IMG/VR virus record: IMGVR_UViG_3300021185_003947
DNA: 64,000 bases
Strand: one strand, 5' to 3'
Origin: a virus
Lineage: Duplodnaviria > Caudoviricetes
Shown here: one piece after another, positions 1-64,000 of the stretch
Position numbering within the stretch: position 1 is the first letter of the stretch
How the letters are laid out: every line of letters starts with the position of its first letter
Program-made: the position numbers and the translations under genes
Notes under the pieces: generated by a model
Told to the model about the DNA's origin: nothing
The model's database searches: none
Seen by the model: only the letters and a program-made list of their open reading frames with translations

Positions 1-2321
1 GCTTGAAAGTTATTCCATACAGCACCAGAAACAAATGTGTAAAAGCCATTTTTTGTTTTAATTTTCTTTAACCCTTCAGCAGTAATTGCCGGCGTTGTTG
101 GTTCTTCAAGTTCAACTGATCCTGTTTCACTTAAAGAGATTTCAATTAAGTCTTTAGTTGATTGAACTTCGTTATTAAAGTGAGTTTCTATTTCTTGCTT
201 AAAAGTAACATTATAATTTTGAGGTATTTCTGGCATTACTACAATAATACTAGCGTACAATATTTTTTCACCAGAAGATAATTCATCAATTTCATAAGTA
301 TCATAAGACATTATTAATTTATCATATTCAGCATTATCTTTTAAGTATGCTGCTAAATCAAATGTAACGCCTGGAGATAGATCTCCACTTCTTGAGTTAC
401 GTACTTCAAAACCAACTACTCTTCCTGTTGCAGATAGTTTTGTTATAGAATCACTTGGTGCAGAAACATCTGTTGTTCCTAATTTTTGTACCCCTTCAAC
501 TATTTTTATGTTAAAGCCTTCCATAAACTTTGGTACTTTTACTAATTTTAATAATTTAACAGTTGCAACTAAATTTCTTGCCATTCTGTGTCTTTCAACT
601 TGACTCATATCATTCATTGTTTCAGAGTTCGGAAAGAATTTAGCTACTGGTATTCCAGGTGAAAGAAGAGTACCCATTTTAATGTCTTTTATATTATTTG
701 GATTATATTGTGCTTCAGGAACAATAAATTTAATTTGCTTTTTAGATGTGTCTGTTGGTTTATATCTAATAGTTTTAGCTCCTGGATCAGCAGCTCCAAT
801 AGTATTAGAACCCATTCGTGATTGAGTTTTCTTTCCTAATATTCTATTGACATGTGGCGGGACTTTTTCTGTATAAGAAGAAGATAATGTATCATTTGCA
901 ATACACTCATTTACAAATGCTAAGTTAGATTTATTTGCTGGGTTCCGTAATTTAATTCTTATTTCAGCTGTGGTAAGTGGTTTATCAGTAACTCCAGCAG
1001 TTGTAACTGTTTTATCCATATAATTGTATATGCCATCATCGTCATCTACAAAAACTGATTGTACCATATAAGCAGATTTATCTAAAAATAATGATGTAGT
1101 AGTTTCAGTTGGCAATGGTTTTAAATTATCTAATCCACTTGGACCATAATCACTTGCGGCATCAGTTGGCCATTTCTTTGGACCCTTTGTAGTATTTGCT
1201 GCAGTCGCATCTACAGCATCAGCCGTAGTATTAACATTTGTAAATCCAGCTGCAACGCCATTTGTTGGCCCTACATTTGCAGTATCAGCAGAAATTGCTT
1301 GATCGGCCATTCCAGTTAAGTCGCCATGAAATGTTGTTGCGTGCATAGATGTTGAATTTACTCGAGTTGAATTAATGGTTTGAGTATCTAATGTATCAGT
1401 TGCGTACATACTTTTTGTAGTAACAGTATCAAGTGCGTTTATTGAGTGGCCAGTGTACATATTATAGTTATACATTACGATATTCTCACCACCAATAGTT
1501 CCGGTATTACCTGTAGCAGTTAAATCCTGAGCAACAATATTAATATTAGGTGATGTTAAACTAATTTCGGTTTGTGATGTAAGAGTTGTAGATCCTTTGT
1601 GGTTATAATCTGATTCACCTCTTACAATAAATTCATAATCTTCTTTTACTGAAGTGCTTAGTTTTCCAAGAAATGTATTTGTAACATCTTTTAATACTGT
1701 AGTGCTTTTTACTTTTTGAATAGTTTCAGCCATCATACCAATAATTCGTTTAGTATAAGACCCGAAGACATTTACAATCCAATGACCTCCAACTTTTAAA
1801 TTATAATTACCACCAACATCAAGATTAAAATCTCCACCAATATTCATAGTCAAATCACCTGAATAAGTAAGATTGCCATTTCCTTCTGTAAATAGATGAT
1901 GATTTCCAGTTACTAGATCTACTCTATTGCCTCTTGCATTAACAATAATAGATCCATCTGGTTTCATTTCAACCCCAGCACCTGACATATGCTTAAGTAG
2001 AATCCTTTCACTGCCGATAGTATCGTCATATAATGCTACATGGCCTTTTGGTGTTGTTTTAATCGAAACCTGCGCAGCGTCAGATGGCGTTGAATGTGTC
2101 AATGATATATCTTCACGACCAATTACAGTACTTACATCAGTTTCTAAATTATGAATCGAAACACCGCGTGTACTTTTTTCAGTACCCTGTTCAAAGAAAT
2201 AATCAGCTGTTGGATTTTCACCTGATGCATCTTCAAAACCAGTTCCTCGAACAGTTCCTAGTAGAAGAGCTCTTCTATTTTGTGCAGCTACATTTTCAAG
2301 TTCTTTATTATTTAAACTCAT
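1..2321 (-). CDS. gp5-like baseplate hub/needle C-terminal part (truncated at window start; not in ORF track)
   Basis: Manual translation from ATG at 2321 (overlaps upstream stop): MSLNNKELE...TPKGHVALYDDTIGSERILLKHMSGAGVEMKPDGS...GDLTMNIGGDFNLDVGGNYNLKVGG, resembling the gp5 C-terminal beta-helix repeats. Confidence 0.7.
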   Translation of the reverse strand, partial: MSLNNKELENVAAQNRRALLLGTVRGTGFEDASGENPTADYFFEQGTEKSTRGVSIHNLETDVSTVIGREDISLTHSTPSDAAQVSIKTTPKGHVALYDDTIGSERILLKHMSGAGVEMKPDGSIIVNARGNRVDLVTGNHHLFTEGNGNLTYSGDLTMNIGGDFNLDVGGNYNLKVGGHWIVNVFGSYTKRIIGMMAETIQKVKSTTVLKDVTNTFLGKLSTSVKEDYEFIVRGESDYNHKGSTTLTSQTEISLTSPNINIVAQDLTATGNTGTIGGENIVMYNYNMYTGHSINALDTVTTKSMYATDTLDTQTINSTRVNSTSMHATTFHGDLTGMADQAISADTANVGPTNGVAAGFTNVNTTADAVDATAANTTKGPKKWPTDAASDYGPSGLDNLKPLPTETTTSLFLDKSAYMVQSVFVDDDDGIYNYMDKTVTTAGVTDKPLTTAEIRIKLRNPANKSNLAFVNECIANDTLSSSYTEKVPPHVNRILGKKTQSRMGSNTIGAADPGAKTIRYKPTDTSKKQIKFIVPEAQYNPNNIKDIKMGTLLSPGIPVAKFFPNSETMNDMSQVERHRMARNLVATVKLLKLVKVPKFMEGFNIKIVEGVQKLGTTDVSAPSDSITKLSATGRVVGFEVRNSRSGDLSPGVTFDLAAYLKDNAEYDKLIMSYDTYEIDELSSGEKILYASIIVVMPEIPQNYNVTFKQEIETHFNNEVQSTKDLIEISLSETGSVELEEPTTPAITAEGLKKIKTKNGFYTFVSGAVWNNFQ

Positions 2322-4555
2322 TTTTTGCCTACACTTTCTTTATACGATTTAAGGCTATTAATAGGAATCCCTAACATATTTTTTATACCAAGTGCTCCTC
2401 GAGTAGCTTCAATTATAGATTTTCCTTCAGCTATAAATTCAGCTTGTTTTTCTCTATCTAACACAACATTTACAACTTCATCTGTAATTAATTCTTTTGG
2501 TTTTACTATATCACCTTCTTTTAACATATCATTATTAAGAAGTTGTACAATTTCATCATATCCATGAGCTAAAATAGGTATAGCTCCAGGTAATGGTGCT
2601 GCAGTTTTTACTTGCTCTTTATCTGGTACAGGAGGAATTATAGCTGGAGCTGGAGAGGGCGTAACAAATGGAGCATTATTTTCTGTAATAGCATCAGATA
2701 ACATAACTTGCTCTGCAACTAATGCATCTTGGTCTACATTTTCTAATTCCGGATCTGTTTGATTAGTAGTTTTAAATCTATTTTTTAAATATCCTCCAAC
2801 ATCAAATCCAGGATCTTGAGCCCAATGTTCAATATCATTATGTCCAAAAACACTACATCCCGGCCATATTGCATAATACGATTTTACTATTATATCAAGA
2901 GTTTTCATTTGAGCTGTCGTTAAAGATTCTTTACCATATTTCCAATATTCTTTCTTTTCAGTTGAATAAGAATTCAATCCACCTATAAAGACTACACCAA
3001 TACTATATTTGTCATGATTATCAGTATGACGACCTTCAATATAAACTGGTCTGCCTCTTTCTATTTGTCCATTTTTCTTTACAACGTAATGATAACCAAT
3101 GCCATCTTGATTCAGCGTTATAGCTCTTTCATGTACTTCTTCAGCACCTGCATGAGATTGATCTAAAAAATGTTCACTCCAATGCAATACGAGTTCTGTA
3201 ATTTCTCTTTTAACACTATTAAATTCTGCAACTAATTCTTCAGGTGAATTAACTCGAGTAAATGCGTACTCACCTGGATTTTTAACTTTTCTTTTACTTT
3301 CAGAAATTACCGTTTGTGCACCTGACCAATTAGATGCAGCTTGACCTATTTCAATTCTTTCAGATGCAAGAGGAGGACTATCTGCATCATCTGGCACAAT
3401 ATTGGTAGAAAGATCTGTTGTAAGACTATTAACCTTTTTTTCAATATCAGTAGTAAGTTTACCTATTTGATTTTCAATAATAGCTCGAGCCTGTCCGGCT
3501 GGTATACCTGGTATTGTTATTTTACCCGTGTCTGGATCTAAGTATGGAACAATCTCTGCACCAAATGTTGTTATTTTACCCGTGTCTGGATCTAAGTATG
3601 GAACAATTTTTCCTAATTTAGCGCTTTGTAATATTGCGGCCGAATTAATGTCATTAATTACTGATGTAAATTTTTCATTTTTTAAATTTTTTACGGCTTG
3701 TAAAGTTTGATCAACATCTAAAACCGCGCCGGCAAGATCTTTTATTCCTCTTGTTAAATGATCATCTGCCGATAATTTAGCATTTTGAATTAATCCTAAT
3801 GCGTTGTTAATTTCAGCATCAACATTTGTTACGGTATTTAAAATATTATCTACATCTTTAATTGATATATCTAAATCTACATTCAATGCGTTTTGTAAAC
3901 CACCTAAGCCATTAGTTAATTTTTTTAGCTGATTAGGAAGAGCAGTTATATTGTTTAATGCACCAGTTAGATTTGTTTCAAGAGCATTAGCAGCAGACTC
4001 TAATGCAGCAACTTTTGCTAAACCATCTTTTGCAAAATCTGATAATTCTGCTGGAACAATTCCTTTCATAATTTTATTAAAATCAGGAAGTTCGCCTGTA
4101 ACTTTATTAATAGCCGATTGAATTGATTGTGGTGTTCCAACTAGTTTATTAGCTTTTTTTATTCCAGATCTAAGTGTTGCAACTGCAGTTTTTGGTGTAA
4201 ACACTTCTCCAGTATCAGGATTTGTCCATGGTCGAGCACTCATTTGTTGAACAATTTCTTCTTCTGCAGTAGTTAAAGCCTTATTCATTTTATCTTCAAG
4301 CCCTGGCATTTCATTAGTTAAAGTTGCAATAGGTGCTACCGCTACTAAATTTGCTATGCTTTCTTTTGCTACTGGCAAAGATTCAGTAAGTGATTTAATA
4401 CCATTGATAGAATTACCAACTTTATTTAAAGCTAATTTAGTTTCATTTAAAGCTTTTACTTGATTACTAACTTTATCTATTTTAGAAGTCAAGTTTTGGA
4501 AGTCTAATGTACCTCGTACATTATTTAATTTATCGTTTAATCCTCTAATATCCAT
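2318..4555 (-). CDS. Virion-associated N-acetylmuramoyl-L-alanine amidase (T7-lysozyme/Amidase_2-like) with long helical N-terminus
   Basis: ELVLHWS...GIGYHYVVKKNGQIERGRP...SIGVVFIGG...VFGHND...DPGFDV amidase motifs; lies between the gp5 pieces. Confidence 0.8.
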   Translation of the reverse strand: MDIRGLNDKLNNVRGTLDFQNLTSKIDKVSNQVKALNETKLALNKVGNSINGIKSLTESLPVAKESIANLVAVAPIATLTNEMPGLEDKMNKALTTAEEEIVQQMSARPWTNPDTGEVFTPKTAVATLRSGIKKANKLVGTPQSIQSAINKVTGELPDFNKIMKGIVPAELSDFAKDGLAKVAALESAANALETNLTGALNNITALPNQLKKLTNGLGGLQNALNVDLDISIKDVDNILNTVTNVDAEINNALGLIQNAKLSADDHLTRGIKDLAGAVLDVDQTLQAVKNLKNEKFTSVINDINSAAILQSAKLGKIVPYLDPDTGKITTFGAEIVPYLDPDTGKITIPGIPAGQARAIIENQIGKLTTDIEKKVNSLTTDLSTNIVPDDADSPPLASERIEIGQAASNWSGAQTVISESKRKVKNPGEYAFTRVNSPEELVAEFNSVKREITELVLHWSEHFLDQSHAGAEEVHERAITLNQDGIGYHYVVKKNGQIERGRPVYIEGRHTDNHDKYSIGVVFIGGLNSYSTEKKEYWKYGKESLTTAQMKTLDIIVKSYYAIWPGCSVFGHNDIEHWAQDPGFDVGGYLKNRFKTTNQTDPELENVDQDALVAEQVMLSDAITENNAPFVTPSPAPAIIPPVPDKEQVKTAAPLPGAIPILAHGYDEIVQLLNNDMLKEGDIVKPKELITDEVVNVVLDREKQAEFIAEGKSIIEATRGALGIKNMLGIPINSLKSYKESVGKK
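3514..3607. repeat. 40-bp exact direct repeat, 54-bp period (IVPYLDPDTGKIT x2)
   Basis: ttgttattttacccgtgtctggatctaagtatggaacaat at 3514-3553 and 3568-3607. Confidence 0.9.
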
Positions 4556-4565
4556 AACTTATCTC

Positions 4566-5672
4566 CTATGTACCACTAACAAATTTACGATGATACACTA
4601 AAGCATGTGTAATTCGAGTTCTTAAAGTTGGTGACCAATATCTTCTACCAGCAGAATTTTGACTAGTTCCTTGTGATGTGTAAGGACACGCCCCAAACTC
4701 ACCACCATACCTTACAAATTTGTTAGATGGTCTTTCATAATATCTACATACACTATAAGTAGCGTTTGGAACATCAGCTCCACATGCATTAACATATCCC
4801 CATGCTTTCTTTTCATTATCAGGCCCAGAATCTGTGCATTCGTGCCAAATAAATCTGCATTGAGCATCTAAACTTTGCCATGGTAATCCAACATTTTCTG
4901 AAAATTTTATTAAATTTTCCCAACGCTGACCTCTCCATTGACATAAACCAAAAGCTGGCAAACCAACATCATCTGGATTAACTATTTCACTCCATGGCCC
5001 GCTTTTAAAAGATACATTTTGGCCTTCATATATGCTTTGATATTGCTGCCTTTTACTTACTCTAGTTACTGTATAGATTCCATTAAAATCTTTACCTCGT
5101 CCAGGCCCAGATTCAGCTCTTATATTTCCCATAAATCCACAAACTTGCGCCGGTTCCATAAAGTTACTAAGTGAAGTAAATATTTTTTCTTCTACACCAT
5201 TACCTGGCATTGCCTTTGCAATTGCTTCAATTTCTTCAGCGTTTGGCTGAACTGTTTGAGCTTCTCCTGCTGAATATACACTATTTGTTCTTGAAGATGT
5301 AACACCACCCGCATCTACTAATGGTGATAAAAGAGTGGGATCAGAGGCTTGTATATAAGAAGGTTCTTGTATAGTAACATAGCTTCCAAAAATTAGTGGT
5401 ATTTGAGATAATTCTCCATCTAAAAACATGCCATGAACCATTGCACCTTTTGCCAATACTGAATTCTCTCCTTGGCCCGAAATTCCTGGAGAAGTTGTAG
5501 GAATTAAACATTGCGCCCAAGGAAGATCATTATCTTCTATTTCAAGATTATCATGAATGCCAAATATTCTAACTTGCACTCTTCCCATGCCTTTTGGATC
5601 GTCATTTCTTCTGACTTTTCCTATAAAAAATCTTGGATTATCACCCCAATATTCATTAGATATACTTTTCAT
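4566..5672 (-). CDS. gp5 N-terminal OB-fold fused to phage-tail-lysozyme-like domain
   Basis: FFIGKVRRNDDPKGMGRVQVRIFGIHD...DLPWAQ (gp5 OB fold); GFMGNIRAESG...GLCQWRGQRWENL...YERP (tail lysozyme-like). Confidence 0.8.
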   Translation of the reverse strand: MKSISNEYWGDNPRFFIGKVRRNDDPKGMGRVQVRIFGIHDNLEIEDNDLPWAQCLIPTTSPGISGQGENSVLAKGAMVHGMFLDGELSQIPLIFGSYVTIQEPSYIQASDPTLLSPLVDAGGVTSSRTNSVYSAGEAQTVQPNAEEIEAIAKAMPGNGVEEKIFTSLSNFMEPAQVCGFMGNIRAESGPGRGKDFNGIYTVTRVSKRQQYQSIYEGQNVSFKSGPWSEIVNPDDVGLPAFGLCQWRGQRWENLIKFSENVGLPWQSLDAQCRFIWHECTDSGPDNEKKAWGYVNACGADVPNATYSVCRYYERPSNKFVRYGGEFGACPYTSQGTSQNSAGRRYWSPTLRTRITHALVYHRKFVSGT

Positions 5673-5682
5673 TTATAAGCCT

Positions 5683-7161
5683 TTATCTTTTCTGATGTGA
5701 TAATTTACATAATCCTAAAGTGGTAGAAAAAGCACCGCTACCTGCAGGACTAAATGTGTGTTTAGCTGTATATATTAAATAATTGCCCGACTTTTTTATA
5801 TCTAATTCTTGACTATTTTCAATGTTATCATGCATTGCATTCTTTTTAATTTCTACGCTTATTCTATTACTTATAGTCATATTTGCATCTTTTGCTAAAA
5901 AGTTTTTACCCGGTACTTCGATAGTTAAACTTGATTTATGCAAATACCCTCTTAATCCACGGGCTGTTACTTTTAAGTTATGCAAATCACCTGTATGATA
6001 TTCGTTATACCCTCTAATAAGATCAGGCGAACCATTTGGAACTCCACTTTGTGAGCAAGTTGTAGTAATGTTAGTTATTGTTGATGCGTTATATTGACTT
6101 ATATTTTTACCACCAAACATTGCTTTATCATCATAAACTGGCACATCATCTTCAGGCATAATTCCTAACATTTTTGCTCGGGCAAATGTTTCTCCAGGAT
6201 TATGTTTTCGTACATGTATTGTTCCACGATACGTATCGATAAAATTATATGTTGAAGGGCCTAAACCAATATTATTATATGTATTCTGGCTTTCAGAGTT
6301 TTTCATTGAATAACTTTTTATAATAAAAAGTTTTTCTATTGGTTTTAATGTATGAGCTTTAGCTGCAATCGATTCAGAATAAGTGTATGGTAATAATCCA
6401 CTTCCAGGATTATTTACTGTTGGTAATTTAAGCATTGTTTCTAAATCTAAAAATCTAATTCTATCATCACCCATACTGGCAAAGATATAAAATGGATAGC
6501 CATTGCCAGTTATACACCTATCGCATAACCACGTCAAAGCATCTAAAGGGCCAATATTTGGTATCAATATTTTTAAAGTTCCATCTATTAGTGGTTCAAT
6601 ATCTTTATTAGATAATAATTCGTTATTTAAATAATAATCTGAACCACTAAATGTATATCCATTTAATTCATTTAATAAGCTTTGCATTATTTCAACTGGG
6701 TTACTTACAAACCCGCCATCGTTTAATCCGCCGCGGCTTTCAACCGCTTTAAATACTTTATTGATTGCCATTAAATTAGATTGGAAAGCTCTTTCTTCTA
6801 TTAAATGCAATAATACAATTTCATTGTTATCATTACTTTTTCCAGAATTAGTTACTTTATTTACAATAAAATGTTTAGTGATAGTGTTTATTTTACTGTC
6901 TTCAAGTTCTTCACCTGAAATAAGTGTTATTGAAACTCTTTCTGTTCCAAAGAAAGGAAATTTATCTCCTAAATTTTCATTGTCTAAAAATGCTAAATTA
7001 GCAGTCAAAAAAGGTTTTTCTATTGATTCAAAAAAGCTTATTTCATTTATTACATTCTTAATATCATAACCTTCAGGCGCAAAGGTCCAACGGTGAGCTG
7101 TTATAATCACTGATTGAATTACAAATTCATAAGGATTTGAATACTTACTAACTTCAGCCAT
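5683..7161 (-). CDS. Baseplate hub protein (gp27-like)
   Basis: Position between gp53 and gp5; FFESIEKPFLTANLAFLD start and SGNYLIYTAKHTF end typical of hub proteins. Confidence 0.55.
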   Translation of the reverse strand: MAEVSKYSNPYEFVIQSVIITAHRWTFAPEGYDIKNVINEISFFESIEKPFLTANLAFLDNENLGDKFPFFGTERVSITLISGEELEDSKINTITKHFIVNKVTNSGKSNDNNEIVLLHLIEERAFQSNLMAINKVFKAVESRGGLNDGGFVSNPVEIMQSLLNELNGYTFSGSDYYLNNELLSNKDIEPLIDGTLKILIPNIGPLDALTWLCDRCITGNGYPFYIFASMGDDRIRFLDLETMLKLPTVNNPGSGLLPYTYSESIAAKAHTLKPIEKLFIIKSYSMKNSESQNTYNNIGLGPSTYNFIDTYRGTIHVRKHNPGETFARAKMLGIMPEDDVPVYDDKAMFGGKNISQYNASTITNITTTCSQSGVPNGSPDLIRGYNEYHTGDLHNLKVTARGLRGYLHKSSLTIEVPGKNFLAKDANMTISNRISVEIKKNAMHDNIENSQELDIKKSGNYLIYTAKHTFSPAGSGAFSTTLGLCKLSHQKR

Positions 7162-7169
7162 TAAAAAAA

Positions 7170-8003
7170 TTACCTACCTATGTTTTCGATGAAAGCCCGA
7201 TGAACAGTTCTTATTACGCTTGGCTTTAATACTTTAATTTTTCTTAATTTATTATTTTCATTTTGAAGATGCTGAGAGTAAGTAACTTCTGTTATAAATG
7301 CACTTTGATTTTCAGATAGTGGATTAATGTCAACCCAATTACCATCTGCATCTTCATGATGATGTGAAGCATTTATTTCAAGAGATGCTGAATGTAATCG
7401 AGCATTCTCAAATAAAGTAATATCTGGATAAGGTATAATTGCACCTGGATCTAGTAATGCTAAAGGATTAGCAATTATTCTATCAAATTTAACTGTTTCA
7501 CCTGGTATCCAAGAACCAACAGACCCACTAATAATTATTTGACCAAGATCTAATTTTTTTCTAATAACCGTGCCTCTTGCGGCGGATTGTGTACCCTCTA
7601 CTAAAGATCCTACTTTAAATATATTAATTAAGTTTGAGGTACTAGTTGGATTCCCAATATGTGGAACACCATTATCATCTGTACGAAAATTAAGCACTGT
7701 GTTAGGATAAGATTGATCTAATTGAGATTTTATGTTTCTATAAGTTAATGGCCAGCCCTGTCTTCGAAGATGATCGTTCATTAAATAGAATGTCCAATAA
7801 TATTTCTGATCGCCATACATTTTTGCAGATAGTACGTCTGGTCTATCTCCTTCTAAAATTTCATAATTTAAGTAATGTTGAAACGAATCTTTAAACTTAT
7901 CTACTATATCAGCATAAGAAGATATGTTTTGAAAGATAGAAAATGCGTTATCTTCTTCACCAAATTTATATCTTACATTATCAAAACCTGCAAAGTATCC
8001 CAT
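7170..8003 (-). CDS. 53: Baseplate wedge protein gp53
   Basis: YEILEGDRPDVLSAKMYGDQKYYWTFYLMN...GWPL LysM-like motif; RKIKVLKP C-terminus. Confidence 0.85.
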   Translation of the reverse strand: MGYFAGFDNVRYKFGEEDNAFSIFQNISSYADIVDKFKDSFQHYLNYEILEGDRPDVLSAKMYGDQKYYWTFYLMNDHLRRQGWPLTYRNIKSQLDQSYPNTVLNFRTDDNGVPHIGNPTSTSNLINIFKVGSLVEGTQSAARGTVIRKKLDLGQIIISGSVGSWIPGETVKFDRIIANPLALLDPGAIIPYPDITLFENARLHSASLEINASHHHEDADGNWVDINPLSENQSAFITEVTYSQHLQNENNKLRKIKVLKPSVIRTVHRAFIENIGR

Positions 8004-8004
8004 A

Positions 8005-9111
8005 TTAGAATCCGTCCTGTATATCTTTTTTATTCAACAATTCATTTTCTCTTAAGGTCATGGATATAGTGGTTTCTTGAAAATGACCACCTTTGAAAAA
8101 AGCCGCAGAAGGAGCATTAAATGTAGCTTGAAAATTAGTTAAATAACATGGTTTAAATTTTATAAAGTTTTTTCCACTATTATCACCCTTTCCATAATGT
8201 AAACTAATTTTAATTTCATTTGGAAATCTATAACCAAATGGAACACTAATTCCACCAAGTGTGTCTGTATTAAATGCATCTGGATATAATTCAGTTCTAA
8301 AAAATTTAACAATTTTTGATACCATTTCTGCTTCTCTTTCAGATACAGGTTGCATTTTAAAGCTAAAAGAAAATGTTCTTAGTTGAGGTTTATCAAATAG
8401 CATAGTCATATTAGCCACAGGCGAAGTTCTTAATGTTCCTCGTACTGCTCCATCTATTACTCCATTTTTACCAGCCATACCTGCAAGTCGTGTAGCACCA
8501 AGTCTTGCAGCATCTTGACTGACTGAACCTTTTAATGCATCATAAAGATTTCCTAATGATTGAAACCCACCAGATGCTAAAGATTCTATCATTCCTTCAC
8601 CCCTAGCCATTCCTGCAGCTGCTGCGCCGCCAGCTAAACCAATATCAGCAGTTGAATAACTAACACCATCTTGAAAAACAATACTAGAAGGCATATACAT
8701 TTTACAACTTGATCTAGAATTTGTTTTATTTTCATTTGTAAGTATAGATTGAGCCTTAAATTCTGCGCCAGCCCCGGCCTCTCGTTCTACAGCAGACATG
8801 CCATCCTCGCCTATGGCATCGCCATCGACAACGGCATTACCAGTAGCAGCTGTATAAGTCGTATCACTTATAAATTTTATCATTTCTCCAATTGCACCTG
8901 AAGCGCCGCCTCCTAAATTTGGTGGTGTCGTAATTACTGGTTGAAATAAAATATATGCTGGATATTCATCTTCGTTATGAAGAGGAAATTTTAATCTTGG
9001 TGGTGTGTGAGGTGGGGTTTGCATTTCATAATCAAGGCCCGTTCTTGCAACTCTCGCAGCTCTAATTTTGTCGCCTCTTAAGTGAGTAGCCGGATCTGTT
9101 GCAAATACCAT
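8005..9111 (-). CDS. 48: Baseplate tail tube cap gp48
   Basis: MLFDKPQLRTFSFSFKMQPVSEREAEMVSKIVKFFR...FKPCYLTNFQATF...RENELL. Confidence 0.85.
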   Translation of the reverse strand: MVFATDPATHLRGDKIRAARVARTGLDYEMQTPPHTPPRLKFPLHNEDEYPAYILFQPVITTPPNLGGGASGAIGEMIKFISDTTYTAATGNAVVDGDAIGEDGMSAVEREAGAGAEFKAQSILTNENKTNSRSSCKMYMPSSIVFQDGVSYSTADIGLAGGAAAAGMARGEGMIESLASGGFQSLGNLYDALKGSVSQDAARLGATRLAGMAGKNGVIDGAVRGTLRTSPVANMTMLFDKPQLRTFSFSFKMQPVSEREAEMVSKIVKFFRTELYPDAFNTDTLGGISVPFGYRFPNEIKISLHYGKGDNSGKNFIKFKPCYLTNFQATFNAPSAAFFKGGHFQETTISMTLRENELLNKKDIQDGF

Positions 9112-9123
9112 ATTAGAATTTCC

Positions 9124-9159
9124 TATAAATAAGTCTAAATTATCTTAATTATATTTATA
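9124..9159. promoter_or_regulatory. Divergent pair of T4 late promoters (TATAAATA)
   Basis: TATAAATA at 9124-9131 (+, toward gp4) and 9152-9159 (-, toward gp48). Confidence 0.85.
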
Positions 9160-9168
9160 TAGGAAACT

Positions 9169-9663
9169 ATGAAAACATACTCAGGCAAATTTAAACCAAA
9201 GAATCCAAAAAAATATAAAGGAGATTATACCAATATAGTGTATAGATCAATGTGGGAGCGTCATTGTTTTAAATGGTGTGATGAGCAAAGTGATGTTATA
9301 TCATGGTCAAGCGAAGAAGTTGTAGTACCATATTTGTATGAAGTTGATAAAAAATATCATAGATATTTTGTTGATCTTAAAATTACATTTAAGAATAAAA
9401 AAACTATATTGGTTGAAATCAAACCAGATAAAGAAACACGACCACCGAAAAATCCAGGTAAAAAAACAAAACGTTATATTACCGAAGGATTGACTTATGT
9501 AAAGAATATGAATAAATGGAAAGCCGCAAAAAATTATGCAGATGATCGCAATTGGGAATTTCAAATATGGACTGAAAATACTCTTGATAAAATGGGAATA
9601 AGGCCAAAGGGCAAAAGTTTAAAACCCCTGCCGGCAATGAAGAAACCTAAGAAAAAAGTATAA
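9169..9663 (+). CDS. 4: Head completion protein gp4 (TnsA-like nuclease fold)
   Basis: YSGKFKPKNPKKYKGD...YRSMWE...WSSEE...HRYFVD...EIKP. Confidence 0.9.
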   Translation: MKTYSGKFKPKNPKKYKGDYTNIVYRSMWERHCFKWCDEQSDVISWSSEEVVVPYLYEVDKKYHRYFVDLKITFKNKKTILVEIKPDKETRPPKNPGKKTKRYITEGLTYVKNMNKWKAAKNYADDRNWEFQIWTENTLDKMGIRPKGKSLKPLPAMKKPKKKV

Positions 9664-9666
9664 ATA
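9659..9666 (+). promoter_or_regulatory. T4 late promoter
   Basis: TATAAATA immediately upstream of gp2 start. Confidence 0.75.
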
Positions 9667-9671
9667 GATTC

Positions 9672-10259
9672 ATGACAGAGATATTTAAAACACTAGAACT
9701 CGAAGCTTTTCGTGCTGGAATTACTCCTCGCACTAAGGAGTCGCGTGAATGGTTTCGCCGTAAGATAAACACCATGCGTGGAAGAGAATATCGTAGAATT
9801 AAACGTGGTCAATTGATGCAAGAAGATGAATTGACTCTTAACAATAACACTGATATTGGTAAAATGTGCATGTTCTTTTATGATCCAAAGCATAAAGATA
9901 CCTTACCTTTCTATGATAGTTTTCCTCTTGTTATTATTATTGGCAAAGCAAAGGGTGGGTTTCTTGGTATGAATTTACATTACTTACCTCCACTATTAAG
10001 AGCTAAGTTTCTTGATGCTTTAATGGAAAATGCAAAAGAAGATGATTTCAATGTTACATATCGAACAGTAAAAGCTGCAAGTAATATGCAATATTACAAA
10101 CCAACTATTAAACACTATCTTAAAAAACATTTAAGAAGTAGATTAGCAACTGTACATGCTCCGGAGTGGGAAATTGCAACTTTTCTACCGACAGCTTCTT
10201 GGCAAAAAGCATCTGGTCGTGAAGTATATAGAAATTCAAGGAGTATACTAAATGGGTAA
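9672..10259 (+). CDS. 2: DNA end protector protein gp2
   Basis: MFFYDPKHKDTLPFYDSFPLV...GFLGMNLHYLPP...FLPTA. Confidence 0.9.
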   Translation: MTEIFKTLELEAFRAGITPRTKESREWFRRKINTMRGREYRRIKRGQLMQEDELTLNNNTDIGKMCMFFYDPKHKDTLPFYDSFPLVIIIGKAKGGFLGMNLHYLPPLLRAKFLDALMENAKEDDFNVTYRTVKAASNMQYYKPTIKHYLKKHLRSRLATVHAPEWEIATFLPTASWQKASGREVYRNSRSILNG

Positions 10260-10983
10260 TAAATCAATTTTTAATATTGATGCAATGAAGGGTGCTTTGA
10301 AAGATGGTTTAGCAAGACCAAATAAATTTTTAGTATCTTTGCCTGCCGGTAATACAATTGGAAATGATAATAAAACATTTAAAGGTAGAGAAAGCAAACA
10401 CGCAAATGATCTACCCAATAGACCAAATTTAACTTGGCTGTGTAGATCATGTAGTCTACCTATAAATCAAATGTTGACGTCTGAAAGACTGATTGGTATG
10501 AAACAAGAAAAAATAACATATGGATACGCTCAATCAGATGTTATACTTTCTTTTTACGAACCAAACTCTTGGCCTATAAGAAAATATTTTCAAACTTGGC
10601 AAGACACTCAAGTAAATCAAGATACTCAAGAATTGAATTTTAAATATGGAACACCTGGTCGACCAGGATATGCAAAAGATGTAAGAATATTTGCAATGGA
10701 TACAACTGGCAAAGCAACATATGGTGTTCTTTTAATAGATGCATTTCCTACAACTTTAAATGCTCAAGAGTTTTCAAATGAGAATAATGGTATTGTTGAT
10801 ACCACAATAACTTTAGCTTATACTAGGTACCAAACTTTAGCAGTAGGATATAAACCAACCGCATCAAAAGCTGATCTAGACTTTGAAAATGGATTAGATG
10901 AATTTGTTCAAGGACAGGCAAATGCACGATTATATCGAGAAAGAGATGATGCAACAGGATTAAGTACTAGTACATTTATTTAG
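10252..10983 (+). CDS. 54: Baseplate tail tube initiator gp54 / tail-tube-like protein
   Basis: LARPNKFLV...CRSCSLP...YFQTWQ...DAFPTTL; position next to gp2 and gp26. Confidence 0.7.
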   Translation: MGNKSIFNIDAMKGALKDGLARPNKFLVSLPAGNTIGNDNKTFKGRESKHANDLPNRPNLTWLCRSCSLPINQMLTSERLIGMKQEKITYGYAQSDVILSFYEPNSWPIRKYFQTWQDTQVNQDTQELNFKYGTPGRPGYAKDVRIFAMDTTGKATYGVLLIDAFPTTLNAQEFSNENNGIVDTTITLAYTRYQTLAVGYKPTASKADLDFENGLDEFVQGQANARLYRERDDATGLSTSTFI

Positions 10984-11022
10984 CATAATTTTTTTATAAT
11001 TTTTAAACCATGAGGTAATATA

Positions 11023-11736
11023 ATGGCACTACCAATTTTAAATGATACACCAAAATATGAAATGACAATTCCATCTACTAATCAAACACTTAAGTTTAGA
11101 CCATACTTGGTTAGAGAAGAAAAAGTTTTAATGATTGCAATGGAATCTGAAGATACAAACGAAATGTTTTCAGCCATTATTGATACTATTAAAGCATGTG
11201 TATATGATCCCAAAAATTCTGTTGTTTGGGATTCATTAGCAATTTTTGATATTGAATATATGTTTGTTACAATTAGATCTAAATCTGTTGGTGAAACAAG
11301 TAAACTTAGTTTAAAATGTACTGAATGTGAGACAGCAAATGAAATTAAAGTTGATTTGTCAGATATTGCACCAGCGATGCCTGATATAAGTAACACAATT
11401 GTTCTTACTGATGATATTAGTTTAGAAATGCAATGGCCAGCATATGCTGATTTATATAAATCTAATATAGAAAAAATGAATTCAACAGATATGACAATGA
11501 TGATGATTGGTAAATGTATTAAATATGTGAATACTGCTGATGATCAAATTATATTAAAAGACGAACCCCAAGCATCTGTTGATGCATTTATAGAATCTTT
11601 AAGTACTACTCAATTTGAAATGATTAAAAACTATACTGAACAAATGCCACAAATAGTAAAGGATATTAGCTTTACCTGCGTTAATTGTGGACACCATAAT
11701 AATATTAAATTACAAGGAATGTCTGATTTTTTTTAG
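11023..11736 (+). CDS. 26: Baseplate hub assembly protein gp26
   Basis: MALPILNDTPKYEMTIPS...FRPYLVREEKVL...IRSKSVGE...CxxC...GMSDFF. Confidence 0.9.
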   Translation: MALPILNDTPKYEMTIPSTNQTLKFRPYLVREEKVLMIAMESEDTNEMFSAIIDTIKACVYDPKNSVVWDSLAIFDIEYMFVTIRSKSVGETSKLSLKCTECETANEIKVDLSDIAPAMPDISNTIVLTDDISLEMQWPAYADLYKSNIEKMNSTDMTMMMIGKCIKYVNTADDQIILKDEPQASVDAFIESLSTTQFEMIKNYTEQMPQIVKDISFTCVNCGHHNNIKLQGMSDFF

Positions 11737-11927
11737 TTTGCCTCTCTCATGAAAGTCTCATAAACTTTTACAAGAGTAATTTCAGGATGATGCAAGATCA
11801 TAATTATTCATTAAGTGAACTGGAAAACATGATACCTTGGGAACGAGAAATTTATGTGATGCTTCTTGCTGATCATATAAAAGAAGAAAACGATAAAGCA
11901 AAAGATCGTAAAAACGGTCTTATGTAA
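11727..11927 (+). CDS. 51: gp51-like baseplate hub assembly catalyst in the -1 frame of gp26 (first in-frame ATG at 11787)
   Basis: Manual translation LVCLSHESLINFYKSNFRMMQDHNYSLSELENMIPWEREIYV...; gp51-like similarity begins upstream of any ATG, at the T8 run 11727-11734. Confidence 0.75.
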   Translation, partial: FFLVCLSHESLINFYKSNFRMMQDHNYSLSELENMIPWEREIYVMLLADHIKEENDKAKDRKNGLM

Positions 11928-11941
11928 TAGAAAGAATAGAT

Positions 11942-14272
11942 ATGGCAACTATAGAACAGTTAACACAGCAGCTCATTGATGTAAATAAAGATCAAGTTGT
12001 AGTCAATGAAGAAAATGTTGATGCAATTGATAATCTTACAAAATCAGTTAATAAACTTCTTAAGTTCCATGAAAAAGCTGCTCAAATGACTGGAAGACAA
12101 TTAGAAGCAGAAAGAGAAGCATCACGAAGAGGTGTTCGTGGTGGTGCTGGTGCAACAACTACAAGTAGTTCATCAAGTAGTTCTGGCCCTTCACTTATAA
12201 TGCCTCCAATGGGATCATTTGCTATTCCGGCCCTTGTTGCTCTTGGAGCATCTTTGACGGGACTCGATGCAGTAATAAAAGCTCTTGCTCTTCCAAAAAC
12301 GTTTAGTCTTTTTGGAAAAACTATTACTACATTTAAAAATACCATAACTGGAATTGGCACCACAATGTCGACATTTGCTGACAGTGTCAAAAATTTTAAA
12401 ATCAAACTGCCAGATTTACCAAAAATACGATTTGTAGATCTTGCGGGCGAGCCATATGATTTTAGTAAATGGACTAAAAATATACCAACAATTGATGTAA
12501 CAGCAATAAGATCTAATGTTACAACATTCTTTGATGATATTGCAACTAAAATTAATACAGATCTTGTAGATAAGATGGATGATTTTAATGTTGGTATGAG
12601 TTCTATCAAAACTAGAGTAAACTTATTTCTTGGCGGCATATATTTAGAATTTGATAAAGCATGGGCTGGCGCATCAGACGAATTTATTAAACATATGACA
12701 AACATTAAAACTAGAAGCCTAAGTTTTTTTACAGACATAATAGCTAAATTAAATTTTTTACTTCCCGGAGCTGGAACTGAAGGATTTAAAACTCTTACTG
12801 AAAAACTTACGTCTATTAAAACTGGTGTTAGCGGATTTTTTGATAGCACTAAACAAATGGTAACAGAAAAGTTAACATTACCAGAAGCTTTTACAAATAG
12901 AATTACAGCCATTAAAACTGGTGTTAGCGGATTTTTTGATAGCACTAAGACATTTGTAGGAGATAATCTAAAATTTGATATGGGAAGTAAAATTGCAGAC
13001 ATTAAAACATCTGTTGGTACATTTTTTGATAACATTCCACGTATTCAATTTGAAATGCCAGCAGGCGCGGATAAAATAGGCGAGAAATTAAGAAGTGTAA
13101 TAGGAACATTAAGTGCAGGACCAGGTGGAGCAGAAGCTGGAACTGGTATACTAGGATTTTTAAATCGTGTATTTACATTTGTAAGGCCTTTGCTTAAGCC
13201 ATTTGAATTTGTATTAAGAACAGTAATGAGACCTCTTACTCAAGTATTCATAACTTTAATAGATTTTGTAACAGGATTTTACAAAGGTTTTACCGAAGCT
13301 GAAGGAGAAGGATTTCTTGATAAATTAAAAGGAGGTATTGAAGGCGGAGTACTTGGTATTATTAAAGGATTTACAGAAGCAATAGATGCTATATTTATTG
13401 CTCTTCCGGCGTGGCTTCTTAAAAAATTAGGATTTGAAGGTGTTGCTAAAGATTTAAAAGAATTTAGTTTAACAGCTCTTGTTGATCCAGCATGGGAAGC
13501 AGTTAAAGACTTCTTTACTACAACAATTCCAGGCAAGATGGAAGAATGGAAAAAAGCATATGTTAATTTTGATCCAATGGAATTTATTACTGAAAAATTT
13601 GAAGCAGTTAAATGTTTCTTCACTCAAACTATTCCAAACAAAATTGCTGAATTTGATCCACTTAAAGATTTTGATCTAATAGGATCACTTACAAACTCAA
13701 TATCTGAATTATTAGATTCAATTGTAAGTATTATTCCAAGTGGTGAAGCAATTAAGAAAATGTTAATAAATGCTGCTAAGCTAATTCCACAAGGGGAAAG
13801 GATATTAAAACTAGCAGGATTAATACCAGATCCTGAAGCAGAAGCGGCAGCAGCGCGAGCTACAGAAGTTGCAATGAATTTGCCAGCTGAACTTAGCGGC
13901 GCGAGTATGGATGGGACTAAAATGGGCACACGTTCTTTGACTTTAGCAAATTTAGAAAAAGCAAAACTTGAACGGGATTATGGTATGTCAGCGGCCTTAG
14001 CTAGAAAAGAAGGAGCTAATCCTGATCTTGCTCGAAGACTTGCAAAAGAGTTAAATCCAGTGATAGCCAAACGTGAACAAGATATTAATGACGCGCTTCG
14101 TTTGGCCGCCGCTGTGGCAGCCTCCCAAGCAAGAGAACAAGCACGAATAGATCAGCAAATGTCGAGAACAGTGCAAGAAGGATCAGTGTATACCACAAAT
14201 AATTATGTTGCTGCATCTCAAGGTTCAACTGATACTGAATTAAGTTGGGTAGAACGATTTTTTCTGAAATAA
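11942..14272 (+). CDS. Tape-measure-like protein (gp29 position)
   Basis: 776 aa helical protein with periodic aromatic repeats, directly after gp26/gp51. Confidence 0.6.
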   Translation: MATIEQLTQQLIDVNKDQVVVNEENVDAIDNLTKSVNKLLKFHEKAAQMTGRQLEAEREASRRGVRGGAGATTTSSSSSSSGPSLIMPPMGSFAIPALVALGASLTGLDAVIKALALPKTFSLFGKTITTFKNTITGIGTTMSTFADSVKNFKIKLPDLPKIRFVDLAGEPYDFSKWTKNIPTIDVTAIRSNVTTFFDDIATKINTDLVDKMDDFNVGMSSIKTRVNLFLGGIYLEFDKAWAGASDEFIKHMTNIKTRSLSFFTDIIAKLNFLLPGAGTEGFKTLTEKLTSIKTGVSGFFDSTKQMVTEKLTLPEAFTNRITAIKTGVSGFFDSTKTFVGDNLKFDMGSKIADIKTSVGTFFDNIPRIQFEMPAGADKIGEKLRSVIGTLSAGPGGAEAGTGILGFLNRVFTFVRPLLKPFEFVLRTVMRPLTQVFITLIDFVTGFYKGFTEAEGEGFLDKLKGGIEGGVLGIIKGFTEAIDAIFIALPAWLLKKLGFEGVAKDLKEFSLTALVDPAWEAVKDFFTTTIPGKMEEWKKAYVNFDPMEFITEKFEAVKCFFTQTIPNKIAEFDPLKDFDLIGSLTNSISELLDSIVSIIPSGEAIKKMLINAAKLIPQGERILKLAGLIPDPEAEAAAARATEVAMNLPAELSGASMDGTKMGTRSLTLANLEKAKLERDYGMSAALARKEGANPDLARRLAKELNPVIAKREQDINDALRLAAAVAASQAREQARIDQQMSRTVQEGSVYTTNNYVAASQGSTDTELSWVERFFLK
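12815..12948 (+). repeat. 38-bp exact direct repeat, 96-bp period (IKTGVSGFFDSTK x2)
   Basis: attaaaactggtgttagcggattttttgatagcactaa at 12815-12852 and 12911-12948. Confidence 0.9.
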
Positions 14273-14288
14273 CCTAAATGGAAGAATT

Positions 14289-14320
14289 AAAAAAAAATGC
14301 CGGCAATTAAGCCGGCATTT
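14289..14320 (-). terminator. Intrinsic terminator between convergent gp32 and tape measure genes
   Basis: 10-bp stem aaatgccggc/gccggcattt, 6-nt loop, U-run on the minus strand. Confidence 0.85.
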
Positions 14321-14339
14321 CTCAGTTATATAGTTATAT

Positions 14340-15236
14340 TTAATCGTTAACTAAATTAGCAAAATGTGACATGATATCGTCTTCATCATCTGAACTAGCT
14401 ACAGCACTCATTGCAGGTTCAGGAGCTGATTTAATAGGTGGCGCTACTTTTTCTTCTCCAAGGCTACGCTCTTGGGCCACAGTGGGAGCTCCAGCAACTG
14501 CTGATTCTCCAAGCACACTCATCAATTTAGTTTTTAGCTCTGTATAAGACTTATACTTAGTAGGGTCAGTATACTCAGCCAAATCATGCATTGAATTGTA
14601 AATACCTTCAAGTTTTGCATCATCATCAGAAAGTACTTCTTGAGAAGCAAATTCTGATTTATCGTAGTTGCGATAACCTTCAACATCCCGAATTTTTAGT
14701 TTGAAGTTAGCACCAGTCCAAAAATCAAATGGATTGATTGGTTCTTCATCTGCAAATTCTGGCTGCATTGCATCCATTAGTTTATCAAAGATTTTCTTAC
14801 CATATTGATAGAGAAATACCTTACCTTCATTGGCAGGGTTACCCGGATCAGATACGATAAGAACGTTTGATACATAATGCAAACGACGTTTTTGGTTACG
14901 AGCGGTTGTCTTATCAGACTCAACACCACTATTCCAAAGACGGCTATTGACTTCACCAACTGGATCATCTTGTCCAATAGATGTAAGTGATCGTTCAATG
15001 TACCATTTACCAGTTGGGCCTTTAAAGCCATGATCCCAATAACGAACCCATGGCAACTCAGAACCTTCTGTAGCTGGGAGAAAACGAAGAACAGCATAAC
15101 CATTATTCTGTTTATCGACTGTAGGTTTCCAAATACGATCATCTGTGTATTTGTTTGTAGAACCGCCAGCAGATTCTGCTGCTGCTACAAGTTTATCAAT
15201 TTGACCACGGTTCCGTTTTAGATTTGCAAAAGACAT
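14340..15236 (-). CDS. 32: Single-stranded DNA-binding protein gp32
   Basis: DDRIWKP...GYAVLRFLPA...HGFKGPTGKWYIE...GKKIFDK...GANFKLK; acidic C-terminal tail. Confidence 0.95.
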   Translation of the reverse strand: MSFANLKRNRGQIDKLVAAAESAGGSTNKYTDDRIWKPTVDKQNNGYAVLRFLPATEGSELPWVRYWDHGFKGPTGKWYIERSLTSIGQDDPVGEVNSRLWNSGVESDKTTARNQKRRLHYVSNVLIVSDPGNPANEGKVFLYQYGKKIFDKLMDAMQPEFADEEPINPFDFWTGANFKLKIRDVEGYRNYDKSEFASQEVLSDDDAKLEGIYNSMHDLAEYTDPTKYKSYTELKTKLMSVLGESAVAGAPTVAQERSLGEEKVAPPIKSAPEPAMSAVASSDDEDDIMSHFANLVND

Positions 15237-15324
15237 ATTATATTCCTTATATTTGCTGAATTGTGTTTTGTATTAACTGAATTATTATACCACATTTTTG
15301 ACATGAAGTATACCTTTATTTATA

Positions 15325-15519
15325 TTATTTTCTGACAAAAATAACTGTCTCTTTACCAGTGTCAGGATTAACTGATGGAATTGCAACATGACCTTCTGGA
15401 ACAGGTTGTGTTCCAACATATTCCCATTTTAGACCGGCTGCTTTATTGGCATCACTTACTGCAAAAAAATCCTCATTTTCATTTGCAAATAGGCCAAAAA
15501 TCATAATTAGTTCAAACAT
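15325..15519 (-). CDS. Hypothetical protein (start likely MFELIMIF)
   Basis: ORF track 15325-15564; ATG at 15519 overlaps the upstream ORF stop. Confidence 0.55.
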   Translation of the reverse strand: MFELIMIFGLFANENEDFFAVSDANKAAGLKWEYVGTQPVPEGHVAIPSVNPDTGKETVIFVRK

Positions 15520-15643
15520 TCTTGTTTTCCTTTGTGTGTTTATATAGTTGATAATAGTAGTCAAAAGTTACTGGATAGTTGTCTGGATCGGGTAGCACTC
15601 CTTTAAACATTTTAATAAATTCATTTATTTCTTCATTGCTCAT
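15512..15643 (-). CDS. Small hypothetical protein (43 aa)
   Basis: Manual translation MSNEEINEFIKMFKGVLPDPDNYPVTFDYYYQLYKHTKENKNV; tight operon packing. Confidence 0.6.
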   Translation of the reverse strand: MSNEEINEFIKMFKGVLPDPDNYPVTFDYYYQLYKHTKENKNV

Positions 15644-15797
15644 GATTACACCTTAAAGCACAATACCATTCCCAAAAATAATAAGCATTTAAGAACATTG
15701 CCCCTACGATTATAAGGTTACTAGAAAGATTAATTGCAATATATGAAAGTATATCTGCAAATATGTATATTACTACATAATCCCACCATCTTATCAT
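15633..15797 (-). CDS. Small membrane protein (54 aa)
   Basis: Manual translation MIRWWDYVVIYIFADILSYIAINLSSNLIIVGAMFLNAYYFWEW...; ATGA overlap with gp33 stop. Confidence 0.55.
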   Translation of the reverse strand: MIRWWDYVVIYIFADILSYIAINLSSNLIIVGAMFLNAYYFWEWYCALRCNHEQ

Positions 15798-16033
15798 TCG
15801 AATAGCAATTCATTTTGTTTTGGTAAAAAATTAAGACTCATTGCTTCAGCTTCAATTTTTTCTCGAATCACATTTGATATAAACTTTTTTACATCTTGTG
15901 GATCAATATTAGTGATCTCACATGTCTCAATAACAGCGTCCATATATGATAATTTTTTATCAACGACTTGCTCTTCAATTAACTTACCAAACTTGGCTCT
16001 GTTCATGAACTTAACTTCTTCTTGCATAATCAT
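15794..16033 (-). CDS. 33: Late transcription coactivator gp33
   Basis: LSYMDAVIETCE...IDPQDVKKFIS...EKIEAEAMSLNFLPK. Confidence 0.85.
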   Translation of the reverse strand: MIMQEEVKFMNRAKFGKLIEEQVVDKKLSYMDAVIETCEITNIDPQDVKKFISNVIREKIEAEAMSLNFLPKQNELLFE

Positions 16034-16038
16034 CCTTT

Positions 16039-17181
16039 CTATTTAGCCATAACTCTAACAAGGATAGTATCCTTATTGATGCGACCATTTACTTTATCTT
16101 TAGTTTTAGTCGTGAGCTCAGACCATTCTTTTCTAATTTGATTTGCAGATTTTGTCAAAACCGCTTTTATAAAATCATCCGGTTTGCGAAGTTTAGTACT
16201 ACGTGAAAGATCAGCATCAAGGCCTAGAATAGTAGTACCCTTTACTTCAAAACCAATAGATTTTTGGCATACATATTCTGTTAGCTCTTTGTATTTTACA
16301 TTAAAGGTATATAAACGCATTGCACCAATTATAGAAGTTGGATGGATTGAAGTGAGCTTATATTCTTTTGACTCTTTTGCATAATTAAGTTTTTCGACTT
16401 GCTTATCTGCAGTTTTAACTTTTGGCTTACGAGTAGTACGCAATGCCTTTTTTGATGCCATGAATTTATCAGTATCGTTTACAAGTTGATTAAGAAATTC
16501 AAGATATTTTTTACGTTCTGGAACAGAAAGATGTGAAAATGCTTCAACCAAATCTTCGGTTTTATCTTCAACTAATTCTTTTGCTTCATTACGAATAGGT
16601 GTATAGTAATCCAAAACAGCTTTGGCTGTATTATTTGCAGCATCAACTTTTTTTAATTCATCATAGAGTGAATACTTCATGCATTCCTTATGATTTTTAG
16701 GATCATATTGATCAAGAACATGTTCAACTTGGCCAATAAATTCTGATGTTTTTTCTTTTAAAATTTCCTGTATAGTTTTTCTTTGAGGTGATGGATCATC
16801 AGCAAGGTCAGCTTTTCTAGCAATGTTTTTCTTTCCACGGCCAAGAATTTCTTTCATATGGCGATTTAAACATTCTTCGGCTTTCCACCACATTGGAAAT
16901 TCTTTATCCATTTCTTTCCAAGCAATAGTAGCAGCTACAAAAGGTAAACCAGTAAAAGCCCATTCAGGTGCTTCAAGAGCAATCTTAGCCTGATCCTTTG
17001 GCATAGTTGTTTTAATATAAGACTTAATCTTTGATGCAATATCTTTTTTATCAAGATCAGTACGGCAATAGTCGTTAAAATCACGAAAGTTTCCCATTGG
17101 CCCAGCAGTAAATCCAGTTGACTTACGTCGGGAAAATGTTTGCTTGACTTTAGCTTTCTTTGTAAGCTTACGAGTTACCAT
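16039..17181 (-). CDS. Hypothetical protein (380 aa)
   Basis: Long ORF upstream of gp33 with RBS; function not recognised. Confidence 0.7.
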   Translation of the reverse strand: MVTRKLTKKAKVKQTFSRRKSTGFTAGPMGNFRDFNDYCRTDLDKKDIASKIKSYIKTTMPKDQAKIALEAPEWAFTGLPFVAATIAWKEMDKEFPMWWKAEECLNRHMKEILGRGKKNIARKADLADDPSPQRKTIQEILKEKTSEFIGQVEHVLDQYDPKNHKECMKYSLYDELKKVDAANNTAKAVLDYYTPIRNEAKELVEDKTEDLVEAFSHLSVPERKKYLEFLNQLVNDTDKFMASKKALRTTRKPKVKTADKQVEKLNYAKESKEYKLTSIHPTSIIGAMRLYTFNVKYKELTEYVCQKSIGFEVKGTTILGLDADLSRSTKLRKPDDFIKAVLTKSANQIRKEWSELTTKTKDKVNGRINKDTILVRVMAK

Positions 17182-17374
17182 TATTAAAGTCCTCTATTTT
17201 GATTAAATCATAATCTCCATCATCCATTTCTTCGTAATGAATATAGCCATCATGACATAGTTTAGTTATTACAAGATCAATTATGCCTTCAACGTTTTCT
17301 TCTTTTGCGCTTCTACGACCAATAATATAGGATGTAATAATAATCCCACTTACAAGTAAACCAAGTTCAAGCAT
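17168..17374 (-). CDS. Hypothetical protein with N-terminal TM segment
   Basis: ORF with GGAG RBS downstream of an early promoter. Confidence 0.6.
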   Translation of the reverse strand: MLELGLLVSGIIITSYIIGRRSAKEENVEGIIDLVITKLCHDGYIHYEEMDDGDYDLIKIEDFNNGNS

Positions 17375-17397
17375 AGTTATCTCCTTAACATATGACT

Positions 17398-17427
17398 ATA
17401 ATAACATATATAAGAGCGATTGTAAAC
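17398..17427 (-). promoter_or_regulatory. Early (sigma70-type) promoter
   Basis: GTTTACA-17 bp-TATTAT. Confidence 0.7.
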
Positions 17428-17453
17428 CCTTAAATGCATTTTTTTTATTTTTT

Positions 17454-17681
17454 TTATGATTTACCTGCAGTAACATATGAGCCTTCAGCCATATCATACG
17501 CCGCTACTAATTCTTTTAACATGTATGGTGATATTACCACAATATTAAAATCATCGTCATCAGTGTATTGACGAATATAACAGAGTTCTTCGTCAACTAT
17601 AATTTCAACATCATCGGTTTTTCCATTATTATCTAAAATGGTAATAATACTATGATCATATTTATGTTCAACTGTAATCAT
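17454..17681 (-). CDS. Hypothetical protein
   Basis: ORF track, co-oriented packing. Confidence 0.55.
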   Translation of the reverse strand: MITVEHKYDHSIITILDNNGKTDDVEIIVDEELCYIRQYTDDDDFNIVVISPYMLKELVAAYDMAEGSYVTAGKS

Positions 17682-17793
17682 AATTTTCTAAGTAAACCTT
17701 TTAATTTTACAATTTCAGCATTAGTAAGAGCTGCGTGAGGGACTTTTAGAAGTCGATTCACTGCATTAATGATAAAGTCTCTATCGTCTTGAT

Positions 17794-18081
17794 TCATTTC
17801 TTAGCAGTCTTTCTTAAGCTCTTAAGGGCCTCTGAGATGATAGTTGGATATTTTCCAATGTAACTACCTGCTTCTAAAACATCCTTGCTTAGTAGATGTT
17901 TATGATAGTGTTCAATATTGTCCCATTGCTTCAGGATATTTTTTGCTAATTTATCATAAAAATCATCAGACAATATTGGATCGTCTTTCTCATAATAAGC
18001 ATACGATGCCATAAGATAATATGGCACCGTCATATTTACATTATTAGTAATTATTCTAATAACATGTTTATCTAAAATCAT
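17794..18081 (-). CDS. Stand-alone NAD-dependent DNA ligase domain Ia-like protein
   Basis: ASYAYYEKDDPILSDDFYDKL matches the LigA Ia YY..d.P.iSD..YD.L motif. Confidence 0.7.
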   Translation of the reverse strand: MILDKHVIRIITNNVNMTVPYYLMASYAYYEKDDPILSDDFYDKLAKNILKQWDNIEHYHKHLLSKDVLEAGSYIGKYPTIISEALKSLRKTAKK

Positions 18082-18470
18082 CTACGCATACTCGCCGCAT
18101 CAACTGCTGCCTGTTTATTGTCTTTACGAATTGGCATAAGATTACTTTTGTGTGTTACAACAATACCAGCAATCTCATTACCTGTATATTTATTCGTTTC
18201 TTTTAGTGTACCATTATCAATACTATTTGATAATTGATCTCTTGAAACTTTAAATTTTGGGCGCTCATGGCGATAGTCTTGTTTAGTACCTTTTACACCC
18301 ATACGATCAAGAAAAGCTTGATGTTCAGCTTCTCTTTCTTTCCATCCAGGCTTCTTTTTGATTTTTGATTTTCCGTGCACTTGCACGCCTCGAATCATGT
18401 GCATAGACATTGTATACTCCTTTTTATTTGGTGTGGATGGAGAGACTCGAACTCTCACGCCGTAAAGCAC
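18078..18470 (-). CDS. Hypothetical protein (true start likely MSMHMIRG, downstream of tRNA-Leu)
   Basis: ORF-track N-terminus overlaps tRNA-Leu; GGAG RBS precedes the internal ATG. Confidence 0.6.
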   Translation of the reverse strand: MLYGVRVRVSPSTPNKKEYTMSMHMIRGVQVHGKSKIKKKPGWKEREAEHQAFLDRMGVKGTKQDYRHERPKFKVSRDQLSNSIDNGTLKETNKYTGNEIAGIVVTHKSNLMPIRKDNKQAAVDAASMRR

Positions 18471-18513
18471 TAGAACCTAAATCTAGCGTGTCTACCAATT
18501 TCACCACATCCAC
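18429..18513 (-). tRNA. tRNA-Leu(UAG)
   Basis: Cloverleaf GTGGATG...CATCCAC-A-CCA, anticodon loop TT-TAG-GT, long variable arm, TTCGA T-loop. Confidence 0.95.
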
Positions 18514-18522
18514 ACACGTTTT

Positions 18523-18597
18523 TGGCTGGAACGGTAGGACTCGAACCTACAATCACCTGTACCAAAAACAGGGGCATTACCATTATGCTACGTTCCA
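18523..18597 (-). tRNA. tRNA-Gln(UUG)
   Basis: TGGAACG...CGTTCCA-G-CCA, stem CCTGT/ACAGG, loop TT-TTG-GT. Confidence 0.93.
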
Positions 18598-18628
18598 AAA
18601 ACTTCTATGTCAAGCAATAAATCTCTTT

Positions 18629-18829
18629 TTATGTTTTTTCGTTTGATGCTCCATCTACTTCTTCATAACCAGTTCCAAAACAAAATTCACATTCCATTTT
18701 CGAAATCTCGGCAACACCAGAACCATCACAATTCTCACAAACTTCGCCTCGAAACCACTCGTCGATGTTATCCTCCACTCGCTCTAACCACTCGTCGATG
18801 TTATCATCACCCCATATAGATATAGTCAT
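18629..18829 (-). CDS. Small protein with DnaJ-type zinc-finger motifs
   Basis: CENCDGSG and CEFCFGTG (CxxCxGxG); tandem DNIDEW repeat. Confidence 0.6.
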   Translation of the reverse strand: MTISIWGDDNIDEWLERVEDNIDEWFRGEVCENCDGSGVAEISKMECEFCFGTGYEEVDGASNEKT

Positions 18830-18871
18830 TTTTTTGTCCTTTCAGTGACAAGTGATTCTTCCTACTCTATT

Positions 18872-18900
18872 AATCTATCACACTTTTAAGCAATTGTAAA
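18872..18900 (-). promoter_or_regulatory. Early promoter
   Basis: TTTACA-17 bp-TAGATT. Confidence 0.75.
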
Positions 18901-18913
18901 GGATTATTTTGAT

Positions 18914-19228
18914 TTACACAGAATAAACTTTTGGACGATAAACATATTTACATTCTTGTACGCTATCAACACGAAAAGAACGCCAGCCTTTTGCGGTCGT
19001 GTCCCAGCATGGAATGACTTCAGGATTTACAGCACGAACTTTCTTTTGAGTAATAGGTTCATCTTTTTCAGCAGATGGAATCATACCTTCTAGCAAAGTA
19101 CAAGTCATAACTCGCTTATCACCATTTACTTTTGTAAAGGTTACTTCACATACTCCTGATGTAAGCATATTCATATAGTTATCACGATCTTCAGTCATTG
19201 ATATTACCCTTTCCGGTAAATGCATCAT
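18914..19228 (-). CDS. WYL_2/DUF2693-like SH3-fold protein
   Basis: CEVTFTKVNGDKRVMTCTL...CWDTTAKGWRSFRVDSV. Confidence 0.75.
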   Translation of the reverse strand: MMHLPERVISMTEDRDNYMNMLTSGVCEVTFTKVNGDKRVMTCTLLEGMIPSAEKDEPITQKKVRAVNPEVIPCWDTTAKGWRSFRVDSVQECKYVYRPKVYSV

Positions 19229-19604
19229 TTTCTAAATGATACTTGTTAATAAGTTTTCTTAAGAATTTATTAGTATCGTCTGCTTCATCTCTTTGCCGTT
19301 CAATACGACTTATAGATTTCCACATATGATCTTGTATTTCTTTTTCTTTTTCTAAAGCGTTTTCAAGTTCAATAATATATTCAGCTGCTTTCCAAGCATA
19401 ATGTTCAGTGCATCTAGCCTTCCATTCTTCACCTGCTTGGTTTTTAAGTGATTGAACAACTTCAGATTGCTGTGGACGAGGATTAATATCTAAATAAACC
19501 TTGTCCACAACATCATGCTCATTTTCCTCCTTTTCAAAACCGTGAGTTTGAACTTCCATTAACCCCACCGATCTTTTCGTGTTTGACCACGATCTAAAAA
19601 CCAC
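19191..19604 (-). CDS. Hypothetical coiled-coil protein
   Basis: ORF track; real start probably MEVQ. Confidence 0.55.
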   Translation of the reverse strand: MVFRSWSNTKRSVGLMEVQTHGFEKEENEHDVVDKVYLDINPRPQQSEVVQSLKNQAGEEWKARCTEHYAWKAAEYIIELENALEKEKEIQDHMWKSISRIERQRDEADDTNKFLRKLINKYHLENDAFTGKGNIND

Positions 19605-19753
19605 CGATCATTATTTAAATTTTCACACATTTCAATAGCAGCTTCTTCACTACGACAAATAGTAACTAAAGTTTTACCAGTTACAATTTGCCATAACTCT
19701 TGGCCAAGTCTTGCTGGATCTTTATGAACCTTCCATTTAAAATCATTAGTCAT
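19559..19753 (-). CDS. Hypothetical protein
   Basis: ORF with GGAG RBS. Confidence 0.6.
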   Translation of the reverse strand: MTNDFKWKVHKDPARLGQELWQIVTGKTLVTICRSEEAAIEMCENLNNDRWFLDRGQTRKDRWG

Positions 19754-19764
19754 AGTAGTCTCCT

Positions 19765-20316
19765 TTAAAATGCCAACTGAATATCAGCTGGACCATTATA
19801 GTATTCGTCATCGTGCATACCCATAGCTTCAAGCAATTCATCAGTTTCTTGCTTAAATATTTTATAGAACTTTGGATCGTGTTTTTTGATACTTTTGCGA
19901 TTGTGCTCAATATCAAACTTCTTGATTAGTTTTACCCAACCCGGTGCTTTTGCTAAGCGGTCTCGATCAAGTTCTTTTCGAAGTGCGCGATTGCCAACAA
20001 ACAATTCGGTATTAGTTAAAAACCATACACCTTTTGCAACTTCATCTGAAAACCGCTCTCTGATGTCCACATGATCAAATGGTGTATCTTCAACAACATC
20101 ATGAAGAAGTGCCACAGCCATGGCCACAGTAACATTAACTGGGCTTGGACCATGAGGATCAGTGTAGTGTGGATTTTCATCAAGATGCTCTTCAATCATA
20201 TCCGAAACTGCAAGACAGTGTGAAAAATATGCTTCACCTGTGTACTTACGGATTTGATTAGCATGTGCACGTTTTGCAAATGAAATCGCTTTATCTAACA
20301 TCACATGATCTTCCAT
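19765..20316 (-). CDS. HD-domain (p)ppGpp hydrolase-like protein (SpoT/Mesh1-type small alarmone hydrolase)
   Basis: AISFAKRAHANQIRKYTGEAYFSHCLAV...ALLHDVVEDT...VKLIKKFD. Confidence 0.8.
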   Translation of the reverse strand: MEDHVMLDKAISFAKRAHANQIRKYTGEAYFSHCLAVSDMIEEHLDENPHYTDPHGPSPVNVTVAMAVALLHDVVEDTPFDHVDIRERFSDEVAKGVWFLTNTELFVGNRALRKELDRDRLAKAPGWVKLIKKFDIEHNRKSIKKHDPKFYKIFKQETDELLEAMGMHDDEYYNGPADIQLAF

Positions 20317-20467
20317 TACATATCCTTACGTATAAACATATCCCAGAACATCCATACTAGAGCGGATGCTTGCATTAGCATAATTCCTATAAGTACACCT
20401 ACAAGGAAACCAAAAGCAAGGCTGAAACCAAAAGCAAGGGTTTCTTCTAACAATTCATACATTACTA

Positions 20468-20659
20468 TTAATCCTCTTCTTCATCTTCTTTTTCGATAAA
20501 CAGTTGATCTGTATTGTTTGCTATAAACAGCCAAACTAATACGCCATAGCACATTAAGTATCCTGCAATCGAGTCCAGTATTATAAGACAAATACCAAGC
20601 CCACCGAAAAATAGAGTGAATGCGATCCATAATGGATTAATCATTAGTAATCTCCCCAA
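20468..20659 (-). CDS. Small membrane protein
   Basis: Two hydrophobic segments, acidic tail. Confidence 0.5.
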   Translation of the reverse strand: MGRLLMINPLWIAFTLFFGGLGICLIILDSIAGYLMCYGVLVWLFIANNTDQLFIEKEDEEED

Positions 20660-20934
20660 TCTGTATCATGACGAGTTGTTTCGTGTAGTGTCTCGCCATA
20701 GTGTGTTTTAGCATATTTAGATGCATCAGTATAATGATTAACATTATCTTGACCACCAGTAAAATCAGTTAGTTTTTTATCTTCAGCTGTACGCTTTTTA
20801 CGAGCAACGATACGAACTTTTGCAGTATTTTTACGAATTGTTGCCAACCGCTCTTTGCGAGCCTTTTCGTTTTTTTGCTTTTCAGCAATTGCTTTAATTA
20901 TTGCCAGCCGATCATCTAGGTTTTTAGCAATCAT
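20644..20934 (-). CDS. Hypothetical basic protein
   Basis: First gene after an early promoter; AAAGGAG RBS. Confidence 0.65.
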   Translation of the reverse strand: MIAKNLDDRLAIIKAIAEKQKNEKARKERLATIRKNTAKVRIVARKKRTAEDKKLTDFTGGQDNVNHYTDASKYAKTHYGETLHETTRHDTDWGDY

Positions 20935-20954
20935 GATATTCTCCTTTGTTAGAT

Positions 20955-21518
20955 TTAATCTATCACACTTTTGAGCGATTGTAAAGGATTATTTTCAATA
21001 TTTTGAAAAGAATTCCAAAGAATTTCTTCTTTTTCAAATGCATCTATTTCCCAAGGGAGATCTTCATAATCAATCCCTTCATATGTTTCACCAAACCAAG
21101 TCTTTTCGATATCACAGAATTTTTCTTCAAGGACTTGTTGAACATGGACAAGTTCATGAAAAATTGTTTTTATTATTTCTTCGACTGATTTCTTACTATT
21201 AATTTCGATAGCAGCAACACCATCTTCTTCATCGCCAATACCGTCAAAATAACCACAATTATCTCCATTTTTACTTTTAAATACAATTTGAAGCTCTTCA
21301 AGGTCTTCAAGAATAAGCATTTCATTTGCATATGAAACTACCGAGTCAAGAACTTCGTTTGAAATTTTTGTGGGTTTATTGTATGTATCGAGAATCATAT
21401 TATTATACCGCCATGAGGTCAAAGGGATCGTCGTATAGTTGTTCCCAGCATTCTTCAAGGGCATCCTCATCATTTGAAGAGAAAGTAACAGTATTGTCAG
21501 GATTGATTGTGTAGTCAA
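20955..21518 (-). CDS. HEXXH zinc metallopeptidase-like protein (start likely MILDTYNK)
   Basis: IFHELVHVQQ...LPWEIDAF. Confidence 0.7.
   Translation of the reverse strand: MTTQSILTILLLSLQMMRMPLKNAGNNYTTIPLTSWRYNNMILDTYNKPTKISNEVLDSVVSYANEMLILEDLEELQIVFKSKNGDNCGYFDGIGDEEDGVAAIEINSKKSVEEIIKTIFHELVHVQQVLEEKFCDIEKTWFGETYEGIDYEDLPWEIDAFEKEEILWNSFQNIENNPLQSLKSVID
20957..20985 (-). promoter_or_regulatory. Early promoter
   Basis: TTTACA-17 bp-TAGATT followed by the ATCTAACAAAGGAGA leader. Confidence 0.8.
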
Positions 21519-21594
21519 TCCCTAATCCATCAGTGAAGATAGGAAGAAGTGAAAATTGAAAGGTTGGGTTAGGTTGAAAAGTGAAAGATTTCAT
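21403..21594 (-). CDS. Hypothetical acidic protein
   Basis: First gene after an early promoter with RBS. Confidence 0.65.
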   Translation of the reverse strand: MKSFTFQPNPTFQFSLLPIFTDGLGIDYTINPDNTVTFSSNDEDALEECWEQLYDDPFDLMAV

Positions 21595-21600
21595 TTAGTT

Positions 21601-21700
21601 TCTCCTTTGTTAGATATAGTCTATACTATTCAAGCACAAATGTAAACAAAAAAATGCACCCGAAGATGCATTTAATTATAGGTGTAACATATTTGTCACA
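21601..21700 (-). promoter_or_regulatory. Terminator-hairpin + early promoter cassette, copy 1
   Basis: AAATGCATC-TTCG-GGTGCATTT-TTTT immediately before GTTTACA-17-TAGACT; near-identical to 22979-23078. Confidence 0.85.
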
Positions 21701-21703
21701 CTA

Positions 21704-21910
21704 TCAATACTCTTTATAACAACCATCTTCTTCATTATCATTAAATCCTTTAGTATAAGCTACAATTTCTTTTGACGTCATATCTTCCATTTTAATACAT
21801 GGACTATTATATGTACCCTCAACAAAATAATGAGGATTGAAGCCTCTTCTATAATAACTATCGGCGCTGCCTCTATCGTATGGCCCACCATGACGTTTAT
21901 CATATGTCAT
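21704..21910 (-). CDS. Hypothetical protein
   Basis: RHGGPYDRGSADSYYRRG; RBS present. Confidence 0.65.
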   Translation of the reverse strand: MTYDKRHGGPYDRGSADSYYRRGFNPHYFVEGTYNSPCIKMEDMTSKEIVAYTKGFNDNEEDGCYKEY

Positions 21911-21949
21911 TATATTTCTCCTATGTTAACATTGCTATAAGAAGACACG

Positions 21950-22159
21950 CTAGGAAGATGCCTTCAAGAATTGGTTGTTCGAACATTTTTGTACCTCAAT
22001 TTGTTTCATTATGTATTCCATGTAGGTTGATCCTACTTTGTTCTTTACTTCTTCGATAATTGACCTATCGTCAATATTGTCAGCCAATCGTTTTGCCACC
22101 AACTTAGAAATAAATTCTAAATCGTGATAATCATATAAGGCTGGCTGACATATTTTCAT
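21950..22159 (-). CDS. Hypothetical protein
   Basis: ORF track. Confidence 0.5.
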   Translation of the reverse strand: MKICQPALYDYHDLEFISKLVAKRLADNIDDRSIIEEVKNKVGSTYMEYIMKQIEVQKCSNNQFLKASS

Positions 22160-22162
22160 ATT

Positions 22163-22801
22163 TTATTCTTCCATTTTTAATTTGCGAGCGGCGGTTAACC
22201 GATCATAGCTTTTCTTCCAGACTTCTGGAGATTTGATATTCGATGACTCAGTAACTTTTAACTTTTTTTCTTTAAAACAGGCTTTAAGATAATCTGCATT
22301 TTCACTACTCATAAACCGAGAAACCAGTTTAAGAAGAGTGATACGAAAGCGTACATCATGGTGCATATTGCCTGCGCTATGTGCCATTTCATGGAGAAGA
22401 ACATATTGATTTAAACCGCTTCTACGATTAAGATCAATATTATGAGCCCATGCACGACCAGCTGTTCTACTGCCAGACATTTCAGCCAAAGCAATATTTC
22501 TTACACCGGCAGTTGATATTTTTTTCCAAGTCTTTGAAGCTAAAACTTTGTCACAATATTTTTGAGCTTCTTTAAGATTTTTAAACTTTTTACCCTGACC
22601 ATAAGTACGCTCATACTTAAACTCAGCACTGTAAACTTTTGATTTATCTGAGTCACGAGAATATTTGCCATTCTTACGACCAGTTTTAATCAAAGTTTCT
22701 TTTTTATTTACATAGTCAAGAAACTTCATAATAGTATCATCATCCCAACCTTTACTTTTGAGATCAATTACAACTGGCCTTTGATAAGAACGATAAATCA
22801 T
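22163..22801 (-). CDS. SprT-like HEXXH metallopeptidase
   Basis: VLLHEMAHSAGNMHHDVRF. Confidence 0.7.
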   Translation of the reverse strand: MIYRSYQRPVVIDLKSKGWDDDTIMKFLDYVNKKETLIKTGRKNGKYSRDSDKSKVYSAEFKYERTYGQGKKFKNLKEAQKYCDKVLASKTWKKISTAGVRNIALAEMSGSRTAGRAWAHNIDLNRRSGLNQYVLLHEMAHSAGNMHHDVRFRITLLKLVSRFMSSENADYLKACFKEKKLKVTESSNIKSPEVWKKSYDRLTAARKLKMEE

Positions 22802-22971
22802 ACTTCATTCCTTTGCATTTCTACAATCATATCCAATTCAATAGTATCAGCCTTATCATCGAAGACTTCTGACAAAGCCATGATGTGGCCAGCTGGAATT
22901 GGATCTTCTGATGATTGTGTATTAGCAATTAGCTGGCGAAGCATTTGTGCGATTTCTCTATATTCTTGCAT
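22798..22971 (-). CDS. Small hypothetical protein (57 aa)
   Basis: Manual translation MQEYREIAQMLRQLIANTQ...; follows the promoter cassette with AAAGGAG RBS. Confidence 0.6.
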   Translation of the reverse strand: MQEYREIAQMLRQLIANTQSSEDPIPAGHIMALSEVFDDKADTIELDMIVEMQRNEV

Positions 22972-22978
22972 AATGTAT

Positions 22979-23078
22979 TCTCCTTTGTTAGATATAATCT
23001 ATACCATTTAGGAGTAAATGTAAACAAAAAAATGCACCCGAAGATGCATTTAATTATAGATGTAACATATTTGTCACA
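22979..23078 (-). promoter_or_regulatory. Terminator-hairpin + early promoter cassette, copy 2
   Basis: About 62 bp nearly identical (1 mismatch) to 21638-21700; GTTTACA-17-TAGATT. Confidence 0.85.
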
Positions 23079-23079
23079 A

Positions 23080-23328
23080 TTAACCTTTATATATTTTTGT
23101 AAGATGTGTTTCAAATGATTCGACTTTGGAAAGTCTATTTGGCCAAAGAATATATTCTTTTTCAGGATTTTTCTTTAAATTATTTAATAGCGGAATAATT
23201 GCATTATACAAATCGTCTAGTCTTGTTTGACTCGATTCAGCATCTGATGCTGAACTTATAGCTTGTTTTGAAACTTCTAATTCGTCTTCGGTAACGGCCG
23301 TAAAGCCAAAATCAAAAATATCACTCAT
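23080..23328 (-). CDS. Hypothetical protein
   Basis: MSDIFDFGFTAVTEDEL...PEKEYILWPNR. Confidence 0.65.
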   Translation of the reverse strand: MSDIFDFGFTAVTEDELEVSKQAISSASDAESSQTRLDDLYNAIIPLLNNLKKNPEKEYILWPNRLSKVESFETHLTKIYKG

Positions 23329-23531
23329 GTGTTTTCCTCTAGTTCTCTGTATCTTCTTGCAATGTACGCATGATAGCTTTCTTGTTTTTCAACTGGCATT
23401 ACTTTCATATCCATCATTTTACCTCTAAATGCTGCGTCTTTGATATTCTGTCTAAATCTTAACATTCTTTCTTCATGATAATAATCAGACATTTGCCGGT
23501 TTAATTCAAGTTGAATTTCTTCTTCAGTCAT
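23325..23531 (-). CDS. Hypothetical protein
   Basis: ATGA overlaps on both sides. Confidence 0.55.
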   Translation of the reverse strand: MTEEEIQLELNRQMSDYYHEERMLRFRQNIKDAAFRGKMMDMKVMPVEKQESYHAYIARRYRELEENT

Positions 23532-23851
23532 ACCATTATGCCTTCTGGTTTTTTCTCTTTGTTTTTATTAATTATTGGAACTCTGTTCATATGATCACCA
23601 CCTTTTTCTACACATCCTATTTCCAATGCTTTCCACGTATTTTCGCCATAAGTATTATTTAACTTTGTTACTAGTGATTGAGATAATCTTACAATATTTT
23701 GGGTTGTCATTTGTACACATTGAGCTTTACTTTGATAATGTGTTCCTTCAAAAATAAATTTTTCGTTCGGCTCTACAAGCAAAAAAAGCGAATAAAGCAT
23801 CCATACACCATTACCCACCGTCTCTGCCACCAGCAATAAAATCAGTGCCAT
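23528..23851 (-). CDS. Hypothetical protein
   Basis: ORF track; start uncertain. Confidence 0.5.
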   Translation of the reverse strand: MALILLLVAETVGNGVWMLYSLFLLVEPNEKFIFEGTHYQSKAQCVQMTTQNIVRLSQSLVTKLNNTYGENTWKALEIGCVEKGGDHMNRVPIINKNKEKKPEGIMV

Positions 23852-24275
23852 TTGTTATAAGACATGTATAACCGCTTTGACTTACAACCATAGTCCATTT
23901 ACCATTATCCATATTTACATAAAAAGACACAGGAGCTGCAAATGGTTGAGCAAACTGTGGAGGACGACCTGCAGGAATCATATGCAATAAACCTGTGGCA
24001 TCAAATAGTTTTTTCTCACCGTATTCTTCTAACAAGTTCATCACATAACCAGTATTATCACAAGGAATTCTCATTGCCTGCATAGTTGGATTTCTTGGAA
24101 GTTCTTCGGTTGGAGCAGCATAGTTTTTATCGGCTAATTGCTTATCTTTTTTATCATCTAATATATTAGGTGCTAAGGGTTCTAGATACAATTCTGGATC
24201 TGCTTTTACTGATATACTCGCTGTACACGATGCAATTACGAATACCGATATTAATACTAATACTTTTTTAATCAT
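23811..24275 (-). CDS. Putative lipoprotein/exported protein
   Basis: Lipobox-like signal VFVIASC. Confidence 0.55.
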   Translation of the reverse strand: MIKKVLVLISVFVIASCTASISVKADPELYLEPLAPNILDDKKDKQLADKNYAAPTEELPRNPTMQAMRIPCDNTGYVMNLLEEYGEKKLFDATGLLHMIPAGRPPQFAQPFAAPVSFYVNMDNGKWTMVVSQSGYTCLITNGTDFIAGGRDGG

Positions 24276-24436
24276 TTGTTAATTCCTTAATTCTTTTTAT
24301 ATAACCATACTTTTCTTTCACTTCTTCTTTTATTTGTTTTCTTAACATTTCTATTTCATTGGCTTGTTGCAAGAGTATTTTTCGGTACCGTTCAGCTTCT
24401 GTATCGTCTGTTAATTGTACCATACTAACTACTCTT

Positions 24437-24712
24437 TTAATGTAAATATTTACTATGAGCAGCCATCAGCATATCTTCGATACTAGCTTTTTCAGTTCGA
24501 ATAAATGGATTTATACTATCTCGACTTTTACTAATTTCATCAATCATAGCATGATAGTCGTCATCTTTTAATATTGATTTATAAATACTTAACGAACAAG
24601 CAGCCAATATGCCAGCGACTAATTCGGGTTCGTTACCCTCATCCATTAATTTACAGCTAATATAATTTATAATCTCTGCCATTCTTTCTATGTCCATATC
24701 ATCTCTTCTCAT
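24437..24712 (-). CDS. Hypothetical protein
   Basis: ORF track. Confidence 0.55.
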   Translation of the reverse strand: MRRDDMDIERMAEIINYISCKLMDEGNEPELVAGILAACSLSIYKSILKDDDYHAMIDEISKSRDSINPFIRTEKASIEDMLMAAHSKYLH

Positions 24713-25104
24713 TATGGTAACCCATCCACATAAATTGTTGACCCGATATATTGGTTTCCTGTTACTACAGTATGACCTCTATATAGTCTGCCATAGCTTT
24801 CAGCTCGCCAAAACACTGTTCTAATTCTTTGACATCTTTGGTTATTCATTGTTGATCCTAAAGCTGCACCGGCAATTGCACCTCTATCATTTCCAGTAAT
24901 AATATGTCCAAGAGCTGCGCCCATAAGTATTGAACTTAAAAGATTAGTAGAATTTTGACATTGATAACCACTATCTTTTACATGTGTTATATGCGCTAAA
25001 CGAGTGGCTGCACTACTAGACGTTGCTAAAATAGCCAGAGCCGAGCATATCAATATTATTTTTTTCATACTTATCTCCATTTTATCTAGATATAATTCTA
25101 ACAC
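24712..25104 (-). CDS. Exported protein with glycine-zipper 2TM motif
   Basis: Signal peptide; MGAALGHIITGNDRGAIAGAALG. Confidence 0.65.
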   Translation of the reverse strand: MLELYLDKMEISMKKIILICSALAILATSSSAATRLAHITHVKDSGYQCQNSTNLLSSILMGAALGHIITGNDRGAIAGAALGSTMNNQRCQRIRTVFWRAESYGRLYRGHTVVTGNQYIGSTIYVDGLP

Positions 25105-25124
25105 ATTTTTAACAAAAAGTAAAC
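25095..25124 (-). promoter_or_regulatory. Early promoter
   Basis: GTTTACT-17-TAGAAT. Confidence 0.65.
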
Positions 25125-25223
25125 AGTTTATTTACATAGCTCATATATCCAATGTGTACAATCATCGCATGGGTCGTCATAGGCCCAGTAAGAAGGAAAA
25201 TGCATTAGTAGTGTCCTAGACCA

Positions 25224-25991
25224 CTACTCTTTCATATTTTTTATATTCTCTATGTAGCAATCCATACTATGATCACTAAAATTATCTATCTTTAATTTCA
25301 TGACACCAGCAGCCATGCCTTTTAGTCTATCCCACAATCTTTTAAAACCAGATATTTTTACTATTTGACCTTCTGAATTCATATAATGTTCTGTTCCATG
25401 ATGTCTATAACCCATCATTACTAAAGGTACACGAGTAACAACGTCGTTATTATTTACGAATCTATGATGGATTACGCCAAGTGAATTACAATATTTTTTA
25501 AAGCCTACACGAGGAGAACCAAACGTATACAATTCAACCGGATCGTTTAAAAATAAATTATGTAGACATCTTGAGGCCATAATAGTTGCCATGCCTGCTC
25601 CGAGTGAATGACCAGTAAACCAAAGAGTCTTGCCATTATTCTGTTTTCTAGTTAAATCTTCGCATATTGCAGGCCACAATTCATCAACTTCTGATTTAAA
25701 TCCTTTATGAACTCTAGATACTGTTTCTGCCATTACCGGAATCGATTTTAAGTCTGCTTTAATGTCATTGAATTCATTTGGTTGAGTTCCTCGACAAGCT
25801 ATAATACAATCATACTTATTCATAAATCTATATGCCTGTGCGCCATTGACATCATAAAATTCAATTGTATTGAATTCAAGTCTACGCGCAGCGCCCGTAG
25901 CTTCTTTAAGGTCAGAGTACGCAATTGCTGATAGTCGAGCAAACAAGAGGCTTCTGGCTTTAAAACTTAATTGATTTATTGGTCGTGCCAT
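25224..25991 (-). CDS. Class 3 lipase (alpha/beta hydrolase)
   Basis: IACRGT...VHKGF...FTGHSLGAG...TFGSPRVG...NDVVTRVP...DH; late promoter TATAAATA at 26025-26032. Confidence 0.88.
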   Translation of the reverse strand: MARPINQLSFKARSLLFARLSAIAYSDLKEATGAARRLEFNTIEFYDVNGAQAYRFMNKYDCIIACRGTQPNEFNDIKADLKSIPVMAETVSRVHKGFKSEVDELWPAICEDLTRKQNNGKTLWFTGHSLGAGMATIMASRCLHNLFLNDPVELYTFGSPRVGFKKYCNSLGVIHHRFVNNNDVVTRVPLVMMGYRHHGTEHYMNSEGQIVKISGFKRLWDRLKGMAAGVMKLKIDNFSDHSMDCYIENIKNMKE

Positions 25992-26035
25992 AATAGTAAT
26001 ACCTTGTATTCTTTTAGATAATACTATTTATATGT

Positions 26036-26227
26036 TTACTCACTTAGAAAGACTGCTTCGCCTTTAATGACTCCACCTTCTTCACGAAGTTCAGCTTTTG
26101 CTTTTTTTTCATCTTCTAACTTTTTAATTTTAGCTGCCTGATCTCTAATAATTTTCTGTTGTGCTTCAATAGTCATAAATTGTTTATCCAATTCTGATGT
26201 TTGAGGAAATTCAATAATTTTACTCAT
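26036..26227 (-). CDS. Small coiled-coil protein
   Basis: ORF with AAGGAG RBS. Confidence 0.55.
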   Translation of the reverse strand: MSKIIEFPQTSELDKQFMTIEAQQKIIRDQAAKIKKLEDEKKAKAELREEGGVIKGEAVFLSE

Positions 26228-26261
26228 TCGTTATCTCCTTATAATATATATTATATATATT

Positions 26262-26371
26262 TGGCTCCAAGGGCAGGATTCGAACCTGCACGAATATAAA
26301 TATTCTTTTGCTAAGACTATATATTCACAACATAAACAGTGCTGCGTGTCTACCTATTCCACCACCTTGGA
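26262..26371 (-). tRNA. Atypical 110-nt tRNA-Asn(GUU)-like RNA with 38-nt variable arm
   Basis: TCCAAGG/CCTTGGA acceptor, G73, encoded CCA, stem CAGCA/TGTTG with loop CT-GTT-TA, T arm GCAGG-TTCGAAT-CCTGC. Confidence 0.85.
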
Positions 26372-26377
26372 TTATTC

Positions 26378-27202
26378 TTACTTTTTAAGAGTATCGATCG
26401 CGCTTATCATGCGTGTCATACCAATTCCACCACCAACTCTTGGAAAGAAATCAAATTCAAGAAACTTTTCAAGTTCTGTTTCAACACGATCTTTACCAAA
26501 TAATTGGTTAATAAGACCAGCATATTCTCCATTTGAAATAGTATGAAATGTATCTCGCATTTGGTCTTTATCAGTACTGCGTTCTGCACTACCAATTGTT
26601 TCCATACCACCAAGGATAACATCAATCTTCTTACTTGTACCATCTTCATTTCTTGACATATTCCAAAATGGACTTGTAAATTCAGGAAATTCTGTAATCA
26701 TAGAACTACCAAAACTAGCTTCCATTGCTAACTCGTGCTGAGCATCTAATTCTGTAGTAGAACTTAGACCGTAATGTTGTTGCCATTCACGATATGTTTT
26801 TTCTGTTGGAATATCAAATCCTAAGTGATTACATAATTGATATTCCATAGTCTTAAGATCATCGATGTCTCCTGGCATTTCAAATTCAAACATCGGAAAA
26901 ATCGTATCATGTCTTCCAGGAATTGCATTTGGTTCTTGTCTATACGAAGTCGAGACACAAAAAAACCCCTTCGAAGAGGGGCGAGTTAATAATTCATATT
27001 CCAACCACATCTGGCCAGTTTGAGGAAGAGGCCATATTTGCCCTTCATAATTATATGTTGCTACATTTTCTGGATCTTCACATGCAGCTAAAATGCTTAA
27101 TCGGTTTTGTGTATGTACTTCTTCAAAGCCTCTATTCAAAAAAAATGACCTTAAAAGGTCAACTGCTTTTGTAAATTTTTTTGGTTCAATCAATTGCGTC
27201 AC
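26378..27202 (-). CDS. Class II (Asp/Asn/Lys-type) aminoacyl-tRNA-synthetase catalytic core without anticodon-binding domain (archaeal-type asparagine synthetase/EpmA-like)
   Basis: Motif 1 FFLNRGFEEVHT, motif 2 SYRQE...RHDTIFPMFEFE, GMETIGSAER, motif 3 GGGIGMTRM; only 274 aa. Confidence 0.85.
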   Translation of the reverse strand: MTQLIEPKKFTKAVDLLRSFFLNRGFEEVHTQNRLSILAACEDPENVATYNYEGQIWPLPQTGQMWLEYELLTRPSSKGFFCVSTSYRQEPNAIPGRHDTIFPMFEFEMPGDIDDLKTMEYQLCNHLGFDIPTEKTYREWQQHYGLSSTTELDAQHELAMEASFGSSMITEFPEFTSPFWNMSRNEDGTSKKIDVILGGMETIGSAERSTDKDQMRDTFHTISNGEYAGLINQLFGKDRVETELEKFLEFDFFPRVGGGIGMTRMISAIDTLKK

Positions 27203-27411
27203 TATCTTATCCTTTTCTTATATTTGCCACATTGGGAATATTTATACAAATAATTTCCATTAATATCATTATTAGCTGAATTATATAAAGCCCAACGAAA
27301 ACAATTCCAAATATTATATGAAGTGTGATAGTACCAAGGGAAAGGAAATTCGTGTCTCCTTTCCCTTAATTGTTTATACCAAGCAATAAATAATTTTATT
27401 CTTCTATTCAA
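27202..27411 (-). CDS. Hypothetical protein
   Basis: ORF track, coupled overlap. Confidence 0.45.
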   Translation of the reverse strand: MNRRIKLFIAWYKQLRERRHEFPFPWYYHTSYNIWNCFRWALYNSANNDINGNYLYKYSQCGKYKKRIR

Positions 27412-27604
27412 AATGCTTACTTAACATTTCAAGACGTTCACTTGCATGACCCATAGTGCTAAGCTCTTTTTGCATAGCCTCTACAATATCGCTATGTTCG
27501 CCAATACCAGCAGGATTATTTAAATAAACCATAAAATTAGTTTTAGCTCTTTCTAGTTCACCTTCGGCATGCATACGACATGCTAGCAACAATTGTTCTT
27601 TCAC
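27404..27604 (-). CDS. Hypothetical protein
   Basis: YLNNPAGIGEHSDIVE motif; coupled overlap. Confidence 0.65.
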   Translation of the reverse strand: MKEQLLLACRMHAEGELERAKTNFMVYLNNPAGIGEHSDIVEAMQKELSTMGHASERLEMLSKHFE

Positions 27605-27933
27605 TTACTTATCTCCCCTAATGGAATTACATCTTTTGAATCGATATAATCGTCCAGTGTGTATTTTCTTACATTAACTTCTTTTATCATTATTCCATCA
27701 CGCATTCTATACGTAATAAATTCTTGTCTAATTACTCCTTCTGTTGATGCTTCAAATGCAGATTTAAATGGGCCAGATATATCCATTTCATCTGAAATTT
27801 CAAAAGTATAATCAACCATATCACTAGAACTATCTACTATATAGCTTTGTTCATGTTTATTATGTTCACCATGTCCCCAACCAGAATAGTATTTTGGTGG
27901 AACAATATCATTTGGTCCAATTGACTTAGTCAT
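27601..27933 (-). CDS. Hypothetical protein
   Basis: ATGA overlap. Confidence 0.55.
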   Translation of the reverse strand: MTKSIGPNDIVPPKYYSGWGHGEHNKHEQSYIVDSSSDMVDYTFEISDEMDISGPFKSAFEASTEGVIRQEFITYRMRDGIMIKEVNVRKYTLDDYIDSKDVIPLGEISK

Positions 27934-28184
27934 GCTTTTATATCTACCCTTTTTGCTTCAACTTGTGGAATATGTGTTTTTCTACCATCAGCGCCATAAG
28001 TCCCATTATGTCCTTCATAAGATTGTGCTAAAGCTTTTTGTGGAGCCTTTATTGATTGTTCTGTTCTTCGTCGAATATTTTCAACAATATTCATTTGTTG
28101 TTCTTTTGCGGCTTGTGTCTTTACTATTAACTCAAGAGGTTGAGTAGCATAATGGTGTGAAAAACCTGGTCCTTTTACTTCCAT
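27930..28184 (-). CDS. Hypothetical protein
   Basis: AGGAGG RBS. Confidence 0.6.
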   Translation of the reverse strand: MEVKGPGFSHHYATQPLELIVKTQAAKEQQMNIVENIRRRTEQSIKAPQKALAQSYEGHNGTYGADGRKTHIPQVEAKRVDIKA

Positions 28185-28202
28185 TTATAATCCTCCTTAT
28201 TA

Positions 28203-28288
28203 TGGTGCTCTCACCCGGACTTGAACCGGGACGGCCTATGGCCAACAGATTTTAAGTCTGGCGTGTCTACCTATTCCACCATGAGAGC
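28203..28288 (-). tRNA. tRNA-Leu(UAA)
   Basis: GCTCTCA...TGAGAGC-A-CCA, loop CT-TAA-AA, long variable arm. Confidence 0.95.
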
Positions 28289-28308
28289 GTTATTGGTATT
28301 ATTAATAT

Positions 28309-28384
28309 TGGTGCGAAAGGTAGGATTTGAACCTACGATCAACCCGTTATGAGCGGGGGGCTTTAACCACTAAGCTACTTTCGC
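28309..28384 (-). tRNA. tRNA-Ile2/Met(CAU), probably Ile2
   Basis: GCGAAAG...CTTTCGC-A-CCA; anticodon arm CCGCTCATAACGG resembles bacterial Ile2. Confidence 0.9.
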
Positions 28385-28552
28385 GAATTCTTCTACTACT
28401 TTAGCATTTAATAGATTAGCAACTTCAAGTGCTTTATTTTTGTTATCAAATGTTAAATCGACTACAGTAGGTGTTTTATATATCATATATCCTAATTTAC
28501 CAGTCATTACAACTTGTTGAACTATTTTATTATTTCTCATTAATTTATACAA
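28370..28552 (-). CDS. Small hypothetical protein
   Basis: ORF track; stop overlaps tRNA 5' end. Confidence 0.4.
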   Translation of the reverse strand: MYKLMRNNKIVQQVVMTGKLGYMIYKTPTVVDLTFDNKNKALEVANLLNAKVVEEFAKVA

Positions 28553-28575
28553 CTCGTTAATCCCTATATTAATAA

Positions 28576-28740
28576 ATCAAAGGGGAGACCTTCTGCAGTG
28601 CCTCCCCTTCTATCTGCATTTTACGTATGCAGCAACCGGCTGAGTTTCGCGGTATCAGCGCTTGTACCGACCTATAGATCGGGGCCTCCAAAATCTATAG
28701 GGTTTCACTAACTAATCCCCTCATTGTTCATAGTTAGTGT
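28576..28740 (-). ncRNA. Candidate structured non-coding RNA (five hairpins)
   Basis: Stems CACTAACTA/TAGTTAGTG, CCTATAGAT/ATCTATAGG, CGGTA/TACCG, TGCAT/ATGCA, AAGGGGAG/CTCCCCTT; GC-richer than flanks; directly after tRNA-Arg. Confidence 0.6.
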
Positions 28741-28741
28741 C

Positions 28742-28818
28742 TGGCGGACCCTAGAGGATTCGAACCTCTGACCTAGTGCTTAGAAGGCACTTGCTCTATC
28801 CAGCTGAGCTAAGGGACC
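28742..28818 (-). tRNA. tRNA-Arg(UCU)
   Basis: GGTCCCT...AGGGTCC-G-CCA, loop CT-TCT-AA. Confidence 0.93.
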
Positions 28819-28828
28819 AATACTTATA

Positions 28829-29137
28829 TTATATTGCGAAACTTTCTCCACATCCACATTGAGCTGTTGCTTGTGGATTTTTTACAACTAAATAGTTTCC
28901 ACCTAGTTCGGTTATATAGTCAACCGTACAACCAAATAAAAACATTTCAGCCATAGCATCAATAACTAAAGTGCTATCTATAACTGTCCCTTTTGAGTCA
29001 TCATCTACATATGTCCAATCATATTTAAACCCGCTACACCCGCCACCTTTTACTTCAAGAAGTACATAATTTTTATCAGCCAAAACTAACTGATTCGTCA
29101 TATATTCTTTTGCTTTTTCAGTAAGTGATACAATCAT
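28829..29137 (-). CDS. iscA: A-type Fe-S cluster carrier (IscA/HesB/ErpA family)
   Basis: VKGGGCSGFKY...VDYITELGG...NPQATAQCGCGESF. Confidence 0.9.
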   Translation of the reverse strand: MIVSLTEKAKEYMTNQLVLADKNYVLLEVKGGGCSGFKYDWTYVDDDSKGTVIDSTLVIDAMAEMFLFGCTVDYITELGGNYLVVKNPQATAQCGCGESFAI

Positions 29138-29433
29138 TTCTGCATATACTTCAATAGTTCTGGATTGTTAGTTTCTAGAACAACGAAATGGCCAAAATAT
29201 TTTTCAAATACTTTTACCAATTTATAGTAATCTGTACCTGCACACATTTCAGACATAATAGGCGATGCTTTCATGCCCATTGAATGAGCATATTCTTTTG
29301 CTACTTTTAATAGATAAAATGCGTTACCATTAGGACCATCAAGGTCAATAACTATCTCAGAAGCTCTTGTTGTTTTACGAATCATATTAAGGCACCGAAT
29401 ACATAAGGATTTCAAGATATTTGCACAAAGCAC
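29134..29433 (-). CDS. Hypothetical protein (start likely MIRKT)
   Basis: IDLDGPNGNAFYLL...YYKLVKVFEKYFG. Confidence 0.65.
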   Translation of the reverse strand: MLCANILKSLCIRCLNMIRKTTRASEIVIDLDGPNGNAFYLLKVAKEYAHSMGMKASPIMSEMCAGTDYYKLVKVFEKYFGHFVVLETNNPELLKYMQK

Positions 29434-29584
29434 AAAAGGCTAAGAACCATACAATACATTTAAATGTATCTGCAATGGTATCAATAAAAATTTTGATAGC
29501 TTCTATCATTTTTTGGAGTCTTTCCATGCATGTTTCATACCTAAAACATAGCCCATCACAAAAGCTGAGATTGACATTGCACAA
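29387..29584 (-). CDS. Hypothetical protein
   Basis: ORF track. Confidence 0.35.
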   Translation of the reverse strand: MCNVNLSFCDGLCFRYETCMERLQKMIEAIKIFIDTIADTFKCIVWFLAFCALCKYLEILMYSVP

Positions 29585-29615
29585 GCAATAAGTGTAATAC
29601 TAACTTGATAATCCA

Positions 29616-29900
29616 TTATACATTACCCTCTTTAGTGTGAATTAAAGTTTGTGGACCAAGAGCAATTTCAAAACCATTATATTCAGTTTCATATACACCA
29701 TTTTGTGGTTCATAACGAGGATCAACTACTTTAGCTTTAACCATTGATATAGAATGTTCACCTTGAACATTTTCAAAACCATTTATGCGTTGAAGCTCAT
29801 TAAAGATAGCTTCCCTAGGGAAGTTAGAATCTATCGCCTTAAGCTGGGGCTGAGGGGTATTTGTATCAATCATAATCATATCCTTTGTTGTTAGATACAT
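29616..29900 (-). CDS. Hypothetical protein
   Basis: First gene after an early promoter. Confidence 0.6.
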   Translation of the reverse strand: MYLTTKDMIMIDTNTPQPQLKAIDSNFPREAIFNELQRINGFENVQGEHSISMVKAKVVDPRYEPQNGVYETEYNGFEIALGPQTLIHTKEGNV

Positions 29901-29927
29901 ATTAACACATTTTAAAGCGATTGTAAA
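29899..29927 (-). promoter_or_regulatory. Early promoter
   Basis: TTTACA-17-TAATAT; upstream ggattattttcaata identical to the 20957 promoter. Confidence 0.75.
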
Positions 29928-29954
29928 GGATTATTTTCAATATTATGCATTTTT

Positions 29955-30974
29955 TTAATTTTGTTTATGAATTGTACAGTGATGCACATCAATTCTATGA
30001 TGATCTTTATCACCATTTGAGTCTATCACAGTGTGATAATGATGTGTAGTATGCGAGTATTTTAAATGTGTTCCAGGTGGAAGTACCGTTTCTGCTTCAG
30101 CAGCATGTTTGTTACCTTCTACACCACTCATATGAATACCTTTATCACTAGCTTTTGCGTCAACGTGAATCATATGTTTGGTTGTTTTACCTACATTTTC
30201 ATTATCTGTATTTTTATTTAAAGGGAAAAACTGTGTACTATCATGTCCAGAATGAACTGCAAATCCAGCGCCAGTGTGCACATCATGAGTAGTGGAAATA
30301 TGAGCTGGAGAATGAACAACGCCATCAGTATGTTTTTCAGCATGTTTGATAGCTTTTACAAATGAAGGATGAACACCAGAATAAAGATGTACCCTATGGC
30401 CAATAGGTTTAGCTGCGGTTTTAAGATGATCTGCGGCGTCTTTATCTTGACCAACAAGTGCATGTGGATGGTATTCACCCAACTTTTTATTTTCTGTCTT
30501 AAGTTTATGCTTAGTTATAAAATGTTGAGCTATATGACTAGATGCCCATTTTTTACCATCGCCAACTGTGTCAGATTTTCCAGCTGTAAAATGACGAAAA
30601 GCTTTGTGTTGCGATGGTGTCATTTTTTGTTCAAGTTTACTTGATAAAGAGCCTACTTCTTCTATGTCAGATCCGCGATGTGATGTGCTGAGTTCATGAC
30701 CAGTTTCACCAAAGATATTCTTATTCATCTGAACATCATCAATATGTGTTCTTTTTTTATTATCATGTAAGTCATCACGAGCCTCGTGATGTTTATGATC
30801 GACCCGTTTTTCTTTTTTTGCCTGCTTAAAACCGGTAGTATCAAATCCTTCAAATATACCTCTTTCAATTCTTTTTGTTCTAGGAGTTTTGTCACCTATA
30901 GCTTTGCTGAGAGTAACCACACCATTGCTCATATAAAAACCTTCATCTTTTATGAATGATCCAAATCTTTCCAT
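29955..30974 (-). CDS. His/Lys-rich ADP-ribosyltransferase-fold protein (VIP2/Alt-like)
   Basis: HLYSGV...HISTTHD...HMIHV...AAEAETVLPPGT. Confidence 0.65.
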   Translation of the reverse strand: MERFGSFIKDEGFYMSNGVVTLSKAIGDKTPRTKRIERGIFEGFDTTGFKQAKKEKRVDHKHHEARDDLHDNKKRTHIDDVQMNKNIFGETGHELSTSHRGSDIEEVGSLSSKLEQKMTPSQHKAFRHFTAGKSDTVGDGKKWASSHIAQHFITKHKLKTENKKLGEYHPHALVGQDKDAADHLKTAAKPIGHRVHLYSGVHPSFVKAIKHAEKHTDGVVHSPAHISTTHDVHTGAGFAVHSGHDSTQFFPLNKNTDNENVGKTTKHMIHVDAKASDKGIHMSGVEGNKHAAEAETVLPPGTHLKYSHTTHHYHTVIDSNGDKDHHRIDVHHCTIHKQN

Positions 30975-31840
30975 TATTTACTTTCGTTATGTGATTTAAA
31001 ATGATTGAATATATGAGTGTTGCCATCCTCATCAGTATGGCGTGTAGTTTTAAAATGTTTGTGGTGAGAACCTGGCTTTATACCAAATTCTTCTTCTTCT
31101 TTCATATTACTATGAGGTTGCATATGTAATACTTCGTCGTCAGGATGTGTATGATAGACATTATAATAATGTGTATTTGATTTATCTGATTTTTTATTTT
31201 CAGCAAAAGCTTTAGCAATAGATAATTTTGGTGTAACCGAAGCGTAGCTTACGTGCTCTATAACGCCGTCTTTAGAATCTTTAAGCGCATTATGTGTTCT
31301 CGCGCTGACACCCGCAAATAATTTCACGTGAGTACCTGCTTTTCTAAAACCTTTCATTAAATGTGAGTGTTCTTTTTCCCAATGGTCAATATTGTCTTTG
31401 TATGGAGTTTTATTACCATTTTTATCTTTTTTAGCTTGACCAAGATGCTTCCAATGATCTTTTGGAACGGGTTTACCATGTTTTACCATGTGCTTATGAA
31501 TTAAATGATTATTTAAATTATATGATCCGTTACTATAATTATTTATTGCTTCTTTTGTTTCTTTAGTAACATCACCAGTGTTTTTTGCTATTTCTTTATG
31601 TAATTTTTCGAAATGTTCGCTACCAGCATACATATCACGCCCGCCATGTCTACGTAACTCGATTTCCATCGGAGCGCCACTTTCAACGTTAGGCTTATAA
31701 GACTCTTTGATATTTTTCTTTTTAGATCTATTAATCCTATGATTACCAATAGGTTCAAGAATAACTGCTACGCCATCCTTGTTAATATAATAACCCTTGT
31801 CTTCTTTTGAATCTTTTGAATACTGTTTAAACGTCTTCAT
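30974..31840 (-). CDS. His/Lys-rich ADP-ribosyltransferase-fold protein; start MKTFKQY at 31840
   Basis: AINNYSNGSYNLNNHL...KLFAGVS...YASVTP...EEEEFGIKPGS. Confidence 0.65.
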   Translation of the reverse strand: MKTFKQYSKDSKEDKGYYINKDGVAVILEPIGNHRINRSKKKNIKESYKPNVESGAPMEIELRRHGGRDMYAGSEHFEKLHKEIAKNTGDVTKETKEAINNYSNGSYNLNNHLIHKHMVKHGKPVPKDHWKHLGQAKKDKNGNKTPYKDNIDHWEKEHSHLMKGFRKAGTHVKLFAGVSARTHNALKDSKDGVIEHVSYASVTPKLSIAKAFAENKKSDKSNTHYYNVYHTHPDDEVLHMQPHSNMKEEEEFGIKPGSHHKHFKTTRHTDEDGNTHIFNHFKSHNESK

Positions 31841-31943
31841 CGTCATCGTCATCCCTGCCATATGGATATTTAAAATGAATAGGTTCAAGAATAACTGCTA
31901 CGCCGTCGTCATCAATATAAAAGCCTTCATCTTCTTCTTCCAT
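31827..31943 (-). CDS. 38-aa acidic micro-ORF duplicating the N-terminal motif of the ART-like proteins
   Basis: Manual translation MEEEDEGFYIDDDGVAVILEPIHFKYPYGRDDDDEDV; overlaps the next start. Confidence 0.6.
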   Translation of the reverse strand: MEEEDEGFYIDDDGVAVILEPIHFKYPYGRDDDDDEDV

Positions 31944-31945
31944 GA

Positions 31946-32179
31946 TTATTTTCCTATTTTATCTAAAGTCGCATGAATATCTTTTCTGAGCTGGTCATAA
32001 CCACTAGGACCATCTAATTCAACATGAGTATTAATATGATTTTTCAACTCAGCGGCATGCTTTGGAAATCTTTTTATAATAGGTTGCAAAAACTTAGTAG
32101 GACTCTGTTTTTTATCATTTGATTCTTTTGCCCTTTTTATAGCAAGCTTATCAGCAAATTTACTAAAATATTTAGTCAT
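31946..32179 (-). CDS. Small basic late protein
   Basis: Follows late promoter at 32214-32221. Confidence 0.6.
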   Translation of the reverse strand: MTKYFSKFADKLAIKRAKESNDKKQSPTKFLQPIIKRFPKHAAELKNHINTHVELDGPSGYDQLRKDIHATLDKIGK

Positions 32180-32213
32180 ATTAAGTCTACCTTTGTATTG
32201 CGATATTTTATTC

Positions 32214-32221
32214 TATTTATA
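32214..32221 (-). promoter_or_regulatory. T4 late promoter
   Basis: TATAAATA 35 nt upstream of the 32179 start. Confidence 0.75.
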
Positions 32222-32477
32222 AGTTTATACCTTTTGTTTTTGCAGAGTCTATCAACTCTTTTATAAGTCGAAGAGACATTTCAACTTCTTCTTCTTCAAG
32301 AAGTCCAAGGCGACCACTATATGCATCAGCAATAAACATATCAGTAATCTTTTCTGGATCATATTTTGGTTGATGATAACCAGCTAAAAGAGCATGTACA
32401 CATAGTTCATCTGCGCCAGAAGACGGGACAGGGTTAGTACGTTTAAAGCTATTAAAAAAATCTTCAAAATCATCCAT
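32217..32477 (-). CDS. Hypothetical protein
   Basis: GGAGG RBS. Confidence 0.6.
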   Translation of the reverse strand: MDDFEDFFNSFKRTNPVPSSGADELCVHALLAGYHQPKYDPEKITDMFIADAYSGRLGLLEEEEVEMSLRLIKELIDSAKTKGINL

Positions 32478-32735
32478 TAATAAATTCCTCCTGGAATAAA
32501 GAAGTAATCAATAGCAATCATTACAGCCGCAAGATAGAAGCCATATAATATAACATCAAGTGTATCTAAGTTTTTCATGATTTAACCTTTTCTAAGTTTT
32601 TCATTTCGATAAGAGCATGACCTTCACGATGATACTCATTACAAAATTTAACGGCAGTAGTTTTATTTATATTAGAAGACCATGCGACGAGGGTTTTAAC
32701 GCCCTCGATCCAGTCATAGCAACGAACTTCATACA

Positions 32736-33308
32736 TTAATAATCTTCCTCTTCTTCATCCGGAAACCACATATTGTCTTCACAAGAGTTGCACATATGAC
32801 CATCAAAATGACCTAATTCGTCTCCACATTCTTCGCAAAACCGTTGTTCTTCTTCTTCGACATCAAACATGCTACAGTTATTTACTTCTGTTTCCAAACC
32901 AGGATTATTGATGATATGAAAAAGAGTTTGATCGATAGCGCTTTCAACTGCTTTTTGAAATGGATCACCATTGTAATTGCCTTCATAAAGACGACCACGT
33001 GTAAATGGATAAATTATTTTATGAGTAGTAGCATCGATACAATCGTGGTTAAGAAGAAAGTTAACAGCACCTGAGCTATTATTTCCCATGCCGTTGTTGT
33101 ACAACTCATGACCTAAGCGACTAACGCTTCTAATCATTTCGCCTGCTACAGTATCAGCTTCACCCATGGCTGGCATTAGATTAGCTAAACGATCATAGTC
33201 TGCTTGGTACTTGCCTTTGTTGGCCCAATAAGTATTTTCCATAGTATATCTCCTTTTGTTAATACCTTTATAAACTAGTTTTGACCAATTGTAAACAAAA
33301 AAATGCAC
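32736..33308 (-). CDS. Hypothetical protein with C-terminal zinc finger (start likely MENTYW)
   Basis: CEECG...CNSC; follows the promoter cassette. Confidence 0.65.
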   Translation of the reverse strand: MHFFVYNWSKLVYKGINKRRYTMENTYWANKGKYQADYDRLANLMPAMGEADTVAGEMIRSVSRLGHELYNNGMGNNSSGAVNFLLNHDCIDATTHKIIYPFTRGRLYEGNYNGDPFQKAVESAIDQTLFHIINNPGLETEVNNCSMFDVEEEEQRFCEECGDELGHFDGHMCNSCEDNMWFPDEEEEDY

Positions 33309-33359
33309 CTAAAGATGCATTTTTTCAATATTAGATAAAAGTGTGATATAAATGTTACA
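33267..33359 (-). promoter_or_regulatory. Early promoter cassette, copy 3
   Basis: GTTTACA-17-TATAAA preceded by hairpin AAATGCA...TGCATTT and the TGTGA-N8-TTACA box at 33342-33359. Confidence 0.75.
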
Positions 33360-33360
33360 G

Positions 33361-33963
33361 TTACTTTACTCCCTTTCTAACTTCAACATTAGCAGAAAGT
33401 TTGATTAGTTTAGTATCGGTTGTTCTATTATGAATAACAAATTGAGTGTCTTTAAATTCTTTGAACATATTAGTCCATATTGGTCTCCAATTTCGAGTTA
33501 ATCTTTCGGTATTCATATTATCTCTATCAGATGGCAAATATAAATCTGTGCTTGATGTAATGTCAAAAGCAAAAATAGAATCGAATCCATACATATGAAT
33601 CTCATCACATTTTAGTTTGTTAGCAGTATAGTGTGTCGCCATATGACCACAATTAAAATCTGTATAATTTGCAACATACTTTGGTAGCACTGTATAAAAT
33701 TCTTTGATCTGAGGAGCATATTTCATATAGAAATCATTTCTCATTTCCATCCATTTATTTGGTCTTGCGCCTAATACCCAGTCACCTGGAACAACAACTC
33801 CACCATTATGGATAGCCTGCATCATTTTAAAATCAACCATGACTGTTGTATATGCATTATTAACTGCCATAGGAGGAAGGTTGCACAAAATTTTCAAACC
33901 TTTTGCTGGTTTGTAAAACCCGGCACTTGGACCATTACCAATTATATGTGCTGTTTTAGTCAT
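33361..33963 (-). CDS. Glycosyltransferase, GT29/sialyltransferase-motif-like
   Basis: AHIIGNGPS...HMATHY...CDEIHMYGFDS. Confidence 0.6.
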   Translation of the reverse strand: MTKTAHIIGNGPSAGFYKPAKGLKILCNLPPMAVNNAYTTVMVDFKMMQAIHNGGVVVPGDWVLGARPNKWMEMRNDFYMKYAPQIKEFYTVLPKYVANYTDFNCGHMATHYTANKLKCDEIHMYGFDSIFAFDITSSTDLYLPSDRDNMNTERLTRNWRPIWTNMFKEFKDTQFVIHNRTTDTKLIKLSANVEVRKGVK

Positions 33964-34649
33964 ATGTTCATCAAACTCCTAATCTTATTTTTTCCTTTTT
34001 CACCAGTCCAATGTATAGCTTTTTTCTTTATATTATCTTGGCCATCTAATATTTGAATTCGTAACCAATTAAATTCATTTGGAAGGTCAGTGATATATAT
34101 CATTCTCTGTAAAGGATGTTCTCTAAGTATTAAATGAAGAGTTTCTTGATCACCGACTGTAGGATTTTGTTCAACTAACTGAGCCCATTGATGCAATATC
34201 ATTGGAGATCCTTTAAAAGCAACTATGCCAGAATTATGCCAAGTTTCACCGCGACGAGCTGACCATGGTTTATCTTCTACCATTGCTAATCTATTCTCTT
34301 CTACATAATTAAATACGCTTGACATATTTGTAAGTATTTCAAAATCAGTATCAATCCAACAAGTATATTCACATATTTTAGAAGCTTCTAACATTGACTT
34401 AGGTTTTTTGAACCAGCCCTTATCAGTAATTTTTGTCATATCAATAATATGTTTAATTGGATTAGATGAAGATTTATCTTTTATAGCTTTTAAACAATCC
34501 TTTGACACACCAAAATTAGCAAATATTAATGGTGTGTTATTGTGTTTACTGTAGTTTTCAAGAAACCATGGTAACATCCATTCAGTTATTTCATCACATC
34601 CAGTGAGAAATGCAGTTTTAAATAATGTCATATGCTTCACCATATCCAT
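33960..34649 (-). CDS. GT-A nucleotide-diphospho-sugar transferase
   Basis: GWFKKP...CWIDTD...NSGIVAF...VGDQETL. Confidence 0.7.
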   Translation of the reverse strand: MDMVKHMTLFKTAFLTGCDEITEWMLPWFLENYSKHNNTPLIFANFGVSKDCLKAIKDKSSSNPIKHIIDMTKITDKGWFKKPKSMLEASKICEYTCWIDTDFEILTNMSSVFNYVEENRLAMVEDKPWSARRGETWHNSGIVAFKGSPMILHQWAQLVEQNPTVGDQETLHLILREHPLQRMIYITDLPNEFNWLRIQILDGQDNIKKKAIHWTGEKGKNKIRSLMNI

Positions 34650-35280
34650 GTTTAGCTAAACAACCTTGCTCTTTTTGAATAGTAGTAAAATTATCCTTTG
34701 CTTCGGCTATATATGGATATAGCTCATGTAAAAAATTAAAACGGTCGTTATGTATGAATACGTCTGTAGGACTAGCATCTATTTTTGCACGATCAATAAG
34801 CGCTTTAGCTGCTTGTGGATTAATTATATAAGCATGTGCTCCAGGTAAATATTGCTTAGACATTAATTTGTTTAAACCCAATTTAGATGGTACATTGAAC
34901 TTACCATATGATGGAGCACCAATTGAAACCAGAACTGGAGCATCCCAATGTATTCTCGGCATTATTCCTAATTGACCAGTCATAATAGCATCATGTTCAA
35001 AAATAATATACGGTTCATTATTCTCTTCAGCACATTTTTCCCATAGTCTATGATGAGAAAGAAATGCTGACATGCATCTATCCGGTCTTGAATATACCTC
35101 AGTAAATCCTGCCGGCTTTATTTTCCGGTTTTTTAACATTTTAATCGGTTTATCTTTTGGAGTAGTAGCTTCAAATAATTCTACATCAATACCATAATAA
35201 GCTGCATGTTTAACACAACGTTTTGCGACCTGTAAAGATCTTTTATTATCCATTATTGTAATTACATAAGCTTTTATCAT
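34618..35280 (-). CDS. Glycosyltransferase family 25
   Basis: AFLSHHRLWEKC...IIFEHDA...GAHAYIINPQAAKAL. Confidence 0.8.
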   Translation of the reverse strand: MIKAYVITIMDNKRSLQVAKRCVKHAAYYGIDVELFEATTPKDKPIKMLKNRKIKPAGFTEVYSRPDRCMSAFLSHHRLWEKCAEENNEPYIIFEHDAIMTGQLGIMPRIHWDAPVLVSIGAPSYGKFNVPSKLGLNKLMSKQYLPGAHAYIINPQAAKALIDRAKIDASPTDVFIHNDRFNFLHELYPYIAEAKDNFTTIQKEQGCLAKHGYGEAYDII

Positions 35281-35281
35281 A

Positions 35282-35863
35282 TCATTTAATATCTTCTATT
35301 TTGTCACATAATTTTAATTCTTTAGCTTCTTCTGCACTTAACCATACATCCTGTGGTGGTAGTAAAAAGTCTCTAATTTTCTTTTCATTTAATCCAGTAC
35401 ATTTTCTATAATGATTAATCATTCTTTCAGTTGTAAGTTCCATTTCTTTAACTCTGGCAAATAGCTCATGTTCTTTACCTATACTACCCCAAGAATATTG
35501 ATGTGATAAAATTGCGGTGTTGGGCGTAAGAGTTCTACTTCCTTTTTTACCTGATATAAAAAGAAGCAGGCCACATGAAGCAATCATTCCAAGGCCAATC
35601 GTTTTTACTGGAATAGTCGAAGCTCTCATAACATCAACTAAAGCAAAGCAAGCATTTAAATCTCCTCCTCTTGAACAAATGCCAAAAGTTAATTCTTTTG
35701 CTCTATCTGTTCTTTTCATATTTTCTGATAATATCCAATCAATAATTGGACTCATAGTATCCATGGTAACATCACCCATGAAAACCATCATATTATGAGA
35801 CAAAAGTTGTACTTTAGGCGGTAACGCAGCAACTACAGCTGCTTGAGAATTTTCTGCATTCAT
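35282..35863 (-). CDS. clpP: ClpP-family protease subunit
   Basis: ICSRGG...GMIASCG (Ser), ILSHQ (His), QDVWLSAEEAKELKLCD. Confidence 0.88.
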   Translation of the reverse strand: MNAENSQAAVVAALPPKVQLLSHNMMVFMGDVTMDTMSPIIDWILSENMKRTDRAKELTFGICSRGGDLNACFALVDVMRASTIPVKTIGLGMIASCGLLLFISGKKGSRTLTPNTAILSHQYSWGSIGKEHELFARVKEMELTTERMINHYRKCTGLNEKKIRDFLLPPQDVWLSAEEAKELKLCDKIEDIK

Positions 35864-35866
35864 ATA

Positions 35867-36727
35867 TTAATAACTCTGTGAGAGCCTCCATTTTAAATAT
35901 TCTAAACTTTCAATAGGCTCATACTTATCATCTCTACCCATAAGATTCTTAACCATAGTGCCTGGAGTAGGATCAACAAAGTGCGGCATACTGTATCTAG
36001 TCTTATGTATATGGCTATTAACTACACGATGTTTAGTACTTTTAAAATAATCATTAGTCCATCGTTGTAATAGGTCGCCAATGTTTACAACAATACCATC
36101 ATCAGCATATGGTACTGCATGCCATGTGCCTTCAAGGTCTTGTACTTGTAATCCTGGAACATCATTGATTTGCCAAAGTAGTGTAATAGTTCCATAATCA
36201 CTATGTTCTCCTATTCGCATTTGACGATCTTCGAGTTTTCCCGTATAAGCTGGGTAGTGGATAACTCTAGTTGTATTAAAAGGTTTTATATGAGCATCAA
36301 CTAAAGTAGAACCACATTTTAAAATTTCGTCAAACATAGATAAAATTTTCAAAGTAAGCCTGTCAGCAATATCCACACTTTGAAGTGCATTTGCTTTAAA
36401 GCCATTTAATTCAGTGGGCCAAAGGTGATCTGGCATTCTTTGATTATTATAATTGAAACTTTCTTTCATATCCTTCGGAGCAGTGGGATCTACGTTTTCG
36501 TCTCCTACAATACTATATCCTAAATTAGTATCGCCCTCATATGGATATTTGTTCTTTATTTTTTGATCTAATTCGAAGAATGATTTCATTTCGTCAAACC
36601 AGCAATTCATATCAGTTTGGTCTTTTGTGTCAAGAGCATTTGTAAATACCGCAAAACCTACACTTGTATAAGCATCTTCTATATGTTGTAATGCATATGG
36701 GTTTTTCAAATCAATTACAGGTATCAT
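35867..36727 (-). CDS. 2OG-Fe(II) oxygenase, isopenicillin N synthase family
   Basis: RVIHYP...GEHSDYGTITLL...VNIGDLLQRWTND...STKHRV...RYSMPHF. Confidence 0.92.
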   Translation of the reverse strand: MIPVIDLKNPYALQHIEDAYTSVGFAVFTNALDTKDQTDMNCWFDEMKSFFELDQKIKNKYPYEGDTNLGYSIVGDENVDPTAPKDMKESFNYNNQRMPDHLWPTELNGFKANALQSVDIADRLTLKILSMFDEILKCGSTLVDAHIKPFNTTRVIHYPAYTGKLEDRQMRIGEHSDYGTITLLWQINDVPGLQVQDLEGTWHAVPYADDGIVVNIGDLLQRWTNDYFKSTKHRVVNSHIHKTRYSMPHFVDPTPGTMVKNLMGRDDKYEPIESLEYLKWRLSQSY

Positions 36728-36745
36728 ATATTTTCTCCAAAGTAA

Positions 36746-36765
36746 GGGAGACCCGAAGGCCTCCC
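36746..36765 (-). terminator. UUCG-tetraloop hairpin after the BMP gene
   Basis: GGGAGGCC-TTCG-GGTCTCCC followed by TTACTTT. Confidence 0.7.
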
Positions 36766-36774
36766 AAAATAATA

Positions 36775-37833
36775 TTAGTTAGGGAATCGAGCAGTAATTC
36801 CTTCAACATAATAATTCATACTATTTAGTTCAGCATCAGTAGCTACTTCACCAGCTTGAATACGAATTTCGCCTGCTTGATCTTTAATAGGACCAGTAAA
36901 TGCAAAATACTCACCATCGCTAATTTGTTGCATAACATCTGCAGCCATCGCTCGAACATTATCTGGCATATTAGTAAATGGTGCCATCATAACAACACCT
37001 TCATTCATATGACCAAAATAATCTTCGCTTTCCCACGTACCATCAATAACAGCTTGAACCTTACGAATATAGTAAGGTGACCAGTTATCAATAGTAGCAG
37101 TCAATTGCGCTTTAGGTGCAAACTTAATTTGGTCAGATGCTTGTCCAAAACCAAACTTACCTTGTTGCTCTGCGGCTTGCATAGGAGCCGGTGAATCAGT
37201 ATGTTGTGCAACCATATCACAACCTTGAGCCATTAGAACTTTGGCAGCATCTGATTCTTTTCCTGGATTATACCAAGTATTTACCCAAACAATATCCATC
37301 TCAACGTCAGGATTCATTCTACGAGCTCCCATGAAATATGTGTTAATTTCACGAATTACTTCTGGAATTGGATATGCACCAATATAACAAATCTTATTAG
37401 TCTTAGTCATCATTCCAGCAATAATGCCTTGAACATGTCTTGCTTGATATAGACGCAATCCATAGCTCGACATATTTTTAGATTGTTTGTATCCAGTTGC
37501 ATGCTCAAATTTTACATGTGGATAACGATTAGCCATTTTTAGTGTAGCTTCCATATATCCAAACGAAGTTGTAAAGATAATGTCTGCGCCTTGTAGGACC
37601 ATAGTATTAATTACTCTTTCGGCATCTGGTCCTTCACTCACACTTTCCACAAAAAATGTTTCGACTTGATCACCAAAATGATCTTGTACATCTTGTCTAC
37701 CAATGTCATGACGATATGTCCATCCATGATCGCCGGTTGGTCCGACATATACGAACCCTACTTTAACCTTATCCCCAGCCCATGCGCTTGTTGCTAGCAT
37801 GGCTGCTGCTACGATTGTTAAAAGTTTTTTCAT
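36775..37833 (-). CDS. BMP-family ABC transporter substrate-binding protein (purine nucleoside type)
   Basis: Signal peptide; KVGFVYVGPTGDHGWTYRHD...IFTTSFGY...FEHATGY...AQHTDS. Confidence 0.93.
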   Translation of the reverse strand: MKKLLTIVAAAMLATSAWAGDKVKVGFVYVGPTGDHGWTYRHDIGRQDVQDHFGDQVETFFVESVSEGPDAERVINTMVLQGADIIFTTSFGYMEATLKMANRYPHVKFEHATGYKQSKNMSSYGLRLYQARHVQGIIAGMMTKTNKICYIGAYPIPEVIREINTYFMGARRMNPDVEMDIVWVNTWYNPGKESDAAKVLMAQGCDMVAQHTDSPAPMQAAEQQGKFGFGQASDQIKFAPKAQLTATIDNWSPYYIRKVQAVIDGTWESEDYFGHMNEGVVMMAPFTNMPDNVRAMAADVMQQISDGEYFAFTGPIKDQAGEIRIQAGEVATDAELNSMNYYVEGITARFPN

Positions 37834-37859
37834 TTTTGTTTTTCTCTTTCTTTTTTAAA

Positions 37860-38558
37860 TTAATGTTGAGTGGTTGTACTAGTTAACCCTTGAACTCGTG
37901 TATAGAATGTTTTGCTAACGCCTAAATTATCTACTAATTGTTTACACATCAAAGCGTCATTTGGCCAAAGGCCGTATTTAAAGACGAGTTCTATCATTTT
38001 CTCAGCTCCAGATGGTTTAATTATATATGCTGAGTTTCCAGCCAGTCCTTGTGGAATATTGAACTCGTCGATAGTTGGAACTGGCTGTATGTCTTTTTTA
38101 TTCTTTTTTATAATATCATGAAATAATTGAGCGCGGCGAGTTGCACCAAGAGGATTATTAATACCTATTATATCATATTTTGAATCTAAAAGATACTGGT
38201 AATCTAACTTTTTCATAAAAAATGCGTCATGCTCTAAAACTATAATTGGTTCTTTCTTTTCAAAACATTCTGTCCATAAACGAAAATGTGATACAGCTGC
38301 CGCCATTCTTCTTTCTTTAATAGCTGTTGGATACGCTGATTTAACAAGACCGGTGGCTATACAACTAACTCTACCTTCCCATGGATAATTCCATACAAGA
38401 TCCCAATCAATTATTTCTTTTTTAACTGTACTTTCTGTTGATGCATTAAATCTTTTTACATTAAAGTCGTTTTTAGCATCTCTACAGCTTTGCCAACATG
38501 CATTAAATCCTTTTTCTGAAATTGGATTGTCTTTAACAGTAATGCAAAAAGCTTTCAT
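37860..38558 (-). CDS. Glycosyltransferase family 25
   Basis: AVSHFRLW...IVLEHDA...GNSAYIIKPSGA. Confidence 0.8.
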   Translation of the reverse strand: MKAFCITVKDNPISEKGFNACWQSCRDAKNDFNVKRFNASTESTVKKEIIDWDLVWNYPWEGRVSCIATGLVKSAYPTAIKERRMAAAVSHFRLWTECFEKKEPIIVLEHDAFFMKKLDYQYLLDSKYDIIGINNPLGATRRAQLFHDIIKKNKKDIQPVPTIDEFNIPQGLAGNSAYIIKPSGAEKMIELVFKYGLWPNDALMCKQLVDNLGVSKTFYTRVQGLTSTTTQH

Positions 38559-38575
38559 TTAATTACCTTTATGGG

Positions 38576-38604
38576 TTTACAATATTGCTTATATGTGGTA
38601 TAAT
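38576..38604 (+). promoter_or_regulatory. Consensus early promoter oriented antisense to the glycan cluster
   Basis: GTTTACA-17-TATAAT with TGTGG extended -10, on the + strand. Confidence 0.7.
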
Positions 38605-38634
38605 AAAGAGTATTCTTTAGTAGGGAGGATAGTA

Positions 38635-39591
38635 TCAGTTGACTTTGTAATAACCTTTGTACCAAGATACAAATTTCTCTACACCTTCAGCAATCGAAAC
38701 TTTAGGATGGTATCCTAGTTTTTGTAACTTAGTAGTATCAGACCATGTAGTTTGTGCATCAGCAGGATGCATTGGTACTAATTCGCGTATTGCTTTTCGA
38801 CTCAAATTCTTTTCTATCTCATCTACAAAGTCCATTAACATTACTTTCTCACCGCGGCCTATACAGTATATATCTTCTAATTTATCTGGAGTATTTTGTG
38901 CTGTCTGTAATAAAATATTAATACCATTTATAATGTCATCAATGTATGTAAAATCACGAACCATGTCACCATTATTAAATAATTGGATAGGATTACCAGC
39001 AATGATATTTTTTGTAAAGTCAAACAACGCCATATCGGGTCTTCCCCATGGTCCATAAACAGTAAAGAATCTTAAACCAACATTAATAGGAATCTTACTG
39101 CATTTGAATTGTGATTCGTTAGCGGCTTTTGATATAGCATATGGGTTTGACTGATGACCTAGTTTATAATCTTCATTCCATGGTAAAGGATTATTAGCCA
39201 TAATGCATGATGTTGATGCGTAAAATACTGTATTTATTTTATGTTCTTTACATGCACTAATTAAATTTTGAGTAGCAATAATATTATTATCCATATAAAG
39301 CTTCGGATGATCTAATGAATATCTAACTCCTGCGTACGCTGCTAAATGTATAACAACATCAACATCTTCTAATTTATTAAACCAATCTGACTTAAAAGCT
39401 AATACTGTCAAATCACCATAACTATTTTCAATTCCTAACTCATCAAGTTTTCCACTTCGAGCTCTTTTTAAAGCAACATCATAATAAGAATTATACGAGT
39501 CGATTCCTAATACATGATGGCCTTGAGAAAAAAGCTTTCTTGCAAGATGATAACCTATAAAACCTGATATGCCTGTAATAAATATTTTCAT
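38635..39591 (-). CDS. NAD-dependent UDP-glucuronate 4-epimerase-like SDR
   Basis: TGISGFIG...HLAAYAGVRYS...YAISK...RFFTVYGPWGRPDMA...RDFTYIDD. Confidence 0.92.
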   Translation of the reverse strand: MKIFITGISGFIGYHLARKLFSQGHHVLGIDSYNSYYDVALKRARSGKLDELGIENSYGDLTVLAFKSDWFNKLEDVDVVIHLAAYAGVRYSLDHPKLYMDNNIIATQNLISACKEHKINTVFYASTSCIMANNPLPWNEDYKLGHQSNPYAISKAANESQFKCSKIPINVGLRFFTVYGPWGRPDMALFDFTKNIIAGNPIQLFNNGDMVRDFTYIDDIINGINILLQTAQNTPDKLEDIYCIGRGEKVMLMDFVDEIEKNLSRKAIRELVPMHPADAQTTWSDTTKLQKLGYHPKVSIAEGVEKFVSWYKGYYKVN

Positions 39592-39594
39592 ATT

Positions 39595-40197
39595 TTATTT
39601 ACGTTCATTATGTGAGGGTAATCTTTTAACTCTTTTAATTACAGTATATCCAACTCGCTGAATATTATGATCAATTATTTGCCAATATTGGTATTTTGTA
39701 ATAAATTTTGCAATCTCTACTAAAAGCCCGTCTGAACCTGCGTAATTACATGTATCGTGAAATACTATATATTTTTTTACAGATGAGCCATGCATTTCTA
39801 ATTCTTTTGCCAGAACATTACCTTTATGTGTAGTATCAATATGTAATAAATCACAATCAGAAACAGATTCTGCTTCCATAGTATTTGCAATTTTAAATTC
39901 AAAATCAATATTATGCTTTTCAGCATAATCATAAAACAATTTAGAATATGGATTAAAATATTTTGGCATAATATCAATGCCAATAATTTTTTTAGGTTTT
40001 TCCATCATCATAGCTGCTAACGTTACACCTTGGCAAACACCTAACTCTTTTACTGTATCACATTTTTTAGTAAGTTCTTTTAAAGGTTTATGATGTGCAC
40101 AATATTCTGTAAAATGTGCAGTTTGCTGCATTGCTGTTAATTTATCATAAAATTCTGAAAGTGAATTAACTTCCTTTACTATGTCAGGCTTAATCAT
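39595..40197 (-). CDS. Class I SAM-dependent methyltransferase
   Basis: VKELGVCQGVT...IGIDI...LLHIDTTH...IVFHDT. Confidence 0.75.
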   Translation of the reverse strand: MIKPDIVKEVNSLSEFYDKLTAMQQTAHFTEYCAHHKPLKELTKKCDTVKELGVCQGVTLAAMMMEKPKKIIGIDIMPKYFNPYSKLFYDYAEKHNIDFEFKIANTMEAESVSDCDLLHIDTTHKGNVLAKELEMHGSSVKKYIVFHDTCNYAGSDGLLVEIAKFITKYQYWQIIDHNIQRVGYTVIKRVKRLPSHNERK

Positions 40198-40209
40198 AAT
40201 ATTCTCCTA

Positions 40210-40944
40210 TTATAGTCCATGGCTCATTCTTAAATTAGGCAATTTAAATGTAAAATTTTCAGGTAGTATATATTGTATGTTAACGGATTTAGTGTTTATA
40301 TAATAGTCAGATTGTTCCCATCCAAGATGTAAATGGGATAAAAGTCTTTTTGCTCCCTTTGGTGTCACTGCGTACGCAGCAGTTCCTGGCATCATTAATC
40401 CACCTTTAAAATTTATATTCTTAGTATATATTAACGGAGATTGAGTATAATTATTTAAACCAAATCCCCAGTCAATTGATTGAACTTGTGTTTGCAATCC
40501 TCTAAAAACTTTTTGATTAAATGCTGAAGTAATATTTAAAATAAGTAATTCATCAAATTCTAAATCATTCCAGTTTTGAATACAATAAGAATCATGCTCT
40601 AAAATTGATATAGGTTTTTCAAGTTCTACACATTTTTGCCATAATCTTACATGATTTAGAAAACATGATTTTTTAGTTTCATATCTTTGTGCAGTATCTA
40701 GACTATGACCATATGCTCTGCTATTTTCCATTGTTTGAAGATTATTTAATTTATCATCCCAATATTTAAGAGTAGATCTCTGTACACCTTCAAATAATTC
40801 TGCATCAAATCCACTATTTTTACACGATTTTAAACAGACGTTAGCATATTCTTCTGATTTAGCATTATCTTTTACATATATTATATACGATCTAATACTC
40901 ATTTTAAATTCTTTCTGCTCTAAATACGTGGCCAGTTCCATCAA
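40210..40944 (-). CDS. Glycosyltransferase family 25 (start likely MSIRSY)
   Basis: SCFLNHVRLWQKC...ILEHDS...AAYAVTPKGAKRL. Confidence 0.8.
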   Translation of the reverse strand: MMELATYLEQKEFKMSIRSYIIYVKDNAKSEEYANVCLKSCKNSGFDAELFEGVQRSTLKYWDDKLNNLQTMENSRAYGHSLDTAQRYETKKSCFLNHVRLWQKCVELEKPISILEHDSYCIQNWNDLEFDELLILNITSAFNQKVFRGLQTQVQSIDWGFGLNNYTQSPLIYTKNINFKGGLMMPGTAAYAVTPKGAKRLLSHLHLGWEQSDYYINTKSVNIQYILPENFTFKLPNLRMSHGL

Positions 40945-41491
40945 ATCCCATCCCGCTGACGGATTTTTTCCAAGTACATTTTAAACCAACTTTTTTCATC
41001 AGTGCTTCTAAATCACCTTCACTCAACGATAAAGGATCCCAGGCTCTTGAAGCTTGACCAGTCATATTTTCTATAAATATAGCTCCATTTTTATTCAACT
41101 GATTTTTCCAAGTTCCTAATGATTTAATTGGATCATAGCTATGATCAAAAGAATTACTATAAATTATGTCAAATTTATTTAAAAATTCTTTTTTTTCTTC
41201 ATGAAAATCGTGCTGAATTGTCATTGGAAAATCTTTAGCGGTATACGATATTTCAGTTCCAATAACATATGCATTTTCAAAAATCTCTTTAAAAAATTTT
41301 TGTTCTGCAGCGTTTCTAGTTCCATGACATAAAATGTTTTTAGCTATACCATATTGCATAGCGATTAATTCAATAGTATTTTTTTTTACCCAAACTTTGT
41401 TAATTTTTTTTACATTAGCATCAGTTTGAATTGATATATATTCTTCATAATTTTTGTATTTAAAAATTTTCATTATACGTTCTTCTCCCAT
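40904..41491 (-). CDS. SAM-dependent methyltransferase-like protein
   Basis: LCHGTRN...GTEIS...FDIIYSNSFDHSYDP. Confidence 0.65.
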   Translation of the reverse strand: MGEERIMKIFKYKNYEEYISIQTDANVKKINKVWVKKNTIELIAMQYGIAKNILCHGTRNAAEQKFFKEIFENAYVIGTEISYTAKDFPMTIQHDFHEEKKEFLNKFDIIYSNSFDHSYDPIKSLGTWKNQLNKNGAIFIENMTGQASRAWDPLSLSEGDLEALMKKVGLKCTWKKSVSGMGFDGTGHVFRAERI

Positions 41492-42216
41492 AAATAGTTC
41501 ATCTTAGTTCCACAATCAATAGCTCTATTGACATGAGTTGAAAACCATTTTCCGGTATAAACATGAATTTTATTATATGGCATATAAGCTGCGGCCATAT
41601 GCATCATTCCTGATTCTACTCCTACATGTAAAGCTGCTTTAGACAAATAACATCCTATTTGCTCTAAAGATTGTCTAGATCCAATTTCTATTATGTTGTA
41701 TCCTTTATCAGTGTAATATTTTTTTATAGTATTTACTTTTACTGAATCTATATTTCTTCCAGGATCATTAGAATCCCACTGCATAGTAATAAATTTTTCA
41801 GGAGTATTGTTTATATAATTGGATTTTAATAGAACCTTATTTTTAAAATAGCGTACTATATCTATATGCTCTCCTTCATAGTACCATAAATCTGCATCTA
41901 TATTATTATTATTAAGATATTTTAAAATATTTTCATCAGATGATACTGGAAAATCCCAGAACTGAAGATTAATTTTATCTGCAGGAAATAAATTATGTAC
42001 TTCACTCCATGAAGCCATTTGTTGCTTTGCTTTATGTTTTAAAGATTCGGCAGTATCACCTTGACATCGTCTGTTTATATGTAAAGTGACACTTGTATTA
42101 TTTTGTTCAGCATATTGGTATGCACAAAATAGCCCATGAACTTTATCTCCCAATGCTGAAAAATTAAAAGGTCTTTTTGCTTTCCTACTTATATTCCATA
42201 ATGCTAGATGTTTCAT
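41473..42216 (-). CDS. GT9-like glycosyltransferase (paralog 1)
   Basis: LGD N-terminal motif; AALHVGVESGMMHMAAA. Confidence 0.6.
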   Translation of the reverse strand: MKHLALWNISRKAKRPFNFSALGDKVHGLFCAYQYAEQNNTSVTLHINRRCQGDTAESLKHKAKQQMASWSEVHNLFPADKINLQFWDFPVSSDENILKYLNNNNIDADLWYYEGEHIDIVRYFKNKVLLKSNYINNTPEKFITMQWDSNDPGRNIDSVKVNTIKKYYTDKGYNIIEIGSRQSLEQIGCYLSKAALHVGVESGMMHMAAAYMPYNKIHVYTGKWFSTHVNRAIDCGTKMNYLWEKNV

Positions 42217-42992
42217 TCTACTAACTTTCTTAGTTCATCTACATTTTCACCGCGGTTAGGCAACTTGTCTTTTAAGAAAAAGTGCACAAAATGACATTCT
42301 TTAATTTTGGTATTAGCTGTAAACAAACCGTTCCATTTCCAATCCATATTTTTAACTGGCATTTTCTCTTCTTTTACCCAAGTATTTAGAAGTGTCTGAT
42401 CTGTTGACCACTTCCATGCACCCATGCCATCAACGAATGGTTTAAATTCTGGCCTACGAATAAATTGTAAAGGTGTTTCACCTCTCAAATATTTAGATAT
42501 TTTTTTATTCATTACCATCATTCCCATGTTAAAGAATTCAGCACCTAAATCATTCCATTTCCAATCTATACTTTTTAAATTTCCGTATTGCATCCTTGAA
42601 TAGTTTTGAATTTTACTTTTATAAGCTGAATTAAGTGGCATAGTTCTTTCCACAACACCACCAAAAGCGTATTCTTCACTTAAGTCTTCAAAAATATTTG
42701 GTGCATCAGGCCTGATCCATATGTCAGCATCGATAATGGCTACTTGATCATAATTTTTTAGATATGCAAATGCATTTTCTTTTTCATATATTGGTAAATA
42801 TCCACCATATTTTTCATACGATTCTTTACTTCTATTTGTCTGAAAAACATCAGGTTTAATCATTAGAATAGGAGTTTTCTGTACCTCGTGATCAATCCCA
42901 TATTTTTTACAATATGCTTTTACTGAAGCTACACAATGATCATATAGTTTAGATTTTTTACCAACATAAACTTGATATATTAATCTTTTCAC
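42213..42992 (-). CDS. GT-A glycosyltransferase (GT8/GT34-like)
   Basis: YEKENAF...AIIDADIW...FNMGMMV...DQTLLN...FVHF. Confidence 0.7.
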   Translation of the reverse strand: MKRLIYQVYVGKKSKLYDHCVASVKAYCKKYGIDHEVQKTPILMIKPDVFQTNRSKESYEKYGGYLPIYEKENAFAYLKNYDQVAIIDADIWIRPDAPNIFEDLSEEYAFGGVVERTMPLNSAYKSKIQNYSRMQYGNLKSIDWKWNDLGAEFFNMGMMVMNKKISKYLRGETPLQFIRRPEFKPFVDGMGAWKWSTDQTLLNTWVKEEKMPVKNMDWKWNGLFTANTKIKECHFVHFFLKDKLPNRGENVDELRKLVE

Positions 42993-43966
42993 TTGTCGTA
43001 CCTTTCCATATCTGCTTCCATCATCATATTTACCAAATCTTCAAAACTTGTTTTAGCTTTCCATCCCAGCTTTTCATTTGCTTTAGTTGGATCACCGAGT
43101 AAATTAGGTACTTCAGCCGGTCTCATAAATTTCGGATTCTGTTTTATATATCCATATTCTATAGGGTTAGTTACGCCAATATATTTAAACGCTATTTCAA
43201 TAAACTCACGAATGGTCCATGTATTACCAGTAGCAATAACATAATCATCTGGTTCTGATTGAAGCATCATCCACATTGCTTCTACATAATCACCCGCATA
43301 TCCCCAGTCTCTTTTTGCATCTAAATTACCTAGCTCAATACTATCTTGTAGACCATAATGAATACGTGCTATACCATCAGTAATCTTACGAGTGACAAAT
43401 TCTTTACCACGAATAGGACTTTCATGATTAAATAAAATTCCACAAGAAGTATGTAATCCAAAACTTTCTCTATAGTTTACCATCGTATTATGAGCAAATA
43501 CTTTAGCAGATCCATATGGCGATCTAGGTCTAAATGCTGTTAACTCGTTTTGAGTCATATCATCTTCCCAATTATTGCCAAACATTTCTGATGTAGATGC
43601 TTGATATATTTTAGCTTCAGGACAATATGTACGAACAGCTTCAAGTAAATACAGTGGTCCCATCGCATCGACATTCGCAGTATGAATAGGTTCTTGCCAA
43701 GACAATCCAACAAAACTCATTGCAGCAAGATTATAAATTTCATCTGGTTTACTTTTTTTAATAGCATACAATAGGCTTGAATGATCTGTCATATCACCAA
43801 AAATAATTTTTACTTGATCAGTAATACCAAGATAGTCTAAATTTTCATAAGTCTGATTTACTCTTCGAGATGCAAATCCATATACTTCATAATCTTTTGA
43901 CAGTAACAATTTTGCAAGGTACGCACCATCTTGACCAGTAATTCCTGTTATAAGAGCTTTTACCAT
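42989..43966 (-). CDS. gmd: GDP-mannose 4,6-dehydratase
   Basis: ALITGITGQDGAYLA...YNLAAMSFV...QASTSEMFG...PRSPYGSAK...NHESPIRGKEFVTRKIT. Confidence 0.97.
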   Translation of the reverse strand: MVKALITGITGQDGAYLAKLLLSKDYEVYGFASRRVNQTYENLDYLGITDQVKIIFGDMTDHSSLLYAIKKSKPDEIYNLAAMSFVGLSWQEPIHTANVDAMGPLYLLEAVRTYCPEAKIYQASTSEMFGNNWEDDMTQNELTAFRPRSPYGSAKVFAHNTMVNYRESFGLHTSCGILFNHESPIRGKEFVTRKITDGIARIHYGLQDSIELGNLDAKRDWGYAGDYVEAMWMMLQSEPDDYVIATGNTWTIREFIEIAFKYIGVTNPIEYGYIKQNPKFMRPAEVPNLLGDPTKANEKLGWKAKTSFEDLVNMMMEADMERYDK

Positions 43967-44772
43967 TTGAAATTTCCTAACATTATTTCTTTTCCATTTG
44001 CATTATTAGGGTTATCTAATTTAGTTGGAAATATAACATCGTCATCTGTAAATTTTACTAGATCGTTTCGTACATAAGAAACTTCAATAACTTCAGCACA
44101 GGTTTTTTCATTTATTAAAAATGACCTAGCATGGTTATTTCCATGAATATGATATGGAGTAAAATTTTCTCTCAGAGTCTTAAATGTATTAACAATTTTA
44201 TCATAGCCATCCGGATGTTTTACATCATTTGTTAACATATCACCCAACCAATGAAATTCAATAGTCATCTGTGAAAACTGGCATAACGTTTCCTGAGAAG
44301 AACTTGTAAAAATGTCCCACTCAGCTCCTTCAATATCACACTGTAATACCATATTTTTTACATCACTATGGCCATTATCTTTTATAATTTGTTCTATTGT
44401 TTTTAACTTATCTGTATTACTAGATCCTATACCGACTTTATGAAAAACCAAATTAGGATCATCACTATTATGGCGATCAATAGTGTGATCGTACATATGA
44501 ATCTTACAATTGTATTCTTTTGACATATGTGATTCCCATGACACATTTCTTCCAACGCCAAAAGAATATGCGGGGTTTGATGTATGAATATAATCATCAA
44601 TCATAATATATCCACCGTCGTATGGAGATCCAATTCTTTTTAATGTTACATTTTTAGGTTTTCTGGGATTTACATGACTAAGTGCTACAGCAAGTTTATC
44701 ATCATCTGCTAGCAACATTTTCAATTCTGATAACATAATATTACTCCATTGAGTGTGATTTGTATTCAACAA
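43960..44772 (-). CDS. FkbM/Methyltransf_22-like methyltransferase
   Basis: RIGSPYDGGY...SFGVG...LQCDIEGAEW...QMTIEFH. Confidence 0.8.
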   Translation of the reverse strand: MLNTNHTQWSNIMLSELKMLLADDDKLAVALSHVNPRKPKNVTLKRIGSPYDGGYIMIDDYIHTSNPAYSFGVGRNVSWESHMSKEYNCKIHMYDHTIDRHNSDDPNLVFHKVGIGSSNTDKLKTIEQIIKDNGHSDVKNMVLQCDIEGAEWDIFTSSSQETLCQFSQMTIEFHWLGDMLTNDVKHPDGYDKIVNTFKTLRENFTPYHIHGNNHARSFLINEKTCAEVIEVSYVRNDLVKFTDDDVIFPTKLDNPNNANGKEIMLGNFKW

Positions 44773-45106
44773 AATCTGAGTTAGTCAATTCATTAATTTT
44801 TCTTTTAACATCTGCTCTCATATCATTTAATATATATACTGATCGAGAGAGTTCAATAAATTTAGTTCCAAAATCTTTAACTTTTTCACATTGTCTTTTA
44901 CCGTCCTCAATGTCCCATAACTCACTATTAATAGTTAACAATATTCCAACAAGAGAATCTATTGTACTTGAGTTAGTCTCGTCTTGTTTAATACTTAATA
45001 ACATATCAAGTTCTTTACCATCACCTATTCCGTGAGCTTGTTTGATTTTTAGAATAGTAATCTTATCAAAATACTCGCCCATACTAATTTCTACATTTAC
45101 TTTCAT
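44741..45106 (-). CDS. Hypothetical protein of glycan loci
   Basis: ISMGEYFDKITILKIK...NSELWDIED...NDMRADVKRKIN. Confidence 0.65.
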   Translation of the reverse strand: MKVNVEISMGEYFDKITILKIKQAHGIGDGKELDMLLSIKQDETNSSTIDSLVGILLTINSELWDIEDGKRQCEKVKDFGTKFIELSRSVYILNDMRADVKRKINELTNSDFVEYKSHSME

Positions 45107-45834
45107 TTGTCCCTCGAATAATTTAAAACTGCCCCGGCCTTTAATACATTTTTTAAATGAATACTAGTGTTGATATGCATATAATTACTAGTGTATATAT
45201 GTATTTTATTAGATGGCATAACTATCTTTGCAAGATGCATAAATCCAGAATCAACTCCTATGTGTAATGCCGCTTTTGACATTATATATGCTATTTTATG
45301 TAAATCATTTCTTAATGTATCATTTTCGGCTTGCCCACCAACACCTACAACAGTATATCCTAAATTATTATAAAAATTAATAATTCGAATAATTTCATCG
45401 GTACTGCATCTTCTATTTCCAAATTCTGCATTAGAACGAATTGAGTTTAAATTAGGCCTTCCAGCATCCCATTGCATTGTTACAAATTTTTCTGGTAAAT
45501 CTGGAAAGTGCTTAGAATAATCTTTTACTTTAATTTTTGGAAAATCTTTATGGAACGATAATAAATCTTGGTATTCTTTATTTTCTTGGTTAATATTATA
45601 TCTATAATAGTTTATATAATTTAAATTATTCAAACTAGATGATAATTTAAGTGTCATTTTGATAGGCTCAAATAATGAACTAATTTCTTTCCAACCAATA
45701 AATTCTTTTTCTTTATGTATTGATACACAGTTATCATTTTCTCTTAATGCCATCATATTAGCTGTACACAGCCAATCTATTCTATCACCTAAAGCAATTC
45801 CTCTAAATGGCACATCTATTATAATATTTTGCAA
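45103..45834 (-). CDS. GT9-like glycosyltransferase (paralog 2)
   Basis: LHIGVDSGFMHLA. Confidence 0.6.
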   Translation of the reverse strand: MQNIIIDVPFRGIALGDRIDWLCTANMMALRENDNCVSIHKEKEFIGWKEISSLFEPIKMTLKLSSSLNNLNYINYYRYNINQENKEYQDLLSFHKDFPKIKVKDYSKHFPDLPEKFVTMQWDAGRPNLNSIRSNAEFGNRRCSTDEIIRIINFYNNLGYTVVGVGGQAENDTLRNDLHKIAYIMSKAALHIGVDSGFMHLAKIVMPSNKIHIYTSNYMHINTSIHLKNVLKAGAVLNYSRDK

Positions 45835-45837
45835 AGT

Positions 45838-46557
45838 CTATTTTCTCGAATAGTTTAGAATTGCGCCGGCATTTAATACATTTTGTAATTGTGTACTTAC
45901 AAATTGATGAGTAAAATTGCTGGTGTATATGTGTATTTTATTAGATGGCATGACTATTTTTGCAAGATGCATAAATCCAGAATCAACTCCGACATGCAGA
46001 TCAGCTTTTGACATTATATATGCTATTTTATGTAAATCATTTCTTAATATAGGATTACTAGCCTGACCACCAACGCCTATAATTTCATATCCTAAGTCTT
46101 TATAGAAATCAACTATACGTTGTATTTCATCTTCACTACATCTTCTTCTTTGTTGGCCGGCGTCCCATTGCATTGTAATAAATTTTTTTGGTAGTGGTGG
46201 CATTTCTTTTGAATAATCTTTTACTTTTATTTTTGGAAAATCACCTAGTGAGGATAGCAAATTTTGATAATCATCATTTTTAGAGCCAATATTATATCGA
46301 GGATAGTTTAAAAATTTTAAATTACTATGAAAATTATCTGACATTTCTAATATCATATGTCTTGGTTTAAATAAAGAAGATAATTCATCCCAACATATAA
46401 ATTCTTGCTTTTGTGTAGGATTAGGTGTATATCTTTTATGTATTGTAATGAAATCATCATTAGCTTGTTGAGCTAACATATTAGCAGTACAAAGATAATC
46501 TATTCTATCGCCAAGACCAACACCTTTAATATTTGTTTCTAATACTAAATGTTGCAT
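45838..46557 (-). CDS. GT9-like glycosyltransferase (paralog 3)
   Basis: LHVGVDSGFMHLA; long identical blocks shared with paralog 2. Confidence 0.6.
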   Translation of the reverse strand: MQHLVLETNIKGVGLGDRIDYLCTANMLAQQANDDFITIHKRYTPNPTQKQEFICWDELSSLFKPRHMILEMSDNFHSNLKFLNYPRYNIGSKNDDYQNLLSSLGDFPKIKVKDYSKEMPPLPKKFITMQWDAGQQRRRCSEDEIQRIVDFYKDLGYEIIGVGGQASNPILRNDLHKIAYIMSKADLHVGVDSGFMHLAKIVMPSNKIHIYTSNFTHQFVSTQLQNVLNAGAILNYSRK

Positions 46558-46560
46558 AAT

Positions 46561-47331
46561 CTATCTTCTTTCAATATCACTTTCTTCACACTTTTCTCCG
46601 AATTGAATCTCAATAACATGGCACGGTTCACTACCTACACTAATTGCTTTATGCCAGGTTCCAGCATCTATTACCATCGTGTCATGAGGTTTCATTATAG
46701 TTGATTTTATATCTCCGCTATAATCTTCGGTAATCATACATAATTTACCTTTTAAAACATACCAATGTTCAGTACGGTACTTATGTCTTTGGTCTGATAA
46801 CGATTTGTCAGGATCAATAACTAACTCTTTAGTTTTAAATGTGTCCTTATCATCAAGTACACGATAAAATCCCCATCTTGTTTCAGTCTTTTGTGTTTTC
46901 CAATTATCAAGAATAGCACTTGAAGAATTTTTCTTATGAGCACCTCCAATTCCAAATTCAAAAGATAAAGTATTTTTATCTGATATTGTCATATTTTCTT
47001 CTGGAATATTTGTAGTGGTTCTATCGCCACCATTCATAAAACATATTTCATGACCAGTAGTAGAACTATCTGCCATACTTATAAGATCTTTTGCAGAGCC
47101 ATCATCATCATTAAATTCTATTACTTGAAAATCACACTCAAGTTTTAGTCTTCTTATTATATATGCTCGTTCTTCCCATGGCATAAAGAAAGAACCTTTT
47201 TTGCGTATTAACCATTGATCACTATTTGGACCAATATATAAAAAATCACAGCGGGTCGATGCATTTACAATATAGTCGATATGACCAGAATGTAAAGGAT
47301 CAAACCCGCCGCTAATTATTCCAATTTTCAT
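46561..47331 (-). CDS. Cytidylyltransferase-like (HxGH) domain fused to mannose-6-phosphate-isomerase-type cupin
   Basis: SGGFDPLHSGH...FMNGGDR; WGFYRVL...SDQRHKYRTEHWYV...EIQFG. Confidence 0.85.
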   Translation of the reverse strand: MKIGIISGGFDPLHSGHIDYIVNASTRCDFLYIGPNSDQWLIRKKGSFFMPWEERAYIIRRLKLECDFQVIEFNDDDGSAKDLISMADSSTTGHEICFMNGGDRTTTNIPEENMTISDKNTLSFEFGIGGAHKKNSSSAILDNWKTQKTETRWGFYRVLDDKDTFKTKELVIDPDKSLSDQRHKYRTEHWYVLKGKLCMITEDYSGDIKSTIMKPHDTMVIDAGTWHKAISVGSEPCHVIEIQFGEKCEESDIERR

Positions 47332-47355
47332 GATATACTATTCACCTTTATAATA

Positions 47356-47709
47356 TTATTTACCTTTAGTATAACCTTCCTTTGCATAGAAGGCTGCTAC
47401 GATTGCTGCAACTGATACGAAGTATGTTGGAGCCATATCACCTAGAATATTTGGAGCGGCTTCTAAACCAATCCAATTAGCAAGGACTACAGCAAACGGA
47501 TAAAGAAGCATTCCAGCAAGAGCAAACCACGCCATTCCACGCTGTGCATCTTCTTTCTTATCTTCGTTTTCTATTCTTTCACGTTTTGCTTCAAGATCCA
47601 TTATTTTATCTGCTTGTGCCATTTCTTCATCAGAAACAACGCCATCTCCATCAGTGTCTAAATGCGCATATTTTGAGTCGTCTTGTAATGTTTTACTTTT
47701 TTTAGCCAT
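47356..47709 (-). CDS. EF-hand-loop membrane protein with two TM helices
   Basis: DTDGDGVVSDEE canonical 12-residue loop; hydrophobic C-terminus. Confidence 0.65.
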   Translation of the reverse strand: MAKKSKTLQDDSKYAHLDTDGDGVVSDEEMAQADKIMDLEAKRERIENEDKKEDAQRGMAWFALAGMLLYPFAVVLANWIGLEAAPNILGDMAPTYFVSVAAIVAAFYAKEGYTKGK

Positions 47710-47746
47710 GCTGTTTCCTTATAAAATTTACATGACAAAAAATAAT

Positions 47747-47962
47747 TTATTCAGCTTCTGCTGGTTCACTTTCAGGTTTTTGATTTTTAGCAATGAAGTC
47801 TTCACAAATCATATTTAATTTGTCAAAAGTCGTGCCAAGCGTTGATAAATCAGCAGCTTTAAATACTCCAGCTTGTGTAGCGGTATCAAAAACAGCTCTC
47901 ATAACCATTAAATCATTAATAGTTAATTCAACATTTGTATTGGTTTGAACTTCGTCAGTCAT
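47747..47962 (-). CDS. Hypothetical protein
   Basis: GGAG RBS. Confidence 0.6.
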   Translation of the reverse strand: MTDEVQTNTNVELTINDLMVMRAVFDTATQAGVFKAADLSTLGTTFDKLNMICEDFIAKNQKPESEPAEAE

Positions 47963-48017
47963 CTTTTATTATCTCCATTAAATTGATTGTAGTATTATAT
48001 ATATTGTTTATTGTCTC

Positions 48018-49067
48018 CTAAACACTGAAGTCATAGTATCTGTCATTTACAGCGGAAGATGTTGAACCTTGAAGCAAGGTGTAACTGGTGCTGCTCAAAT
48101 CGGATGCTGTATTGCCGCCGATATATGGCGTGACATATCCGCCGGAAAAGCGTGGAAGGCCGGAACCGGTCCCTGTAACTAGTATGCCTTTAATCGTTCT
48201 GGCTGTAGTCCAAGTTATCGTTTTCGCGCTGACGGCTGAATTCGCAACAAGCCCCCAATTAAAATACGACCCCGAACCCGAAGCCGGTAAAGTATGGTTA
48301 AACCTTGAGAGCATTTCTGTTCGCATGTACGCATGTGCGGGGGTATCAGAAGTGGATGTGCTTCTTTCGCCGCCTTCATGCCAACTACTTGTTTCAATAT
48401 TCGCACCATACACAACCTCACTTGCGTAAGTTGAATCGTCGTGCAGATTGCTTCCATCCTCCGCAACAAACATAAAACTAAAAATACAATAGCCATTGCT
48501 CGAGGATGTCTGAGTTATATCAAATCCGTAGACATCCGCTAAACCAAACGACAATTGAAAAAAAGTTGATTTTGCTGTTGTCTGTAGTCCATCTGAGGCT
48601 TTGAACCTTCCGGTAAATGTCCCACTATTGCTTTGGGATGTTGATGGAGTGAACGTAAAAACGCCATTACTTTTTGTAAGAGATGTTATTTGTGGTGGTA
48701 AGGAAGACTCGGTGTAGGAGCTGTCTCCAGAAACCCCATCGAACTCATAACTGATTGGGAATCCTTGAGGGTCTGTTGCAGCAACCGTAACAACATTGTT
48801 TGATCCATCGGTGTTTAATAGCAAATTTGACGGTGGATCAGTTGTGAAACTAGGTGTAGTTTGTGACCCAGTGTAAACCCGATCCCATTCAGTACCGTCC
48901 CAAACGTAAACCGCCTTAGTGTCAGTTGCAAAAGCCATATCACCAGCAGTGTTACCCGAATCTGGAAATGCTGCAAGATTTGCATATATTACAGTGCTAG
49001 ATCCTATATCGCTTGAACTGCTTCCTGTTTTACTAAAAAGTCTTGATACATCTCTTGCTTTTGACAT
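48018..49067 (-). CDS. Virion fibre/decoration protein with Ig/cadherin-like module
   Basis: N-terminal module shared with 53653 and 54976 ORFs; late promoter at 49100-49107. Confidence 0.65.
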   Translation of the reverse strand: MSKARDVSRLFSKTGSSSSDIGSSTVIYANLAAFPDSGNTAGDMAFATDTKAVYVWDGTEWDRVYTGSQTTPSFTTDPPSNLLLNTDGSNNVVTVAATDPQGFPISYEFDGVSGDSSYTESSLPPQITSLTKSNGVFTFTPSTSQSNSGTFTGRFKASDGLQTTAKSTFFQLSFGLADVYGFDITQTSSSNGYCIFSFMFVAEDGSNLHDDSTYASEVVYGANIETSSWHEGGERSTSTSDTPAHAYMRTEMLSRFNHTLPASGSGSYFNWGLVANSAVSAKTITWTTARTIKGILVTGTGSGLPRFSGGYVTPYIGGNTASDLSSTSYTLLQGSTSSAVNDRYYDFSV

Positions 49068-49099
49068 AAGTTACTACCATTTTAATTGTGTGTTTAGTA

Positions 49100-49107
49100 T
49101 ATTTATA
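49100..49107 (-). promoter_or_regulatory. T4 late promoter
   Basis: TATAAATA. Confidence 0.7.
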
Positions 49108-49111
49108 TAAG

Positions 49112-49342
49112 TTAAATGTTCTTTAAAATTTTATTAGCGATTTCTATGGCTCTATCATACCCAGGTCTAAATCTATTTTTTCTATTACCATATTTTTTAA
49201 ACCATATGATATTTTCTAAAATGCTTGTTTTTCTATTATCTGGAATAACAAAGTTTTGAATAATTTCTTCAAATTGAAAACGAAGACTTAAAATTTCTGC
49301 GATACTCATACATATATTTCCTCTTCGTATAACTCTTTCCAA
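49112..49342 (-). CDS. Hypothetical protein
   Basis: ORF track. Confidence 0.55.
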   Translation of the reverse strand: MERVIRRGNICMSIAEILSLRFQFEEIIQNFVIPDNRKTSILENIIWFKKYGNRKNRFRPGYDRAIEIANKILKNI

Positions 49343-49887
49343 CTAAAATATTTGGGAATACAATTAGAAGAATTATCGTTCCATGGATGTGATATTAAAA
49401 CTGAGTCTAAACCCATTCGTAATCCAAGTTCTGCATTTTCAATTTTATCTTCTACCCAAAGATATCCGCTATCCCTGTATGGTTCAAGCGCTTCATCTTT
49501 ATCAGCACCAGTATCACAGAAAATATATTTAGTAAATGCTGTCTTACCAAATAATCTTTCAATATTTTCTATTCTTAATTTCTGAGCGTACTCATCAGTT
49601 GTAAGTGACGTACACATATGAAAAGTATAACCATATTTACGATGTAATAAATCTACATAATAAACAGCATCACGCAGCGGATTTAGATATTTCATCCATG
49701 CTGATTCATTAAAAGCCCGTACTATTCGATCTTTTTCTTCAGAACTTATACCATAACGCTTTCCCATATTGTATTCTCTTCGATTGTTTTCATCGACTAC
49801 ATAGCCACGACTAGTCATCCAATCAGTAAAAGCGCCCTCCCAATTCAGGAGGACGCCGTCACAATCAGTTAATATAATTTTATTCAT
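49306..49887 (-). CDS. HAD-family 5'-nucleotidase-like phosphatase
   Basis: ILTDCDGVLLNW...LWVEDK. Confidence 0.85.
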   Translation of the reverse strand: MNKIILTDCDGVLLNWEGAFTDWMTSRGYVVDENNRREYNMGKRYGISSEEKDRIVRAFNESAWMKYLNPLRDAVYYVDLLHRKYGYTFHMCTSLTTDEYAQKLRIENIERLFGKTAFTKYIFCDTGADKDEALEPYRDSGYLWVEDKIENAELGLRMGLDSVLISHPWNDNSSNCIPKYFSWKELYEEEIYV

Positions 49888-49890
49888 AAG

Positions 49891-50079
49891 CTAGCTTTCA
49901 TTGTCATTTTCAAATTCATCCTGTCCATCGTACATCGCATAATCTATATTATGGCCTCGTATTTTAAAACCAGTTTTTCTTTCTTCAACATCTCTAATCC
50001 TATTATCTTTGCTTTGAGACATATTTTTATTTCTGTCACGTTTCTTATTACGTGGATCAAATCGACCAAATTTAGCCAT
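49891..50079 (-). CDS. Small hypothetical protein
   Basis: MAKFGRFDPRNKK. Confidence 0.55.
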   Translation of the reverse strand: MAKFGRFDPRNKKRDRNKNMSQSKDNRIRDVEERKTGFKIRGHNIDYAMYDGQDEFENDNES

Positions 50080-50100
50080 CTTACTTATTTCACCTTTATG

Positions 50101-50940
50101 TTATGAGAAAATTTTGCCTAGTGTTTGTGGTCCTGCAATTCCGTCTGGAGTACATCCATTTTCAAGTTGCCATGCTTTAAGTGCTGCTTCAGTACCACGA
50201 CCAAAATCACCATCAGCATCAAGACCAAGACATTCTTGAAGCTTTCTTACTGTATCACCCTTTGATCCTCTACGAACCAATTTAAGTTCCACATCATCAT
50301 TATCGTCATCAAATTCTACATGACCTCCAAGTACTTCAAGAGCATGCGCATAATGCTTTTTACGATCTGCAAGACCAATGGTTCCACCATTAATACGTTT
50401 TGTCATACGAACAATATCGTCTGCATCACAATACTTATTAATGTTATTAGTCTTCCAAAACCAGCAAGCTGATTCAATAGCACCTTGAGGTGTTCGTACA
50501 TAATCAGTAGCTTCTTCAGCAGTCATTCCTACAGTCTTACCAAACTCGGTATAGTTATATCTACCAGTAAGCTGAAGAATTCCACCACCTCTAAATGTCC
50601 AACCATCACCTGATGCAGTATCACCATTATCCATACGATTAGCATAAATGCGATTAGCAATCTTTTCTGGTTGTCTATGATATTCTTGAGCATCAACACC
50701 CGCACGTTTAAAGTATTTACCAAAAATAGCATCAAGTGCTTTTGCACTATAGTTTAAATTTTCAGTAATTGTTTTATAACTTGCACTTTCATGTGCTGTT
50801 TGAGCAATAAACCCAGCCACCCGATTAGGTGTAGTAATATCATATTTTGGAAACATTTCTACCATTGCATTATACCAATCTGATACATCGCTTTTATGTA
50901 GAATTGTTTTAACATGATCTTCTGTAAAATCAAAATCCAT
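50101..50940 (-). CDS. Endolysin: GH19 domain + C-terminal peptidoglycan-binding domain
   Basis: FIAQTAHES...ENLNYS...RGGGILQLTGRYNY...INGG; LVRRGSKG...DGDFG...TEAALKAWQ...DGIAGPQT. Confidence 0.92.
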   Translation of the reverse strand: MDFDFTEDHVKTILHKSDVSDWYNAMVEMFPKYDITTPNRVAGFIAQTAHESASYKTITENLNYSAKALDAIFGKYFKRAGVDAQEYHRQPEKIANRIYANRMDNGDTASGDGWTFRGGGILQLTGRYNYTEFGKTVGMTAEEATDYVRTPQGAIESACWFWKTNNINKYCDADDIVRMTKRINGGTIGLADRKKHYAHALEVLGGHVEFDDDNDDVELKLVRRGSKGDTVRKLQECLGLDADGDFGRGTEAALKAWQLENGCTPDGIAGPQTLGKIFS

Positions 50941-51178
50941 CTTGTCCGTACTCCCGTGTGTTTTCTATTTCTAAGGAAAAGCTTTCATAGCCTCCAATAT
51001 GTTTGTCGTTCCAAAATATTTGTGGAACGGTAGGAACAGAACCTATTTTACTAAGTAACTGTTCATATATATCTAAATCTTCTGCATCTTTATATTCATA
51101 TTTTAATTTATATGATTCAGCTAATGCTACAGCTTTCTTACAATAACCACATCTACTTGTACCATAAATTTCAATCAT
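50930..51178 (-). CDS. Glutaredoxin
   Basis: CGYC active site, TVPQIF, IGGY. Confidence 0.9.
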   Translation of the reverse strand: MIEIYGTSRCGYCKKAVALAESYKLKYEYKDAEDLDIYEQLLSKIGSVPTVPQIFWNDKHIGGYESFSLEIENTREYGQDGF

Positions 51179-51338
51179 CGCCATTATCCCATATACACCA
51201 TGCGCCATAAGCAATTGCAGCATATGCTGCTAATTTAGCAAATGGTCCAGCAATTAAAACAATAACACCTACAGCAATTAAAGCTGCTCCATTTAACGAT
51301 GTCTTTTCACCGATTTTTTGAATAACCCAATCTTTCAT
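51171..51338 (-). CDS. Small two-TM membrane protein (55 aa)
   Basis: Manual translation MKDWVIQKIGEKTSLNGAALIAVGVIVLIAGPFAKLAAYAAIAYGAWCIWDNGDD. Confidence 0.55.
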   Translation of the reverse strand: MKDWVIQKIGEKTSLNGAALIAVGVIVLIAGPFAKLAAYAAIAYGAWCIWDNGDD

Positions 51339-51348
51339 TTAAATTCTC

Positions 51349-52038
51349 CTATGATATTCCTAACATTTCTTTTGTCATTATATAATCACGAACCAAATCA
51401 GATCTTACAATATCTTCCCATCCAAATTTAACTACTTCAAAAAATCTCATTTGTTCTACAATTTTTAAGAACTTTAAAATACCATCTTTCTCATCATCAA
51501 ATTTAAAGTCTGATTGCATATAATCGCCACAAAAAATAACACGACAATCTTTACCAATACGTGTAATAACAGAGTCTAATTCATGGAAGTTTAAATTTTG
51601 CATTTCATCAATAAGAATAATTGAGTGATCAAATGTACAACCACGAATATATGAAGTAGATTCAAATTTTATCTGCTTTGCGTTTATCATTTTATTATAA
51701 GAACCAAACTCACCGAATAACTCATTACATATAAATTTATAAGGTAGATTAAATGGTTCTCTTTTTTCTTCTATTGTACCAGGAAGAAATCCACCATCCC
51801 GCGTAGGAACAATAGATCTCATAATAGTTATATCACGATAAATTTCAGGTTCATCAAGCATTGCTTTTAAAGCTAAATATAAGCCGATAAACGTTTTACC
51901 AGTACCAGCACTTCCTGATAGTACTATATTTTTATTTTCTTCCCAAGCAGAAAACGCTGTTCGCTGATTTTCTGTAATAGGTTCAATACGAATAAGTTCT
52001 TCCGCATGAACTTGTAACGAATTATTTTTTTTAGTCAT
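51349..52038 (-). CDS. phoH: PhoH-like ATPase
   Basis: GSAGTGKT...RGCTFDH..ILIDEMQN...RIG...GDYMQSD...IVRSDLV. Confidence 0.93.
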   Translation of the reverse strand: MTKKNNSLQVHAEELIRIEPITENQRTAFSAWEENKNIVLSGSAGTGKTFIGLYLALKAMLDEPEIYRDITIMRSIVPTRDGGFLPGTIEEKREPFNLPYKFICNELFGEFGSYNKMINAKQIKFESTSYIRGCTFDHSIILIDEMQNLNFHELDSVITRIGKDCRVIFCGDYMQSDFKFDDEKDGILKFLKIVEQMRFFEVVKFGWEDIVRSDLVRDYIMTKEMLGIS

Positions 52039-52268
52039 ATGTTAATCGTATTACCTTTACCAGAACCACTCTTTATTTTTCTTTTCAAATCTTTAAAACC
52101 GTCGGGTGTTTGGCCGTACATATCTTTAGCTGCACTTAAAAACCGTGGTGCACTTGGGACTTGAATAATTTCAGGATCATGATTTAACATTTCTTGCAGT
52201 TGATTCCAGCTACAAATAGTGTCCCATCTATCATTTGTTTTAATATTTTTTAATGTATACGTTGGCAC
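52035..52268 (-). CDS. Hypothetical protein (FmdB-like, typical upstream of phoH)
   Basis: MPTYTLKN...PDGFKDL..KIK. Confidence 0.65.
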   Translation of the reverse strand: MPTYTLKNIKTNDRWDTICSWNQLQEMLNHDPEIIQVPSAPRFLSAAKDMYGQTPDGFKDLKRKIKSGSGKGNTINI

Positions 52269-52480
52269 GTTTTTTCAGTCCTTTTCCATTTGTTCCATGA
52301 TTCTTCTACATTATATCTATACATAATGTTCCATTGTTTAGACAAACCTGACCAAGATCTAATATATTCTTTTGGTTTTGGGCCATTTGAGTTATTATTT
52401 ACAACAAGTTGAAGATATGTTCCGTCTTTAAGACTACCAATTTGTATACTATCAATAACCCTATATTCGATATCAAACAT
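52250..52480 (-). CDS. Hypothetical protein
   Basis: ORF track. Confidence 0.5.
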   Translation of the reverse strand: MFDIEYRVIDSIQIGSLKDGTYLQLVVNNNSNGPKPKEYIRSWSGLSKQWNIMYRYNVEESWNKWKRTEKTCQRIH

Positions 52481-52770
52481 TAATAAGTAACTCCATTAAT
52501 AAAGTTTTCACCTTTAATTGTGATGTAAGCATATCCATCATTAGGATTGATATCACGAGAAATAAAACCGGCATTTATTAACATTTCCATTCGATTACAA
52601 TACTCTTGATATCTTTGTGAAAAGCCATCAAGATTATTAAAATTTCTTACATGGATTGGCTTACGTACGCCATTTTTTGCTTCTGATGCAACTGCATCTT
52701 CTAGGATATCAAGTTGAATTTTTACCAGTTTCATAATGTATCTCCCTTTGTTAATACCTTTATAATACAT
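52480..52770 (-). CDS. Hypothetical protein (start likely MKLVKIQ)
   Basis: Follows early promoter. Confidence 0.55.
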   Translation of the reverse strand: MYYKGINKGRYIMKLVKIQLDILEDAVASEAKNGVRKPIHVRNFNNLDGFSQRYQEYCNRMEMLINAGFISRDINPNDGYAYITIKGENFINGVTY

Positions 52771-52840
52771 TTTTGACTAGTTGTAAACAATAAAATACAT
52801 TTAATTTGCATTTAATATATTATGTGATATTTATGTTACA
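52759..52840 (-). promoter_or_regulatory. Early promoter cassette, degenerate copy 4
   Basis: GTTTACA-17-TATAAA; TGTGA-N8-TTACA box at 52823-52840. Confidence 0.7.
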
Positions 52841-53023
52841 GTATCGCAATTCATCAAAGTCCATTTGTAACGCGTTCTTTTGTTTAATAATTTCTAATTC
52901 CCAATGGTGAATTATATCACGTTTAGCAGGATTATTGTCTGGTAACTGTAATGCCCTACGATAATGAGCAGCTTCTTCTTTTAAGAATTTATTAAACTTG
53001 CGTGGAATAGAAACTTTACGCAC
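52820..53023 (-). CDS. Hypothetical protein
   Basis: ORF track. Confidence 0.5.
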   Translation of the reverse strand: MRKVSIPRKFNKFLKEEAAHYRRALQLPDNNPAKRDIIHHWELEIIKQKNALQMDFDELRYCNINIT

Positions 53024-53588
53024 TTTCTTTTACCTCAAACCATTCTGGAATTGGACGACGAGTCCATGCCATTTTAAATCTATCTTGTTTTGTCTGATAA
53101 TATAATTTATAAGATTTAACTGGATCACCTTCAATAATACACTGTGGTTCGTGTTTCATTGCAAGAGCAAATGGAGTCATTAGGTATTTAAAACCCTCTT
53201 TAATATTAGTTGGAAGTTTAGATAATTTTTTACTAAGAAGATTTTCAGTAGAATGAGTTTTATCATAGCGGTAAGTATATTCTTTACATAGCGCTGAAAA
53301 ATGTTCATAATGCCATTGATAATTATTATCATTTTGCATTGTCCATACTGTACAAGGATGGCCCATATGAACCGCTTTGTATAGAACATTTTCACGATCA
53401 TCGGGAAGTTCCCAATACTTACTCATAGTTTTACCGGATTTAGATCTTCGTCTTGTTTCAATACCATCAAGCATACGATGAGCTGTTGATAACATTTGAG
53501 CAGATTCGACAATCATTTTAACTACGTGTTTATCACATTGTAATTGAGCAGCTTTGATTGGATCCTTATCTAAGATGAATAAATTCAT
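53016..53588 (-). CDS. Pyrimidine-dimer DNA glycosylase/DenV-like protein
   Basis: MNLFILDKDP..AAQ..CDKHVVKMIVESAQMLSTAH...HPCTVW. Confidence 0.7.
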   Translation of the reverse strand: MNLFILDKDPIKAAQLQCDKHVVKMIVESAQMLSTAHRMLDGIETRRRSKSGKTMSKYWELPDDRENVLYKAVHMGHPCTVWTMQNDNNYQWHYEHFSALCKEYTYRYDKTHSTENLLSKKLSKLPTNIKEGFKYLMTPFALAMKHEPQCIIEGDPVKSYKLYYQTKQDRFKMAWTRRPIPEWFEVKESA

Positions 53589-53618
53589 AGTAATACCTTT
53601 TTAACAGATTATACTAAT

Positions 53619-53648
53619 ATTATATCACATTATTTAGCAATTGTAAAC
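53619..53648 (-). promoter_or_regulatory. Early promoter
   Basis: GTTTACA-17-TATAAT. Confidence 0.8.
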
Positions 53649-53652
53649 AATT

Positions 53653-54972
53653 TTATACCAATGTTTCAGCATCAACATTACTAGCATTACTAACATTTGT
53701 AGAAGGAAATGATCTACCTGAACCCCAAAGAAGTCTTACAGCCCCACCGCCTGAGTTACCTCCCCCTGCGCCAGATCCACCGCCACCGCCGCCGCCGCCA
53801 TAGTTTCCTCCGGCTGAATGACCATAAGTACTAACGGCATCTTCGCCACCTGACCCGCCGGTACCCGCAGAAGTAGTTGTTGGATGTTGATTTGGATGTA
53901 TAGCAGCTAAACCACCAACTCCGTTCGTTCCTTGTCCGTAGACACCAACGCCACCGCCGCCACATGTATAACTACCAGAATTTGCCATTGACCCACCAGC
54001 GCCACCGCCCTGACCATTTCCAGCTTGTCCCGTATTACCAGATTTACCATCTCCACCATCTCCGGAATAACCACCTGCACCACCACCGCCGCAATCTTGA
54101 TAAGTTCCGCTACCTTGGCCATCACCGCCGTTACCACCGCCATCTCCAACATAACCACCACCGGTCGCGCCATTACCACCTTCACCCATTACGGTTGATG
54201 TGTTTATAAAGTAACTATGTTCATTTGCTTTATTTTGACCACCAGCACCAACAACTACCGTATAAGATTGACCTGGAGTAACCGATATATTATTTTTCCA
54301 ACCAAGACCTCCACCTCCTCCTGCTACTGAGCCTGCTTCCGCGCCGGCACCAACCGCTACAACTGATACACTAGTAAGTCCAGCTGGACAGGTCCAAGAA
54401 TGTGTTCCTGCTGTTGAAAATAAATAACTAGAAGGCGGAGGACCAAATGATAATGCAAATGAGGATGCGTAATTAAGTGCTGAATTTACATTATCTGTCA
54501 CACTAAATGTTAAAGTAAATGTTCCAGCGTCAGATTCTGTACTAGATGGAGTAATAGTAAATACATTATCTGCTTGAGATACTGTTGCCGTTGACCCTAG
54601 TGAACCAGTTGTAACTGCATAACTCCAAGTCAACACCATTCCTTCTGGGTCTGTGGCGACGGCAGTAATAGTAGTTGCTGTTCCATCAGTTGCTAAACTA
54701 TATGCTGAATTTACACCAGTAATAGAAGAAGGTGAAGCATTCGTTACTTCAGCGACTAGGTACCAACCAACACCATTCCAAACATACAATTTATTTGTAG
54801 CTTTAACAAATGCTGTATTTCCCTTGCTAGTAGAATTTGCTGGTAAATCTGCAAGAGTTTCATAAACTCTTATGTTAGATTTTTCTGGTCCTGAAGCTTC
54901 TGAAGCGGGTAAAGGTGCCAGTTCAAATGTCGGAATCATATTTGCATATCGGGTTTCAGAATACTTACCCAT
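53653..54972 (-). CDS. Virion fibre protein with Ig-like module and glycine-rich C-terminal domain
   Basis: FSTAGTHSWTCPAGLTSVSVVAVGAG...GGGGGLGWKNNISVTPG...GAVRLLWG. Confidence 0.75.
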   Translation of the reverse strand: MGKYSETRYANMIPTFELAPLPASEASGPEKSNIRVYETLADLPANSTSKGNTAFVKATNKLYVWNGVGWYLVAEVTNASPSSITGVNSAYSLATDGTATTITAVATDPEGMVLTWSYAVTTGSLGSTATVSQADNVFTITPSSTESDAGTFTLTFSVTDNVNSALNYASSFALSFGPPPSSYLFSTAGTHSWTCPAGLTSVSVVAVGAGAEAGSVAGGGGGLGWKNNISVTPGQSYTVVVGAGGQNKANEHSYFINTSTVMGEGGNGATGGGYVGDGGGNGGDGQGSGTYQDCGGGGAGGYSGDGGDGKSGNTGQAGNGQGGGAGGSMANSGSYTCGGGGVGVYGQGTNGVGGLAAIHPNQHPTTTSAGTGGSGGEDAVSTYGHSAGGNYGGGGGGGGSGAGGGNSGGGAVRLLWGSGRSFPSTNVSNASNVDAETLV

Positions 54973-54975
54973 AAT

Positions 54976-57750
54976 TTATCCTTGCAATTCCGCTGTAGGT
55001 GGTGTGAAGTTTGCAGTATATCTTGCAAGACCGCGAGTGAATCTAAAATCTTGTATATTGCCAAACGTTAGATAACCAGTGGCATATTTACCACCAATGA
55101 CACCTTTTGGAGTCGTATACACAGTTGTATCCGCAGCACTAAGGGCTGTAATCTCGGTTCCGTCCTCGTATATTTTTATAGTACCATTGTAACGAACATA
55201 CGCAAGATGATACCACTGCCCAACAGTTGTTTGGCCTGCACCGGCAGAAATATACCCACCAGAGCCACTATACATTTGATATCTTCCACCAGATGTGCGT
55301 CTTGAGATAGCAAAAGTGGGAATACTGTTACCGTGTGCATTTCCTAAAATTTGCGGAGCGACTTGAAAAAGACCGCCCCATTGATCAGAAGAAAACCTAT
55401 GCCATAATTCTACAGTAAAATCTTCGTTTGCTCCAATATCACCGCCAGGAATATCAAATGTTAAATAATCACCTGTACCATCAAATGCAATTGATTTAGT
55501 TCCAGCAAATTTTACATAAGTTGTATCTGTCGCCGGATTACCAACAAAACTTACTCGACTTGATTGGGACAAATCTTCAGCGGAAGGTTCTGGATTCAAT
55601 AGTAATTTAGCACTTTCAGTTACATTGATTGTTCCTATCATAGCCGAATGATTGCTACATTGATAGTAATATGTACCAGCAGTATTAGGAGTCCAAGTTA
55701 CAGTACCACTTTGAGCGCCTTGATTAGTTGCGGCAGGTGTACTTACATCTGCACCACCGTCTGACACTCTAATATGAAAAGGATGACCTGAAGCATTTAC
55801 CACAAAATTTACTGTTTGACCAACAGCCATATTCACGGTTGGATTGCTGCTACTCATATCAGTACTTAATGTGTCTGAAGTTAATGTATATGCACTTGCT
55901 CCTGAGTTTGTTACATTTATATTAAAAACAGGAGGTGTAGTTGTTAACGGTGTAGTTGGTGGTGTGAAATTACTAAAATACGCACAAGTTCCATTTAATA
56001 CTCTAATATCAGACATATAGCCAGTAAGAGCATACGCGGTATTATGGTATGAACCAAACCTTGGTCCATTCGTGCCGACTAATTGAGTTAAAGAGTTTGT
56101 AAAAGTAGAACCTTCTTGTATACCGTTTACAAATAATTTTACATAAGAACCCTGCCTTACTAATGCAACATGACTCCATGCATTATCTAGAATAACAGAA
56201 CTTGTTATTCTAGCACCACCTTGATGATAATATATTATATTATTGGTGTTATACTGGTTATCAAGATAAAGCAGTGTATAGGTTCCGTTTCCGCTAGATC
56301 CACGAAAATCTACTAACTGAGCTTCTGTAGCTGTCCGAGTTAATGGATATATCCAAAATTCTACTGTAAAATCGTTAGTGCCAAATGCAAATTCTGCATC
56401 ACCATTTAAATTAATTCCATCACCTACTCCGCCAAAATAAGCAGACGCACCATGAGAGGCTTCTGAATATGGAGAATTATCAAATACAGATTTTGGTTTT
56501 AAAGATACATCACCGGCAGTTATAAGAGCGTGATTCGATGTAGATTGATCTTTAAGATAGGGTAGTTGACCTAGTAAGAATTTTGTATTTGTAATTGCAG
56601 TAAGCGGTTCAGTCGGCGGAGTAAAATTACTGGTGTAAACCGCAGTACCTTTTACAACTCTCACATCCGAGTAATATCCATTAACGCTATATAAATTAGA
56701 ATTATAATCAGAAGGAACCCAAAAGTAATTAGTACCACTATAATTTACAGTGTCGGAAACCGCAGAACCCGAAGCCACACCATTTATATAAAATTGACTA
56801 ACTGCACTGCTTCGAACCAGAGCAACGTGTGTCCAAATATTTGGTAGCAGTGCTGTTGCTGTACTAGTTTTTACTGAGCTACCTACATAATACTCTAGAA
56901 TGTCCGATTGATTTGACCAAATTGAATAATTACCCGAATATCCGGCATCTATTAATACTCTCCATGATCCAGAATCATTTTTATATATCCAAAACTCTAT
57001 CGTAAAATCACCAGTACCAAAAGCAAAATCTGCGTGGGCAGAATTTGTTCTTATATAATTACTTGCCATTGCTGGACCAAAATATGCAGAATATCCGCCA
57101 TGACGATGTGGACTAAATGTTGATGCTGTTGAGTTACCATCAACAGTAATCGTATGATTCGAAGTGGATGCATCGTCAAATGTTTGATTAGAACCAGCTG
57201 CAGTCGCTTTAACTGATAACGCAGTGTATCTTGAATTAGTAACAGAAAATAATAATGTAAACGCACTTACTGCACTTACGACTCCGTTTAGACCATCAGT
57301 CACACTAAATGTTAAACTAAAAGTTCCTTCATTTGCGGTATCTGTTGAAGGTGTAATTGTAAATACATTGTCCGCTTGAGATACTGTTGCTGTAGAACCC
57401 AATGATCCAGATGATACCGCATAGGACCAAGTTAAAGCAAATCCTTCAGGATCAGTAGAAACCGCAGTAATAGTTGTGGCTGTACCATCTATTGCAAGTG
57501 CATATGTATCACTAACTCCAGTGATAGCAGTTGGAGATGCATTTGTAACTGTAGCGATTAAGTACCATCCAACACCGCTCCAAATATATAATTTATTTGT
57601 TGCTACAACAAAAGCTGTATTTCCTGGTGTAGAACCAGAAGCTGGTAAATCAGCAAAAGTTGCATATGAATACGAGCCTGGTGCTGAATTTACGCTTTTT
57701 GGAAAGCTAGCCGATTCAGTTGCGTATCTTTTTCTGGAATAGCTTCCCAT
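54976..57750 (-). CDS. Tail fibre/adhesin with three LamG/ConA-like domains and a cupredoxin-like insert
   Basis: Repeated DFTIEFW...WTHVALVR...SDVRVVKG.A.YTSNFTPPT; GHPF...YQCSNHSAM. Confidence 0.8.
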   Translation of the reverse strand: MGSYSRKRYATESASFPKSVNSAPGSYSYATFADLPASGSTPGNTAFVVATNKLYIWSGVGWYLIATVTNASPTAITGVSDTYALAIDGTATTITAVSTDPEGFALTWSYAVSSGSLGSTATVSQADNVFTITPSTDTANEGTFSLTFSVTDGLNGVVSAVSAFTLLFSVTNSRYTALSVKATAAGSNQTFDDASTSNHTITVDGNSTASTFSPHRHGGYSAYFGPAMASNYIRTNSAHADFAFGTGDFTIEFWIYKNDSGSWRVLIDAGYSGNYSIWSNQSDILEYYVGSSVKTSTATALLPNIWTHVALVRSSAVSQFYINGVASGSAVSDTVNYSGTNYFWVPSDYNSNLYSVNGYYSDVRVVKGTAVYTSNFTPPTEPLTAITNTKFLLGQLPYLKDQSTSNHALITAGDVSLKPKSVFDNSPYSEASHGASAYFGGVGDGINLNGDAEFAFGTNDFTVEFWIYPLTRTATEAQLVDFRGSSGNGTYTLLYLDNQYNTNNIIYYHQGGARITSSVILDNAWSHVALVRQGSYVKLFVNGIQEGSTFTNSLTQLVGTNGPRFGSYHNTAYALTGYMSDIRVLNGTCAYFSNFTPPTTPLTTTPPVFNINVTNSGASAYTLTSDTLSTDMSSSNPTVNMAVGQTVNFVVNASGHPFHIRVSDGGADVSTPAATNQGAQSGTVTWTPNTAGTYYYQCSNHSAMIGTINVTESAKLLLNPEPSAEDLSQSSRVSFVGNPATDTTYVKFAGTKSIAFDGTGDYLTFDIPGGDIGANEDFTVELWHRFSSDQWGGLFQVAPQILGNAHGNSIPTFAISRRTSGGRYQMYSGSGGYISAGAGQTTVGQWYHLAYVRYNGTIKIYEDGTEITALSAADTTVYTTPKGVIGGKYATGYLTFGNIQDFRFTRGLARYTANFTPPTAELQG

Positions 57751-57764
57751 TTAAATCACCCTAT

Positions 57765-58988
57765 TTAAATATTCAAAGTACCTTGTCTATTATCTTTACC
57801 AACATGTTTTAAATTTTTAATTATTTCGTTATGTTCTGGATTTACGCTTGCAAGAGCTTTTTCATAATGCTTTTTACGGCCCTCGACATCAACTTTATTG
57901 TAAGCAGCTTTCTTATTAAGTTTAGTTTTACTTTTTGTACCTTTCGGAAGATCAGATTCAGCTTTTTTCTGGCTATCAACCATTTTATTATAAGCTTCAT
58001 GAGCCGCGGTAGAAGTTTTAGCTACTTTACGGAAAGTAGCAGCATGTTTAGGAATTGATGTGACAACGTCAGCTTTTTGTTCTTCTTCATGATGTGGATG
58101 ATCATGATGTGTATGATCATATCCTAGTCTTGCATTATCTATATGTGTTTCATTAGGATTATTTTGTTCAGCTTTTTTATGCTTTTCCATTTCATCATAA
58201 TGATGATCTTCCTCTCCGTTACCGTAATGATGCTCATAATAATGGCTATGATTTGAAGTTGTAAACTCATGTTCTCCATGAGTTTCTAGATGAGCGCCTG
58301 CCGCTTTATGAGCATCATGATGGAGTTTTAAAGTATGTTCAGCATGAGCTAATCTCTTTTTGTCTTCTGGGTCATGTCTTTTAAGCGCAGCAATATGCTT
58401 TTTAATAGTAATTACGCGTTCTTCAGCAGGATTATTACCGTGGTATTTCTTGCGCTCTTTTTCTGCCGGGTCGTTTATTCTATTTTCTGTAGCAGCGACC
58501 CAACTCGGACCTAAATGGTTCGACCGATGCGCTATGGTAGTGTCGTGTCCGGGATTTCCAGCAGCATCTACCCAATCTCCTTTAGGATGGGGCGCCATTG
58601 AGCCTTTATTATTAGGATTATGTTTTACAGTGGAACTCCATAATGATCCATGTTTAGGATTTCCGTCTTTATCCTTAGGTCGCATTGAGTTTGGATTATC
58701 AGCATTACCTTTTTTGGTAATATTATAACCTTTGCTTAACCCTTTTAAGCCTGCTAATTCTTTGGCATTGCTTTTACTTTTATCACGCATAGCTGCTTTT
58801 GCTTTTTCATGTTCGGCATCTTGCTTAGCAGCTCTATTAGCTATGTTTTTCATTCTTGCGGCATGTTTCTTAGGATCAGCCGGATTAGTTTTAAATCCAG
58901 CTATAGCTTGTTTGATTCTTGTTGCAATACTCTCATTTACATTCTTTTGATGTTGAATATCTTCGTTCATCTGTTTAAAAGTTTTCAT
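57765..58988 (-). CDS. Late, Lys/His-rich putative internal head protein
   Basis: MKTFKQMNE start resembling the T4 capsid-targeting sequence; late promoter at 59027-59034. Confidence 0.55.
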   Translation of the reverse strand: MKTFKQMNEDIQHQKNVNESIATRIKQAIAGFKTNPADPKKHAARMKNIANRAAKQDAEHEKAKAAMRDKSKSNAKELAGLKGLSKGYNITKKGNADNPNSMRPKDKDGNPKHGSLWSSTVKHNPNNKGSMAPHPKGDWVDAAGNPGHDTTIAHRSNHLGPSWVAATENRINDPAEKERKKYHGNNPAEERVITIKKHIAALKRHDPEDKKRLAHAEHTLKLHHDAHKAAGAHLETHGEHEFTTSNHSHYYEHHYGNGEEDHHYDEMEKHKKAEQNNPNETHIDNARLGYDHTHHDHPHHEEEQKADVVTSIPKHAATFRKVAKTSTAAHEAYNKMVDSQKKAESDLPKGTKSKTKLNKKAAYNKVDVEGRKKHYEKALASVNPEHNEIIKNLKHVGKDNRQGTLNI

Positions 58989-59026
58989 GTCTACCCCATC
59001 CGATAATTTGCTAAACCATTTTACTA

Positions 59027-59034
59027 TATTTATA
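59027..59034 (-). promoter_or_regulatory. T4 late promoter
   Basis: TATAAATA. Confidence 0.75.
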
Positions 59035-59040
59035 CAAATA

Positions 59041-59072
59041 AAAAAAGGAACAAAACTAATTGTTCCCTTTTT
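59041..59072. terminator. Probable bidirectional intrinsic terminator
   Basis: aaaaaaggaaca...tgttcccttttt hairpin with A/T tails. Confidence 0.65.
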
Positions 59073-59092
59073 ATACTATTTCTTGTAAGGAA

Positions 59093-59263
59093 TTATGCTA
59101 CCATATCCTCTAATTCATATATCTTCTGATCTAAATATACTTTTTTTGATTCTAGTTTCTTAGCTAAAGAATGGTTACCCTTTTGTTTTATTTCCTCTAC
59201 ATAAGCTTTGAGCTCAGTAGAATCTTTTTGTAATTTCGCTATTTGATTGTTATGTAAAACCAT
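59093..59263 (-). CDS. Small coiled-coil protein (56 aa)
   Basis: Manual translation MVLHNNQIAKLQKDSTELKAYVEEIKQKG...; AGGAG RBS. Confidence 0.6.
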   Translation of the reverse strand: MVLHNNQIAKLQKDSTELKAYVEEIKQKGNHSLAKKLESKKVYLDQKIYELEDMVA

Positions 59264-59275
59264 TTTAGTTCTCCT

Positions 59276-59310
59276 AAAAAAAGACAGACTCTTCCGAAGA
59301 AGGTCTGTCT
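59276..59310 (-). terminator. UUCG intrinsic terminator
   Basis: AGACAGACCTTC-TTCG-GAAGAGTCTGTCT-TTTTTT. Confidence 0.85.
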
Positions 59311-59350
59311 ATAAATCTAATTATAAGTATATTTTCCAATCATTATATAT

Positions 59351-59761
59351 TTATTTCTGTATCAAATTTGGAAAGGCTTCTTTTGCTACTGCTTTGGTGA
59401 CTCCTTTTATTGGGTTTTTATTAATCATATTAATAATTAATTCTGCTTCAGGTGGCTCAACTGACTCTAACAAAATAATAAAAGCTTTTTCTCTTTTTAC
59501 TTTTTGCATAGAGTCACCAGGTCCACCTTTAACAAATGAAATAAAATCTTTATGTCTTTTATAAAGATTAGATGGTGCATTGTAACCTTCATTTGCTTGA
59601 AATGGTGGAGGAGGGCCAGTTGGGATATTAAATTGAACACTAGTGTCGTATGTTCCTCTTAAAATATCTTTTAATGCCCAGCATTCATTCTTTTTCAATA
59701 TCTCAATCTTTTCTTTTTTAGATCGAGCTTTTCTTGTATCATTAATTATATCACTTATCAT
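59351..59761 (-). CDS. Hypothetical protein downstream of rnh
   Basis: SKKEKIEILKK...QKVKREKAFIILLESV. Confidence 0.7.
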   Translation of the reverse strand: MISDIINDTRKARSKKEKIEILKKNECWALKDILRGTYDTSVQFNIPTGPPPPFQANEGYNAPSNLYKRHKDFISFVKGGPGDSMQKVKREKAFIILLESVEPPEAELIINMINKNPIKGVTKAVAKEAFPNLIQK

Positions 59762-59763
59762 TA

Positions 59764-60615
59764 TTATATAAACTCCTGTACACTTTCAACTAACATTCTA
59801 CAACGCTTAGCTACAAGATATGGGAACACTTTACTTTTATTTGCCCACTGATCCTGTGCTTCATATGTATTTATAATTTCTTCTTTAATATTTTGAGGAC
59901 ATTCTGATTTTTCCGTTAAATCTATTAGTTTTTTATTGCGTAAATAATTACGATAAATTTCATCACCTAAAGCTTTTGGATCTTCGAGTAGTATTGCTTT
60001 TTTCTTAGCAGATAATGGTGTTTGTCTACGCCCTTCAACAAAGCATTTATCGTCTGATAATACATTTGGTACACCATCGGTGCCACATCCAGTAAGAATG
60101 TGTTCTTCAAGATATAATCTAGGATTAGGTTCATCTACAAATTTCTTAGTTGCTGTTGACCATTGACGAACATTACCATATTTTTGTAGTTGACGAAAAT
60201 CTTTATCAGCAGATACAATCATTACCTCTTCATGATTACCAAACTCTTGAGTCCATTTTACTATTTCAGCAATAGAATCATCAGCTTCACATCCCCATTG
60301 ATGAATAACTTTATATGGAAAATGTTCTTTTAATTCTTCACGAACTAAATTAATACAACGAAAAGCTTCTTCCCAATCAATTTTAGATTTTTCACGAGAT
60401 TCTTTGCGCTTACCTTTATATTCAGGATATACATCTTTGCGCCAGTTTCCGCCGGCATCACATACAATAACTATTTCGCCATATTTGTCTTTAAACTTTT
60501 GACGATACATACGAATACTATTTAATATCATATGGCGTATTAGATTTTCATCAGCATTTGTTAAACCCATTGCAACAGGTGCAATTGAAATACCTGAGAA
60601 GTCAATTAAAATCAT
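59764..60615 (-). CDS. rnh: T4-type RNase H / 5'-3' exonuclease
   Basis: MILIDFS...WRKDVYPEYK..R...CEADD...VSADKDFRQLQ...DGVPNVLSDD. Confidence 0.93.
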   Translation of the reverse strand: MILIDFSGISIAPVAMGLTNADENLIRHMILNSIRMYRQKFKDKYGEIVIVCDAGGNWRKDVYPEYKGKRKESREKSKIDWEEAFRCINLVREELKEHFPYKVIHQWGCEADDSIAEIVKWTQEFGNHEEVMIVSADKDFRQLQKYGNVRQWSTATKKFVDEPNPRLYLEEHILTGCGTDGVPNVLSDDKCFVEGRRQTPLSAKKKAILLEDPKALGDEIYRNYLRNKKLIDLTEKSECPQNIKEEIINTYEAQDQWANKSKVFPYLVAKRCRMLVESVQEFI

Positions 60616-60640
60616 AGTTGATTCCTTTCATTATATAGTT

Positions 60641-60670
60641 ATTATATCATAGTATTACTCAATTGTAAAC
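60641..60670 (-). promoter_or_regulatory. Early promoter
   Basis: GTTTACA-17-TATAAT upstream of rnh. Confidence 0.8.
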
Positions 60671-60673
60671 CTT

Positions 60674-61126
60674 TTATTCAGATAATTCTTGAATTAATTT
60701 TACGTCTACTTTACCTTCTTGCATTAATCTTTGACGATTAGCTAAATGACCCTTTTCAACATCAGCTTTTGATTGTCCATGATATGGAACGGCATGACCT
60801 TCATCAATAAGAATATCGGTGCACATACGTCCGTCAGGAGCAACAAAATCACCAAGGACTCTACCAAACTTACCTTTCATATCTTCACCATCTTTATTGA
60901 TTTCAGTCTTTAACACGCCTTCAGATCCAAGAAGTTCTTGAAGTCTTGCTTTAGCTGCTTTACCAAAAACTTTTTCAACCTTATCGCTGGTACGAGATTC
61001 AGGTGTATCGATACCCATTACACGAACTCTTTCATCAGTTAACACAATACCAAATCCAAGATCAATATCTACATCAACAGTATCTCCATCAACTACTCTA
61101 TTAATAGTACATTTATATTCGTACAT
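60674..61126 (-). CDS. Staphylococcal-nuclease-like (thermonuclease) protein
   Basis: RVVDGDTVDVDIDLGF...RVRVMGIDTPESRT...GKFGRVLG. Confidence 0.85.
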   Translation of the reverse strand: MYEYKCTINRVVDGDTVDVDIDLGFGIVLTDERVRVMGIDTPESRTSDKVEKVFGKAAKARLQELLGSEGVLKTEINKDGEDMKGKFGRVLGDFVAPDGRMCTDILIDEGHAVPYHGQSKADVEKGHLANRQRLMQEGKVDVKLIQELSE

Positions 61127-61542
61127 TATTCTTTTCCTTTTACATGCTTTGAATGAATTTTACATCCAATAAATTCATTATAATATTCATCATTAAAAAG
61201 GACTTCACGATCAAATTGTTCTTTTGCCTCATAATAGCTCATAAGACCTTTTGTCTTACATAACTTTAGTATTTCTCTTTTAAATCTATTTTCTCCATCA
61301 TTTTCTACAAGCAACTTAACTTCTTCATTTGAGCCATAGTAACTCATCCAATCAGATTGAGCTTTTTTTACTCTTCGTCTAGTTTTACCTTTTAAGGGTT
61401 TAAGTCTTCTTGTGGACCATAATGTTTTTTTCCCAATATACTTTTTACCGTTGTTTAAATCAGTTATACAGTAAACAAATCCAGCTAAGTCATCAATACG
61501 AGAATCAGCTGGATCAAACTCTTTATTTTCAAATAACCACAA
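61126..61542 (-). CDS. GIY-YIG-like endonuclease
   Basis: GFVYCITDLNNGKKYIGKK...SDWMSYYGS...SYYE. Confidence 0.7.
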   Translation of the reverse strand: MWLFENKEFDPADSRIDDLAGFVYCITDLNNGKKYIGKKTLWSTRRLKPLKGKTRRRVKKAQSDWMSYYGSNEEVKLLVENDGENRFKREILKLCKTKGLMSYYEAKEQFDREVLFNDEYYNEFIGCKIHSKHVKGKE

Positions 61543-61580
61543 TATAGTATTCCTTAATTACAAAATACTATTTATATAAA

Positions 61581-61718
61581 TTAATCGTTATCCTCTGCAT
61601 CTAATAATTGAGCATTTATTTCATGTCCACAACATGGGCAATATTCAGGCTCTTTGTCTTCTGTTGATACTTGTGATTCTGCGTCACAATAATCGCACTC
61701 AATATAATAGTGTAACAT
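61581..61718 (-). CDS. Small zinc-ribbon protein (45 aa)
   Basis: Manual translation: CDYC...YCPCCG. Confidence 0.6.
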   Translation of the reverse strand: MLHYYIECDYCDAESQVSTEDKEPEYCPCCGHEINAQLLDAEDND

Positions 61719-61728
61719 ATAGTCTTCC

Positions 61729-63372
61729 TTACGCTTCGCAACTAGCGCAGTTCATAATATCACGAACTAATTCTTGCGCAGGGTTTGCTGATCTTTGATA
61801 GTAAAATGTTTTAACTCCTAACTTCCAACCTTCAATAATTAAAGAATTGACATCTTTTGCTGGAATATCTGGATGAATAATAATATTTAATGATTGAGAT
61901 TGATCGATATATTTTTGTCTTCCGCCAGCTTGTTGCACAATAGAAAGTGGTGTAATTTCACTAAATGTTTTATATACATCTTTTTCGTGTTCAGATAAAA
62001 AATCAAGATGTTGAACTGACCCACCGTGTTTTAGAATATCTACCCAAGTTTCTTCATTATCTTTTCCATGATCATGTAGCACACCTTTTAAATGTGGATT
62101 GCGATAAGTAAATTTACCTTTTGCTAAATCTTTTGTAAAATAGTTAGATGCTAGTGGCTCAATAGATGGTGATACCTGTCCAAGAATAAATGATGATGAA
62201 GTAGTTGGAGCAATAGCAGTTCGTGTTAAGTTGCGCTCACCGGTTCCTAACATACCTTTTGGTTCACCGTATTCAATTGCTAATTCTTTTGATGCTTCGA
62301 GTGACTTATCATCAATAAATTTACTAATTTTCATAGAAAGCATTTGTGCCTCAAATGATTCAAATGCCACACTTTTAGATTGAAGATATGTATGCCATCC
62401 CAATTGTCCTAAACCTAATGCTCTCCAATGTAAAGCAAAATTATAAGCAGAATGCATAAACTGAATATCTTTAGTTTTTTCAATATATTCTTCCATTACA
62501 GCATCAAGAAACCAAATCATCGTTTCTACTGCATCAGTTTCAGACCATTCATCAAATGTAGCACAATTCATGGATGCTAGATTACACACAAATGACCACT
62601 CATCACTTGATGGCAAACAAATTTCAGAACAAAGATTAGAAGCCCAAATAGGAATATCTTGATCTTTTAAAATTTGAGGCTTATTATTATTTACTGTATC
62701 ACTAAAGAACAAATATGGATAACCACTTTCTCTGCGCTTGCGAAGTACTCTTGCCCATACAGTTCTTTTATCAGCATCACCATCAATCATAGATTGCATC
62801 CACTCATCAGAGATACAAACACCAAGTGACAAATGCATTATAGAAGAACCTTCTTCACGACACTCTAAAAACTCCATAATATCTGGTGAATCAATAGGCA
62901 AATACGCAGCAAAAGATCCTCTTCTTACAGATCCCTGCGCAACAACATCTACTTGAGTTTCTGTAAGATTCATAAAATGGACAGGTCCATCAGCAACTCC
63001 ACCAGATTTAATTGGTTCGCCTCTAGCACGAATAGATCCAAAATAACCTGAAGTTCCTGCACCCATTTTAGTTTGCATACCCACTTCAGCATTTTTCATT
63101 AAAATCGATGCCATATCGTCTTCAACAAAAACACCATTACACGAAATAGGTAATCCTTTTTTAGTACCAAAATTAGACCATACTGGAGACGAAAGAGAAT
63201 AGAATCCTCTGCTCATATAATCATAAAACTTATCAGCAAATCCTTCTTTATCAAGAATTTCTTCTGCAGCTTGAGCAATCATTCTTACTCGCTCTTCAGT
63301 TGTCATATTTCCATCAATATATCCACGACTTAAAAAAAGTCGTGAATCATCATTAGCCCACTCAAATCCCAT
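61729..63372 (-). CDS. nrdA: Class I ribonucleotide reductase alpha subunit, no ATP cone
   Basis: SSPVWSNFG...PISC...RRGSFAAYL...SNLCSEI...AIAPTTSSS...TFYYQR...C-terminal CASC. Confidence 0.95.
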   Translation of the reverse strand: MGFEWANDDSRLFLSRGYIDGNMTTEERVRMIAQAAEEILDKEGFADKFYDYMSRGFYSLSSPVWSNFGTKKGLPISCNGVFVEDDMASILMKNAEVGMQTKMGAGTSGYFGSIRARGEPIKSGGVADGPVHFMNLTETQVDVVAQGSVRRGSFAAYLPIDSPDIMEFLECREEGSSIMHLSLGVCISDEWMQSMIDGDADKRTVWARVLRKRRESGYPYLFFSDTVNNNKPQILKDQDIPIWASNLCSEICLPSSDEWSFVCNLASMNCATFDEWSETDAVETMIWFLDAVMEEYIEKTKDIQFMHSAYNFALHWRALGLGQLGWHTYLQSKSVAFESFEAQMLSMKISKFIDDKSLEASKELAIEYGEPKGMLGTGERNLTRTAIAPTTSSSFILGQVSPSIEPLASNYFTKDLAKGKFTYRNPHLKGVLHDHGKDNEETWVDILKHGGSVQHLDFLSEHEKDVYKTFSEITPLSIVQQAGGRQKYIDQSQSLNIIIHPDIPAKDVNSLIIEGWKLGVKTFYYQRSANPAQELVRDIMNCASCEA

Positions 63373-63383
63373 TATATAATCCT

Positions 63384-64000
63384 TTAAAATAAATCATCTG
63401 CAGTAATACCCTGACCTTTTGCGTATTCAACAGGCCTCTTTTGAAAGAAATCTGTCATATTTGCTCCTAGTAATTCTTCATCAAACCAAAATGTTTGATC
63501 AATATCATCTTGATTATATATAATCTCTGAATTATCAAAACCAATTTGATCTAAGGAATCTGCCATTCTTTTAGCAATAAATGATTTAAGAATACAAGCC
63601 GATAGACCTTTTGTTTCATAATCACCCATAATCCAATCAATTACTTTACTTTCTGCTTTCAAAGCTTCAATGCATTCTTCTCTTACTCTTGATTCCAATT
63701 CTGCATCAAATAATTCTGGGTATTCTTCGCGTAATGTATTGATTAGTTTAATACCAACTTGAGCATGTAGCATTTCTTCATTTCGAGTATATTGTACTTG
63801 TTGCGCACAATCTTTCATTACAGCTTTATTACGATTCATATGCATAATAATATAAAATTGACTAAATAAACTTACATTTTCAACAAATAATGTAAACAAC
63901 ATGATAGAGTAGATATATTGCTTTTTATCGTCAGCATAAACTTTATTGTTATACTTACGCAAATAATCTACACGGCCTTTGATTACTTTTTCATTTAAAT
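63384..64000 (-). CDS. nrdB: Class I ribonucleotide reductase beta subunit (5' part outside window)
   Basis: LFVENVSLFSQF...TRNEEMLH...DFFQKRPVEY; frame stays open to the window end. Confidence 0.92.
   Translation of the reverse strand, partial: LNEKVIKGRVDYLRKYNNKVYADDKKQYIYSIMLFTLFVENVSLFSQFYIIMHMNRNKAVMKDCAQQVQYTRNEEMLHAQVGIKLINTLREEYPELFDAELESRVREECIEALKAESKVIDWIMGDYETKGLSACILKSFIAKRMADSLDQIGFDNSEIIYNQDDIDQTFWFDEELLGANMTDFFQKRPVEYAKGQGITADDLF

What the first reader, a model, noticed from the sequence alone, without database searches (positions are those of the whole stretch)
26262..27202. Anticodon-domain-less Asx-synthetase core coupled to its own aberrant tRNA-Asn: candidate orthogonal aminoacylation or tRNA-linked Asn system
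Seen: a 274-aa class II aaRS catalytic core (motifs 1-3 intact, no OB-fold anticodon-binding domain) ends at 26378. Six nt later, on the same strand, begins a 110-nt tRNA with GUU anticodon, Asn-type acceptor (U1-A72, C2-G71, C3-G70, G73) and a 38-nt variable hairpin; it is not grouped with the other tRNAs. Known: AsnRS paralogs lacking the anticodon domain act as archaeal-type asparagine synthetases, EpmA aminoacylates the tRNA mimic EF-P, and U1-A72 is the GatCAB determinant of bacterial tRNA-Asn. Inference: the enzyme may charge or amidate this particular tRNA through the acceptor stem and long arm rather than the anticodon. That would give the phage an Asn-tRNA supply independent of host AspRS/GatCAB or resistant to anticodon nucleases. 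Alternatively the RNA is a non-decoding aminoacyl carrier.
Basis: partly seen in the sequence, partly recalled or inferred. Interest (0 to 1): 0.9.

Follow-up and report, generated by a model that had tools for sequence, protein, structure and literature searches.

The report
Phage mini-synthetase with its own tRNA
A marine T4-like phage carries a stripped-down asparagine-type tRNA-charging enzyme followed six bases later by an oddly built asparagine tRNA; the two stay together in ocean phages while their neighbour genes change, so they are probably an uncharacterised enzyme-tRNA pair.

Summary
ORF 26378..27202(-) is a 274-aa class IIb aaRS catalytic core with no anticodon-binding domain. It is predicted with high confidence and most resembles AsnRS. 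Six nt downstream lies a 110-nt tRNA (26262..26371, Rfam 44.7 bits; ARAGORN misses it). It has a GUU anticodon, U1-A72, G73, encoded CCA, a tRNA-Leu-like D arm, U37 and a 38-nt variable arm.

The pairing is conserved. 79 of 84 related phage loci, including Prochlorococcus phages P-SSM2/5/7, carry the tRNA next to the enzyme. Of 80 loci found through the tRNA alone, 75 have the enzyme just upstream, 5 are cut by contig ends, and none lacks it. Flanking genes are hypervariable. The cloverleaf covaries strongly, while U1-A72, G73 and GUU never change.

Diagnostic pocket residues are AsnRS-type, not AspRS-, LysRS- or AsnA-type.

Arm length and position 37 flip between near-identical enzymes, so the distal arm is unlikely to be the recognition handle. 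Homologs at 44-60% identity in Bacteroidota, CPR bacteria and huge phages keep the same motifs without such a tRNA. The enzyme is strongly acidic.

Best reading (about 0.5): a dedicated minimal AsnRS-like enzyme charges this tRNA. No biochemistry exists and I found no paper on it. This scan flagged the same pair before on other phage DNA.

The parts
26378..27202 (-). 274-aa AsnRS-like class IIb aaRS catalytic core (GTG start, TAA stop) with no anticodon-binding domain
   Evidence: ORF. Pfam PF00152 E 6e-14. Family profile against PDB is best for AsnRS at 1.9e-13. AF2 pLDDT is 96. Foldseek top hits are AsnRS 1x54, 9sh8, 2xti and 8h53. The N-terminus MTQLI is conserved in relatives.
26372..26377 (-). 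6-nt spacer (GAATAA) between stop codon and tRNA 5' end
   Evidence: Read from the sequence. The spacer is 4-11 nt in 71 related loci.
26262..26371 (-). 110-nt type-II tRNA(GUU) with encoded CCA (26262..26264); U1-A72, G73, Leu-like D arm
   Evidence: Rfam RF00005 44.7 bits. Own covariance model R1 scores 92.5 bits. Cloverleaf fold. Covariation.
26335..26337 (-). Anticodon GUU within loop CUGUUUA; position 37 is U
   Evidence: U33-G34-U35-U36 are invariant in 54 sequences, while position 37 is U, A or C.
26290..26327 (-). 38-nt variable region: outer stem GAAUAUA/UAUAUUC and an inner hairpin with a GCAA-containing loop
   Evidence: Fold. The base of the arm covaries (cols 47-49/84-86). The length is labile across relatives.
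27239..27246 (-). TATAAATA (T4-type late-promoter-like motif) 44 nt upstream of the GTG start
   Evidence: Read from the sequence. It is present upstream in only 10 of 66 distinct relatives, against 1.3% of background windows, so it is lineage-specific.

Best explanation
The ORF and the tRNA are one functional module of marine T4-like myoviruses. The protein is a homodimeric class IIb synthetase reduced to its catalytic core. Its amino-acid pocket is of the AsnRS type, so it most likely forms Asn-AMP. Because it has no anticodon-binding domain, it probably recognises its partner through features that never vary in the tRNA family: U1-A72, G73 and the type-II (Leu-like) core. It would then esterify the 3' end of this private tRNA(GUU), which reads AAY codons. 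Shown here: the fold, the motifs, the AsnRS-type residues, the conserved linkage and the tRNA covariation. Inferred: the amino acid, that the tRNA is the acceptor, and any benefit to the phage. Possible benefits are an Asn-tRNA supply for an AT-rich, Asn-rich proteome, or a supply independent of host enzymes and tRNA-targeting defences.
For: Linkage: the tRNA lies 4-11 nt after the stop codon in 71 loci. The covariance model finds it adjacent in 4 more and about 130-160 nt downstream in another 4, giving 79 of 84 loci. The same arrangement holds in P-SSM2, P-SSM5 and P-SSM7. Reverse test: of 80 loci found by a tRNA-only pattern, 75 have the enzyme directly upstream, 5 are cut by contig ends, and 0 lack it. 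The nearest flanking ORFs fall into about 39 clusters on each side, so only the pair is kept. tRNA: 99.9% of cells pair, 15 of 20 pairs carry compensatory changes, and U1-A72, G73 and U33-G34-U35-U36 are invariant. Enzyme: profile-to-PDB search is best for AsnRS (1.9e-13), then archaeal AspRS (4e-11), EpmA (3e-6) and AS-AR (2e-4). Foldseek's top hits are AsnRS. Positions aligned to E. coli AspRS K198, Q199, Q231, D233 and R489 read L67, E68, M104, E106 and R207, as in AsnRS (QSSQLYLE; FWMLEPE; GGSQR). The motif 2 Arg (R88), motif 3 Arg and flipping-loop Glu (E42) are kept. The homodimer model scores 0.77 against a best control of 0.02; that mark was reached by 21 of 30 proteins solved as pairs of one chain and 0 of 23 solved as single chains, the runs agree in at least 86% of contacts, and partner pLDDT is 88. 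The interface is the class II motif-1 one, so this may reflect likeness to solved synthetases. A 45%-identical homolog in a roughly 1-Mb genome has a canonical tRNA-Asn 205 nt downstream.
Against: There is no biochemical evidence. Homologs at 44-60% identity with identical active-site motifs sit in Bacteroidota and CPR chromosomes and in huge phages with no such tRNA nearby. Those Bacteroidota also have a full AsnRS and AsnB. So the ancestral job may be tRNA-independent or may use an ordinary tRNA. Five phage loci keep the enzyme without an adjacent tRNA. The protein is strongly acidic: pI about 4.7 and net charge -17, more so than E. coli AsnRS and AspRS cores. That is not what one expects of an RNA binder with no extra domain. 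The tRNA keeps every host Asn identity mark (GUU, G73, U1-A72), so host AsnRS or AspRS/GatCAB could charge it. A 6-nt spacer also makes the pair hard to separate by recombination, so linkage alone overstates functional coupling.
Confidence: 0.5

Rival explanations
1. The enzyme is tRNA-independent. It could be an asparagine synthetase of the AsnA/AS-AR kind, or another adenylate-forming ligase, as may be the case for its cellular relatives. The neighbouring tRNA would be charged by host AsnRS or by ND-AspRS plus GatCAB. The two would then form an 'asparagine supply' cassette, or simply hitch-hike because only 6 nt separate them.
For: Cellular and huge-phage homologs with the same motifs have no linked tRNA. 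Catalytic-core-only class IIb paralogs are known to be tRNA-independent (AsnA, archaeal AS-AR, EpmA; established knowledge). The protein is very acidic. The tRNA carries the full host Asn identity set. Cellular neighbours include PEPCK, pyrD and pyrE/F, which are aspartate-linked metabolism genes. The window proteome has 6.1% Asn at 34% GC.
Against: The pocket residues that hold the alpha-amino group (E42, Q61, E106) and the motif 2 Arg are in canonical aaRS form, and the side-chain positions are AsnRS-type. The match to AS-AR (2e-4) and AsnA (E 0.027; no PF03590 hit) is far weaker than to AsnRS. This reading does not explain why the tRNA is always a type-II oddity that is never found without the enzyme (0 of 75), nor why most copies lack a purine at position 37.
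Confidence: 0.28
2. The enzyme acts on this tRNA, but not as an AsnRS. It might attach Asp, which host GatCAB then amidates via U1-A72. It might amidate Asp-tRNA directly. Or, like GluQ-RS, it might aminoacylate a modified base such as Q34 of the GUU anticodon.
For: U1-A72 is invariant while pairs 2-71 to 5-68 covary; U1-A72 is the GatCAB determinant (established knowledge). GUN anticodons are queuosine sites, and GluQ-RS is a precedent for a truncated synthetase that modifies a tRNA (established knowledge). The linkage evidence is the same as for the main explanation.
Against: The AspRS-specific Lys198 and Asp233 equivalents are replaced by Leu and Glu, as in AsnRS, which argues against Asp. 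There is no evidence for any modification activity. GluQ-RS is a class I enzyme.
Confidence: 0.12
3. The tRNA is not a decoder. It would be a decoy or sponge for host tRNA-targeting nucleases, or an aminoacyl carrier for a non-ribosomal reaction.
For: Position 37 is U or C in most copies, and positions 32/38 also vary; these flanks flip between near-identical enzymes. That resembles the anticodon-loop variation proposed to evade anticodon nucleases (PMC10264068). A lipase gene follows the pair here and in P-SSM2/5.
Against: GUU, U33, the T loop, G18-G19 and a 7-nt loop are all strictly kept, as expected of a working elongator tRNA. The lipase neighbour is absent from most loci.
Confidence: 0.06

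Closest known systems
Asparaginyl-tRNA synthetase (class IIb), catalytic domain
   Same: Same fold (Foldseek top hits, TM about 0.75-0.8 on the query). Motifs 1-3 are present. The AsnRS-type signature Q-T/S-G/S-Q-M/L-x-L-E, F-x-M-x-E-x-E and G-S-x-x-R is present. The predicted dimer uses the class II interface.
   Different: No N-terminal OB-fold anticodon-binding domain. Sequence identity is only 16-20%. The score is 18.7 bits against the TIGR00457 cut-off of 342.6. Family-specific motifs are LSILAACEDP and PFWNM. The protein is much more acidic.
Archaeal asparagine synthetase A (AS-AR, 'AsnRS2', PDB 3p8t) and bacterial AsnA
   Same: These are also catalytic-core-only class IIb paralogs of about 290-330 aa without an anticodon-binding domain.
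   Different: The match is much weaker (3p8t 2e-4; AsnA E 0.027; no PF03590 hit; NF005055 15 bits against a cut-off of 389). They are not known to be linked to a tRNA gene.
EpmA (PoxA/GenX), the LysRS-like EF-P beta-lysine ligase
   Same: It is a truncated class IIb core that acts on an L-shaped tRNA mimic using the catalytic domain alone.
   Different: It has a LysRS-type pocket (G-F-S-E), whereas the family keeps the Asx-type Arg (alignment). The TIGR00462 score is 12 bits against a cut-off of 286.9. The partner here is a real tRNA.
Type-II tRNAs (Leu, Ser, bacterial Tyr) and bacterial tRNA-Asn
   Same: The D arm is identical to the phage's tRNA-Leu, and the arm is long and base-paired. GUU, G73 and U1-A72 match bacterial tRNA-Asn.
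   Different: To my knowledge, no known tRNA-Asn is type II. G73 excludes Leu and Tyr identity (both use A73). Position 37 is U or C in most copies instead of the near-universal purine.
'tRNA ligase' (T4-GC 194) plus tRNA-Asn of Prochlorococcus phages P-SSM2, P-SSM5 and P-SSM7
   Same: These are direct homologs: the enzyme is 65-70% identical and an 85-88-nt long-arm tRNA-Asn(GUU) follows 8-10 nt downstream.
   Different: Their variable arm is shorter (about 13 nt) and no CCA is encoded. They are only listed as a sporadic 'host-like' gene and have not been studied (PMC3037559).

Membership tests
Class IIb aaRS catalytic domain (Pfam PF00152 tRNA-synt_2) | Score over the Pfam gathering cut-off, covering motifs 1-3 | tested here: met
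   52.2 bits against a cut-off of 25, residues 10-269. Motif 2 YRQE..GRH..FPMFEFE and motif 3 GGGIGMTR are conserved.
Class IIb aaRS catalytic domain (Pfam PF00152 tRNA-synt_2) | Antiparallel beta-sheet class II fold and homodimer through motif 1 | tested here: met
   AF2 pLDDT is 96 and Foldseek gives E 4e-17 to AsnRS/AspRS. The dimer model scores 0.77 against a best control of 0.02 (mark reached by 21 of 30 proteins solved as pairs of one chain and 0 of 23 solved as single chains; runs agree in at least 86% of contacts; partner pLDDT 88). This is a prediction and may reflect likeness to solved dimers.
Canonical asparaginyl-tRNA synthetase (NCBIfam TIGR00457 asnS) | N-terminal OB-fold anticodon-binding domain and full-length score over the cut-off | tested here: not met
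   The protein begins at the catalytic core. It scores 18.7 bits against a cut-off of 342.6.
Canonical asparaginyl-tRNA synthetase (NCBIfam TIGR00457 asnS) | AsnRS-type amino-acid pocket (Leu/Glu instead of AspRS Lys198/Gln199; Glu instead of Asp233; Arg489 equivalent kept) | tested here: met
   L67, E68, E106 and R207 by alignment to eukaryotic AsnRS and to E. coli AspRS and AsnRS. The functional meaning of these positions comes from published AsnRS and AspRS structures, recalled from memory.
Canonical asparaginyl-tRNA synthetase (NCBIfam TIGR00457 asnS) | Asn-dependent aminoacylation of tRNA-Asn | not testable with these tools
   Needs an enzyme assay.
Asparagine synthetase A (AsnA PF03590; archaeal AS-AR NF005055) | Model score over the cut-off, or closest structural or sequence relative | tested here: not met
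   No PF03590 hit. NF005055 scores 15.2 bits against 389. 3p8t scores 2e-4 against AsnRS at 1.9e-13 and is absent from the Foldseek top 50. E. coli AsnA scores E 0.027.
EpmA / GenX (TIGR00462) | Model score over the cut-off and a LysRS-type pocket | tested here: not met
   12 bits against a cut-off of 286.9. The Asx-type Arg is kept where LysRS and EpmA have Glu.
tRNA (Rfam RF00005) | Score over the gathering cut-off and a cloverleaf supported by covariation | tested here: met
   44.7 bits against 29. 15 of 20 pairs show compensatory changes and 99.9% of cells pair.
Bacterial tRNA-Asn | GUU anticodon, G73 discriminator, U1-A72 | tested here: met
   Invariant in all 54 distinct sequences.
Bacterial tRNA-Asn | Type-I body (4-5-nt variable loop) and purine 37 (t6A) | tested here: not met
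   The variable region is 38 nt here and 12-38 nt in relatives. Position 37 is U here and U, C or A in relatives.

The most novel reading that the evidence does not exclude
Ocean T4-like phages carry a natural, self-contained, anticodon-blind aminoacylation pair. A 274-aa catalytic-core-only AsnRS charges a private type-II tRNA(GUU) through U1-A72, G73 and the Leu-like core. This would give the phage an Asn-tRNA supply that is insulated from host synthetases and amidotransferase. The rapidly changing anticodon-loop flanks and variable arm would help it escape host tRNA-targeting defences. It would be the smallest known natural class II synthetase-tRNA pair and a ready-made orthogonal pair for genetic-code engineering.
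Probability: 0.4. Interest if true: 0.85.

Novelty: new variant of a known kind. Interest (0 to 1): 0.75.

Why it matters
If the enzyme really charges this tRNA, a class II catalytic core alone can select a tRNA without reading the anticodon. That bears on how synthetases and tRNA identity evolved. It would also be a rare case of a phage bringing both halves of an aminoacylation system. Finally, it would offer a compact, possibly orthogonal synthetase/tRNA pair for synthetic biology. The module is abundant: at least 588 IMG/VR loci and at least 8000 clusters at 90% identity in metagenomes. Its role therefore matters for understanding translation during infection of marine bacteria. If the enzyme is instead only an Asn synthetase, the finding reduces to an auxiliary metabolic gene beside an unusual tRNA. 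The type-II tRNA-Asn with a pyrimidine at position 37 would still need explaining.

Tried and rejected
1. ARAGORN on the window misses the tRNA. In relatives it mislabels the long-arm copies as Gly(acc), Asp(atc) or Ile(aat). I replaced it with an acceptor/T-arm script and my own covariance model R1.

2. Huge phages LR756501 and LR756508 hold homologs at 44-49% identity. R1 hits there are tRNA-Leu, Ser and Pro, and a normal 74-nt tRNA-Asn lies elsewhere. No long-arm GUU tRNA was found.

3. Divergent representatives P0154, P0133 and P0161 returned no DNA. P0176, P0264 and P0231 (33-39% identity) have no tRNA nearby.

4. The window's own assembly is not held, and the nearest record G001 is an 18-kb fragment with no match. 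The rest of the phage genome could not be checked for a second tRNA-Asn.

6. I tested the idea that cellular homologs replace a missing AsnRS or Asn synthetase. The Bacteroidota carriers have AsnRS and AsnB, and some have AsnA. Among small genomes, three have AsnRS and three do not, and the five of these six that were tested (G007-G011; G012 was not) have GatB. These are incomplete MAGs, so nothing is settled.

7. The late-promoter idea fails as a general feature: TATAAATA lies upstream in only 10 of 66 relatives.

8. RNA-library contigs cover the locus and bridge the tRNA/enzyme junction. Contigs cannot show transcript ends or exclude DNA carry-over, so this is only a weak hint.

9. Ten literature search calls in all, eight counted by the tool, found no functional study. 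The only mention is the listing as 'tRNA ligase' in PMC3037559.

10. The protein atlas search returned only generic names.

Full report
OBSERVATION. On the minus strand, a GTG-started ORF runs from 27202 to 26378 and encodes 274 aa. Pfam finds only tRNA-synt_2, the class II D/K/N family, across residues 10-269 (E 6e-14). NCBIfam gives only sub-threshold matches to AspRS, AsnRS, LysRS, AS-AR and EpmA. So this is a catalytic core with no anticodon-binding domain. After the TAA stop come six bases (GAATAA) and then a 110-nt tRNA at 26371..26262. Rfam scores the tRNA at 44.7 bits against a gathering score of 29, although ARAGORN does not call it. The minimum-free-energy fold is a cloverleaf. The acceptor stem is UCCAAGG/CCUUGGA, the discriminator is G73, and CCA is encoded. 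The 3-bp D stem and large D loop are identical to the phage's own tRNA-Leu(UAA). The anticodon loop is CUGUUUA (GUU, with U at position 37). The variable region is 38 nt with a 7-bp outer stem.

IS IT CONSERVED? Prochlorococcus phages P-SSM7, P-SSM2 and P-SSM5 encode a 65-70% identical 'tRNA ligase'. In each, an 85-88-nt long-arm tRNA-Asn(GUU) with the same CUGUUUA loop, U1-A72 and G73 follows 8-10 nt later. IMG/VR holds at least 588 related loci, and the protein database holds at least 8000 clusters at 90% identity, nearly all marine.

I examined 84 loci: the window, the 3 cyanophages and 80 IMG/VR contigs. In 71 of them a tRNA lies 4-11 nt after the stop. A covariance model built from 54 distinct copies (A2, R1) finds eight more: four adjacent and four about 130-160 nt downstream. 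Five loci have none.

The reverse test used a degenerate pattern for the D arm plus the UGUU loop alone. It returned 80 loci. In 75 the enzyme is directly upstream, 5 are cut by contig ends, and none lacks it. Meanwhile the nearest ORFs on either side fall into about 39 different clusters among about 80 loci. Only the pair is retained.

The cloverleaf is strongly supported. 99.9% of 1080 cells pair, 15 of 20 pairs carry compensatory double changes, and 0 of 500 shuffles reach the observed values. The base of the variable arm also covaries. Invariant positions include U1-A72, G73, U8, A14, G18-G19 and U33-G34-U35-U36. Position 37 is U, A or C.

THE ENZYME. A library of 50%-identity representatives contains 672 related clusters, mostly 260-310 aa. 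A 40-sequence profile (A3) matches solved AsnRS best (2xti 1.9e-13; human NARS1; 1x54). Archaeal and eukaryotic AspRS follow (3nel 4e-11). EpmA (about 3e-6) and the archaeal asparagine synthetase AS-AR (3p8t 2e-4) are far weaker. The AlphaFold model is very confident (pLDDT 96, pTM 0.92). Its best Foldseek matches are AsnRS from P. horikoshii, T. thermophilus, B. malayi and human.

Residue-level alignments place family residues L67 and E68 where AspRS has K198 and Q199, M104 and E106 where AspRS has Q231 and D233, and R207 at AspRS R489. This is exactly the AsnRS pattern (QSSQLYLE; FWMLEPE; GGSQR). The motif 2 and motif 3 arginines and the flipping-loop Glu are also kept. The functional meaning of these positions comes from published AspRS and AsnRS structures, which I recall from memory. 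The alignments themselves are tool results. A two-copy model predicts the class II motif-1 dimer. It scores 0.77 against a best control of 0.02; that mark was reached by 21 of 30 proteins solved as pairs of one chain and 0 of 23 solved as single chains, the runs agree in at least 86% of contacts, and partner pLDDT is 88. This may simply reflect likeness to solved synthetases.

WHAT WEAKENS THE SIMPLE STORY.
(a) The family is not confined to tRNA-linked phage genes. Homologs at 52-60% identity sit on long chromosomal contigs of Bacteroidota, beside PEPCK, gldB/gldC and nadE, or beside pyrD and pyrE/F. Others sit in CPR bacteria. NCBI calls them 'amino acid--tRNA ligase-related protein'. None has a tRNA nearby, yet their active-site motifs are the same as in the phage clade. 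These Bacteroidota also possess a full AsnRS and AsnB. Huge-phage homologs likewise lack a long-arm GUU tRNA.
(b) On the enzyme tree, variable-arm length class changes at least 12 times. Near-identical enzymes carry 82-nt versus 98-nt tRNAs and different 32/37/38 residues. So the distal arm and N37 are not co-evolving with the protein. What is constant is a type-II core, U1-A72 and G73.
(c) The protein is very acidic. Its pI is about 4.7 and net charge -17, or -6.2 per 100 aa. E. coli AsnRS and AspRS cores are at -2 to -3.4 per 100 aa, and this phage's ORFs have a median of -0.3.
(d) The tRNA keeps all host Asn identity elements, so host enzymes might charge it.
(e) A 6-nt spacer makes separation by recombination intrinsically rare.

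One independent hint points the other way. A 45%-identical homolog lies in a roughly 1-Mb genome with GatB but no AsnRS hit over the cut-off. It has a canonical tRNA-Asn 205 nt downstream, behind a terminator.

EXPRESSION. RNA-library contigs from one study cover the locus and bridge the tRNA/enzyme junction (26242-26555 and 25900-26422). This is compatible with co-transcription but does not prove it. A T4-type late-promoter-like TATAAATA lies 44 nt before the start in this lineage, but in only 10 of 66 relatives.

INTERPRETATION. The most likely reading (about 0.5) is a dedicated minimal AsnRS-like enzyme that aminoacylates this private type-II tRNA(GUU), probably with Asn. Recognition would go through the acceptor end and the tRNA core, not the anticodon or the distal arm. 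The main rival (about 0.28) is a tRNA-independent ligase, for example an asparagine synthetase, packaged with a host-charged tRNA-Asn. Smaller possibilities are another reaction on the tRNA (Asp charging for GatCAB, direct amidation, or base aminoacylation) or a non-decoding role. The fast turnover of positions 32/37/38 and of the arm resembles the anticodon-loop variation proposed to let phage tRNAs escape tRNA-targeting defences (PMC10264068). That link is speculative here.

NOVELTY. The gene pair has been annotated in P-SSM2, P-SSM5 and P-SSM7 since 2005-2010 as 'tRNA ligase' and tRNA-Asn, and it is listed among sporadic host-like genes (PMC3037559). I found no functional or comparative study. 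Earlier notes of this scan flagged the same pair on other phage genomes, and a follow-up agent reached a similar verdict. These are not independent evidence. I rate it a new variant of a known kind: a truncated class IIb synthetase paralog, here locked to a unique type-II tRNA-Asn.

Noticed in passing
window 25224..25991 (-): A class-3 lipase/esterase gene (phrog_21992, E 6e-25) follows the pair, after a 63-aa ORF. P-SSM2 and P-SSM5 also have a 'lipase' directly after their enzyme-tRNA pair. Most other relatives do not.
   Followed up: partly
window 28203..28288 (-) and 18429..18513 (-): The phage's tRNA-Leu(UAA) has a D arm identical to the odd tRNA's. Model R1 scores the two tRNA-Leu genes at 51-62 bits. 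This suggests the GUU tRNA arose from a phage tRNA-Leu by changes to the acceptor and anticodon.
   Followed up: partly
L021 1097..1478; L033 993..1375; L034 992..1374: ARAGORN calls permuted tmRNA genes (tags ending ...ALAA) about 1.5-2 kb upstream of the enzyme in some related marine phage contigs, next to tRNA-Ala, Glu and Asp clusters.
   Followed up: no
window 26965..26982 and 27146..27161 (-): Two terminator-like hairpins with T runs lie inside the enzyme's coding sequence on the coding strand. Four such sites were found in 1.7 kb against 0.9 expected from shuffles.
   Followed up: no
window 28829..29137 (-): A 102-aa ORF has a GGGCSGF...CGCGESF pattern typical of IscA/HesB-type iron-sulfur assembly proteins. 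PHROGs lists its family (phrog_17776) as function unknown.
   Followed up: no
L130 2429..3316 and 3521..3593: A 45%-identical homolog in a roughly 1-Mb MAG genome has a canonical 73-nt tRNA-Asn(GUU) 205 nt downstream on the same strand, behind a terminator hairpin. That genome shows GatB but no asnS hit over the cut-off.
   Followed up: partly
L124 2447..3328 (Moheibacter MAG) and L105-L129: Chromosomal Bacteroidota and CPR homologs ('amino acid--tRNA ligase-related protein', WP_424368966.1) lie between PEPCK and gldC/gldB/nadE, or directly after pyrD. This appears to be an uncharacterised cellular enzyme family.
   Followed up: partly
L011, L014, L018, L022, L036, L103: These phage-type loci keep an apparently intact enzyme gene but have no tRNA within the fetched flanks. 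In L011 and L014 a 2OG-Fe(II) oxygenase-like ORF starts right at the stop codon.
   Followed up: partly

Follow-up and report, generated by a model that had tools for sequence, protein, structure and literature searches.

The tRNA-like gene at positions 26262-26371 of the viral DNA analysed here (64,000 nt in total, hereafter the window) joins features of different tRNAs: a D arm of the tRNA-Leu type, an asparagine anticodon, a U at position 37 and an oversized variable arm. According to the textbook, tRNA-Asn is a class I molecule and the tRNAs reading A-starting codons bear a modified purine at position 37, t6A being nearly universal there. The locus raises the question of whether such a gene encodes a working tRNA and, if so, what this tRNA is for. 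Its parts are the following:

26262..26371, minus strand: entire tRNA-like gene, with 107 nt up to G73 (26265) and an encoded CCA (26264-26262)
26345..26364, minus strand: Leu-type D-arm block, identical to the block of tRNA-Leu(UAA) at 28262-28281
26333..26339, minus strand: anticodon loop CUGUUUA, with the anticodon GUU at 26337-26335 and U37 at 26334
26290..26327, minus strand: 38-nt variable region, with a 7-bp basal stem GAAUAUA/UAUAUUC, an inner stem UCUU/AAGA and the apical loop AGCAA

The 110-nt gene is matched by the Rfam tRNA model RF00005 at 26265-26371 (minus strand, model positions 1-71) with 44.7 bits, above the gathering score of 29, and the single large insertion in the alignment is the variable region. 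ARAGORN called five other tRNAs in the window, none of them a tRNA-Asn, and missed the gene at 26262-26371; some relatives of the gene are labelled tRNA-Glu(ctc) by the same program. Recognition by tRNA-finding programs, which the sequence-only reading had proposed as a check, is thus obtained with the Rfam model and fails with ARAGORN. The unconstrained minimum-free-energy fold (-30.2 kcal/mol, z = -2.1) shows a cloverleaf with a long additional hairpin. The acceptor stem UCCAAGG/CCUUGGA gives the pair U1-A72 and is followed by G73 and the encoded CCA. A D stem of 3 bp carries a D loop of 11 nt; the anticodon stem is CAGCA/UGUUG, and the T arm reads GCAGG-UUCGAAU-CCUGC. The two stems first proposed for the 38-nt arm are reproduced in this fold, where they form a helix of about 14 bp if one G-A mismatch and a UU bulge are allowed. 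Sequence, fold and Rfam match agree on the architecture as it was originally described, with its Leu-type D arm, Asn anticodon, U37, oversized arm, intact stems and CCA end.

By its paired variable arm of more than 10 nt and its 3-bp D stem, the gene falls into class II. Its anticodon GUU and its G73 with U1-A72 are those of a tRNA-Asn, and U33-G34-U35-U36, G73 and U1-A72 together make up what we take to be the bacterial Asn identity set. Canonical bacterial tRNA-Asn also shares U33 and the C32...A38 positions, and the acceptor of E. coli tRNA-Asn presumably starts with UCC and ends with GGAG, as here. What is missing, however, is the class I build with its variable loop of 4-5 nt: the gene has a class II body with a long arm, and a U at position 37, where A (t6A) is the rule and where most of its relatives have U or C. 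A canonical phage tRNA-Asn, found in locus L131, shows the normal form.

The D arm and the core are Leu-like. The 20-21-nt D-arm block occurs exactly twice in the window, in this gene and in tRNA-Leu(UAA), with no copy expected by chance; the identity of the two D regions, noticed at the outset, is therefore exact. Bacterial tRNA-Leu has in common with the gene the 3-bp D stem, A14-A15, the placement of G18G19, the U preceding the T stem and an extended variable arm. Unlike a tRNA-Leu, which would carry A73 and a Leu anticodon (NAG/NAA), the gene has G73 and GUU, as well as U1-A72 instead of G1-C72, and its arm of about 14 bp compares with 3-5 bp in bacterial tRNA-Leu. The 12-13-bp acceptor/T branch of allo-tRNAs and tRNA-Sec (8/4, 9/3, 8/5 or 9/4) is not found either, the gene having a 7-bp acceptor stem and a 5-bp T stem.

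Immediately upstream lies a gene for the catalytic core of an aminoacyl-tRNA synthetase (the core enzyme, described below), and an IMG/VR scan returned at least 588 viral stretches that encode relatives of this enzyme. The loci examined are the best 80 of these at least 588 stretches, together with cultured phages, giving 83 viral loci. They contain a family of at least 77 tRNA genes of marine T4-like phages, to which the window's gene belongs as a long-armed member: it scores 94.8 bits with a family covariance model (R1) built from 47 distinct sequences. Near-identical DNA also turns up in sequencing runs of 12 studies, most of them on marine metagenomes. U1-A72, G73, U33 and G34-U35-U36 are invariant in 77 of 77 genes, and the canonical tRNA core (U8, A14, G18G19 and the T loop) is kept throughout the family. 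Among the 47 distinct relatives, 17 of the 24 predicted pairs are maintained by changes on both sides. Every stem shows compensatory changes, and covariation across the family extends to the basal pairs of the variable arm.

The early argument against simple decay holds up well: unconstrained drift of the stems in homologues was looked for, and compensation was seen in its place. The compensatory changes and the co-varying arm exclude a pseudogene. On this comparative evidence, the gene is real, conserved and under selection, and what it encodes appears to be a functional non-canonical tRNA. A decaying tRNA-Leu/tRNA-Asn duplicate with a junk insertion, for which the missing ARAGORN call and the AT-rich arm might speak, is refuted by the compensatory changes in every stem, by the invariant core nucleotides and by the sheer number of viral stretches with enzyme relatives (at least 588), and its probability is practically nil.

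The gene had been called chimeric. This is correct for the mixed Leu/Asn architecture but not as an event in this phage, as the features concerned are common to all 77 family members. The Leu-type D arm, GUU, U1-A72 and G73 are found family-wide, including in the Prochlorococcus phages P-SSM2, P-SSM5 and P-SSM7, so the architecture is old. The tRNAs of these three phages have the same loop CUGUUUA, U1-A72, G73 and 3-bp D stem; they differ from the window's gene by their length of 85-86 nt, a 5-bp arm and no encoded CCA, against 107 nt plus CCA and a 38-nt variable region. The short genes of P-SSM5 and P-SSM7 carry the GenBank annotation tRNA-Asn, and the P-SSM2 copy is unlisted.

U37, which had been suggested at the outset to affect frame keeping or nuclease recognition, is the majority form: 46 of 58 distinct sequences have U at position 37, 8 have A and 4 have C, so the base is a pyrimidine in 50 of 58. 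On the enzyme tree, U, A and C at this position are interspersed among near-identical enzymes, and position 37 is therefore not tuned to the enzyme. One contig of 133 kb (G005) possesses both forms: a canonical class I tRNA-Asn with A37 inside a tRNA cluster, and a long-armed U37 gene behind the core gene.

The length of the variable arm is just as mobile. Family members range from 82 to 108 nt, the window's gene being near the long extreme, and their arms from an ordinary class II arm of 3-5 bp up to helices of 10-14 bp (3-14 bp overall). The long-armed members share GCAA at the end of the loop and a 3' strand that reads UAUUUA. Short (3 bp) and long (10-14 bp) arms are interspersed among near-identical enzymes on the enzyme tree; the distal arm is thus no fitted handle for the enzyme, and co-evolution of arm length with the enzyme was rejected on the same grounds. 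The distal part of the 38-nt arm would rather have been added in particular lineages to an ordinary class II arm. The long arm was also considered as a repeated mobile hairpin, an idea that was dropped since the GCAA...UAUUUA motif occurs at chance frequency in the window.

The genomic surroundings of the tRNA gene involve two further features:

26372..26377, minus strand: spacer of 6 nt separating the core gene (stop codon) from position 1 of the tRNA
26378..27202, minus strand: class IIb aminoacyl-tRNA synthetase (aaRS) catalytic core, 274 aa (Pfam tRNA-synt_2, E = 6e-14)

The presence of the core gene 6 nt upstream of the tRNA, which is the decisive context of this locus, had been missed in the sequence-only reading. 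The core gene is present in 83 of the 83 viral loci and the tRNA in 78, including one that is cut by the end of its contig. In 77 of the 83, and in the one locus at a contig end, the family tRNA is directly downstream of the core gene, with a gap of 4-11 nt in 73 of the 77 (median 7). No more than 8 of the 83 loci contain homologues of the ORFs flanking the pair in the window. By these counts, the core gene and the tRNA behave as a two-gene cassette, inherited together while the other neighbours change. The same enzyme-tRNA pair exists in P-SSM2, P-SSM5 and P-SSM7, where the tRNA follows a homologous core gene (66-70% amino acid identity) by about 8-9 nt.

In the enzyme tree, the tRNA-bearing loci make up one marine clade (68 rows, support 96). 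Outside such loci, other arrangements are seen. The huge phages LR756501 and LR756508 possess the enzyme with only a normal tRNA-Leu or tRNA-Asn, and in L128, the most distant relative, a class I tRNA-Asn follows at a distance of 250 nt downstream. Beside the cellular orthologues of the core enzyme, no adjacent special tRNA is present. A split anticodon-binding domain encoded by an upstream ORF was considered as well and rejected, because the upstream ORFs are not conserved. At the RNA level, contigs of four RNA libraries cover the region, and two of them span the 3' end of the core gene through the entire tRNA, although carry-over of DNA is possible. No joint across the variable arm is visible in the contigs of these four libraries, which are assembled and may likewise derive from carried-over DNA.

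The core enzyme family comprises about 270 aa; the window's protein starts at motif 1 and lacks an anticodon-binding domain. Its AlphaFold2 (AF2) model has a pLDDT of 96, and Foldseek ranks AsnRS structures (Thermus, Brugia, Pyrococcus, human) first and archaeal AspRS next, with TM scores of 0.74-0.80 and only 16-19% identity to any solved structure. The family profile gives E-values of 2e-13 for AsnRS, 1e-10 for archaeal AspRS, 7e-6 for EpmA and 1e-4 for archaeal asparagine synthetase A (3P8T). Motifs 1-3 are intact, and the class IIb core has an Asn-type pocket, as seen when the family is aligned to E. coli AsnRS and AspRS:

After motif 1: TGQMWLE in the phage family, SGQLNGE in AsnRS, SPQLFKQ in AspRS
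Motif 2 strand: FPMFEFE in the phage family, FWMLEPE in AsnRS, FTQIDVE in AspRS
Before motif 3: GSAER in the phage family, GGSQRE in AsnRS, AspRS outside the alignment (which stops at residue 283)

The position of AspRS Lys198 is a near-invariant Leu in the family. E106 and R208, presumably the Glu and Arg that bind Asn in AsnRS, are both kept, and the predicted pocket is AsnRS-like and not AspRS-like.

The protein is nevertheless not a complete AsnRS. The N-terminal OB-fold is missing, and the score with the NCBIfam asnS model (TIGR00457), whose cut-off is 342.6, is 18.7 bits; the NCBIfam model of asparagine synthetase A (AS-AR) gives 15.2 bits against 389. The family has its own PHROG, with no function assigned there, and the homologues of P-SSM2, P-SSM5 and P-SSM7 are annotated as 'tRNA ligase' (T4-GC 194). 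AsnRS (in its catalytic domain), AS-AR, EpmA and HisZ have the class IIb core in common with the phage enzyme, and the last three also lack an anticodon-binding domain. About 110 positions, including all pocket and motif residues, are at least 90% identical in both the phage and the cellular clades. With such conservation of the active site, the phage enzyme almost certainly has the same activity as its cellular orthologues. No extra basic residues or tRNA-binding patch were detected in the phage clade in comparison with the cellular one, and a patch specific to the phage clade was rejected as a candidate for lack of any gain of basic residues.

What this activity might be is suggested by the bacterial genomes. 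In the complete chromosome of Aureispira anguillae, as in assemblies of Chitinophagales, Saprospiraceae and Myxococcota, the enzyme gene has pyrD and a pyrE-pyrF fusion as neighbours. One representative is a fusion of dihydroorotate dehydrogenase (DHO_dh) with the core, another a fusion of the core with OMPdecase, adjoining genes for a phosphoribosyltransferase and DHO_dh. In a Weeksellaceae assembly, on the other hand, the gene lies among housekeeping genes (PEP carboxykinase, gldB) and not among pyr genes. Aspartate carbamoyltransferase (PyrB) is found in none of five cellular carriers, compared with 14 of 14 control genomes; dihydroorotase has no match in two of the five. The asnS model is matched in all five, above its cut-off in four. 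Across 301 Chitinophagales genomes, ten have the enzyme, 257 have PyrB and 44 do not: PyrB is lacking in 10 of the 10 enzyme-positive and in 34 of the 291 enzyme-negative genomes (Fisher p = 2e-9, a value overstated by the relatedness of the genomes).

The pyr neighbours and fusions and the absence of PyrB argue that the core enzyme is metabolic, probably standing in for the early, feedback-regulated steps of pyrimidine synthesis, and is not a private synthetase. To our knowledge, no such linkage to pyr genes or to PyrB absence is known for the AsnRS, AS-AR, EpmA and HisZ families, from which the enzyme family is set apart by its association with pyrD, pyrE and pyrF. Its substrate would be Asn-like, and its chemistry can be guessed from the genomic context only. 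In formal terms, dihydroorotate amounts to asparagine whose two nitrogens are joined through a carbonyl, a molecule that would fit a pocket of the Asn type. It keeps a free carboxylate, and a tRNA ester is therefore not chemically required.

tRNA-like genes of a related shape were also encountered in Bacteroidota. Class II-shaped genes with the anticodon GUC are present in 98 of the 301 Chitinophagales genomes (pattern search; one hit with a reversed-pattern control) and in Aureispira. Like the phage family, they have a Leu-type D arm, the same T arm, U1-A72, G73, a long insert (45-140 nt) and U37, here in a loop YUGUCUC; their acceptor type UGU...ACAG is that of the P-SSM phages. They differ from the phage family by the anticodon and by their chromosomal location, often in tandem arrays. 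In the genomes checked, they come in addition to a canonical tRNA-Asp. Within Chitinophagales, they show no association with the core enzyme (5 of 10 carriers vs. 93 of 291 non-carriers, p = 0.3), so that such a tRNA architecture can have a role independent of the enzyme; as cellular partners of the enzyme, the GUC tRNAs were rejected on these numbers. No published description of class II GUC genes was found.

As the core enzyme has no anticodon-binding domain, the invariant GUU needs another reader, which would be the ribosome or else host AsnRS or AspRS. The contig with both tRNAs, the pyrimidine at position 37 and the GUC cousins that are extra to tRNA-Asp argue against a routine decoder, and the role of the tRNA is probably a specialised one, other than routine decoding. 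The reading preferred here, though held weakly (a probability of roughly 0.3), sees in it a dedicated carrier of Asx for the core enzyme or a partner RNA of this enzyme. Host enzymes that read GUU and G73 would charge the tRNA: either AsnRS, or a non-discriminating AspRS followed by GatCAB, an enzyme that makes use of U1-A72. U37 and the odd body would keep the product largely out of routine decoding, and the tRNA would then hand its aminoacyl end to the anticodon-blind core enzyme or be sensed by it. The probability given to this carrier model is low because the GUC cousins are not associated with the enzyme and because the phage clade has no tRNA-binding feature of its own. From work on S. 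aureus GatCAB, a Leu-type D loop might reportedly hinder this enzyme. Further points against the carrier model are the cellular orthologues that work without an adjacent special tRNA, the changes of arm length among near-identical enzymes, the free carboxylate of dihydroorotate and the A37 of 8 of the 58 distinct family members.

A more specific version makes the tRNA the amino-acid-carrying arm of a tRNA-linked pyrimidine route. Host enzymes would load Asp or Asn on the decoding-poor tRNA(GUU), and the core, which would replace the aspartate carbamoyltransferase step in bacteria, would take Asn from the tRNA, or be gated by it, on the way to dihydroorotate. In hosts whose only route to Asn runs on tRNA, this would let the phage circumvent the feedback-controlled entry to pyrimidine synthesis. 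Put in such detail, the proposal is decidedly unlikely.

Several of the same observations would also fit a private charging pair, with the core as a minimal AsnRS that reads the acceptor end and the class II body and with a product that decodes AAY codons: the tight adjacency and co-inheritance, the AsnRS-like pocket with intact class II motifs, the encoded CCA with G73 and U1-A72, the class I tRNA-Asn 250 nt downstream in L128 and the missing anticodon-binding domain, which makes another handle necessary. Such a pair is nonetheless unlikely. The same enzyme, with its about 110 invariant positions, occurs in bacteria that have a canonical AsnRS and no special tRNA next to it, where it tracks the absence of PyrB and the pyrD, pyrE and pyrF neighbourhood. 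The huge phages carry it without a class II GUU tRNA. Arm length is unmatched to the enzyme, and U37 or C37 is a poor design for reading A-starting codons. The metabolic signature, the cells with AsnRS and the huge phages with ordinary tRNAs argue together against a simple private synthetase. An ordinary tRNA-Asn charged by the host, possibly hardened against nucleases, would owe its link with the enzyme to a shared cassette or to Asn economy, and this too is unlikely, although the anticodon, G73 and U1-A72 are as in bacterial tRNA-Asn, the gene has a canonical T loop as well as the canonical G18G19, U8 and A14, ARAGORN finds no other tRNA-Asn in the window and the short forms are annotated as such in GenBank. 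The hardening would lie in the changed anticodon loop and body, through which the tRNA would escape nucleases of the host or of competitors; that some phage tRNAs withstand anticodon nucleases thanks to an altered anticodon loop also counts in its favour. A decoder does not, however, explain the 4-11-nt linkage across many contexts; a canonical tRNA-Asn is also encoded on contig G005, the pyrimidine at position 37 in 50 of 58 sequences is unlike decoding tRNAs, and the related Chitinophagales GUC genes are extra to canonical tRNA-Asp in the same manner.

Two other explanations take the tRNA further from asparagine or from free tRNA altogether. As a tRNA-like element acting in cis, it could define and stabilise the 3' end of the mRNA through RNase P/Z cleavage, or bind the enzyme and report back on how far Asn-tRNA is charged; control of an aaRS gene by a tRNA mimic has a precedent in E. 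coli thrS. The tRNA starts 6 nt past the end of the core gene, on the same strand, which agrees with this, as do the RNA-library contigs that run from the 3' end of the core gene through the tRNA with no joint, but these contigs may be DNA carry-over. A processing signal needs no invariant GUU, G73 and U1-A72 and no encoded CCA, and the element is absent from the cellular orthologues, which makes a role in cis quite improbable. As a serine acceptor, the tRNA would be charged by host SerRS through its long arm and invariant G73, resulting in Ser at Asn codons or in a Ser carrier. However, the D arm and core are of the Leu type, and a Leu-type core sets an arm orientation different from that of tRNA-Ser, according to E. 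coli identity work. U1-A72 differs from tRNA-Ser as well, the strict GUU is left unexplained, and Asn-to-Ser errors throughout the proteome would be costly, so that serine is highly improbable. Bacterial SerRS does read a long variable arm and G73 while ignoring the anticodon (PMC7609411), and allo-tRNAs are charged in this way.

The carrier model, if correct, would have consequences beyond this locus. The phage family breaks both the class I rule of tRNA-Asn and the purine rule at position 37, yet is strictly conserved across hundreds of ocean phage contigs, those of cultured Prochlorococcus phages included, and its partner enzyme looks like a synthetase while resembling, by genomic context, a missing enzyme of the pyrimidine pathway. 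Cooperation of the two would represent a new metabolic use of tRNA, comparable to that of Glu-tRNA in haem synthesis, and a new means for a phage to raise nucleotide supply; the phage tRNAs and the GUC cousins would then form a class of non-decoding 'class II Asx tRNAs'. Should the private pair apply instead, it would be a natural, minimal and anticodon-blind aaRS/tRNA pair, of interest to genetic-code engineering. Unusual extra tRNAs beside canonical isoacceptors have a precedent in the non-proteinogenic tRNA-Gly of staphylococci, which serves a dedicated pathway; we know of no better analogues than such special-purpose tRNAs. Other unusual special-purpose tRNAs are tRNA-Sec and the allo-tRNAs (PMC7609411). 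With all three, the analogy concerns the way of working only and implies no membership, for the phage tRNA has a 7/5 acceptor/T geometry, a canonical T loop and a sense anticodon. The short forms were already known as tRNA-Asn, and the 'tRNA ligase' gene is merely listed in one table of PMC3037559. Beyond this listing, no study of the long-arm architecture, U37, the linkage or the function of the enzyme was found in the literature.

A last point concerns the TATAAATA octamer, which is present on the plus strand at 26295-26302, inside the variable arm, and for which chance or an antisense late promoter had been envisaged. Chance suffices: the octamer occurs 15 times in the window, where 14.4 occurrences are expected, and is thus not enriched. 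Most relatives lack it, only UAUUUA being kept on the RNA strand, and the antisense promoter was abandoned. Another copy is located upstream of the core gene:

27239..27246, minus strand: TATAAATA, possible T4-type late promoter of the two-gene unit (consensus match only)

This copy, 36 nt upstream of the start of the core gene and on the same strand, might serve as a late promoter for the core gene and the tRNA together.

The AsnRS-like core family is a candidate non-homologous stand-in for the first steps of the pyrimidine pathway. In bacteria and on other contigs, pyrD and pyrE-pyrF are its neighbours or fusion partners. The family and this pyr-gene context are represented by the following (L-numbers denote the individual DNA stretches compared):

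window 26378-27202, minus strand, AsnRS-like core gene
L147:8793-10897, core family
L110:760-2846, core family
L142:6793-8778, core family
L146:544-2310, core family

Among 301 Chitinophagales genomes, the family is confined to those without aspartate carbamoyltransferase: this enzyme is absent from all ten core-enzyme carriers vs. 34 of the 291 others.

The most distant core-gene relative (L128, 45% identity) lies on a 97-kb contig from a bacterial assembly; 250 nt downstream of it stands a tRNA-Asn of the ordinary class I type (3021-3093, plus strand). Both tRNA forms are present on a single 133-kb viral contig:

L131:1763-1838, minus strand, canonical 76-nt tRNA-Asn with A37
L063:3351-3447, long-armed U37 tRNA(GUU)

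Extra class II-shaped tRNA-like genes were also observed on chromosomes of Chitinophagales and Aureispira. Their anticodon is GUC, with U37, U1-A72 and G73, and their variable inserts span 45-140 nt; tandem arrays of two to six are frequent:

L149:21-138, plus strand, class II GUC tRNA-like gene
L150:22-154, minus strand, class II GUC tRNA-like gene
L175, L179, L180 and L182-L185, further such genes

The pattern occurs in 98 of the 301 Chitinophagales genomes, in which no tie to the core enzyme was detected. In both genomes where canonical tRNA-Asp was found (G017 and G199), it stands alongside the class II genes.

Other RNA genes were called on viral contigs. On two of them, where the core gene lies about 1.6 kb further downstream, ARAGORN calls a tmRNA (tag AVNEDFALAA; L031:493-875, L032:492-874). 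Inside a tRNA cluster of the huge phage LR756501, it calls a 91-nt tRNA whose anticodon has four bases, ttac (L095:1694-1784, minus strand). On two viral contigs, the anticodon called for a tRNA-Ser is ACU (L131:1207-1297 and L140:143-232, both minus strand); this A34 is atypical of bacteria-type tRNA sets.

In the window, the cassette of core gene and tRNA is followed by a lipase gene:

window 25224-25991, minus strand, class 3 lipase

Here the gene has its own TATAAATA (window 26025-26032, minus strand). It also follows the cassette in P-SSM2 and P-SSM5, and is common to only eight of 83 loci (the best 80 IMG/VR viral loci and three cultured phages).
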